This document shows positions 1 to 40,269 of a stretch of 40,269 nucleotides of DNA, piece by piece. Made by a program: the position numbers and the translations under genes. The notes beneath the pieces were generated by a model. That model searched no databases and was not told the DNA's origin. It saw only the letters and a program-made list of their open reading frames with translations. Each line of letters opens with the position of its first letter. The stretch's first letter is position 1. Origin of the DNA: Dehalococcoidales bacterium (GTDB taxonomy: Bacteria > Chloroflexota > Dehalococcoidia > Dehalococcoidales > DATKVW01); contig DATKVW010000101.1 in the NCBI GenBank assembly GCA_035529875.1, forward strand, positions 1 through 40,269. The letters run 5' to 3'.

Positions 1-110
1 ACAAGATAAAAATCCACTTAGCTACAATGCCAATAATTTTCAACATTATCCTCAACAAATTTATACCCCGATTTTACACTGTTAAGGCTGAAAAGCATAG
101 TATTTTGTCT

Positions 111-310
111 ACCTACCCCCTTTATCCCCCTCTCCTAAACAGGAGAGGGGGAAGAGGTTTTTTAAGAGGGGTTTGCCCCTCTTAGACACCCTGCTAGTCT
201 AACCTCCTTCAAAGAAGAGAGGAGAGATTTTAGAGAGGGGCAAAGTCCCCTCTCATATCAACTCCCCCTTCCCTTGGTAAGGGAAGGGGGTCAGGGGGAT
301 AGGTCTAAAC
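111..310 (+). repeat. GC-rich modular hairpin repeat array, copy 1a (hairpins H1-H4 plus GGATAGGT tail)
   Basis: Perfect stems read directly: 126-135/142-151 CCCCCTCTCC/GGAGAGGGGG; 163-171/176-184 TAAGAGGGG/CCCCTCTTA; 233-240/247-254 GAGAGGGG/CCCCTCTC; 264-275/279-290 CCCCCTTCCCTT/AAGGGAAGGGGG. These are followed by TCAGGGGGATAGGTCTAAAC. The same modules recur at five other loci. Confidence 0.85.
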
Positions 311-353
311 GAACACCGAAGAGGGTGAGAAGTTGGTAAGCTCTTTTCTAGAA

Positions 354-447
354 GTAAATCCTAAACCTGAAGGTTTGGTTTTTTGGGTTTTGGTAATTAG
401 TGTTTTGAATTTGTTTAGGGCTTCGTGCTTGGAATTTTGGATTTTAC
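354..447 (+). mobile_element. AT-rich MITE-like module X, copy 1 (short form)
   Basis: The ends GTAAATCCTAAA ... TTTTGGATTTTAC are inverted repeats. The interior (TTTTGGTAATTAGTGTTTTGAATTTGTTTAGGGCTTCGTGCTTGGAATTT) is homologous to 34431-34540 and to the reverse complement of 8837-8947. Confidence 0.4.
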
Positions 448-450
448 TCA

Positions 451-502
451 CTCCCCTCTTCCCTTATTAGGAGAAGAGGGTTAAGGGGATAGGTTGTTAA
501 AC
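451..502 (+). repeat. Hairpin plus GGATAGGT tail module, copy 1b
   Basis: CCCTCTTC (454-461) pairs with GAAGAGGG (473-480). It is followed by TTAAGGGGATAGGTTGTTAAAC, a variant of the tail seen at 289-310. Confidence 0.7.
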
Positions 503-602
503 TATGATGAAATAAAGTTATAAAAAAGGGATAAAGTCCGTCTTAAACCTTTTTCTACCTTTCCTAACTCTTTTACCAAAAATACGCGACAAACCAACCC
601 TG

Positions 603-611
603 TGCTATAAT
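603..611 (+). promoter_or_regulatory. Extended -10 promoter candidate for dnaE
   Basis: TGcTATAAT (TG 603-604, TATAAT 606-611) lies about 30 nt upstream of the dnaE ATG. No good -35 is present. Confidence 0.3.
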
Positions 612-641
612 TGGGCAAAACTAATATTGGTTGAGAGTTCT

Positions 642-3600
642 ATGTTTTGTCACCTCCATGTCCATACCGAATACAGTCTGCTTGACGGCATGTGCCGCAT
701 CCCCCAGTTGATATCACATGCCAAAGAGCTGGGGATGGACAGCCTGGCAATAACCGACCACGGCGTTATGCACGGGGTCATCCAATTCTATGTGGCGGCC
801 AAAGAAGCAGGAATAAAGCCCATCATTGGCTGCGAGGTTTATGTTGCTCCCAACAGTCACCTCAATCATAATGTCGGTGATAGGAACAACTACCACCTCG
901 TTCTGCTGGCTAAAAACCTTACTGGCTACCAGAATCTAATTAAGCTTACCACCGAGGCACACCTTGAAGGTTTCTACTACAAGCCAAGGGTGGATAAGGA
1001 GCTCCTCAAGCAGCATCACGATGGTCTCATCGCCCTCTCTGCCTGCCTCAGTGGCGAAGTCCCCCGCCTCATCTCAGAAGGGCGTCTTCAGGAAGCAAAA
1101 GAGGCTGCCCAGTGGTATAAGCAAACCTTCGGCGATTTCTATCTGGAAATACAGAGGCATCCCATCCCTGAACTGGAACAGATAAACCAGGGACTCATCG
1201 CTATGAGCCAGGAGCTGGCTCTCCCCCTGGTAGCCACCAATGATGTTCACTATGTAAATAAGGAAGATGCCTCCGCCCACGACCTGCTACTGTGCATCGG
1301 CACCAACTCTTCCGTCCACGATGAAAAACGGATGAAGATGGCTGGCGATTTCTTCTACCTGAAAAGCCCCGAGGAGATGGCTGAGCAGTTTAAGGATATC
1401 CCTCAGGCACTGGAGAACACCGAGCGCATTGCGGAACAATGCAACCTTGAGCTTGAGTTTGGTCGCCTCTATCTCCCCGAGATAGAGTTACCCCAGGGGA
1501 AAACAGCTTTTGAGTTTCTGTCTGACCTCTGTTACCAGGGTTTACCCCAGCATTATCCTCAGCCGACTCCGGAGATTAAACAGAGGCTTGGGTATGAGCT
1601 GGAGGTAATAAAACAAACCGAATTTGCCAACTATTTTCTGGTTGTCTGGGATATTATCTCCTTCGCTCGCCAGAACCACATATTATTCGGGGTCAGAGGC
1701 AGTGCTGCTGCCAGCATTGTCCTGCACTGTCTTAATATCACCGATATTGACCCCGTTGCTCATAAGCTGGTCTTTGAACGCTTCCTCAATATAGCCCGCA
1801 AAGAAATGCCTGATATCGACCTGGATTTTGAGGATGACCGCCGTGACGAGGTCATTGCCTATGTATCCCAGAGATACGGAAAGGACCATGTTGCCCAGAT
1901 TATTACCTTCGGCACACTGGGAGCCAGGGCAGCTCTGCGGGATGTGGGGCGGGCGCTGGGTATGCCCTACAGCGAGGTCGACCGCGTTGCCAGGCTGGTG
2001 CCGATGGCATTAAATATGACCCTAGACCAGGCTTTGAGTGAAACCGAGGAGCTCAGAAATATCTACCACGAAGACCCCGTAGTCCGCAATCTGGTTGATT
2101 CCGCCAAGAAGGTAGAGGGTATCTCTCGCCATGCCAGCACCCATGCCGCCGGAGTTGTTATCTCTAAAGAGTCCCTGACCAAATATGTCCCACTACAACG
2201 GGTAAGCAAGGGTAATGGTCAGGGAACGCTGATGACCCAGTTCGCTATGGAAGATATCGCCCGAATTGGTCTGCTGAAGATGGACATCCTCGGGCTGGCT
2301 AACCTCACCATCCTGGGTAAAAGTAAAGAGATTATCCAGCAAAACCAGGGCGTTAATATTGACCTGCACCATATCCCGCTGGATGATGAAAAAACCTTTG
2401 CCCTGCTCTCCTCAGGGGAAACAGCCGGTGTGTTCCAGCTTGAAGGTGCCGGCATGCGCCGCCACATCAAGGAGCTTAAACCAACCAACTTCAGCGATAT
2501 TGCCGCTATGATTGCCCTGTATCGCCCCGGACCGATGGAGCATATTCCCACCTTTGTCAAAGCCAAGCACGGCGTTGAGCCTATCCACTACCCCCACCCG
2601 TCTCTAGCCAGCATCCTGGAGGAGACCTACGGGGTAATTGTGTATCAGGAACAGGTATTATTCATTGTCCAGACGCTCGCTGGCTACGATTTAGGGCAGG
2701 CGGATATTTTTCGCAAGGCAATGAGCAAAAAAATTGCCGAGGTCATGAAGAAGGAGAGACGCAGCTTTATTGCCGGGGCTAAAAAGAACGGGTTCTCTGC
2801 TGAGACAGCCGGTGAAGTCTTTACCCTTATTGAGCCCTTCGCCGGCTACGCTTTTAACAAAGCTCACAGCACCAGTTACGCCCTCATTGCCTACCAAACC
2901 GCTTATCTTAAGGCAAACTATCCAGCCGAATATATTACCGCTTTTCTGGCTGTCCACACCGACCAGCCGGAGAAGATAGCTAATGCTGTTGGTGAATGCC
3001 GCCGTCTGGGTATTCCAGTGCTCCCACCGGATATAAATAAAAGTCAAACCAATTTTTCTATAGAAAAAGATAGCGGCATTACCCCGGCTATCCGTTTCGG
3101 GCTAAGTGCTATCAAGAATGTCGGGCACGGTGCTATAGCACCCATCATTGCGGAAAGAAATAAAGGGGGCGAATTCAAATCTATTGAAGATTTATGCCGA
3201 CGCTGCGACCTGCGCGGAGTGAACAAGCGAGTGATGGAATCCCTGATTAAGGCTGGAGCTTTTGACTCGCTGGGCAGCCGTGGCAGCTTGCTGCAAAACG
3301 TCAACCGCATCTTGTCTCTGTCACAGCGAGAGCAGCACCTCAGAGAAACCGGGCAAACTACCATGTTTGACCTGTGGGGAGAATCAATTCCGGTGCCTGC
3401 GGCCAGCCTTGACCTGCCAGATGCCGACATTCCCATCAAGGAGAAGCTAACCTGGGAGAGAGAGCTGACGGGGGTATACCTCTCGGAAAACCCGCTTGGC
3501 TCTTTTACTGGCAGGATGCCTTCCGAGATTACTGCTCTGTGCGGTCAAATTGATGCCGAGCTAGCCGGGCAAAATGTGATTGTTGCCGGGATGGTTGCCT

Positions 3601-4154
3601 CTGTTTATCACCTGTTCACCCGGGACCGACAGTCCTTTGTTCGCGCCGTCCTGGAAGACCTTGATGGCAGAATTGAGGTTATGGTCTGGCCCAGGGTCTA
3701 CACCAACACCAGAGATTTGTGGGAAGAAGGGAACATCCTATTGGTCGAAGGTAAGGTAAGATTACGGGATGACCAGGTGCAGCTAAATTGTGATAATGTG
3801 CGCCGCTACCAGCCTGAGAAAACCCTGGAAGCAGAGGCTACTGCTCCCGAGTCCACTGAGGCACAAGCAGTAGCCGAAGAAACCACCAGCTCGCCACCAG
3901 TCGAAAGTCACCGGGTAGTAATAAGCATCGCCCAGAGCAGTGACCATGATAGTGATATAGCCCGTCTACATAAGCTAATTGATACTCTTAAAGACTTCCC
4001 CGGACAGGATGAGGTAAACCTGCGGGTAATCAACGGAGAAAAAATTATCAAGCTCAAGCTGTCAGAATTAAATACCCATTATTGTCCTGAGCTCCATCAA
4101 CGGCTGGTAGAGTTAGTGGGAGAGGAGGGGATAAGGTTAGAGCCGGCTTCCTGA
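642..4154 (+). CDS. dnaE: DNA polymerase III alpha subunit (DnaE)
   Basis: PHP-domain N-terminus MFCHLHVHTEYSLLDG, a length of about 1170 aa and a C-terminal OB-fold region. The ATG at 642 is preferred over the upstream TTG at 627 because DnaE normally starts just before the HxH motif. Confidence 0.95.
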   Translation: MFCHLHVHTEYSLLDGMCRIPQLISHAKELGMDSLAITDHGVMHGVIQFYVAAKEAGIKPIIGCEVYVAPNSHLNHNVGDRNNYHLVLLAKNLTGYQNLIKLTTEAHLEGFYYKPRVDKELLKQHHDGLIALSACLSGEVPRLISEGRLQEAKEAAQWYKQTFGDFYLEIQRHPIPELEQINQGLIAMSQELALPLVATNDVHYVNKEDASAHDLLLCIGTNSSVHDEKRMKMAGDFFYLKSPEEMAEQFKDIPQALENTERIAEQCNLELEFGRLYLPEIELPQGKTAFEFLSDLCYQGLPQHYPQPTPEIKQRLGYELEVIKQTEFANYFLVVWDIISFARQNHILFGVRGSAAASIVLHCLNITDIDPVAHKLVFERFLNIARKEMPDIDLDFEDDRRDEVIAYVSQRYGKDHVAQIITFGTLGARAALRDVGRALGMPYSEVDRVARLVPMALNMTLDQALSETEELRNIYHEDPVVRNLVDSAKKVEGISRHASTHAAGVVISKESLTKYVPLQRVSKGNGQGTLMTQFAMEDIARIGLLKMDILGLANLTILGKSKEIIQQNQGVNIDLHHIPLDDEKTFALLSSGETAGVFQLEGAGMRRHIKELKPTNFSDIAAMIALYRPGPMEHIPTFVKAKHGVEPIHYPHPSLASILEETYGVIVYQEQVLFIVQTLAGYDLGQADIFRKAMSKKIAEVMKKERRSFIAGAKKNGFSAETAGEVFTLIEPFAGYAFNKAHSTSYALIAYQTAYLKANYPAEYITAFLAVHTDQPEKIANAVGECRRLGIPVLPPDINKSQTNFSIEKDSGITPAIRFGLSAIKNVGHGAIAPIIAERNKGGEFKSIEDLCRRCDLRGVNKRVMESLIKAGAFDSLGSRGSLLQNVNRILSLSQREQHLRETGQTTMFDLWGESIPVPAASLDLPDADIPIKEKLTWERELTGVYLSENPLGSFTGRMPSEITALCGQIDAELAGQNVIVAGMVASVYHLFTRDRQSFVRAVLEDLDGRIEVMVWPRVYTNTRDLWEEGNILLVEGKVRLRDDQVQLNCDNVRRYQPEKTLEAEATAPESTEAQAVAEETTSSPPVESHRVVISIAQSSDHDSDIARLHKLIDTLKDFPGQDEVNLRVINGEKIIKLKLSELNTHYCPELHQRLVELVGEEGIRLEPAS

Positions 4155-4267
4155 ATCACTCATACTACTTGCGCCCTTACACTCTGTCCCAAAAATCATA
4201 ACTAGCCTGCTCTTCCCCATTAAGCCATACTAACCCAACCTAGTGGAGTTAATAGATTATGTTCCAA

Positions 4268-4423
4268 CCTCACCCCCTTTATCCCCCTCCCTTTGAAAGG
4301 GAGGGGGAATCGTCTTAAAAGAGAGGCTGGCGCCCCTCTTAGACACCCCTGCTTAAATAAGCCCCTACCCCCTTCCCTTGTTAATTTGTTAAGGGAAGGG
4401 GGTCAGGGGGATAGGTTACCAGG
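4268..4423 (+). repeat. GC-rich modular hairpin repeat, copy 2 (H1, H2, H4 plus tail; no H3, no X)
   Basis: Stems 4283-4291/4299-4307 CCCCCTCCC/GGGAGGGGG and 4368-4379/4391-4402 CCCCCTTCCCTT/AAGGGAAGGGGG. These are followed by TCAGGGGGATAGGTTACC. Confidence 0.85.
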
Positions 4424-4553
4424 TAATCTCTTGAGAGAATTGACTTAAAGTAAGGTATCTATGGCGAGCTATGAGTATAGCCTTGCGCATCCCCATAATA
4501 ATTCTAGAAAATCTTACCCTATTAGTGCTAGAATGGGTGAACAGGAAACCAAA

Positions 4554-5333
4554 ATGCCTCCAAATGATAGCTTATATGGGCACCGGAAAAGGTTACGAGA
4601 AAAGTTCGTTAAGTCAGGGCTTAAGGGCTTCCACGATTACGAAATTATTGAATTACTGCTAACCCTGGGCACGCCGCGTAAGGACTGTAAACAGCAGGCA
4701 AGGGAAGCCATTAAGCGGTTCAAAACCCTGAGGGGAGTCCTGGAGGCTACCCCCGAAGAACTACGACAGATAGACGGCGTTGGTTCCCACTCCGTCTTTG
4801 GCATCAAGCTGGTGCAGGAAGTAGCCAGGGAGTTTCTTAAGGAAAGAATTATTAATAAGCCTATTTATAAATCCTCCCAAGAAATTTTTGACTATCTCTA
4901 CCACTCAATGCGCGACCTCAAGAAAGAGGTATTCAAGGTCATTTATTTAAATAGCCAGAATCAGATTATTGAAATAGACGACCTTTTCGCCGGTACCATA
5001 AATAGTGGTGTTATCCCTCCCCGTGAGGTTATAGAAGGTGCTATTAAACATAATGCTACCTCCCTGATTTTCGTCCATAACCATCCGTCAGGCAATCCCC
5101 AATCCAGCGAAAATGATAGAGAGCTAACCAGAGACCTGGTTTACGCCGCCAGCATTATGCGGATTAAGGTCTTAGACCATATTATCATCGGCAATAACAC
5201 TTACTTCAGTTTTGCTGGCGAAGGACTGATTGATGAATACGAGCTGGATTTTATAAATCTGAAAGCCAAAGGAGTCCGCGAAGCTAAACGGAAACTCTAT
5301 AGAGCTAAATTATCCAGCCTCAAACCCTACTAG
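4554..5333 (+). CDS. radC: RadC-like JAB-domain protein, paralog 1
   Basis: HhH region IIELLLTLGTPRKD and JAB motif HNHPSGNPQSSEND...LTRDL. The start is set at the ATG at 4554 (MPPNDSL) because paralog 2 begins with the homologous MPPNSLL; the ORF track starts 93 nt earlier. Confidence 0.85.
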   Translation: MPPNDSLYGHRKRLREKFVKSGLKGFHDYEIIELLLTLGTPRKDCKQQAREAIKRFKTLRGVLEATPEELRQIDGVGSHSVFGIKLVQEVAREFLKERIINKPIYKSSQEIFDYLYHSMRDLKKEVFKVIYLNSQNQIIEIDDLFAGTINSGVIPPREVIEGAIKHNATSLIFVHNHPSGNPQSSENDRELTRDLVYAASIMRIKVLDHIIIGNNTYFSFAGEGLIDEYELDFINLKAKGVREAKRKLYRAKLSSLKPY

Positions 5334-5459
5334 CCACTACAGCCCCCACGCCGCAGTCTGTCACCCTATCAACTATCCGTGCTTTCACCCAAACATATAG
5401 ACATATCGGGACAATTAACCAAGTTTTCAGAGAGTTATTATTACCAATTGGCACTATAT

Positions 5460-5491
5460 TTGTGAACAAGTATTGACAAATGTATTATAAT
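5460..5491 (+). promoter_or_regulatory. Promoter-like AT-rich region upstream of the second radC paralog
   Basis: TTGTGA (5460-5465), 17-nt spacer, TATTAT (5483-5488), overlapping TATAAT (5486-5491). A TTGACA lies at 5473-5478. The register is ambiguous. Confidence 0.3.
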
Positions 5492-5630
5492 ATATTCCAT
5501 ATAAAGACTATTGTCCGCCAAATAGTACCATTGCCGATTTTCACCAGAGTACTACTCTGCAAAAGGCAGTAGCAGAATATAAGATATGATTTGAGACACT
5601 TTCCTGGGAGACAGAAAGGAAGCAATACAA

Positions 5631-6428
5631 TTGCCCCCGAACAGTTTATTGTCAAGTCTGAAAACAGGAAAATCCTTGACCGCGCTACAGGAAAGGTTTA
5701 TCAAGGTCGGCCTTGAGGATTTCAACGACCAGGAAATAATTGAATTACTGTTAAGCCTGACCTTGCCCCAGCAGCAATGTCAGCAGCAGGCAAAACAGTG
5801 CGTTGAACACTTCAAAAATCTCAGGGGATTCCTGGCGGCTTCTCATGAGACACTAGAGCGGGCGGGGATTACTCCCCATTGTATGCTTTGTATTAAGCTG
5901 TTACACGAATTGCCTGCACAGATTCTGAAGCAGAAGATTACGGAACAGCCTGTTCATTGCTCATCTAAAGAGCTTGTTGACTATCTCCTTTACTCAATGC
6001 GAGACCTCAAAAAAGAGGTATTCAAGGTTACCTATTTAAATAACCGAAACCAGATTATTGATACCGCTGACCTGTTTGAAGGAACTCTGAACAGTATCCC
6101 CATCCGTCCCCGTGAGATTGTAGAAAGTGCTATTGAGCATAACGCTATCGGTTTGATTTTTGCCCACAACCACCCTGCCGGCGACCCTACACCTTCCAAG
6201 AGTGATAAGCAGCTAACCAGAGACCTGGTTTTTATGGGCATGATTCTGCAAATTAAGGTGCTAGACCACATCGTAATTGGCAAAAACATATACTTTAGTT
6301 TCGCTGATGAAGGGCTGATTGAAAAATACGAGGATAATTTCCTTAACCTGAGAATAAGAAGCCTGTTTGAAAGTGAAGAGGGTTACTCCACAAATTCACA
6401 TCAAGTTTCTAGCCGGTATTACCACTGA
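5631..6428 (+). CDS. radC: RadC-like JAB-domain protein, paralog 2
   Basis: TTG start preceded by AAAGGAAG. HhH region IIELLLSLTLPQQQ and JAB motif HNHPAGDPTPSKSD...LTRDL. Confidence 0.85.
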   Translation: MPPNSLLSSLKTGKSLTALQERFIKVGLEDFNDQEIIELLLSLTLPQQQCQQQAKQCVEHFKNLRGFLAASHETLERAGITPHCMLCIKLLHELPAQILKQKITEQPVHCSSKELVDYLLYSMRDLKKEVFKVTYLNNRNQIIDTADLFEGTLNSIPIRPREIVESAIEHNAIGLIFAHNHPAGDPTPSKSDKQLTRDLVFMGMILQIKVLDHIVIGKNIYFSFADEGLIEKYEDNFLNLRIRSLFESEEGYSTNSHQVSSRYYH

Positions 6429-6474
6429 TAACCTGCCTATCAGGTCAACTCTTGCCTTATCTTAATTGTACCGC

Positions 6475-6972
6475 TTAAGTCTCCAGACGAAGAAGAAGCC
6501 TCTTCATCTCCAACCCTTCACTGAAACCGCCGAGCTTACCATCGCTGGTAATCACCCGATGACAGGGTATGATGATAGGCAGCGGGTTTTTCCCCAGAGC
6601 CTGCCCCACCGCCCGCACTGCTTTCGGTTTCCCCATCTGCTCCGCCACCCAGGCGTAACTTCTGGTCTCGCCATAAGGGATAAGCCTGGTTGCCTCCCAT
6701 ACTTCACACTGAAAGGGAGTAGCTATGGACAGGTCAAGCTCATCAGGGAAGGCTACCCGGTGACCGCTGAAGTAAATCTTAAGGCGCTCTACTAAATCCT
6801 CAAACCGGTGTGGCGACCAAATAGCCTGGTTTACGTTATCACCTAATTGGTGGCGAGCTTCTTGAGCAGAGCGCTGGGGTAAGGTGGTACATAACAGTCC
6901 TTTTGCCGAGCCTAATATTCCCAGCCAACCGACATTAGTGTTGAAAGTGATGTATCTCAGCTCCCCAGTCAT
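6475..6972 (-). CDS. ogt: Methylated-DNA--protein-cysteine methyltransferase
   Basis: Active-site IIIPCHRVI motif and the helix-turn-wing region YGETRSYAWVAEQMG; 165 aa. Confidence 0.9.
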   Translation of the reverse strand: MTGELRYITFNTNVGWLGILGSAKGLLCTTLPQRSAQEARHQLGDNVNQAIWSPHRFEDLVERLKIYFSGHRVAFPDELDLSIATPFQCEVWEATRLIPYGETRSYAWVAEQMGKPKAVRAVGQALGKNPLPIIIPCHRVITSDGKLGGFSEGLEMKRLLLRLET

Positions 6973-6996
6973 TTACTATCTTGAGAATAAACCAGC

Positions 6997-7542
6997 TTAC
7001 CCTAGCTCAGGTTCAATCAGACCGTAGTTACCGTCTTTCCGCCGATACAACAGGTTGAGTTCTTCATTATCGGCATTAAAGAAAAGGAAGAAATCGTGAC
7101 CCAGAAGCTCCATTTGACCAATAGCTTCATCTACAGACATTGGCTTTACGGCAAACCGCTTAACCTTGACCACCTTACCAAGAGGCTGCTCCCCGGCTAC
7201 TTCTTCACTAAATCCGCTCCTGGCCAGTGAGCTACCTCTCCCTTTCTCATACAGCTTCCCTTTGTAGTGTTCAATTTGCCGCTCCATAACCTCAGCTACC
7301 CTATCAATAGCGGTGAACAGGTCCTCTCCCCTACCCTCACCTCTGAGTAAAATGCCACTGCTATCTACGGTCACCTGCACCACAAAGTGTTGCTGAGGAG
7401 ATTTCGTCTTTTCTTTAGAAATTTCTACCTTGGATTCAGTAATATTGGGTAGATGACGACCAAGTTTGCCCAGTTTGCGTTCAATGTAGCGGCGCACCGC
7501 CGGTAATAACTCCACATTCTTACCAGTTATCTGCAACTCCAT
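6997..7542 (-). CDS. hpf: Ribosome hibernation promoting factor, long form
   Basis: N-terminus MELQITGKNVELLPAVRRYIERKL plus the C-terminal dimerisation domain VKRFAVKPMSVDEAIGQMELLGHDFFLFFN. Confidence 0.9.
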   Translation of the reverse strand: MELQITGKNVELLPAVRRYIERKLGKLGRHLPNITESKVEISKEKTKSPQQHFVVQVTVDSSGILLRGEGRGEDLFTAIDRVAEVMERQIEHYKGKLYEKGRGSSLARSGFSEEVAGEQPLGKVVKVKRFAVKPMSVDEAIGQMELLGHDFFLFFNADNEELNLLYRRKDGNYGLIEPELG

Positions 7543-7570
7543 TGTTCACACCCCCGATAATACTATCTAC

Positions 7571-7665
7571 CTTACCCCCTTAATCCCCCTCTCCTTTAGC
7601 ACCCTTATCCTCCAAAGGGCGGAAGGTTTTTAACAAAAGGGGCTAATGCCCCTCTTAAGCCCCCC
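7571..7665 (+). repeat. GC-rich modular hairpin repeat, copy 3 (degenerate H1 plus H2)
   Basis: CTTACCCCCTTAATCCCCCTCTCC matches the H1 left arm, but the right arm is decayed. AAAAGGGGCTAATGCCCCTCTTAAG matches H2. The copy ends exactly at the comF stop codon. Confidence 0.65.
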
Positions 7666-8376
7666 TTAAATCTCTCTAGCCAGCGCTAATCCCCAGACTG
7701 CGGTAGCACCAGCCGCCTTTAGCCCTGTAGCACAGGCATCAAGAGTAGCCCCAGAGGTAGAAACATCGTCTATAAGCAATACCTGTTTATTCCGTAGCCT
7801 CGAGTCACGGCAGGTAAAAGCGTCGGCTACATTGCTCTGCCGTTCCATTACCGTCGCTGTCCTCACCTGAGGTGGAGTATGGCGCAGTCGAACCAGACAG
7901 TTATCAACTACCGGCAATTTGACGAGCTTCCCCAGTTCCTTAGCTAATAAAACGGATTGATTATAACCCCGCTCCCTTAACCTTTTTTGATGCAAGGGCA
8001 CCGGCACCAGAACCTCCACGGGCACAGGGTAAGTGAGGAGATAGTCCTGTAGTAACTTAGCCAGGGATTGAGCTAGGGCTCTAATATTACCGTACTTCAG
8101 CTGATAAACAGCTCGCTTTATTACTCCATCAAATTGAAACGGAGAGCGAATGCCAGCTATTTCTGCCTGCCAGCTGACACAGTGAGGGCAAAGTATGCCA
8201 CCAGGTTGAGGTCGGCCACATCGGGGACAAACTGGAGGCACAATTCGCAGAAGTGATTGACGACAGGAGTAGCAAATGAAGTCACCTTCCCTACCACAGC
8301 CAACACACCATCGTGGAAACAAAAAATCAAGCACTATCCCCCTAAGTTTGGCAACTTGAGGAAGCACACTTACCAC
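7666..8376 (-). CDS. comF: ComF-family phosphoribosyltransferase-like protein
   Basis: N-terminal Cys clusters (CVGCG...CYSC...CPRCG...CPHC) and the PRTase motif VLLIDDVSTSGATL. Confidence 0.85.
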   Translation of the reverse strand: MVSVLPQVAKLRGIVLDFLFPRWCVGCGREGDFICYSCRQSLLRIVPPVCPRCGRPQPGGILCPHCVSWQAEIAGIRSPFQFDGVIKRAVYQLKYGNIRALAQSLAKLLQDYLLTYPVPVEVLVPVPLHQKRLRERGYNQSVLLAKELGKLVKLPVVDNCLVRLRHTPPQVRTATVMERQSNVADAFTCRDSRLRNKQVLLIDDVSTSGATLDACATGLKAAGATAVWGLALAREI

Positions 8377-8411
8377 CTAACCTAGCGTTTAAAGATAAAC
8401 TGCTGAATGTT

Positions 8412-8618
8412 CTAGTGAGAGCGAGATGCTCCACTTATAATAGGCTCGTTGATATAGACATCGCCATTTCTGATTTTCAGGTTGAAACCACAATCTGGGT
8501 TAGTACAAATCCAGGCTTTGTAATGAACCGCAGCCCCCTGACTACCGAAATCAGATAAAGGTACAAGGTCACCAGTATTGCACTTCTGGCATTTGGGGAA
8601 ATTAGTAGTGTTTTCCAA
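8412..8618 (-). CDS. Small zinc-ribbon protein, function unknown
   Basis: CQKC...CTNPDC Cys4 pattern. A TTG start at 8618 sits 6 nt after GGGAGGTG; the ORF track starts at the GTG at 8627, which lies inside that SD. It is 35 nt upstream of comF on the same strand. Confidence 0.5.
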   Translation of the reverse strand: MENTTNFPKCQKCNTGDLVPLSDFGSQGAAVHYKAWICTNPDCGFNLKIRNGDVYINEPIISGASRSH

Positions 8619-8653
8619 GGAATCCACCTCCCAACCGAATTTGAATTTCGTGT

Positions 8654-8682
8654 AGTATACACTAAATAATCATTATTGACAA
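8654..8682 (-). promoter_or_regulatory. Promoter candidate for the zinc-ribbon/comF/hpf/ogt gene string
   Basis: Minus strand reads TTGTCA (8682-8677), 17-nt spacer, TATACT (8659-8654). Confidence 0.45.
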
Positions 8683-8705
8683 GTGCTTTTCTAGACGATT
8701 ATACG
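8676..8705 (+). promoter_or_regulatory. Divergent promoter candidate sharing the -35 region
   Basis: Plus strand reads TTGACA (8676-8681), 18-nt spacer, TATACG (8700-8705). Its -35 overlaps the minus-strand -35 by 5 nt. Confidence 0.3.
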
Positions 8706-8754
8706 CGGACTTGAGCTACAGCGTCAAGCAGGATGGCTTGAAATTGTTTATTAA

Positions 8755-8985
8755 ACTTACCCCCTCTTATACACCCTGCTTAAATAAGCCCAATCCTCAA
8801 AGGGGAAGAGATTTTAGAGAGGGGCGAAGCCTATAGTGAAATCCTAAATTCCAAGCACGAAATTCTAAACAAATTCAAAGCGCTAATTACTAAAACCCAA
8901 GAAACCAAATCCTTAGGCTTTGAATCTAGGATTTAGAAATTAGAATTTATTCTTGGAAGGGGGTCAGGGGGATAGGTTGCTAAAC
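8755..8985 (+). repeat. GC-rich modular hairpin repeat, copy 4 (truncated H2, H3 left arm, inverted X, tail)
   Basis: CCCCTCTTATACACCCTGCTTAAATAAGCCC matches 4333-4363. GATTTTAGAGAGGGGCGAAGCC matches 226-246. The tail GGAAGGGGGTCAGGGGGATAGGTTGCTAAAC lies at 8955-8985. Confidence 0.8.
8837..8947 (-). mobile_element. AT-rich MITE-like module X, copy 2 (long form, inverted relative to the other copies)
   Basis: Its reverse complement aligns along its full length with 34431-34540, with scattered substitutions and 1-3-nt indels. The ends carry repeated TTCTAAA/TTTAGAA heptamers in inverted orientation. Confidence 0.45.
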
Positions 8986-9081
8986 AGTCTCTAAATAAAG
9001 CGATGACCCCTCTCCAATAAAGGTTATAGGCTATCTGAAAAAGCGGTTTGCTCAGACTGGAAAGGGGTGCGAGGAAAAATC

Positions 9082-9255
9082 GTGCCCAAAGCACCGAAAA
9101 TGTATGTGCCTTGCCCTTATTGTGGATGGTATGGACCAAACACCTTTGAAATGGTGTCAAGGAAAGGCATCACTAGTCCTGACCCAAGCAACGCAGCACA
9201 ATGGGAACTAATCTGCACATGTTGTAAGCGTAAGATAGACCAAAAAGAGCTGTAG
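9082..9255 (+). CDS. Small zinc-ribbon protein, function unknown
   Basis: CPYCG...CTCC Cys pattern. The GTG at 9082 sits 6 nt after GAGGA; the ORF track starts at the GTG at 9067. Confidence 0.4.
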   Translation: MPKAPKMYVPCPYCGWYGPNTFEMVSRKGITSPDPSNAAQWELICTCCKRKIDQKEL

Positions 9256-9301
9256 AGAAACTTATCAAGAGCAGTGGCAACTATAAGCCTCTCTAAGTTG
9301 G

Positions 9302-9321
9302 AAAAACTAGGGATTCCCCTA
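9302..9321 (-). terminator. Candidate intrinsic terminator after rpsI
   Basis: Minus strand has TAGGG-GAAT-CCCTA followed by GTTTTT, 13 nt after the rpsI stop. The stem is short. Confidence 0.4.
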
Positions 9322-9333
9322 ACTAGCTTCGCC

Positions 9334-9735
9334 TTACCGCTTGGTGTATTGAGGTGCTTTACGCGCCCGCCTGAGTCCAGCCTTTTTCCGCTCTTTAGCC
9401 CGAGCGTCCCGGGTAAGTAATTTATTCCCGCGCAGCACGAGCTTAAGCTTCTCGTTAGCTTTTACCAGGGCTCGAGCAATACCGTGAGAAATAGCACCAC
9501 TTTGCCCTGATATACCACCACCGGCTACCTTAATCATAGCATTATACTTGCCCATGCTCTCCGTAACCAAAAGAGGTTCCACTATGGTTCGGCGGTGCTC
9601 AATGCGGGGGAATCTCTCCTCATAGGGCATACCATTGACAATAATGGCACCATCACCCGGTAACAACCTTACCCGAGCTACCGCTGTCTTGCGTCTGCCT
9701 GTTCCATAAAAATAAGTCTGCTTTTGCTTTTCCAT
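9334..9735 (-). CDS. rpsI: 30S ribosomal protein S9
   Basis: YGTGRRKTAVARVRL and the C-terminal KAPQYTKR; follows rplM. Confidence 0.95.
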   Translation of the reverse strand: MEKQKQTYFYGTGRRKTAVARVRLLPGDGAIIVNGMPYEERFPRIEHRRTIVEPLLVTESMGKYNAMIKVAGGGISGQSGAISHGIARALVKANEKLKLVLRGNKLLTRDARAKERKKAGLRRARKAPQYTKR

Positions 9736-9751
9736 CTGAACTTTATTCCCT

Positions 9752-10189
9752 TTAAGCTTTTGTTAAGCTACCCCCCTCTTTAGTCTGCGCCAGATGGGGA
9801 TGAGTCTCACCGACATAGACCTTTAGCTTCTTCAACATACTAGCCCCAAGTCGGTTATGAGGCAGCATACCCTTGACAGCATGCTCAATCACCCGGGTAG
9901 GATTAGTCTGCATCATCTTCTCCAAGCTAACGCTTTTCAGTCCGCCGGGATAGCCGGAATGTCGGTAATAAAGCTTCTGCTTGGCTTTATTACCGGTAAC
10001 CCGCACCTTCTCGGCATTGATAACAACGACATAATCACCGGTATCCTGATTACGACTGAATATCGGCTTGTGCTTGCCCATAAGTAATTTGGCTACCTGG
10101 GTAGCCATCCTGCCCAGGACTTTATCCGCGGCATCAATAACATGCCACTGTCGCTCAATCTCAGAAGTCTTAGCTATCAAGGTTTTCAT
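9752..10189 (-). CDS. rplM: 50S ribosomal protein L13
   Basis: [20 protein letters not shown] is a typical L13 N-terminus. The ATG at 10189 shares one nucleotide with the truA TGA; the ORF-track start at 10243 would lie inside truA. Confidence 0.93.
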
Positions 10190-10953
10190 CAATTCTCCCC
10201 AAACGAATATGGATAATTTACCCGCATCAGGCACAGTCCACAAGCCGGAGCCGTTGGTCTTGCCAGACCCGGGGTTTTTGACTCGGTTATCTGATAAAAT
10301 TCATCGACACTCATCTTACCCTGCCCCACTTTGATTAAGGGACCCACTGTATTGCGCACCTGATGGGGTAAGAAGGAGTTAGCTACTATATTAAACATCA
10401 CCATTTCCCCTATTCTCTCTACCTCGGCCCTATACACGCTTCGTCTCGTATGTTTTATATCAGCACTGATACAACCAATAAATGAGGCAAAATCATGCTC
10501 ACCAATAAGAGCCTGACACGCCTGATTCATAGCCTCTATATTTAAGTCCCTGGCAACCAGGTAAGCAAAGCCTCCCCTGATTGGAGAACGAGTCAAGCTA
10601 TTTAATATATAATAGTGATACTCCCGGCTCAAAGCATCCCGCCTGGCATTAACCGAATTTTCCACCCGGTATGCTGCCTTAATGACAATATCCTCAGGCA
10701 AATAATAATTTAGCCCGGTAACAAATGTCCGCACAGGAAGAGTGGACTTAGTCCTGAAGCTAGCCACCTGTCCCAGAGCGTGAACTCCAGCGTCAGTCCG
10801 ACTAGCTGCCATCACCCGGGTCCTTTCCCCGGTAAGCTTCCGCAGTGCCTTTTCCGTCTCCCCCTGAATAGTAGGTAGTTTAGCCTGTAGCTGGAAGCCG
10901 TGATAATTGGTGCCATCATACTCCATAATTAATACAATCCTGGTAGATTCCAC
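10189..10953 (-). CDS. truA: tRNA pseudouridine(38-40) synthase TruA
   Basis: [13 protein letters not shown] and the catalytic RTDAGVHA motif. The GTG start overlaps the rplQ TAG by 1 nt. Confidence 0.92.
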
Positions 10954-11306
10954 TACTTTACTAACTCAAGCTGAGCCATAGGTGCCCCATCACCCAACCT
11001 GGGTCCCAGCTTAGTGATACGAGTATAGCCACCGGAGCGCTCGGCATACCGCGAGGCAAGCTCACTAAATACCTTATCGGTCACTGCTTTATCCAGGATA
11101 AAGGCTAATGCCTGACGCCGGGAGTGAAGTCCCCCATTCTTAGCCAAGGTAATCATCTTCTCCGCCAAGCCACGCACCTCTTTAGCCTTAGCCTCGGTGG
11201 TAGTAATCTTCTCGTAGCCTAGCAGGTCGGTTACCAGGTTACGATACATAGCGCGGCGGTGACCTGAGGGTCTGCCCAACGTCCTACCAGCTACTTTATG
11301 CCTCAT
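10953..11306 (-). CDS. rplQ: 50S ribosomal protein L17
   Basis: [24 protein letters not shown]; follows rpoA. Confidence 0.95.
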
Positions 11307-12264
11307 TCTCGGTCTCCTCTTCTTCCTCTTTGACCCGAGGGGTAAGGGACAGCCCTAATGCATTGAGGTGCTCTTCTAACTCCTTCTTAGATTTCTGCCC
11401 GAAATTGCGCAACGCCAGCAATTCCCGCTCCTCTCTGCCGATAACCTCGCCTATGGTATTAATACCGGCACGCCTTAAGCTATTCAGCGTCCGTGTCGAT
11501 AAGTCCAAATCGGCCAATGGCATATTGAACTGCTCCTCAGGAATAGATAGACGAACGAACTCTTTCTCCTCCTCTACCTTGGTAACCTTGGCATAATCCA
11601 CAAACGGGGTCAACTGCTTTATCAGAATGTCAGCGCCCTGGTTGATTGCCTCTGCTGGTAGTATCGTGCCATCAGTCCATACCTCAAGATACAGCCGCTC
11701 GTTACCAGCCTCTCGACCAACACGAGTTGGCTCAGTGGTAAAATTGACCTTGGATATTGGGGTAAAGACAGCATCCACTGGAATTACCCCGATAGGTAAA
11801 TTATCACCGGACTCAGCCAGCTGGTAGCCTCTACCCAGCTCCACATCAAACTCCACATAAAGCTTGGCTTCAGGAGAATCTAAGGTTACTAAATAAAGCT
11901 CAGGGTTGACGATTTCAAAATCGGTGGAGGGCTTAATATCAGCGGCACAAACCTGTCCCTCCCCCTCTACGTCCAGTATCAACTTACCCGGTCGACCAGA
12001 AAGAGATTTTATCCTCAGTTGCTTGACATTGAGTAAAAACTCAGTAGCATCTTCCTTCACGTTAGGAATGTTAGAGAACTCGTGCTGAATCCCTTCAATC
12101 CTAAACCGGGTCACCGCTGCTCCAAGAAGATAGCTAAACAGTACTCGTCGCAAGGAATTACCCAGGGTAACGCCAAAGCCTTTTTGTAGTGGCTCAACGA
12201 GAAATCGCCCGAAGTTATCTTGACTCTCAACACACTCAATACTAGGTATTACCAAGAGGGACAA
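11296..12264 (-). CDS. rpoA: DNA-directed RNA polymerase alpha subunit
   Basis: [14 protein letters not shown] in the N-terminal domain and [19 protein letters not shown] in the C-terminal domain. TTG start preceded by GGGGAGG. Confidence 0.95.
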
Positions 12265-12289
12265 ACTACTACCTCCCCGTCAACTAAAA

Positions 12290-12916
12290 TTATCGTGAGT
12301 AATATTCAACAATGGTTTTATCATCAAATTTAGCCCCGATGTCATCGGGGGTGGGCAGGGATGAAACCTGACCAACGAGCTTTTGCCTATCCAGACTCAA
12401 CCAGTTTAAAACAGTCTTTGACTCTATAGTCTCAGCCAGCTGTTTATAATATTCAGTCTGGGTACTCTTCTCGTGCCAGCTAATGGTATCGCCTTCCTTA
12501 ACCAGACAAGAAGGTATATCAGTCTTACGTCCGCTAAGCAAAATATGTCCGTGCTGAACTAACTGGCGAGCCTGAGCACGAGAATCAGCAAAGCCTAAAC
12601 GATATACCACATTATCCAGCCGTCTCTCCAGCAGCACCAATAGATTCTCCCCGGTGATGCCCGATTGTCTCTCGGCGCTGGCAAAAATTCGCCGGAACTG
12701 CCTCTCCAGAATTCCATAAGTATGGCGGGCTTTCTGCTTTTCTTTCAACTGAAGACCGCGGTCGGAAAGTCGACGACGCCGACCGAGCTGCTGCCCCGGT
12801 GGTTTGGCTCGTCTCTCCAGCGCACACTTAGCACTGAGGCACCTGCTGCCTTTAAGCATTAACTTATCGCCGCTACGGCGACACAATCGACAAACTGCAC
12901 CTGTATATCTTGCCAT
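12290..12916 (-). CDS. rpsD: 30S ribosomal protein S4
   Basis: [15 protein letters not shown]-terminus, with GAGGA 5 nt upstream of the ATG at 12916. The ORF-track start at 12958 would overlap rpsK. Confidence 0.93.
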
Positions 12917-12927
12917 CTCTCTGTCCT

Positions 12928-13320
12928 CTACACCCGCCTTCTCTTGGGAGGGCGACAACCATTATGGGGGATGGGGGTTACATCCCTGATGCCAGTAATG
13001 TAAAGCCCCGAACCCTGTAGAGCACGAATAGCCGCCTCGCGCCCACTGCCCGGACCCTTAACATAAACCTCTACCTGACGCAAGCCGTGCTCCTTAGCTT
13101 TACGGACAGCATCCTGAGCCGCTAGCTGAGCTGCATAGGGAGTGCCCTTCCGTGAGCCCTTAAATCCAGCCGTACCCGAACTCCCCCAGGCGATGACATT
13201 CCCCTGAGGGTCGGTGAGGGTTACTATGGTATTGTTAAAAGTAGACTGAATATAGGCTTTCCCTGCCGGGATTGACTTGCGTTCCCGCCTTCTTGCTTTG
13301 GTTCGCTTCTTCTGTGGCAT
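12928..13320 (-). CDS. rpsK: 30S ribosomal protein S11
   Basis: [16 protein letters not shown] and the C-terminal [13 protein letters not shown]. Confidence 0.95.
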
Positions 13321-13347
13321 TCTATTCTCCTAACTAACTACACTTGG

Positions 13348-13737
13348 TTATTTCTTCGTCATACCACGCCGCTGTCCTCTACCAGCTACCGTTTTGCGAG
13401 GACCGCGCTTGGTGCGAGCATTGGTTCGCGTCCGCTGTCCTCTACTCGGCAAGCTATGACGATGTCTGGCACCCCGGTAACTACCAATCTCGATAAGACG
13501 TTTAATATTAAGGTCAACCCCTTTTCTAAGCTCACCCTCTACCCGGTACTCCCGGTCAATAATTTCACGAAGACGATTAACCTCTTCCTCGGTAAGGTCT
13601 TCCGTCTTAACATCAGGATTTATACCAGTCTGGTCTAGAATCTTCTGGCTCAAACTGGGTCCAATCCCATAGATATACTGTAACGAAATGCCAATGTGCT
13701 TATTTCTTGGTAAATCTACCCCGGCAATACGCGCCAT
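13348..13737 (-). CDS. rpsM: 30S ribosomal protein S13
   Basis: [26 protein letters not shown]. Confidence 0.95.
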
Positions 13738-13762
13738 CTATTTCCTCCTTACCCACATATGA

Positions 13763-13876
13763 TTAGCCCTGTTTCTGCTTGTGCTTAGGGTTGGAGCAAA
13801 TAACCCTGACCACACCCCGCCGCTTCACCACCTTGCACTTATCACATCTAACTTTAACTGAAGCTCTAACTTTCAT
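13763..13876 (-). CDS. rpmJ: 50S ribosomal protein L36 (absent from the ORF track, 37 aa)
   Basis: Hand translation of the minus strand gives [37 protein letters not shown] followed by a stop. It has the CxxC...C...H zinc pattern and sits in the canonical infA-rpmJ-rpsM position. Confidence 0.9.
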
Positions 13877-13889
13877 AATAATATCCTGT

Positions 13890-14108
13890 TTATTTTAACC
13901 GGTAGGTAATCCTACCACGACTCAGGTCATAAGGGGAAAGCTCCAACAGTACCTTATCCCCGGGTAAGATTTTAATATAATGCAATCTTATCTTACCCGA
14001 AATGTGAGCCAGCACCTTATGCCCATTAGGCAACTCCACACGAAACATGGCATTAGGTAGCGGCTCCACTACCGTCCCCTCAACCTCAATAGCCTCCTTC
14101 TTAGACAT
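13890..14108 (-). CDS. infA: Translation initiation factor IF-1
   Basis: [23 protein letters not shown]...GRITYR. Confidence 0.95.
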
Positions 14109-14119
14109 ATACCTCTTCT

Positions 14120-14869
14120 CTACACAATAGTAAGTACTTCTGGTTCGACATCAGTAATAGCAATGGTATGCTCAAAGTGTGCCGACAGACTGCCATCAGC
14201 AGTTAACACCGTCCAGTGGTCATCACCAAGTCGGGTCTGCCAGTCACCAAGATTAACCATAGGTTCCAGGGCAAGGGTCATGCCCTTCTTCAATACCGGA
14301 CCCGTTCCCGGCAGACCAAAATTAGGTATCTGAGGTTCCTCGTGCATATCACGCCCGATGCCATGCCCGGTATACTCACGCACCACCGAATAGCCCCGTG
14401 ACTCAGCATAATCCTGAATGGCAGCAGAAACATCTCCCAATCTTGCCCCAGGACGAGCCGCATTAATGCCAGCCTCTAAAGCACCTTTGGTAGCCTCCAT
14501 TAGCTTCTTTGCCTTTGGTTTAATCTTGCCAACGCCTACCGTCACCGCAGCATCACCATGAAAACCACCAAAAATGGCGCCAAAGTCAAGGGATACAATA
14601 TCACCTTCATTTAAGACTCTCTCCCCGGGAATCCCGTGCACTATCTCATCATTCACGGATACACAGAGATTAGCCGGAAAGCCCCGGTATCCCTTAAACG
14701 AAGGTTTAGCTCCCAGTCTCTCTACTTCCCTAGCCGTAATAATGTCCAACTCCTTGGTCTTCATTCCCGGTTTTATCTGCTTACTCAGTATTTTCAATAT
14801 GGTTGCCACAATCCTGCCCGCTTGCCGCATAGTGGCAATCTCCCGTTCTGACTTAATAATTATACTCAT
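14120..14869 (-). CDS. map: Type I methionine aminopeptidase
   Basis: Metal-ligand context [17 protein letters not shown]...HGIG...LALEP...EHT. Confidence 0.93.
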
Positions 14870-15534
14870 TTCTGACTTGAATGAACAGGCTCTCCACGGA
14901 GGGCAGTCACTATTCTCTTCCCCACCTCGTCAACACTGCCCTCTCCATCTATATCCAACAATTTACCTGCCCGGGTATAATAATCAATAAGAGGGGCTGT
15001 CTCGGCAAAATAAACCTGCAGCCGTTTTTTAGCTGTTTTAACAGTATCATCAGGGCGCTGATACAGCTCACCACCGCACCGGTCACATTTGCCCCGAACC
15101 CTGGGCGGAGAATTCACCATATGGTATGGCGTCTGGCAATTACGACAAATCCAGCGCCCGCTCAATCGCCTCAGCAATTCCTCCTCGCCAACCTTGATAT
15201 ATACCACCTTATCTATTGTCTTACCCTGCCGGGCAAGAGTTTTATCCAGAGCCTCAGCCTGGTTGAGATTACGAGGAAACCCATCAAAAATTACCCCATG
15301 CTCACAGTCTGTAGCTGACATACGTTCCAGAACCATTTGCACTGTTATTTCGTCAGGAACCAGCGCCCCCTTCTCCATATAAGCCTTAGCCTTCATACCT
15401 AAAGCTGTCCCCTGCTCCAGTGCCTGCCGGAACAGGTCACCGGAAGCAATATATGCCAAGTTAAGCTCCTGTGCTATAGAAGCTGCCTGTGTTCCTTTGC
15501 CTGCCCCTGGGGCGCCCAGAAAGATAATATGCAC
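14866..15534 (-). CDS. adk: Adenylate kinase
   Basis: P-loop GAPGAGKGTQA and a Cys4 lid (CRNC...CDRCG). There is a 4-nt overlap with map. Confidence 0.95.
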   Translation of the reverse strand: MHIIFLGAPGAGKGTQAASIAQELNLAYIASGDLFRQALEQGTALGMKAKAYMEKGALVPDEITVQMVLERMSATDCEHGVIFDGFPRNLNQAEALDKTLARQGKTIDKVVYIKVGEEELLRRLSGRWICRNCQTPYHMVNSPPRVRGKCDRCGGELYQRPDDTVKTAKKRLQVYFAETAPLIDYYTRAGKLLDIDGEGSVDEVGKRIVTALRGEPVHSSQK

Positions 15535-15548
15535 TCTTTACTTTACTC

Positions 15549-16859
15549 CTATTTGATAAAGCCTTCGTAGCGGCGCAATACCAACTGCGCCTCCATCTGC
15601 TTCATAGTATCCAAGACAACACCAACCACAATAAGCATACCCATACTGGACAGCTGTAGCACCTGAACATTGGTAATCTCCCGAGCCACAAAGGGCATTG
15701 CCGCCACCAAACCAAGGAAGATAGCCCCTGCCCAGGTAATATGCCTGATAACTCCGTTAAGGTAATCAGCGGTATTCTTCCCCGGTCTAATCCCAGGAAC
15801 AAACCCGCCCTGTTGTTGCAGGGTACCGGGCAAATTCTGCTGCTCAAAAATTATCATGGTATAGAAGAAGGCAAAAGCCACTGTCAGCAGAAAATATGCT
15901 CCCCAGTAAAATAAGCCCATAGGCAACGCCGCACTGGGGTCAAATAGACGCATAATAAAATCAGCTATGTTAGGATCAGCGGGATTGGCAAAATAGCTGG
16001 CGACAACGCCGGGAAAGACCACCAGCGACATAGCAAAGATAAGGGGTATCATCCCGGCGGTGTTTACTCGCAGCGGGATATAGGTTGAGCCTGCCTGCCG
16101 ATACATACGACCGCTGCGGAATACACTGCGGGCATATTGAACCGGAATGCGCCGGTGGGCTTCAGTAAAGATGACAATAAAGACAGCCGTGGCTAAAGCA
16201 ATGAGCACATAAAGGGCTAAGCCGCCAAACTGTCCTTTAGCCAGAAAGCCCTGACCAATCATTGTCGGTATACCAGCGACAATACCACCAAAGATTATTA
16301 TAGATATGCCGTTACCAATGCCATATTCAGTAATAAGCTCACCTAACCAGATGAGGAATATAGTGCCAGCTATCATTGATAGCACCATAGCTGCCGTAGC
16401 CAAAGGGTCAGCACTAAGGACAACGCCCTCACGCTGTAGATAGATTAGCTGCCCATAGCCCTGAAGACCAGCTAACGGTACGGTGAGCCAGTGGGTAATC
16501 AGATTAATCTTATTCCTGCCCGCCTCTCCTTCCCGGGAAAGTGCCTGCAGCCGTGGGATAACGGGTACCATTAGCTGCATAACAATCGATGCCGTGATAT
16601 AGGGATAAACCCCCATAGCCGCCACGCTGAAATACTTCATGGCACCGCCACTGAACAGGTCAAGCATACCCAGCAGGGCGTTACGCTCAAACAGCGCCGC
16701 CAGGGCATCGGGGTCCACCCCGGGTAGAGGCACATGAGCCACAAAACGGAAAACTACCAGAACGCCCAGAGTAATAAGAATCCGCCGCCTTAAGTCAGGT
16801 AAGCTAAAGGCGTCAATCATTGCCTGTAGAAGTCTGGGTCTAGCCTGTCTCGGGCTCAC
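15549..16859 (-). CDS. secY: Preprotein translocase subunit SecY
   Basis: Multi-pass membrane protein with LPDLRRRILITLGVLVVFR near the N-terminus, in the spc-operon position. The start is either the GTG at 16859 (1-nt overlap with the rplO stop) or the ATG at 16820. Confidence 0.93.
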   Translation of the reverse strand: MSPRQARPRLLQAMIDAFSLPDLRRRILITLGVLVVFRFVAHVPLPGVDPDALAALFERNALLGMLDLFSGGAMKYFSVAAMGVYPYITASIVMQLMVPVIPRLQALSREGEAGRNKINLITHWLTVPLAGLQGYGQLIYLQREGVVLSADPLATAAMVLSMIAGTIFLIWLGELITEYGIGNGISIIIFGGIVAGIPTMIGQGFLAKGQFGGLALYVLIALATAVFIVIFTEAHRRIPVQYARSVFRSGRMYRQAGSTYIPLRVNTAGMIPLIFAMSLVVFPGVVASYFANPADPNIADFIMRLFDPSAALPMGLFYWGAYFLLTVAFAFFYTMIIFEQQNLPGTLQQQGGFVPGIRPGKNTADYLNGVIRHITWAGAIFLGLVAAMPFVAREITNVQVLQLSSMGMLIVVGVVLDTMKQMEAQLVLRRYEGFIK

Positions 16860-17305
16860 TATCCAATCTCCTCCACCGTGCCTCCGGCTGCTTCAATCTT
16901 GGCTTTAGCCGCTGCGGAAAACCTGTTCGCCTTTACCGAGAGGGAACGATTAATATCTCCCCCAGCCAGAATCTTGATCGGGTTCCGTAATGATTTTACC
17001 ACCCTGGCTGCTACCAAACTCTCCGGAGTTATTTCGCTCCCGGGCTCAAACTTATTAAGCCTGCCCACACTAACCACACAATACTCTTTCCGGAAAATAT
17101 TGGTAAAGCCGCGCTTCTGGGGTAAGCGTTGGATTAGAGGCAACTGCCCCCCTTCAAAGCCGGGTTTTGTCCTGAATCCAGAACGGGATTTCTGTCCTTT
17201 ACAGCCCCGCCCAGAATAGGTGCCGTGTCCGCTACCGTCTCCCCGTCCTACTCGCTTTCTCTTTCTCTTAGAACCGGGAGCCGGGGAGAGCTCATCCTGT
17301 CTCAC
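16859..17305 (-). CDS. rplO: 50S ribosomal protein L15
   Basis: KRVGRGDGSGHGTYSGRGCKGQKSRSG. Confidence 0.95.
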   Translation of the reverse strand: MRQDELSPAPGSKRKRKRVGRGDGSGHGTYSGRGCKGQKSRSGFRTKPGFEGGQLPLIQRLPQKRGFTNIFRKEYCVVSVGRLNKFEPGSEITPESLVAARVVKSLRNPIKILAGGDINRSLSVKANRFSAAAKAKIEAAGGTVEEIG

Positions 17306-17486
17306 CAGTTTTCTCCTCCACCTTAATCAAATGCTTCACTTTATTAATCATACCCCGAATTGCCATGGTATCATCATGAGTTATGCTCTGATGCAGCCGA
17401 TGAAAACCGAGAGCCTTCAAGGTTCTTTTCTGAACCTCAGCATAGCCAATGCCACTTTTAACCCAGGTTATGCACAGCTTAGCCAC
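17292..17486 (-). CDS. rpmD: 50S ribosomal protein L30
   Basis: [23 protein letters not shown]; lies between rpsE and rplO. Confidence 0.9.
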
Positions 17487-18003
17487 CAGCCACTTCCTCC
17501 TCCACCTTAAGCCCTGGCTTGCGCCTGGCTAGCGCCTCCTTTGGGTTTCTAAGCTGGCTAAGGGCAAGCATTGTCGCCTTAGCCACGTTAATACGATTGG
17601 CACTACCCAGAGATTTAGTCAGGATATCCTTAATTCCGGCGGCCTCAAGCACAGCTCGGATACTGCCACCGGCAATGATGCCTACCCCTGGCGCTGCTGG
17701 TTTTAATAACACCTTGGCGGCGCCAAATCTAACCAGCATTTCGTGAGGAATAGTATTCCCACTCAGGAGCACTTTAATCAGACTCTTTCTGGCAATGGCT
17801 CCGCCTTTATTAATGGCTGCCGGCACCTCATTCGCCTTACCCACACCAATGCCAACATGCCCATCACCATCCCCGGTAACTACCAGGGCGCTAAAGCTGA
17901 GCCGCTTCCCCCCCTTTACCACTTTAGCCACACGATTGATATAAACTAGCTTATCATTTAACGACAGTTCAGTTGGGTCTATCTTACTTATCGGTCCTTT
18001 CAC
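17479..18003 (-). CDS. rpsE: 30S ribosomal protein S5
   Basis: [36 protein letters not shown]. Confidence 0.95.
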
Positions 18004-18023
18004 CTAATTTAGAACCTTCCTTA

Positions 18024-18389
18024 TCAAAATTTTAATCCTGCCTGCCGGGCGGATTCAGCTAAAGCTTTAACTCTGCCGTGGTATTTATATCCACCCCGGT
18101 CAAAGACCACCTGTTTTATCCCCTTATCCAGAGCGCGCTTCGCTACCAGAGCACCAACAAGCTCGGCCTGATTTTTCTTTACCTTGCCATCTAGCTCGCC
18201 TTTAACCTCAGGCTCCAGGGTTGATGCCGCGACCAAGGTATGTCCCTGTGAATCATCAATCACCTGGGCATAAATATTATTCAGGCTGCGAAAGACACTT
18301 AACCGGGGGCTTGAGCTAGTGCCTGCCACCTTGGTTCTAATCCGGGCATGCCTGTGATAACGACCTAATCTTACCTTATCCTTTATCAC
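18024..18389 (-). CDS. rplR: 50S ribosomal protein L18
   Basis: [19 protein letters not shown]...[17 protein letters not shown]. Confidence 0.95.
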
Positions 18390-18943
18390 TATTTCCCCTT
18401 ACCTATCACCTTACCTGCTTTACCTGCCTTAAGGCGCACTTGCTCGCCAACATATCGGATACCCTTACCTTTATAGGCATCAGGGCGACGAATAGCTCGG
18501 ATTTCCGCCGCCATCTCACCAACCACATCCTTCTCAATTCCGCTAACCTTGATGCGATTGCTCCCCTCAACCGACAGAGATATACCCGGTAAGGGTGATA
18601 CCTCCACCGGATGGGAATATCCAACACGGATTACCAGCTTATCTCCTGCCTTCTCGGCTCGATAACCCACACCCACTATTTCCAGATTCTTCTCAAAACC
18701 ACTGGCTACCCCTTCCACCATATTAGCCAGAAGGCTTCGTGTCAGTCCGTGCAGGGAACGGTGCTGACGACTATCACTGGGTCTTGATACCGTGAGGGTA
18801 TTATTATCCAGAGTAATAGCCATATCCGGGTTAAAATGACGGTAAAGCTCACCCTTAGCTCCGGCTACGGTGACCTCACTCTGGTCAATTTTTACGGACA
18901 CACCTTGTGGTACTGTTATCGGCATCCGACCTATCCTAGACAT
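18389..18943 (-). CDS. rplF: 50S ribosomal protein L6
   Basis: [17 protein letters not shown]...GYSHPVE. Confidence 0.95.
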
Positions 18944-18964
18944 CTATATCTCTCCAACTTCGTC

Positions 18965-19363
18965 TTACCATACATAGCATAAAAGCTCGCCGCCAATCCC
19001 ACGCTGCCAGGCCTGGTGTCCCGTCATCACACCCTGGGATGTGGAAACAATAGCCACACCCAAGCCCCCGTAAACCCGGGGAACTTCCTTTCGCTGAACA
19101 TGCACCCTTAACCCGGGCTTGCTTACCCGCTCCAACCCGGAAAGGATTGGCTGATTTTTATCATCGTATTTGAGATGGATTTTAATCATTCGGTATGGCT
19201 TGGCTTTGAGCACCTCATAATCAGTAATAAAACCCTCGTCTTTAAGGACACCAGCAATTGACAGCTTTGTCCTTGAGGTGGGTATCAATACCGAATCATG
19301 CCTGGCCATAATGGCATTGCGTATCCGGGTCAGCATATCTGCTATTGGATCAGAAATAGTCAC
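18965..19363 (-). CDS. rpsH: 30S ribosomal protein S8
   Basis: [13 protein letters not shown]...GGELLCYVW. Confidence 0.95.
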
Positions 19364-19404
19364 TGTTAACCCCTTACTTTATACTCCTTTTATCGTATTT
19401 TTAG

Positions 19405-19590
19405 CTACCAGCTCGATTTCCGCGTTCCGGGAATCTGACCGGCAAGAGCCAGCTTGCGAAAACAAATGCGACATAGACCGAATTTGCGAATGTAGGCGTG
19501 AGGTCGACCGCACAAGTGGCACCGATTATGCTGCTGTACTTTATATTTAGCAGGACGTTCCGACTTTACAATCTTTGACCTTTTAGCCAT
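19405..19590 (-). CDS. rpsN: 30S ribosomal protein S14, type Z (zinc form)
   Basis: 61 aa with CHLCGRP...CRICFR. Confidence 0.95.
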
Positions 19591-19601
19591 TTATCCTCCG
19601 C

Positions 19602-20144
19602 TCAATCCTTTTGAAACGGCACACCCAGTGCCTCCAGTAGATTTCTAGCCTCTTCATCTGTCTCCGCGGTGGTAACGATTGATACCTCTAGCCCCCGCGC
19701 CTTGTCTATCTTATCATAGTCTATCTCAGGAAAGATAACCTGCTCCTTAACCCCCAAGGTGTAGTTACCCCGCCCATCAAAGGAGTTTTGGGAAACCCCC
19801 TGAAACTCACGCATACGGGGTAAGGCAGCATTGACCAGTTTATCCAAAAAGTCATACATGCGTTCTCCGCGCAGGGTTACCATTAACCCAATGGGCATCC
19901 CTGACCTCAGCTTGAAGGCAGCGATAGACCTCTTGGCTCGGGTGGTTACCGGGTGCTGCCCCGAAATAGTAGCCAAGTCCCGTTCGGCCGCTTCCAGGGC
20001 TTTAACATTCTGAGTTGCCTCACCCATGCCAATATTGAGCACCACCTTATCCAGGCGCGGTACCTGCATTACATTTTCATAGCCTCCAGACTTCACCAGC
20101 TGGGGGATAATCTCTGTCTTATATCTTTCCCTGAGTCGTGACAT
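19602..20144 (-). CDS. rplE: 50S ribosomal protein L5
   Basis: [16 protein letters not shown]...NIGMGEA. Confidence 0.95.
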
Positions 20145-20456
20145 TTAATCAATTATCTCGCCGCAGGAGCGACAAACTCGAACCTTTCTTCCATCGGTTA
20201 ATATTTGAAAGCCAATCCGGGTGGGGTGATTACACCGGCTGCACAGCAGCATGACATCGGACACCTGAATCGGTGCCTCACGCTCTATTATACCTGCCTG
20301 CCTGACACCCTTGGTGGCTCTGGTATGCCTTTTGATAAAGTTGATACCTTCAACCAATAACCGTTCATCTTTAGGGTAAGCAAAGCGCACCTTGCCCTTT
20401 TTGCCTCTGTCCTTACCAGCAATGACCAGCACGGTATCGTTCTTTCTAATCTTCAT
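20145..20456 (-). CDS. rplX: 50S ribosomal protein L24 (Cys4 form)
   Basis: KOW motif VLVIAGKDRGKKGKV. The C-terminal half carries CSRC...CRSCG. Confidence 0.95.
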   Translation of the reverse strand: MKIRKNDTVLVIAGKDRGKKGKVRFAYPKDERLLVEGINFIKRHTRATKGVRQAGIIEREAPIQVSDVMLLCSRCNHPTRIGFQILTDGRKVRVCRSCGEIID

Positions 20457-20468
20457 AGCTTGACTGCC

Positions 20469-20837
20469 TCATAATACCTCAGGTGCTAATGATATAATCT
20501 TGGTAAAATTTTTATCCCTCAACTCTCGAGCCACCGGTCCAAATATCCTGGTTCCCTTAGGGTTATTCTTATCAGTAAGAATTACGGCAGCATTTTCGTC
20601 AAACCTGATATAAGAACCATCAGGACGCCGGAATGGTTGAGCACAACGAACGATAACTGCCCGAACCACATCCCCCTTTTTCACTCCAGCGTTGGGGATA
20701 GCCCGCTTGACCGAGGCTACAATAACATCACCCACGCGCGCATATCTCCTCCCGGTACCACCCAGCACATTAATACACATAAGCTGCCGAGCACCGGTAT
20801 TATCTGCCGCCTTGAGTCTAGTATATGTTTGAATCAT
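20469..20837 (-). CDS. rplN: 50S ribosomal protein L14
   Basis: [17 protein letters not shown]. Confidence 0.95.
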
Positions 20838-20861
20838 CTTAACTCTATCCTAAAACCGATT

Positions 20862-21143
20862 TCAGGTTAATTCTTCAGGCTGAACCTCCACCACCTCTCG
20901 CCTGGTTATTATCTCAGCCACTCGCCAGCATTTCTCCCGTGACAGGGGACGGGTTTCTATAATTCTGACTATATCCCCCAGCTTACACTCATTATTTCCA
21001 TCATGAGCCTTGTATCTAACCACTCGCTTAATAGTTTTATGGTAGAGTGGGTGGCGTTTGGGGGTTTCCACTGCCACCACTACCGTCTTATCCATCTTAT
21101 TACTTACCACACGACCAAGCCTGATTTTGCGCTTACTTTCCAT
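20862..21143 (-). CDS. rpsQ: 30S ribosomal protein S17
   Basis: [17 protein letters not shown]...HPLYHK. Confidence 0.95.
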
Positions 21144-21147
21144 AGTC

Positions 21148-21351
21148 TTAAACCTGCCTTATACCCAGCTCCTTCTCCCTCATTATGGTCTCGAGCAAGG
21201 CGATTTTCCTTTTAGTCACTCTAATCTGGCGGTGATTTACCAATTGCTTAGCCGCCAAGCGGAGACGGAGATTAAAAAACTCCTGGCGAGTTGCCTCCAG
21301 CTGTTTTGTCAATTCCTCAGTACTGAGAGCTCTAATTTCCGCTACCTTCAA
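21148..21351 (-). CDS. rpmC: 50S ribosomal protein L29
   Basis: [27 protein letters not shown]; TTG start. Confidence 0.92.
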
Positions 21352-21356
21352 CTGGA

Positions 21357-21803
21357 CTAACCCCCTATTACCGAACTACCAGCCGCAACCACACCGGTCT
21401 CCTTTACCACAAACCTGGTGGCTATGGGGAGTTTATATGAAGCAAGGCGCATCGCCTCTCGGGCTAGTTCCTCACCAACTCCACCTATTTCAAATATAAT
21501 CCGGTCCGGTTTAACCACAGCTACCCAATGGTCGGGAGCACCCTTGCCCCCACCCATACGAGTCTCCGCCGGTTTCTTACTAACCGGTTTATCCGGGAAA
21601 ACACGTATCCAGACATTGCCACCCCGGCGAAGGTGATGGGTAATGGCTCGCCGGGCAGACTCAATTTGTTGGCTGGTAACCCAGGCTGCCGCTAACGCCT
21701 GCAAACCAAAATCGCCAAAATTAATTACATTCCCCGCCTGGGCTCTACCCCGGCGGTGTCCTTTATGAGACTTCCGATATTTAACTCGTTTCGGTTGTAG
21801 CAT
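21357..21803 (-). CDS. rplP: 50S ribosomal protein L16
   Basis: [19 protein letters not shown]. Confidence 0.95.
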
Positions 21804-22701
21804 CTTGCCCCTCTGATTCTACTGAAGTAGCCGCAGTATCGGCTGCCTTCTTCCTTCTCCTTACCGGCTTCTTGGGCTTCTCCTCTGCTTCCGCAGGGGG
21901 TGCCGTTTCTACAGCTTTTTCGGCTACCGGTTCAGCCACTTTTTTCACAGCTTTTTTCGCTGCCGGTTCAGCTGGCTTTTCTACTGCTGGCTCAACGACA
22001 CCAGCAGGTTCTACGCTTACCGCCGCTTCAGCGGCTAACTCCGCAGGTGCTTCCTCAACTTCTTCTACCTTAGGTTCGGGAAGAATATCACCCTTATATA
22101 TCCACACCTTTACTCCGATTCGACCGAGGGTAGTATGTGCTTCGGTAAAGCCATAATCAATATCTGCCCGCAGGGTATGCAGCGGCACCTGCCCTTCATG
22201 CATAATCTGAGTGCGAGCTATCTCAGCACCAGCCAGTCTACCAGCACAACAGACCCTTATTCCCTTAGCCCCAGCCTGAATAGTACGGAAAATTGCCTGT
22301 TTCATAGCCCGACGATAAGCAATGCGGCGTTCAATCTGATCCGCTATTGCCCTGGCTACCAGAAAAGCGTCAAGCTCAGGCTGCCGAACCTCCTGAATAT
22401 TCAATCGAATCTTCTTCCCAATGAGGCCCTCAAGGTAAGACCTCACTTCGTCAACTCGCTGTCCTCCCCGTCCGATAACAACACCAGGTCGAGAGGTGTT
22501 GATGGTTATCGACACCTCATTTGTCTGGCGGTCAATCTGAACCAGTGAAACGCCAGCATCAACATACTTGGACCAGATAGCCCGGCGAAGCTTCAGGTCT
22601 TCTTCCAAAAAAGCAGCGTACTGCTTGTCAGCGTACCACTTCGCCTGCCAATCACGGATAACCCCAATTCTAAAACCTGTAGGATGAACCTTATGTCCCA
22701 T
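21781..22701 (-). CDS. rpsC: 30S ribosomal protein S3 with a long low-complexity C-terminal extension
   Basis: [24 protein letters not shown] and the KH domain [10 protein letters not shown]. The conserved core ends near aa 207 and is followed by about 99 aa rich in A, E, P, K and V. The 3' end overlaps the rplP start by 23 nt. Confidence 0.93.
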
Positions 22702-23040
22702 TTAACCTTCCTGCTCAGCAACAATAACTGTAATATGGCTAGAACGCTTAAGGATAGGTCCTACTCGCGACCTAGCCCGTGGACGATGCCGCTTTAGAGT
22801 TTGTGCCTCATCGGCAAAGATACTAACAATCTTTAAATCGGAAGGAGACATCTGAAAATTGTTGTCAGCATTAGCTGCCGCTGATTTCACCACCTTAGCG
22901 ACCACCCGGGCTGCCGGTGACGGGGCAAATTTAAGAATGGTTAACGCTTCGTCCACCCTTTTGCCGCGCACCATGTCCACCCACGGACGCACCTTGCGAG
23001 GTGATATACCAGTATCTTTAGCTACCGCACTCACTTCCAT
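22702..23040 (-). CDS. rplV: 50S ribosomal protein L22
   Basis: ISPRKVRPWVDMVRGKRVDEALTILKF. Confidence 0.95.
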   Translation of the reverse strand: MEVSAVAKDTGISPRKVRPWVDMVRGKRVDEALTILKFAPSPAARVVAKVVKSAAANADNNFQMSPSDLKIVSIFADEAQTLKRHRPRARSRVGPILKRSSHITVIVAEQEG

Positions 23041-23052
23041 GCTATACCCTGT

Positions 23053-23352
23053 TTAAACCTGCCTTCCCTTTCTTACCGGAACGGTTCTTTCTATCCTAGT
23101 GGTATGTCCCCTGAAGGTCCGAGTTAAGGCGAACTCACCTAATTTATGTCCTACCATATTCTCGGTAATAAAGATGGGCACATGCCTTCTGCCATCGTGC
23201 ACCCCAATAGTAAGCCCCACCATCTGAGGCAGAATAGTAGATGCGCGTGACCAGGTTTTTATCACCGCCTTCTGACCGGAGCGGTTAAGCATCTCTACCT
23301 TTTTCAGCAGTTTAGCATCAATGGCTGGTCCCTTCTTAATCGACCTTGACAT
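23053..23352 (-). CDS. rpsS: 30S ribosomal protein S19
   Basis: [12 protein letters not shown]...[16 protein letters not shown]. Confidence 0.95.
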
Positions 23353-23357
23353 CTTGA

Positions 23358-24185
23358 CTACTTCCCCCTGCGCTTAACAATCATTTTATCTGAAGCCTTT
23401 GCCTTGCGAGTTTTATAGCCTAACGCTGGCTTTCCCCACGGCGTTTTAGGCCCGGGCATACCTATCGGTGATCTACCTTCGCCACCACCATGAGGATGGT
23501 CACGGGGGCTCATCGCCGAACCCCTCACTGTAGGTCGCCAGCCCATCCACCGTTTGCGACCGGCTTTACCCAGATTAATATTCTGATGGTCAACATTTCC
23601 TATCTGACCAATGGTAGCCAGACAATCGCTGCGGAATCGCCGCACTTCACTGGAGGGTAATCTAACCAGAACGCTCTCACCCTCTTTAGTCATCAACTGA
23701 GCGCTGTTCCCGGCACTCCGCACCAATCGCCCTCCTCTTCCCCTCTCCAGCTCAATATTATGGATTGGGGTGCCGCTGGGGATTAATCTCATGGGTAAAC
23801 AATTCCCCGGCTTTATTTCAGCATCATCGCCTGACTTTACCGTATCCCCAACGTTAAGTTCCAAAGGAGCCAGGATATAACGTTTCTCACCATCAGCATA
23901 ATAAATTAAGGCAATCCGCGCCGAACGGTTGGGGTCATACTCAATAGACACCACTCTGCCCGGAACACCAATCTTATCCCGCTTAAAGTCGATTACACGA
24001 AGCATCCGCTTCGCTCCGCCGCCCCGATGGCGAACAGTTATCCTCCCCTGATTATTACGTCCCGCCCTCTTCCTGATAGGCAGCAGCAGTGATTTTTCCG
24101 GCTTACCTCTGGTTATTTCCTCAAAGGTAGCGCCGGTCATACCACGTCTGCCGGGAGAAGTGGGACGATATTCCTTTAATGCCAT
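23358..24185 (-). CDS. rplB: 50S ribosomal protein L2
   Basis: RHRGGGAKR...[14 protein letters not shown]. Confidence 0.95.
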
Positions 24186-24188
24186 CGT

Positions 24189-24473
24189 TTAAACACCTTC
24201 AAATAGTTCAATCTTATTCCCTGGCTTGAGGGTAACAACCGCCTTTTTCCAGGACTGAGTTTGCACCACCCGCCTACCTATCCGGCGCGTTTTACCGGGC
24301 ACCCTCATTATATTAACTGCAAGCACCTTGACATTAAACGCCTTTTCCACTGCCTGTTTGATCTGATGTTTATCAGCCTCACTGGCTACCACAAAGGAAT
24401 ATTTACCCTGGGCGTGAAGCCCGGTACTTTTCTCAGTTATTGATGGATAGCGTAATACTTCGTAAAGATGCAC
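24189..24473 (-). CDS. rplW: 50S ribosomal protein L23
   Basis: YPSITEKST...[10 protein letters not shown]; GTG start. Confidence 0.93.
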
Positions 24474-24482
24474 TGTTTCCCC

Positions 24483-25109
24483 CTAGGACAAACTCTCTCC
24501 CCACAGTTTTTCCACGGTCTGCACCCCAGCTACGGGCATCAACAACCTCTTATAGGTAAGGAGGTCTGCCACATTGAGTAGATTTGCGGGCACAGTCTTA
24601 ATCTCCGGTAAGTTACGTGCTGATTTAATTACACTTGGCTCAGAGGTAGCGATAAGGGCAGAAGAATCCACCCCCATTACCGTCAGAATCCGCTCCATTT
24701 CCTTAGTTTGAGGCTCATCAAGCTTAAGCTGGTCTAAAACCACCAATTCGCCATCCCTGGCCTTAGCTGATAGAATACATCTTATCGCCAGCCGACGCAT
24801 CTTTTTGGGCATTGCCTGCCGGTAGCTCCTCGGCTTGGGACCGAAAATAACCCCACCTCCCCGCCGCAGTGGTGATTTTCTGCTGCCAGCCCGGGCCTGA
24901 CCGGTGTGCTTCTGGCGGAATAGCTTTGCCTTACTACCGGCAACCTCACCCCGAGTCTTGGTGCTGGCTGTTCCCTGACGGGCATTTGCCTGCTGCCTTA
25001 CCATTGCCTGATGCACCACTGCTTCATTAAACGGCACGGCAAAAACCTGGTCGCTTATGTCAATATGCTTCACTACCTCGCCATCAATATTATGAACTGG
25101 AATCCGCAC
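24483..25109 (-). CDS. rplD: 50S ribosomal protein L4
   Basis: QRQGTASTKTRGEVAGS..KLFRQKHTGQARAGS; overlaps the rplC 3' end by 20 nt. Confidence 0.95.
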   Translation of the reverse strand: MRIPVHNIDGEVVKHIDISDQVFAVPFNEAVVHQAMVRQQANARQGTASTKTRGEVAGSKAKLFRQKHTGQARAGSRKSPLRRGGGVIFGPKPRSYRQAMPKKMRRLAIRCILSAKARDGELVVLDQLKLDEPQTKEMERILTVMGVDSSALIATSEPSVIKSARNLPEIKTVPANLLNVADLLTYKRLLMPVAGVQTVEKLWGESLS

Positions 25110-25749
25110 TTTCCTTCTCCGTTTTACCCGATTTCCTGATTAACAGTAGCCCATTCTTAGCCCCGGGCACAGCCCCCCTAACCAGAAGGAGATTGCGCTC
25201 AGGATTAGCTTTAAACACCGTTAAGTGACGTACCGTCACTCTATTATCTCCCATATGTCCTGCCATACGCATCCCTTTAAGCACCCTGCCCGGAGAGGCA
25301 CTAGCCCCTATGGAACCGGGGGCACGGTGCCGGTCAGACTGCCCGTGTGTCTTGGGACCACCGGCAAAACCATATCGTTTGACCACGCCAGCAAAGCCTT
25401 TACCTTTGGACAACCCGGTAATCTCAACCAAGTCGCCTTCCTTAAATAGGCTGACATCAACTTGCTGTCCTAGTTCAACGGCTTCCATATCATCTATTCT
25501 AAATTCACGCAGGTATTTAAACTGACCCAGCTCCTTGAGATGTCCCCGCTGGGAAGACTTAAGCCGTTTGGCCTCACCAAATCCAAGCTGAACGGCATTA
25601 TATCCTTCTTTAGCCACAGTTTTAACCTGGATTACAATGCACGGTCCAGCTTCAATAGCGGTTACCGCTTCTGCTTCGCCGTTATCACTAAACACCTGGG
25701 TCATACCTATTTTTCTACCGATAATACCGGGTACCATTCTTTGTGCCAT
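25090..25749 (-). CDS. rplC: 50S ribosomal protein L3
   Basis: GIIGRKIGMTQVF...SKGKGFAGVVKRYGF. Confidence 0.95.
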   Translation of the reverse strand: MAQRMVPGIIGRKIGMTQVFSDNGEAEAVTAIEAGPCIVIQVKTVAKEGYNAVQLGFGEAKRLKSSQRGHLKELGQFKYLREFRIDDMEAVELGQQVDVSLFKEGDLVEITGLSKGKGFAGVVKRYGFAGGPKTHGQSDRHRAPGSIGASASPGRVLKGMRMAGHMGDNRVTVRHLTVFKANPERNLLLVRGAVPGAKNGLLLIRKSGKTEKESADSSS

Positions 25750-25760
25750 CCTATCATTGG

Positions 25761-26069
25761 TTACAACTTGATATCTATATCAACCCCTGAGGGTAAGTTA
25801 AGATTAGCTAAAGAGTCTATCGTCTTAGAAGTCGTCTCTACGATATCAATAAGACGCTTATGGGTTCGGATTTCAAACTGCTCCTGCGAGTCCTTATCTA
25901 TAAACGGGGAGCGAATAACACTGAACTTCTTAATACGGGTAGGCAACGGTACCGGTCCAGAAACAACGGCACCAGTACGCTCCACCGCAGCTACAATCTG
26001 CTCAGCAGATTGGTCAAGTATCTTATGGTCGTAACTCTTTAGCTTGATACGAATCTTCTGTTTCGGCAT
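25761..26069 (-). CDS. rpsJ: 30S ribosomal protein S10
   Basis: [16 protein letters not shown]...[23 protein letters not shown]. Confidence 0.95.
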
Positions 26070-26075
26070 ACTAAA

Positions 26076-28151
26076 TTACCTTCCCCCTGTAGCTTTAATC
26101 TTGTCTGCCTGTTGAGCCGGTAGCTCCTGGTAGCGATAAAATTCCATAGAATGGTTGGCTCTACCCTGAGTTAGTGACCGGAGAGCAGTGGCATAGCCAA
26201 AGGTTTCAGCTAAGGGAATAAAGGAATGAATGATGCATGATTCACCCTGTGTCTCAATAGCTTCAATTTGTCCTCGTCGCGAGTTGAGGTTACCTATTAT
26301 ATCACCAAGAAACTGTTTTGGAGAAACCACTTCCAGCTTCATAACAGGCTCAAGGAGTACAGGCTTGGCTTTCATAACGCCATTCTTTAGTGCCATTGAG
26401 CCAGCCATTCTAAAGGCTAGCTCTGAAGAATCAACCTCATGATAGCTACCATCGTAAAGGGTTGTTTTAATATCGACCACAGGGTAGCCAGCCAATACTC
26501 CGGTCTGCATGGCTTCTTTAATGCCGTTCTCAACCGCCGGGATATACTGCTTGGGCAGGACTCCACCTTTAATTTCGTCTATAAATTGAAAACCACTACC
26601 ACGTTCCCCGGGCTCAAATTCAACCCAGACACGACCATACTGCCCATGTCCACCGCTTTGTCGAACAAACTTCCCTTCAACCCGCACCGGTACAGTGATG
26701 GTCTCCTTAAAGGCAACCTGCGGCTTACCCACCTTCGCCTCCACCCTGAATTCACTAACTAATCTACGTATAATGACTTCTAGGTGGAGTTCCCCCATTC
26801 CTGAGATAAGAGTTTGCCCCGTCTCCTCGTTAAATTTCACCTTAAAAGTGGGGTCCTCCTCAGCCAACCGCTGCAGGGCCTCGCTCAGTTTATCCTGGTC
26901 AGCCCTGGTTTTAGGTTCGATAGCAATAGAGAGCACCGGCTCAGGGAAGCGAATAGATTCAAGGCGCACCGGCTGCGAATAATGGCACAGTGTATCACCG
27001 GTAAGAGTATCCTTAAGACCCAAGGTAGCAGCAATAGCGCCGGTGTCTACCTCAGCTATCTCTTCACGCCGATTGGCATGCATTAGTAGCAGCCGCCCGA
27101 TGCGTTCCCTCTTGCCTCGATTTGAATTAAATACCTGAGCCCCCACTTTCACCTTGCCTGAATACACCCTGAAATAGACCAAACGGCCCATGAATGGGTC
27201 GGTAACTACCTTAAAGGCTAAAGCTAAAAAGGGAGCATCATCTTTGGCGGGACGAGTAACCTTGCTCCCTGACCTGGCGTCAATGGCTGGTACTGGTGGC
27301 ATATCCAATGGGGAGGGAAGATAGTCTCTAATACTATCAAGTAATAGTTGAATGCCTTTATTTTTCAGGGCACTACCACATAGAATAGGCACTCCTTTGT
27401 TAGCCAGGGTTACCCTTCTCAGGGCTAGCCTTAGCTCAGCAGGAGTAATATCCCTGCCATCAAGATAAGCCGCCAGAATCTGGTCATCAATTTCAGCTAA
27501 TTTTTCAATTAGTGCCTGACGGAATTTACTACACGTTTCCTTCTCTGCATCAGGAATAGCTACTTCTTGCAGTTCTGAGTCAGGGCTACTGCTGGAGTGC
27601 CACATCTTATTCTCCACCAGGTCAATGACACCATCAAATGAGGCTTCACTACCCAGGGGTAATTGTATCGGCAGAGGTTTAGCCTCCAGCCGCTGCTCAA
27701 TCATTAACAAGGTACGATTGAAGTTGGCACCAACCCGGTCCATCTTATTAATGAAGCAAATCCTGGGCACTTTATATCTGTCTGCCTGCCGCCACACTGC
27801 CTCTGATTGAGCTTCCACCCCAGCCACCGCATCAAAAACCACCACCCCACCATCCAGCACCCTGAGGCTGCGTTCAACTTCAGCAGTAAAATCTACGTGC
27901 CCGGGGGTATCAATAATATTGATGCGATGCTCCTGCCAGTAACAGGTGGTAGCCGCCGCCGTAATGGTAATGCCGCGCTCCTTTTCCTGCTCCATCCAGT
28001 CCATCACTGCCGTCCCTTCGTCCACCTCACCAATCTTGTAAGTACAACCAGTACAATACAGTATTCTTTCGGTGACGGTGGTCTTACCGGCATCAATGTG
28101 AGCAATAATAGCTATATTTCGTATACGTTCTAATGGGAAACTTCTAGGCAT
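26076..28151 (-). CDS. fusA: Translation elongation factor G
   Basis: MPRSFPLERIRNIAIIAHIDAGKTT G1 motif, DTPGHVDF, and domains II-V through to the C-terminus. The ATG at 28151 lies 10 nt after the rpsG stop. The 93-codon upstream extension in the ORF track overlaps rpsG and is spurious. Confidence 0.95.
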   Translation of the reverse strand: MPRSFPLERIRNIAIIAHIDAGKTTVTERILYCTGCTYKIGEVDEGTAVMDWMEQEKERGITITAAATTCYWQEHRINIIDTPGHVDFTAEVERSLRVLDGGVVVFDAVAGVEAQSEAVWRQADRYKVPRICFINKMDRVGANFNRTLLMIEQRLEAKPLPIQLPLGSEASFDGVIDLVENKMWHSSSSPDSELQEVAIPDAEKETCSKFRQALIEKLAEIDDQILAAYLDGRDITPAELRLALRRVTLANKGVPILCGSALKNKGIQLLLDSIRDYLPSPLDMPPVPAIDARSGSKVTRPAKDDAPFLALAFKVVTDPFMGRLVYFRVYSGKVKVGAQVFNSNRGKRERIGRLLLMHANRREEIAEVDTGAIAATLGLKDTLTGDTLCHYSQPVRLESIRFPEPVLSIAIEPKTRADQDKLSEALQRLAEEDPTFKVKFNEETGQTLISGMGELHLEVIIRRLVSEFRVEAKVGKPQVAFKETITVPVRVEGKFVRQSGGHGQYGRVWVEFEPGERGSGFQFIDEIKGGVLPKQYIPAVENGIKEAMQTGVLAGYPVVDIKTTLYDGSYHEVDSSELAFRMAGSMALKNGVMKAKPVLLEPVMKLEVVSPKQFLGDIIGNLNSRRGQIEAIETQGESCIIHSFIPLAETFGYATALRSLTQGRANHSMEFYRYQELPAQQADKIKATGGR

Positions 28152-28161
28152 AAATAACCCC

Positions 28162-28632
28162 TCACCATCTATAGTGGGCAAAGGCTCTATTGGCTTCAGC
28201 CATGCGGTGAGTGTCCTCACGCTTTTTAATAGTTGCCCCCTCCCCTTTTGAGGCATCCATAAGTTCAGCCGCCAGTTTCTCGGCCATAGATTTGCCGGCT
28301 CTGGCTCTGGCTGATTTTGCCAGCCAGCGTAGCGCCAGAGAAAAGCTGCGCTCAGGTCGAACCTCCACCGGTACCTGATAGGTGGCACCCCCAACCCGTC
28401 GCGGCTTAACCTCAAGCAGAGGTGCGGCATTCCTTACCGCCTTTTCTAGAATGCTAACTGGCTCTTTGGACTCCTTCTGTTCCATAATCTGTAAAGCACC
28501 ATATACTATTTTCTCGGCAGTGCTTTTTTTGCCGCATATCATTAATCTATTAATCACCCTGGCTACAGTATCATTGTTATATTTAGCATCAGGGGATATC
28601 TCTCTTTTTAGAGCTCGAGCTCGTCTTGGCAT
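28162..28632 (-). CDS. rpsG: 30S ribosomal protein S7
   Basis: MPRRARALKREISPDAKYNN...AFAHYRW. Confidence 0.95.
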   Translation of the reverse strand: MPRRARALKREISPDAKYNNDTVARVINRLMICGKKSTAEKIVYGALQIMEQKESKEPVSILEKAVRNAAPLLEVKPRRVGGATYQVPVEVRPERSFSLALRWLAKSARARAGKSMAEKLAAELMDASKGEGATIKKREDTHRMAEANRAFAHYRW

Positions 28633-28646
28633 CTTACTCCTTTAAT

Positions 28647-29078
28647 TCAAGCACTCTCCACCGTAGCTTTAGCTTGTTTAGTACCATACTTACTGCGTCC
28701 CTGACAGCGGTTAGCCACACCGCTGGTATCCAGCGCTCCTCGGACGATGTGATAGCGGACACCAGGCAAATCTTTTACCCGCCCGCCGCGAATCAAAACC
28801 ACCGAGTGTTCCTGTAGCTCATGCCCCTCACCGGGAATATAAGCAGTTACCTCAATACCATTAGTCAGCCTTACCCTGGCTATTTTGCGCAACGCCGAAT
28901 TGGGCTTCTTGGGGGTAGTCGTTTTAACCTGAATGCAGACACCTCGCTTCTGCGGAGAACCCTTCCCCTGTACCACCCTATTCTTCAACGCATTATAGGT
29001 AAACCCCAGTGCCGGCGACTTGGTTTTCTTGATAACCCTCTTACGCCCTTTTCGAACAAGTTGATTAATTGTAGGCAT
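28647..29078 (-). CDS. rpsL: 30S ribosomal protein S12
   Basis: [13 protein letters not shown] preceded by GGGAGGA, and [10 protein letters not shown]. It carries the longer (Bacillus-type) segment between SPAL and PQKRGVC. The ORF-track start at 29129 lies in a leader hairpin. Confidence 0.95.
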
Positions 29079-29103
29079 CCTTATCCTCCCAATCACACAA
29101 GTT

Positions 29104-29131
29104 AAATGGATGAGCCTGAACTCATCCATTT
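29104..29131 (-). promoter_or_regulatory. Perfect 11-bp hairpin in the rpsL 5' leader
   Basis: AAATGGATGAG (29104-29114) and CTCATCCATTT (29121-29131) with a 6-nt loop. It ends about 25 nt upstream of the rpsL ATG. Confidence 0.5.
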
Positions 29132-29202
29132 AATCATAATCATAGACTGAACCTGAGTTCAATCTTCTAACTACCAACTGAGCCAGTAAATACTAGATGT
29201 TA

Positions 29203-29232
29203 AGTTTATCATAGCTAAATGCTAATTGTCAA
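29203..29232 (-). promoter_or_regulatory. Promoter candidate for the rpsL super-operon
   Basis: Minus strand reads TTGACA (29232-29227), 18-nt spacer, TAAACT (29208-29203). This implies a leader of about 115 nt. Confidence 0.4.
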
Positions 29233-29236
29233 CAAA

Positions 29237-29266
29237 TTGACATGACCTTAATCTTTCTCTTAGAAT
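29237..29266 (+). promoter_or_regulatory. Promoter candidate for thrB
   Basis: TTGACA (29237-29242), 18-nt spacer, TAGAAT (29261-29266). The two -35 boxes form the palindrome TGTCAA-CAAA-TTGACA. Confidence 0.45.
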
Positions 29267-29428
29267 TTCATTCGTATCCCTGTATGGTATGAAGAGTTTC
29301 TTAGAAGTGGTAACCTATGATGAGCAGGAACATTTTAAAGGCGTAGACCTTGCGCCTAAAATAGGTGCCGACAGCCTAATTGAAGCCATTAAAATTGCGG
29401 CCAAGTTAGCCAATAAGAGGTGATTCCA

Positions 29429-30373
29429 TTGCTAAATAATAAAGTGATAGTTCGCGCTCCAGCATCAACCAGCAACCTGGGACCAGGCTACGATGTGTTT
29501 GGACTTGCCCTGGATGTAATGCATGATATCGTGGAAATTCAGCCCATTGACAAAAAGGACATCATTATTGAGATGGAAGGGGTCGAGGCAGATACCATCT
29601 CCACCGAACCTGAAATGAATACTGCCGGGAGAACGGCGCTGGAATTCCAAAGACGCTTTGACACTTGTGGATTTAAAATTAAGGTTAAAAAGGGAATACC
29701 TCCAGCATCCGGTCTTGGCAGTACTGGAGCCACTGCGGCGGCAACAGCGGTGGCTATAAATCACCTTCTCGGTTTGAAACTGGATAAATTAAGAGTAACC
29801 GAAATAGCAATGCAAGGCGAGATGAATCCTCATGCTGATAATGTTGCCCCTTCAATATACGGAGGCTTCATCATCGTCAGCTCTTACCACCCCTTAGAAA
29901 TCTATGCCTTCCCACCGCCAACAGAGTTAGAATTTGCTCTAGCCATTCCCAGGAGTATCAAAAAAACAACCAGAAAAGCCAGAGAAATCCTGCCCGAGAA
30001 GATAGAGCTGCCCAAAGTCATTCATAATCTAGGGTCAGCATCAGTTGTAGTTGCCGGCTTGCTCCTTTCCGACGCCGAGTTAATCGGCAAAGGAATGCTT
30101 GGCGACCAGATTGTAGAACCGGTTAGAGCGCCTCTCTACACAGGATACCTGAACGCCAAGAAAGCTGCCATGGAATCCGGGGCTTTGGGAGCAACTTTAA
30201 GCGGGGCTGGTCCAACCATAATAGCCATTGTCAAGCGAGAAAAGGCTAACCCATCCGAGGTAGCCAAAGCTATGAAAGAGGCTTTCCAAGCCGAAGGAAT
30301 AGAATGTGACGGGTATGTTTCCCGACCAACGACCGGAGCCGAGATAATTAAAAGCCACGATAAAACTGGGTAG
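29429..30373 (+). CDS. thrB: Homoserine kinase
   Basis: RAPASTSNLGPGYDVFGLAL and the GHMP motif PPASGLGSTGATAAA. The TTG at 29429 sits 5 nt after GAGGTGA; the ORF track starts at the GTG at 29420, inside that SD. Confidence 0.9.
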   Translation: MLNNKVIVRAPASTSNLGPGYDVFGLALDVMHDIVEIQPIDKKDIIIEMEGVEADTISTEPEMNTAGRTALEFQRRFDTCGFKIKVKKGIPPASGLGSTGATAAATAVAINHLLGLKLDKLRVTEIAMQGEMNPHADNVAPSIYGGFIIVSSYHPLEIYAFPPPTELEFALAIPRSIKKTTRKAREILPEKIELPKVIHNLGSASVVVAGLLLSDAELIGKGMLGDQIVEPVRAPLYTGYLNAKKAAMESGALGATLSGAGPTIIAIVKREKANPSEVAKAMKEAFQAEGIECDGYVSRPTTGAEIIKSHDKTG

Positions 30374-30401
30374 GATTTAAATTTGGTTCAGCGCTCTTTT
30401 A

Positions 30402-30422
30402 AAAAATGTCTCAGACATTTTT
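30402..30422. terminator. AT-rich 21-nt perfect palindrome after thrB (weak terminator candidate)
   Basis: AAAAATGTCT-C-AGACATTTTT begins 28 nt after the thrB stop. The stem is AU-rich and there is no separate U tract. Confidence 0.3.
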
Positions 30423-30437
30423 GGGGGAGCTGAGGGG
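30422..30437 (+). repeat. Direct duplicate of the tRNA-Ala 3' end (att-like)
   Basis: TGGGGGAGCTGAGGGG here versus TGGTGGAGCTGAGGGG at 32861-32876: 15 of 16 nt identical, in the same orientation. Confidence 0.55.
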
Positions 30438-30515
30438 CTGTAGACTGGTTACTGGTGATGAGGAACAGGATATACTAATAACCACAGTGGAATACTTGAA
30501 GTAAAGGGGTAAAGG

Positions 30516-30707
30516 ATGAGCAATAAAATGGCAAAAAGACACCGTTACGCCGAAGCGAGGAAGGATTTTTCTATTTACGAAGTAGGTTTTAACATAACTA
30601 CCAATGGTGGGCCTTGGTTGACAGTTCCCGAACTCCTCTTTGAGAAGAAGGGGTTGATTCCGGTGTTGCAGGAGTTGCTCGCGTCCTACCCAAAACCCAC
30701 AGAGTAA
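30516..30707 (+). CDS. Hypothetical small protein (63 aa)
   Basis: ORF preceded by AAAGGGGTAAAGG. I recognise no family, and it lies in a long gap with no other clear gene. Confidence 0.3.
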   Translation: MSNKMAKRHRYAEARKDFSIYEVGFNITTNGGPWLTVPELLFEKKGLIPVLQELLASYPKPTE

Positions 30708-30843
30708 CTCTGACTGATCTAGCAATGCTTATTAGTCAGTTGAAATCACATCGTAAATGTCTATGTTCTTGTTCTATGAAGGCAGAATTTATGGAGTTGT
30801 TAATCACGGGAATAACCGCCGGCATAGCTGGAATCGATACTAT

Positions 30844-32544
30844 TCATTTCTCGGAGAATGGCCTTGTACCTGATATTTCATAAGGCCAGGCAGCAATACT
30901 GCCATCCATGAATTTGATGTTCCTGAAGCCAGCACCATCAAGTATCCGCTGCGCTTGATAGGCACGTACGCTTGTCTGGCAAAAGGTTACTATCTCTACA
31001 TCCTGAGGAAGCTCGTCTAGCCTAGCTCGAAGCTCTCTTAGAGGTATCAACCTAGCCTGTCGTGCTTCTATGCGATAGGTTTCCCATTCACCTGGCGAGC
31101 GGACATCCAAGAAAATGAAATCGTCTCTGCTGCCAAGCTTATTTTTGACCTCCATGGGAGTTAACGCTCTGGCATAACCTGATTGCTTATTGCGAATGAC
31201 GTTGGCCGCATTGTGCAACGGATCCATAGCACTGTTATACGGTGGTGCATAAGCCAGGTCTAAATCGGCTAGATCATCGGCGGTAGCACTAAACGTTAAA
31301 GCAGTAGCCAGCACATCAATCCGTTTTGCGGTATCGCCAGGTCCTATTACTTGTCCACCTAACAGCCTACCATTAGATTTTTGAGCAACAAGCTTGACCA
31401 GAATCTCTTTGCTGTTTGGATAATAGGTAGCATGTTCATATTCTGGAACAAGACAAGTTATTACATCGTAGCCTGCTCCTCGTGCATGTAACTCGCTAAG
31501 GCCGACCCGCGCCACATTATAGTCAAATACTTTTACAATAGTAGTGGCCAGCACACCGGGAAAGGTTTCACAACCACCAGTCACGTTCGTTCCAATCACC
31601 CTACCATGCTTGTTGGCTGTAGACCCCAGAGGAGCAAGTATTTTCTGATGGGTAATCCGATTGACATTCTCCACACAGTCTCCACCAGCATAGATATCCG
31701 GGTCGCTTGTCTGAAGGTACTGGTTAACGGAAATGCCTTTCATAGACCCAATAGTCAGGCCAGCATCTTGGGCCAGGCTCACATTTGGCCTGGTACCAAG
31801 AGCCAGCAGCACCAGACTGGCTTCAAGTTTCGTACCTTCAGTAATAACCTTGTGCACCCAACCATTCCCATCATCCTCAAACCCAATGACACGCTGCCCG
31901 AGTAGTAAGTTTAAACCCTTATCTCGCAAATGTCTCTCAATATAGGCAGCAACCTCGAAATCAAGGAGTGTTGGTAACACCCAGTCCATGGCCTCAACCA
32001 CAGTGACCTCCAGCCCTCGTGAAACAAGTGCCTCAGCCATCTCCATACCGATCAGACCAGCACCAATAATGATTGCCTTCTTAATTTCACGTAGTGAGAT
32101 TAAATTCCGAATAGCATTCGCATCCTCGATTCTGGTTAGGGTGAAGATGCCGCCGAGATTCCTTCCCTCCAAATCTGGTACTACAGGTATGCTGCCTGTC
32201 GCCAATACGAGCTTATCATACCCGACAGTAGAGACACGGTTCGTTTCTAAGTTAAGAATCTCAATCTTACGAGCTTCACGATCAATGGCTAAAGCCCTAG
32301 TATTGGTTAGCACTTCCATGTTCATTACATCCTTAAAGAAGTCATGCCCGCGCTCTACCAGAGTGTTTTCACTGTCAATTACCCCCGAGACGTAATACGG
32401 TAAGCCACAGGTTGCCGTCGATAGATTTTCCTCTTGCTCCACTATGGTTATTCGTGCTTGTGGATCGCATCGCCGCGCTCTAGCTCCAGCCTTCGGACCA
32501 CAGGCTGTACCGCCGACGATAACTATATTATTTTGCCTCTCCAT
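30844..32544 (-). CDS. CoA-disulfide reductase / NADH-dependent persulfide reductase-like flavoprotein with a C-terminal rhodanese domain
   Basis: FAD fold IVIVGGTACGPKAG, redox Cys in STATCGLPYY, second dinucleotide fold IIIGAGLIGMEMAE, and a C-terminal rhodanese loop FCQTSVRAYQ. SD is AGGAGG. Confidence 0.85.
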   Translation of the reverse strand: MERQNNIVIVGGTACGPKAGARARRCDPQARITIVEQEENLSTATCGLPYYVSGVIDSENTLVERGHDFFKDVMNMEVLTNTRALAIDREARKIEILNLETNRVSTVGYDKLVLATGSIPVVPDLEGRNLGGIFTLTRIEDANAIRNLISLREIKKAIIIGAGLIGMEMAEALVSRGLEVTVVEAMDWVLPTLLDFEVAAYIERHLRDKGLNLLLGQRVIGFEDDGNGWVHKVITEGTKLEASLVLLALGTRPNVSLAQDAGLTIGSMKGISVNQYLQTSDPDIYAGGDCVENVNRITHQKILAPLGSTANKHGRVIGTNVTGGCETFPGVLATTIVKVFDYNVARVGLSELHARGAGYDVITCLVPEYEHATYYPNSKEILVKLVAQKSNGRLLGGQVIGPGDTAKRIDVLATALTFSATADDLADLDLAYAPPYNSAMDPLHNAANVIRNKQSGYARALTPMEVKNKLGSRDDFIFLDVRSPGEWETYRIEARQARLIPLRELRARLDELPQDVEIVTFCQTSVRAYQAQRILDGAGFRNIKFMDGSIAAWPYEISGTRPFSEK

Positions 32545-32860
32545 ATCTACGCCTCCTAAATCTCAAAATTAACCAGGAATACTCGTGCCAAATGTAGTCG
32601 AGGGTCATGTCTTTCCGCAGGTACAGCACTCTTATACCGAGTTATTAAATAGTGCTGTTCAATCGTCGGTTTTGAGGGTTCCAAATTACATGATACTACC
32701 ATCATAAGTTACGATTCAAACATACCTCTAGGCAATAGCGAAAGCTAAATTTTTCAATCGGCTAATGTTGGGGAGGAGGGATGATTGCACAGTTAAGTGA
32801 GATTTATTGTAAGGAAAGGAGAACTGATCCAGAGGTGCATTAGGTAATATCATTACCACT

Positions 32861-32936
32861 TGGTGGAGCTGAGGGGACTCGAACCCCTGACCTCCTCCGT
32901 GCCAAGGAGATGCCCTCCCGATTGAGCTACAACCCC
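32861..32936 (-). tRNA. tRNA-Ala (anticodon GGC), CCA encoded
   Basis: The hand fold of GGGGTTGTAGCTCAATCGGGAGGGCATCTCCTTGGCACGGAGGAGGTCAGGGGTTCGAGTCCCCTCAGCTCCACCA has a 7-bp acceptor stem with the G3:U70 alanine identity pair. The anticodon loop is TTGGCAC and the T arm is AGGGG-TTCGAGT-CCCCT. Confidence 0.9.
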
Positions 32937-32985
32937 CTTCCCTTAATATAAAGAAGGGGGTTAGGGAGATAGGTTGCTTAAAAAC
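32933..32985 (+). repeat. Hairpin plus GGATAGGT tail module, copy 5, overlapping the tRNA 5' end
   Basis: CCCCCTTC (32933-32940) pairs with GAAGGGGG (32953-32960). It is followed by TTAGGGAGATAGGTTGCTTAAAAAC. The first 4 nt are tRNA positions 1-4. Confidence 0.7.
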
Positions 32986-33000
32986 TTACTGTAATAACGA

Positions 33001-33029
33001 TTGCCCATCATTATCATATGGATTATAAT
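33001..33029 (+). promoter_or_regulatory. Promoter candidate for the cyclophilin gene
   Basis: TTGCCC (33001-33006), 17-nt spacer, TATAAT (33024-33029). An AGGAG SD follows further downstream. Confidence 0.45.
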
Positions 33030-33058
33030 ATTAGCCAAAACTGGCAGGAGATATTCTG

Positions 33059-33664
33059 ATGAAAATAAGCGTTCTATCCCGAATAATTGGCATCATTTTT
33101 ATCTTGACTATACTTCTTTCAGCATCATGCGCCGGCAAAGCCCCGGCGCCGGCACCCAAACCTAAAACCTATTCCTCACCACCACCGATGACCATTGATG
33201 TCAACAAGCAATACACCGCTACCGTAGAAACCGAGAAGGGGAAGATGGTCGTGGAGCTATTCGCCAAGGATGTCCCGGTAACAGTCAACAATTTTGTCTT
33301 CCTTGCCCGAGAGGGATTCTACGATGGCACCACCTTTCATCGGGTAAAACCGGGGTTTATGGCCCAGGGGGGAGACCCTACCGGCACGGGGAGGGGTAAT
33401 CCCGGCTACAAATTTGATGATGAATTCACCGAGCACAAGCATGTTGCGGGAACACTATCAATGGCTAATGCCGGACCCAACACAAATGGTAGTCAATTTT
33501 TTATTACCTACACGCCTCAACACGGTCTTGATGGCAAACACACCGTTTTCGGTCAGCTAATAGAAGGAATGGATGTTCTACAAAAGCTGACACCTAGAGA
33601 CCCGAGCCAAAATCCACAGTTTGAGGGTGATACTATAGTAAGAATAACTATAGAGGAAAGCTAA
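33059..33664 (+). CDS. Cyclophilin-type peptidyl-prolyl cis-trans isomerase, secreted or lipoprotein
   Basis: N-terminal signal peptide ending LLSASCAG. Cyclophilin motifs [15 protein letters not shown] and [17 protein letters not shown]. Confidence 0.9.
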
Positions 33665-33670
33665 TCTCAC

Positions 33671-34270
33671 TTATACTGGCATACCCAGCATTCTCATCAG
33701 ACCGCGCAGTCCCCAGAAGCCGGCATAGGCAACGGTCAGGCCCTTAATGGTCTTACCCGCCCAGCAGATAATGAAATACCTCTTTATGCCGAAGCGCAGT
33801 GCCCCGGCAGCCAGAGCGGCGGGATAGAAGAAGGGGTTGAGCACCGCCGACAGAGCAAACAGAATCAATGAGCCCCTGCGCTCCATCCAGTGCATCATCC
33901 GTGAGTAGACTGCCTGTATTTTACCGTGCCTTGAATACATAACCGGTGTCCCACCCCCATAGCCTGTCATGTAGATAGTCAATGCCCCCAGAGTTTCACC
34001 TAAACCGGCTGCTATACCAACGAAGACGGGGAATTTCATTACCCCACCCAGGGCGAATACTACTACCAGCATCGGCACCGGCACAATAATAGTGGCTCCC
34101 CCCAGTATGCTGATTAAAAAGGCACCGGTATAGCCATAAGCCTCAAACGCCCGGATGAACTCCCAAAACCAAATAACTGCCGTCGCCATAAGCAGGGTGG
34201 CTATTATCCCGACGAGACCCATAATATAGGCTCTCTTTTTTGAAGTTTCTGTTACCTTACGCTCCATCAT
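33671..34270 (-). CDS. DedA/YqaA-like (VTT-domain) membrane protein
   Basis: Polytopic membrane protein with a G-rich motif GYTGAFLISILGGATIIVPVP. The start is set at MMERK (34270); the ORF-track TTG at 34312 has no SD. Confidence 0.55.
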   Translation of the reverse strand: MMERKVTETSKKRAYIMGLVGIIATLLMATAVIWFWEFIRAFEAYGYTGAFLISILGGATIIVPVPMLVVVFALGGVMKFPVFVGIAAGLGETLGALTIYMTGYGGGTPVMYSRHGKIQAVYSRMMHWMERRGSLILFALSAVLNPFFYPAALAAGALRFGIKRYFIICWAGKTIKGLTVAYAGFWGLRGLMRMLGMPV

Positions 34271-34330
34271 TGAACATCCATAAAAATACCACAGTAGTGG
34301 GGCAAAGCGCAACTAATGAGATTGCTTATT

Positions 34331-34607
34331 CACCTCACCCCCTTAATCCCCCTCTCCTTATAAGGAGAGGGGGAAATAGTTTTGTAAGAGGGGCTAACGC
34401 CACTCTTAAACGCTCCGCTTTCTCAAGATAGATTCTAAATTCTAAATCCTGACTTCAAAGCCTCAAGGTTTGTTCTCTGGTTTTAGTAATTAGTGCTTTG
34501 AATTTGTTTAGGATTTCGTGCTTGGAGTTTAGAATTTTACTAAGGGCTTCGTCCCTCTCTTACCTGCACTCTCCCTTCCCTTGACAAAGGATAGGTTGCT
34601 AAATAAC
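34331..34607 (+). repeat. GC-rich modular hairpin repeat, copy 6 (H1, H2, X, H3 right half, degenerate H4, tail)
   Basis: Perfect 26-nt palindrome CCCCCTCTCCTTA/TAAGGAGAGGGGG at 34348-34373. TAAGAGGGG/CCACTCTTA at 34385-34408. Tail GGATAGGTTGCTAAATAAC at 34589-34607. Confidence 0.85.
34431..34540 (+). mobile_element. AT-rich MITE-like module X, copy 3 (long form)
   Basis: GATTCTAAATTCTAAATCCT ... GAGTTTAGAATTTTAC inverted ends. Homologous to 354-447 and to the reverse complement of 8837-8947. Confidence 0.45.
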
Positions 34608-34647
34608 CTCCATCAGTGACAAGTGAATTATTGCAAACTCCTGGCAA

Positions 34648-37101
34648 TCATGCGGTGGCTTTAGTTGCCGCCTTGGTGGTAAAGGTTAAGCCCTTATCAC
34701 CAAGGTCAACAGCAATGGTATCTCCCTCTTTAAACCCTCCTTCAAGCAGTTTGGTTGACAGTGGATTCTCCACATAGCGTTCTATAGCCCGTCTCAGCGG
34801 GCGAGCTCCATACAGCGGGTCGTAACCTTCCTTAGCTAACCACGATTTGGCGTTCTCGGTCAACTCCACCCCCAGCTTACGCTCAGACAAACGCTTCTGC
34901 AGGTCTTGTGCCAGTAAATCAACAATACTTCTCAATTGTTCCTCGGTTAGCTCATGGAAGACTATAATCTCATCCAGACGATTAAGGAACTCGGGGCGGA
35001 AGGTCTTTTTTACCTCGCCCATCACCTTTTCCTTCATCTTCTCATAGCCCTGCTTCCGGGTTTTGGCTTCATCCTTCTGGGCAGCAAAACCAAGACCAGC
35101 CTCACGCCTGATGAGTTCCACACCGGTATTGCTGGTCATAATAACCACGGTGTTCTTAAAATCTACCGTCCGCCCGTGCCCATCGGTTAACCGTCCGTCA
35201 TCAAGAACCTGGAGCAGGCTGTTAAATACCTCAGGATGGGCTTTTTCAATCTCATCCAGCAGGATTACCCGATAGGGACGCCGCCTTACTGCTTCAGTAA
35301 GTTGTCCTCCCTCTTCATAGCCAACATAGCCCGGCGGAGCGCCAATAAGACGCGATACCGTATGTTTCTCCTGGTACTCCGACATATCCAGGCGCACCAT
35401 AGCGTTCTCATCATCAAACAAGAACTGGGCTAAAGTGCGAGCCAGCTCGGTCTTGCCAACACCGGTGGGACCGAGGAACATAAAGCTGCCTATGAGACGC
35501 TTCGGGTCTTTAAGACCGGCTCGGCTTCTCCTGATAGCCTCACAGATAGCTGCCACCGCCTCTTCCTGATTTACCAGTCTCTCGTGAATCCGCTCCTCCA
35601 TATTAAGCAGCTTCTCCGCTTCACCCTCCAGCATCTGGGACACCGGGATGCCTGTCCACTTGGAGATTAGCTGGGCAATTTCTTCCTCATCCACCACGCT
35701 ATCAATTTTCTCCCGCTTAAGCCAATCGCTCTTCGCCCGGTTATACTCTTCCTCCAGACGCAACCTTTCACTTTTGAGTTGAGCGGCACGTTCATAATCC
35801 TGCCGCTGTGAGACAGCCTCCTCCTCGTTGGTCAATTGTTTGAGCCACTGTTCCAGTGACTTGACCTCCGGGGGTGCGCTCTCGGTGTCAATGCGCAACT
35901 TGCTGGCAGCCTCATCAATAAGGTCAATAGCCTTATCCGGTAAATATCTATCAGAAATATACCGCTTGCTCAGTTTAGCTGCTGCCTCCAGTGCCTGGTC
36001 ACTGATTTTAATCTTGTGGTGGGCTTCATACCGGGGACGAAGTCCACGAAGCATCTCAATAGTATTCTCAACACTGGGTTCGCCAACAAACACTGGTTGG
36101 AGGCGTCGCTCCAGGGCCCTGTCCTTTTCAATAAACTTGCGGTAGTCATCCAGAGTAGTGGCGCCAACAGTCTGTAACTCTCCATGAGCCAGAGCTGGCT
36201 TGAGCATATTTCCGGCATCAATAGCCCCCTCAGCCGCCCCAGCCCCAACTACATTGTGAATCTCGTCAATGAACAATATAACCTCGCCCTGGGACTGGCG
36301 AACCTCATCCATTACTGCTTTAAGTCGCTCTTCAAACTCGCCGCGGAATTTGCTCCCGGCAACCAGAGCTCCCATATCCAGAGCCACCACCTTGCGCCCT
36401 TTAAGAGAATCGGGAACATCGTCAGCGGCTATCTTTTGAGCCAGCCCCTCGGCGATAGCTGTTTTGCCGACTCCGGCATCGCCGATAATCACCGGATTAT
36501 TTTTGGTGCGCCGGCTAAGTATCTGCATCACCCGCTTAATCTCATCCTCCCGGCCGATAACCGGGTCAAGCCTATCCTGACGGGCTAACTCAGTGAGGTC
36601 TCGACCATATTTGGCTAGAGAGCGGTATTTGCTTTCCGCCCTGGCATCAGTAACCCGGTGCCCGCCGCGAATGTCCTGAAGCGCCCGATATATCTTCTCC
36701 TGGTCAACACCAAAGCGGTGTAGAATCTTGGCCGTTTCACCCTTCCCCTCCCCTGCCATGGCAACCAGCAAATGCTCGGTACCAATAAACTCATCTTTGA
36801 GTCTACCTGCCTCATCGCCTGCAATCTTTAATAGCTGGGCAATGCGCGGTGTAGCGTAAATCTGCGCCGCCTCATAAGCCACCTTGGGAGACTTCTCCAG
36901 CGTGGCTGCTAACTCCCGTTTCACCGCCTCAACATCAACTCCAAGCTCCTTCAAAATGTCGCCGACCAGCCCCTTCTCCTGAAGTAGCAGTGCCATCAGA
37001 ATATGCTCCACATCCCACTGGCTGTGGTGATACTGGCGAACCAATTCTTGAGAAGCAGCCAGCGCCTCCTGGGCTTGCTCCGTAAATTTCTCCTGTTGCA
37101 T
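34648..37101 (-). CDS. clpB: ATP-dependent chaperone ClpB
   Basis: Clp N-domain, two AAA+ modules (GDAGVGKTA and GPTGVGKTE) and a long coiled-coil middle domain; 817 aa. Confidence 0.95.
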
Positions 37102-37104
37102 AGT

Positions 37105-37422
37105 TTATTCACCTCCCCTTAATCTTCTTACTTCTGACTCCAACTCCATTATCTGATTCTGCATCTCATTCATACGCTGAGACATGCGTAAAAATACCTC
37201 TACTCCTGCCAGGTTAATGCCGAGGTCATCCATCAAGGTCTTTACCCTACGGAGCAGAGCTATATCTCGCTCGGAATACAAACGGATATTACCCTCTGAC
37301 CGGGATGGCTCAACTACGCCAATCCTCTCATAATAGCGCAATGTATGAACCTGCACACCGACCATCCTGGCAGCTACGCTTATTACGAAACGAGGTTCGT
37401 CATTATCTATATCCATAATCAC
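37105..37422 (-). CDS. hspR: MerR-family heat-shock repressor HspR
   Basis: HTH region FVISVAARMVGVQVHTLRYYERIGVVEPSR. About 105 aa, wedged between a J-protein gene and clpB. Confidence 0.8.
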   Translation of the reverse strand: MIMDIDNDEPRFVISVAARMVGVQVHTLRYYERIGVVEPSRSEGNIRLYSERDIALLRRVKTLMDDLGINLAGVEVFLRMSQRMNEMQNQIMELESEVRRLRGGE

Positions 37423-37430
37423 CTCCGACT

Positions 37431-38408
37431 TTAACTGTCTGGCCTCAGCTGTCTGAGCTTCTCGAACAATCTCTTTTCCTCTGCTGACAGTTTCTCGGGC
37501 AACACAATATTGGTCCTTACCAGCAGGTCACCCCGGGAGGGCTTGCCTAAATGAGGCATACCCCTCCCGGAAAGGCGGAATACCTTTCCGTTCTGAGTCT
37601 CGGGGGGAATTTTCAAGGCAAGCTTGCCGTCAATATTGGGTACCTGAACCTCCCCACCCAGCATTGCCACCGTTAACGGAACGGTCGCCACCACATACAG
37701 GTCATCACCCTTTCGTTCAAATAACTGGTGGGGCTTAACTGAGGTTATCAAGTAGAGGTCACCATTGGTTCCACCAAGCCCCGGCTCTCCTTTGCCGGCA
37801 ATGCGAACCCGAGACCTGTCTCTAACGCCGGGCGGTATTTTCACCTCCAGACGCTTAACCCTAGACATCACTCCGGCACCCCGACATACCGAGCAGGGTA
37901 CATTTTGTATATACCCGGTTCCCTGACAGGTAAAGCAGGGCTCCCTGCTCTCAAGAGCAATAGTACGTTTGGTGCCATGGTAGGCTTCTTCCAGAGTGAC
38001 TTCAACCGGATGCTCTATATCCCGTCCCCGTCTGGGTCTAGTCCGCTGAGTCCGAAATCCACCTCCAAACAGGCCGTTAAACAAACTGCCCAAATCAGCC
38101 TCTTCAAAACGGAAGCTGGTGCCACCCCGACTGAAATCCCGGAATGGTGGCTGTTGGTATCCCGCCCGGGCAAACTGGTCAGCATGCTGCCACTGGTCAC
38201 CAAATTGGTCATACTTCTGCCGATTCTCCTTGTTGGCAAGAACCTCGTAAGCCTCGTTTATCTCCTTAAACCTGGCTTCAGCCGACCTGTCGCCAGGATT
38301 GACATCAGGGTGATATTTACGCGCCAGCCGCCGGTAAGCCTGCTTTATCTCCCGCTCGCTGGCATTGCGATTTACTCCCAATATGCCGTAATAATCCTTA
38401 CCCGCCAT
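37431..38408 (-). CDS. dnaJ: DnaJ/CbpA-class J-domain co-chaperone
   Basis: KDYYGILGV...YHPD J domain, a G/F-rich linker and only two CxxCxGxG motifs (CFTCQGTG, CSVCRGAG). The start is set at MAGKDYY (38408). Confidence 0.9.
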   Translation of the reverse strand: MAGKDYYGILGVNRNASEREIKQAYRRLARKYHPDVNPGDRSAEARFKEINEAYEVLANKENRQKYDQFGDQWQHADQFARAGYQQPPFRDFSRGGTSFRFEEADLGSLFNGLFGGGFRTQRTRPRRGRDIEHPVEVTLEEAYHGTKRTIALESREPCFTCQGTGYIQNVPCSVCRGAGVMSRVKRLEVKIPPGVRDRSRVRIAGKGEPGLGGTNGDLYLITSVKPHQLFERKGDDLYVVATVPLTVAMLGGEVQVPNIDGKLALKIPPETQNGKVFRLSGRGMPHLGKPSRGDLLVRTNIVLPEKLSAEEKRLFEKLRQLRPDS

Positions 38409-38424
38409 CTTTCTCACCGGAATC

Positions 38425-38453
38425 ATTATAAATCTTTTTGCAATATCTGTCAA
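38425..38453 (-). promoter_or_regulatory. Consensus sigma-70-type promoter of the dnaJ-hspR-clpB operon
   Basis: Minus strand reads TTGACA (38453-38448), exactly 17 nt, TATAAT (38430-38425). The ATG lies 17 nt after the -10. Confidence 0.65.
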
Positions 38454-38462
38454 TAATAGACT

Positions 38463-38494
38463 AGGTTTTTTAGCATAATATTATACTAAAACCT
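38463..38494. promoter_or_regulatory. AT-rich imperfect inverted repeat upstream of the -35 (operator or divergent-promoter candidate)
   Basis: AGGTTTTTTAGCATAAT / ATTATACTAAAACCT. The inner 18-mer TAGCATAATATTATACTA is palindromic at 16 of 18 positions. Confidence 0.35.
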
Positions 38495-38529
38495 GATAAA
38501 TTTTTATTAAATATGCGCTATCATGGTGA

Positions 38530-38739
38530 GGAAAGCCGAAGAAAGTCAGAGCAGTGCAATTTGGATGTGGTCCTATCGGGTGCAGGGTCATCAGATTTGC
38601 CTTGCAGAGACCTGATATTGAGATGGTTGGCGCTATTGATATTGACCCGAACATGGTAGGACGCGATTTGGGTGATGTTGTTGGTCTTGATAAGAAACTT
38701 GGGGTCAGAGGATTTGACATCTTTGATGCCATTTGTTAA
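38530..38739 (+). pseudogene. N-terminal fragment of a DapB-like NAD(P)-dependent amine / 2,4-diaminopentanoate dehydrogenase-family gene
   Basis: The frame reads KKVRAVQFGCGPIGCRVIRFALQRPDIEMVGAIDIDPNMVGRDLGDVVGLDKKLGV, a Rossmann N-terminus of that family as I recall it. It stops after about 65 codons, whereas full-length members are over 300 aa. No ATG, GTG or TTG precedes the GxGxxG strand. Confidence 0.4.
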
Positions 38740-38881
38740 AGTTCCTTCTGATACAAAGGAAGGACTGAGGCAAGAGCTTAGAAGATTGGGGAAACTAAAG
38801 TAGTATTTAGAACAGGTGGCAAATGGGGGGCATTTCCAACTCGGATTTGCCCTCCTTACCTTTGTGTTGAAAGGGGCAAAG

Positions 38882-40066
38882 TTGAATAAAACAGCAGATG
38901 TAGTAGTCATAGGGGGAGGAGTTATTGGTTGCTCAGTGGCCTATTACTTAGCAAAGAAAGGGACTAAGGTAATCGTAATAGAAAAAAGGGAGGGATTATG
39001 TTTCGGTTCTTCTGGAAGAAATAACGGGGGGTGCCCTGTTTCACCCTTTGAATCACCTGTTCTGGAGCTTGTACGGGAAAGCCTAAAGCTATATAAGAAC
39101 TTATCTGAGGAGATAGGATACGATATTGAGTATCAGAACACAGGGTTTTTAATGTACAGTAAAAATGAAGAGCAGTACCCCGATATGGAAAGGAAAGCCC
39201 AAAATTTACGCAGAAGCGGGGTAAACGTCCGCCTCATAGAAGGAAATGAAATGCGGGAACTGGAACCTAGCTTGGCGGCAGATGTAATTGTTGGAATAGA
39301 GGAGCAGGAGGAGTCTAGCCTAGTGAATCCATTTAAGGTAAATTATGGGTTTGCACATGCCGCGAGAAAACTGGGAGCAGAGTTCCTTCTTTCTACAGAA
39401 GTCAAAGAAATTGAGATAAATAAAGGTACTATTACATCTGTTATTACCGATAGAGGGAAAATAAAAACTAATTTTGTGGTCCTTGCTGCCGGGGCATGGT
39501 CTCCCGAAATTGGGAAAATGCTCGGTCTTACCATACCTGTCAAACCACAGAGGGGACAAATTATAGTGACCGAGCCTGTCCCACTTAATGAAAAATGGAG
39601 GTTTCTAGAAGAAGCCGTTTATTTGACTACAGCCTTTGATGCCGAAGCAGCTAAAAAATCTAAAGACCCGGGAATGAAACTCGGAATCGCAGGAGCTTTT
39701 CACCAAAACAATACTGGAAATTGGACTATAGGAAGTAGCCGCGACCTTGCCGGCTATGATAACCAGGTAACAATGCCAACAGTAAAATATTTGGCAAAAA
39801 GGGCTATCAAATTCATGCCCAAGCTCAAGGATGTTAATTGTATTAGAATGTTTGCTGGATTCAGACCAATCTGTTATATGGATGGTCTCCCAATTTTAAG
39901 CAAAGTGGACAATCCTTCGGGCCTGGTTATAGCTACCGGGCACGCCGGGGATGGGGTTACCCTGGCTCCGCTAACGGGAAAATTAATATCAGAACTGATA
40001 ACAGAAGATAAAACTTCAATACCAATTGATGCTTTTACCTTTTCCAGGTTTAAACATATGAACTAA
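38882..40066 (+). CDS. DAO-family FAD-dependent oxidoreductase (sarcosine oxidase beta / opine oxidase B / HcnC-like)
   Basis: DVVVIGGGVIGCSVAYYLAKKG dinucleotide fold and the C-terminal GHAGDGVTLAP. The TTG at 38882 (MNKTADVVVIGGG), preceded by AAAGGGG, is preferred to the ORF-track GTG at 38816. Confidence 0.85.
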   Translation: MNKTADVVVIGGGVIGCSVAYYLAKKGTKVIVIEKREGLCFGSSGRNNGGCPVSPFESPVLELVRESLKLYKNLSEEIGYDIEYQNTGFLMYSKNEEQYPDMERKAQNLRRSGVNVRLIEGNEMRELEPSLAADVIVGIEEQEESSLVNPFKVNYGFAHAARKLGAEFLLSTEVKEIEINKGTITSVITDRGKIKTNFVVLAAGAWSPEIGKMLGLTIPVKPQRGQIIVTEPVPLNEKWRFLEEAVYLTTAFDAEAAKKSKDPGMKLGIAGAFHQNNTGNWTIGSSRDLAGYDNQVTMPTVKYLAKRAIKFMPKLKDVNCIRMFAGFRPICYMDGLPILSKVDNPSGLVIATGHAGDGVTLAPLTGKLISELITEDKTSIPIDAFTFSRFKHMN

Positions 40067-40140
40067 ATGACCAAGAAGGATAAATTGAAGAAATAAAAAA
40101 ATCGTGTAACTACAAAAGACAAAAAGAAGGAAGGAAAGAA

Positions 40141-40269
40141 GTGGCTACATTAAATAGAAGAGTCCAGGCAGGGGTGGAAAGAGGTAAATGCTTTGAGATA
40201 GAAGTAGACGGAGAGCAGATTTTGGCATATGAAGGGGAGACCATTGCTACTGCCCTTCTGGCAGCAGGG
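40141..40269 (+). CDS. 5' end of a 2Fe-2S-type subunit gene (sarcosine oxidase alpha / HcnA-like N-terminus), truncated by the window edge
   Basis: GTG preceded by GGAAGGAAAG. FEIEVDGEQILAYEGETIATALLAAG resembles the N-terminal 2Fe-2S (Fer2_4-like) segment of these oxidase partners. Confidence 0.5.
   Translation, partial: MATLNRRVQAGVERGKCFEIEVDGEQILAYEGETIATALLAAG

Follow-up and report, generated by a model that had tools for sequence, protein, structure and literature searches.

The Correia or NEMIS elements of Neisseria and the ERIC or IRU elements of enterobacteria are bacterial MITEs with structured interiors: noncoding sequences of ~100–160 bp that end in inverted repeats, are flanked by target duplications, can form long, stable hairpins and are present in hundreds of copies, mostly intergenic and polymorphic for insertion. 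The ERIC consensus is conserved across genera. In Streptococcus pneumoniae, the BOX elements (boxA-boxB(n)-boxC) join conserved end modules to variable internal hairpins and fall into many size classes. The REP/BIME sequences of E. coli and the REPINs of Pseudomonas are dense, extragenic, GC-rich palindromes arranged as inverted tail–hairpin pairs and mosaic clusters; the Y1 single-strand transposition of the IS200/IS605-type RAYT enzymes makes no target-site duplication (TSD). PATEs, the miniature derivatives of IS200/IS605, are small and noncoding and have subterminal hairpins, with neither terminal inverted repeats nor a target duplication.

Dehalococcoidia are abundant bacteria of the subsurface and of sediments, represented almost only by MAGs, and their genomes are usually called small. 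We studied a stretch of 40,269 nt from this class (the window) that has 48% G+C, is identical over its first 9 kb to an ENA metagenome contig and contains dnaE, two radC paralogues, hpf, a large ribosomal-protein cluster, a clpB-like gene, dnaJ and a tRNA-Ala gene. A first-pass annotation had reported a chain of five hairpins and two conserved tails upstream of dnaE, with the same modules in five further intergenic gaps, and had read them as a BIME/REP-like mosaic assembled from independent hairpin modules. We find that the repeats are genuine and belong to a MITE family that is abundant and, it appears, new to the literature; it is here called family A and is accompanied by a smaller nested family B in uncultured Dehalococcoidia.

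Results

The five hairpins upstream of dnaE are all present where they had been reported and, judged by a repeat search of the window and by shuffling, lie far beyond chance. Two 12-bp stems (125–136/141–152 and 264–275/279–290) and two 8-bp stems (164–171/176–183 and 233–240/247–254) are without mismatch, and the fifth hairpin has an imperfect stem of 13 nt (454–466/468–480); one side of the arms is strictly pyrimidine-only and the other purine-only. Both tails were found as well, GGGGGATAGGTCTAAAC at 294–310 and GGGGATAGGTTGTTAAAC at 485–502. Folding of 104–504 against dinucleotide shuffles gave z-scores of −5.9 with DNA and −6.5 with RNA parameters, none of the 100 shuffles being as stable. 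In the window as a whole, the left-end motif ACCCCCTTWATCCCCCTC occurs four times, with 0.00 occurrences expected, and the tail motif three times, with 0.09 expected. The earlier statement that the hairpins lack 3′ U tracts was essentially right: only the hairpin at 125–152 is directly followed by a weak T-rich stretch, AGAGGTTTTT, and the family-A consensus has no T run after its second and third hairpins. Terminator-like sites were no more numerous than in shuffled sequence, and the hairpins thus do not qualify, as hairpin plus U tract, as intrinsic terminators.

Alignment of the flanks of a conserved 19-mer from the right end of the repeat gave the consensus AGATTGTTTATTAACCTCACCCCCTTWATCCCCCTCTCCTT-nnn-AAGGAGAGGGGGAAGAGATTTTAGAGAGGGGC-GAA/TTC-GCCCCTCTCTTACCTACACTCCCCCTTCCCTT-ATT-AAGGGAAGGGGGTCAGGGGGATAGGTTGCTAAACAATCT, and to judge from these alignments, the hairpin modules together make up a single element of ~150 nt and are not independent units. 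In its master form, 5′-AGATTGTTTATTAACCTCACCCCCTTWATCCCCC… and …GGGGGTCAGGGGGATAGGTTGCTAAACAATCT-3′ flank three hairpins, M1, M2 and M3. The element is bounded by imperfect terminal inverted repeats of ~35 nt, AGATTGTTTATTAACCTCACCCCC…/…GGGGGATAGGTTGCTAAACAATCT, the left end AGATTGTTTATTAACCTCACCCCC matching the reverse complement of the right end, AGATTGTTTAGCAACCTATCCCCC. Both ends have a conserved tip and, next to it, a hairpin, which is M1 at the left end and M3 at the right; M2 stands between the two. The ends represent inverted and diverged versions of a single "tail plus hairpin" unit; the inverted repeat is conserved to the very tips, ~20 nt past the hairpins. The 3-nt loop of M2 is found in both orientations, GAA and TTC. 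The length has its mode at ~150 nt and ranges from 75 to 419 nt, with minimal forms of 81–82 nt that consist of the two ends only (L012, L015 and L100). Elements whose left end is doubled are common, and in at least one of them (L101), the flanking duplication encloses the whole variant; solo right-end units were seen 15 times among unselected neighboring copies and twice in the window. The window's ORF listing shows no ORF inside the copies that would plausibly encode a protein.

The consensus structure predicted by RNAalifold, in which the ends pair with each other around the three internal hairpins, is a four-way junction. Together with the strongly negative z-scores under the RNA model, this could speak for a multicopy family of genes for structured small RNAs. 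In a search of the whole window against Rfam 15, however, only the tRNA reached the gathering threshold, and within 60–560, the best subthreshold match scored 27 bits where 230 are required, the best matches being chance hairpin hits to microRNA precursors. The copies, furthermore, lack a conserved promoter or terminator, lie in either orientation relative to their neighbors, are often truncated or nested and have TSDs, and we regard small RNA genes as a scarcely credible explanation. The Rfam result, together with literature searches by sequence string and by topic that found no description of the family, bears out the first-pass annotation in not recognizing the sequence. Our own first guess, a cyanobacterial repeat of the SDR or Nezha type, was dropped, the literature having no relevant match and the genome scan leading to Dehalococcoidia.

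The window was searched by nhmmer with a 152-position profile derived exclusively from the copies of other genomes; it matched exactly the six gaps named earlier, with seven family-A copies, all on the plus strand. On a crude ORF map, these are 6 of 14 gaps longer than 100 bp, where the earlier count was 6 of 11. The first copy, at 104–311, is a full one of ~208 nt with an internal partial duplication (profile 7–88 and 35–149); along it lie the left terminal repeat (104–132), M1 (125–152), a hairpin that we call M2′ (164–183), M2 (233–254), M3 (264–290) and the right terminal repeat with the tail GGGGGTCAGGGGGATAGGTCTAAAC (286–310). The copy nearest to dnaE, at 445–504 (profile 90–150), is a decayed right end with the imperfect M3 at 454–480 and the tail at 485–502; it is 80% identical to 264–304, and its version of the family's 19-mer, which is elsewhere invariant, has 4 differences in the 19 positions. 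Between dnaE and radC, a full copy at 4255–4426 (profile 2–150, E = 1.8e-27) has an M1 stem altered by compensatory substitutions. The copy at 7564–7657, placed between hpf and the next gene, is a left part consisting of the left end, a broken M1 and M2′ (profile 9–91), and the one at 32933–32985 is a right end with a degenerate M3 and the tail GGAGATAGGTTGCTTAA (nhmmer match 32914–32985, profile 83–151), abutting the 5′ end of the gene for tRNA-Ala(GGC) on the minus strand (32861–32936). The two remaining copies, at 8743–8989 (profile 3–82 and 118–152) and 34320–34608 (profile 2–102 and 61–152), are split by insertions; the right end of the former, 8955–8989, is intact, and the latter has lost the right arm of M3. 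Truncation and mutation of several copies are thus directly visible within a single window.

The splitting sequence is a second, unrelated inverted-repeat element of ~100 nt, family B, recognized by aligning its three copies in the window. Two of them lie inside family-A copies, at 8839–8940 on the minus strand within 8743–8989 and at 34437–34537 on the plus strand within 34320–34608. The third, at 346–444 on the plus strand (nhmmer E = 5.7e-25), sits amid family-A DNA, between the full copy and the decayed right end upstream of dnaE, and is 89% identical in blastn to 8839–8909 (minus strand) and 34479–34541 (plus strand). Given these family-B insertions, the "chain of five hairpins" in 104–504 resolves into a full family-A copy, a family-B copy and an old family-A right end.

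The same site is occupied upstream of dnaE in five species. There, the spacing between the right end and an extended −10 promoter, itself conserved, is similar, the left flank is common to three of the five, and the interior varies from ~80 nt (L090) to ~400 nt (the window and L070). Elsewhere, right-end tails lie in the loop of M3, and one MAG shows the same junction of such a composite at several loci (L022, L040 and L056), which implies that composites have themselves been amplified. The mosaic is therefore a product of nested insertion, internal duplication and deletion, some of the composites being amplified afterward, and not of the free assortment of independent modules that had been proposed.

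Family A extends far beyond the window. An exact scan with the right-end 19-mer, GGGGGTCAGGGGGATAGGT, over one genome per GTDB species gave more than 115 matching stretches, which come from at least 63 species-level assemblies and belong almost without exception to Dehalococcoidales or Dehalococcoidia; among the 63 assemblies listed, 57 are labeled Dehalococcoidales, Dehalococcoidia or Chloroflexota, mostly the first. A 21-mer from the left end matched more than 120 metagenome contigs. Coding DNA orthologous to the window is 73–78% identical in the matched loci, and the window thus comes from a Dehalococcoidia genome distinct from all those matched. Three contigs with discordant labels, two Calditrichales and one "delta proteobacterium", have genes that are 63–82% identical in amino acids to Dehalococcoidales loci and syntenic with them; to judge by these genes, the contigs are misbinned or mislabeled, and spread across phyla was rejected as an explanation for at least three such oddly labeled MAG contigs. 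A few GC-rich contigs with the element are labeled Proteobacteria, Gemmatimonas or Caldilineaceae. The plasmid, phage and IMG/VR collections gave no match to the family, and carriage by a plasmid, phage or virus was rejected.

The density is approximately one copy per 10.6 kb when estimated from unselected neighboring copies and seven per 40 kb in the window, and 181 of 190 copies (95%) are intergenic. The occupied gaps (n = 110) comprise 62 between tandem, 32 between divergent and 16 between convergent genes, which corresponds to occupancies of 39% for divergent, 20% for convergent and 17% for tandem gaps; gene 3′ ends are not preferred. The lack of a 3′-end preference, the missing U tracts and the shuffle-level count of terminator-like sites led us to reject a role as terminators. 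A broader form of host function would have the repeats act in cis, as hairpins for transcript 3′ ends or transcript stability, as targets of RNase processing or as sites bound by nucleoid or other proteins, and be kept by purifying selection. The very stable fold would fit such a role, as would the stems kept by compensatory changes (L005, L021, L055 and the window copy 4255–4426), the 19-mer identical in all of the at least 63 species-level assemblies and the sites shared between species, which, besides dnaE, include the 3′ end of rnhB in four species and that of hisC in two to three. The symmetry of a palindrome can persist without selection, however. In addition, the element is often missing from orthologous sites, decay or truncation affects many copies, and the decayed state of the copy next to dnaE led us to discard strict purifying selection on orthologous copies. 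Outside the end used for selection, identity between genomes has a median of 76% and is no higher than within genomes, occupancy is highest in the divergent gaps, where a terminator is unneeded, and Rfam has no match. We consider it unlikely that host cis-elements explain the family.

Evidence for mobility comes from the flanks of the copies. A first set comprised 59 full copies whose flanks could be read; direct repeats of 7 nt or more straddle 11 of them, and approximately one was expected on permuting left and right flanks between copies. A second, independent set, retrieved from metagenome contigs by means of the opposite end of the element, gave 13 of 56, again with approximately one expected. 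Pooled, the TSDs are 7–11 nt long and present in 24 of 115 full copies, against approximately two expected, with examples such as TCTAATGCTGA (L010), CTTTAATCATA (L074), TGTACTTG (L110) and TAAATATTGA. Owing to the ambiguous GAG/CTC at the very tips of the element, the duplication length can be narrowed no further than to ~7–9 bp. The window's own copies have no recognizable flanking duplication. The tip TTGTTTATTAA may loosely resemble the inverted repeat of IS903, an element that makes duplications of 9 bp.

Filled and empty versions of the same site were observed in alignments: the window copy 7564–7657 is missing from the orthologous hpf gap of L003, and the L077 copy is missing in L113. 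BLAST gave a further candidate, L099 against L066, whose junction is unclear in the alignment. More generally, orthologous genes have or lack a neighboring copy depending on the species. Recent bursts are indicated by a TSD-bearing pair of copies within one MAG (L017) that share 92% identity between themselves and 95% with a copy from a different MAG (L110). The uniform orientation of the window's seven copies had suggested single-strand transposition; elsewhere, however, neighboring copies are in the same orientation 30 times and in the opposite one 46 times, which speaks against any general strand bias, and the idea was abandoned.

These observations bear on the REP/REPIN/BIME-type reading, in which a ~45-nt hairpin with its G5 tail is the unit, forms inverted pairs and is spread by a single-copy RAYT encoded elsewhere. 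Several features of family A resemble such a system: its ends are diverged inverted copies of one unit, solo right ends are common, the density of approximately one per 6–10 kb is similar to what is generally known for REP, and a single-copy RAYT would predict that no transposase is found nearby. The 7- to 11-nt flanking repeats, however, are not something that RAYT mobilization makes, and the REP/BIME mechanism fails for that reason; the inverted repeat also reaches the tips well past the hairpins, gene 3′ ends are not preferred and divergent gaps are the most occupied, and no RAYT/Y1 gene was seen in the window or in the ORFs scanned beside the copies. The comparison with BIME/REP thus caught the dispersed, palindrome-rich, mosaic and intergenic character of the repeats and missed their mechanism, and we hold a REPIN-type origin to be very unlikely.

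The enzyme that moves the element was sought in several ways. As had been noted before, the window has no transposase, which holds for every nonribosomal ORF scanned, and none was found next to the copies; an autonomous partner was likewise not found in the ~1.4 Mb of DNA flanking them. Clustering of ORFs of at least 120 aa from 115 loci was meant to reveal a parent IS and was dismissed, the top clusters being the housekeeping proteins FabF, HisC, IleRS, GatA, RNase HII and DnaE. Left and right ends 0.4–5 kb apart, and orphan ends, were examined for an enclosed IS and none was found; the 10 largest ORFs from 7 of the 22 outward-facing end pairs (0.6–3.5 kb) were housekeeping genes or had no Pfam match. 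A flank common to L029, L052 and L054, loci of one MAG, was considered as a possible IS and turned out to be a repeat of ~165 nt only.

Discussion

We think it likely that the repeats are copies of a nonautonomous DNA transposon, a MITE. They have four features of such elements: they are small and noncoding, they end in terminal inverted repeats, they are flanked by TSDs, and their many copies are dispersed and polymorphic. As such, family A belongs to an ordinary, known element type and represents no new kind of system or biology. The element would be moved in trans by a transposase whose gene lies elsewhere in the genome or has since been lost; staggered cuts would produce the target-site duplication of ~7–9 bp and, on that account, the enzyme would be of the DDE type. 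Insertion, or else the survival of new copies, would be almost confined to intergenic DNA. Copies of both family A and family B would insert into old ones, whose parts may duplicate or drop out, and some of the resulting composites would amplify while old copies decay.

Whether the host has any use for the copies is a separate matter. The decay, the intergenic spread, the lack of 3′ bias and the pattern of identity fit selfish birth and death better than a function of each copy for the host. On the other hand, the consensus kept across species includes the internal hairpins and linkers, which is more than transposase binding alone needs, and some structural selection or host use is conceivable. 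Given their stability, the hairpins may also have effects on neighboring transcripts. The ~45-nt unit, a hairpin with the tail G5-TCA-G5-ATAGGT, could be more than a mere parasite and be kept class-wide because either the host or a domesticated transposase, single-copy and not adjacent to the copies, depends on the unit, or the unit could have been exapted in these small genomes as a site for protein binding or RNA processing; we find this improbable. The former, if true, would make for a long-lived, vertical partnership of element and enzyme similar to that of RAYT and REPIN, with an enzyme that makes duplications.

Whatever moves it, a hairpin-rich mobile element every 6–10 kb implies that the genomes of Dehalococcoidia are less static than assumed; one complete genome with family A is only 1.03 Mb in size. 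The copies provide many sites for recombination and for changes of gene ends, and in four species, rnhB ORFs run into the element. We suspect that the fragmentation of short-read assemblies is partly due to the repeat, since many of the matches are at contig ends. In practice, the consensus can be used for masking and flagging in annotation and for spotting misbinned Dehalococcoidia contigs, insertion polymorphism lends itself to strain typing, and the consensus may also guide the search for the transposase that moves family A.

Among the described systems, REP/BIME and REPINs share with family A the GC-rich extragenic palindromes, the density, the inverted tail–hairpin pairs and the mosaic clusters, and differ from it in their GTAG-type head, which family A lacks, as it lacks a bias toward 3′ ends, and in the TSDs and the inverted repeat running to the tips, which family A has. 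By these marks, family A would work like a cut-and-paste or replicative DDE element and not like a single-strand Y1 element. PATEs are alike in being small and noncoding and in their subterminal hairpins; the terminal inverted repeats and the target duplication missing from them are both present in family A. BOX elements resemble it in their conserved ends, variable internal hairpins and many size classes, but the sequences are unrelated, and the interior of family A comes from nesting, duplication and deletion and not from tandem copies of a single module. With the Correia/NEMIS and ERIC/IRU elements, it shares size, noncoding content, terminal inverted repeats, flanking duplications, high and mostly intergenic copy number, long stable hairpins and insertion polymorphism. 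It has no sequence similarity to them, however, and stands apart in the TSD of ~7–9 bp rather than TA, in the strictly pyrimidine or purine arms with C5/G5 runs and in its host, uncultured Dehalococcoidia; an IHF site, a promoter and a role of RNase III are known from the Correia/ERIC side of the comparison. As the ERIC consensus is conserved across genera, so is that of family A across species, and all things considered, Correia, ERIC and BOX elements appear to be its closest counterparts in behavior.

Orientation and associated repeats

Within the window, the plus strand carries every one of the seven family-A copies, although they are flanked by genes on both strands; among neighbouring family-A copies in the other loci, 30 share the same orientation as against 46 in opposite orientation, and the element thus has no general orientation bias. 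The window also holds family B, a second inverted-repeat element; it is about 100 nt long, is unrelated to family A and has the ends AAATCCTAAA…TTTAGGATTT. Within the window, every family-B copy (346-444, plus strand; 8839-8940, minus strand; 34437-34537, plus strand) is nested in family-A copies and none is found elsewhere, and the 115 genome loci retrieved with the right-end 19-mer of family A contain a single extra copy, at 3084-3154 of locus L027.

A further association is seen in the Chloroflexi MAG JACQTX01, where the family-A right end is fused to a different repeat, about 165 nt long and common to three contigs at 87-93% identity (L029, 2922-3123; L052, 4882-5084; L054, 6457-6664). This is a separate small repeat family, distinct from family A.

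Genes and signals next to the element

In four species, the ORF of RNase HII (rnhB) reads into the family-A element, which provides the final codons (…TYPPDPL…) and the stop codon; the same gene end carries the element in all four (L058, 3082-3753; L059, 3580-4257; L073, 2413-3072; L076, 3757-4395). Upstream of dnaE, two conserved sequences are both located outside the repeat: an extended -10 promoter, TGTGCTATAAT (window 601-611), preceding the dnaE start by about 30 nt and kept as TG-n-TATAAT variants in five Dehalococcoidia species, and, upstream of the promoter, the block GATTTTACACTGT (window 70-82), kept in three of these five. Directly 3' of dnaE, the window has two tandem radC (JAB-domain) paralogues (4461-5333 and 5631-6428), and locus L070 likewise has radC after dnaE. 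Elsewhere, a 51-codon ORF (9100-9255, plus strand) with CPxC…CxxC spacing, a candidate zinc-ribbon-like mini-protein, is located in the gap beside the family-A copy at 8743-8989, as read by eye from the sequence.

Host labels and assembly

Many of the 19-mer matches lie less than about 200 nt from a contig end (L009, L012, L021, L026, L036, L043, L047, L061, L068, L083, L084 and L095), which suggests that the family-A repeat may break the short-read assemblies of the MAGs carrying it there. L059 and L070 (JAIWFK01, 'Calditrichales') and L028 (CAVTZP01, 'delta proteobacterium') contain genes that share 63-82% amino-acid identity and synteny with Dehalococcoidales loci, and the MAG labels or bins of these contigs therefore appear to be wrong. 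The family-A element could mark Dehalococcoidia contigs that are wrongly labelled or binned.
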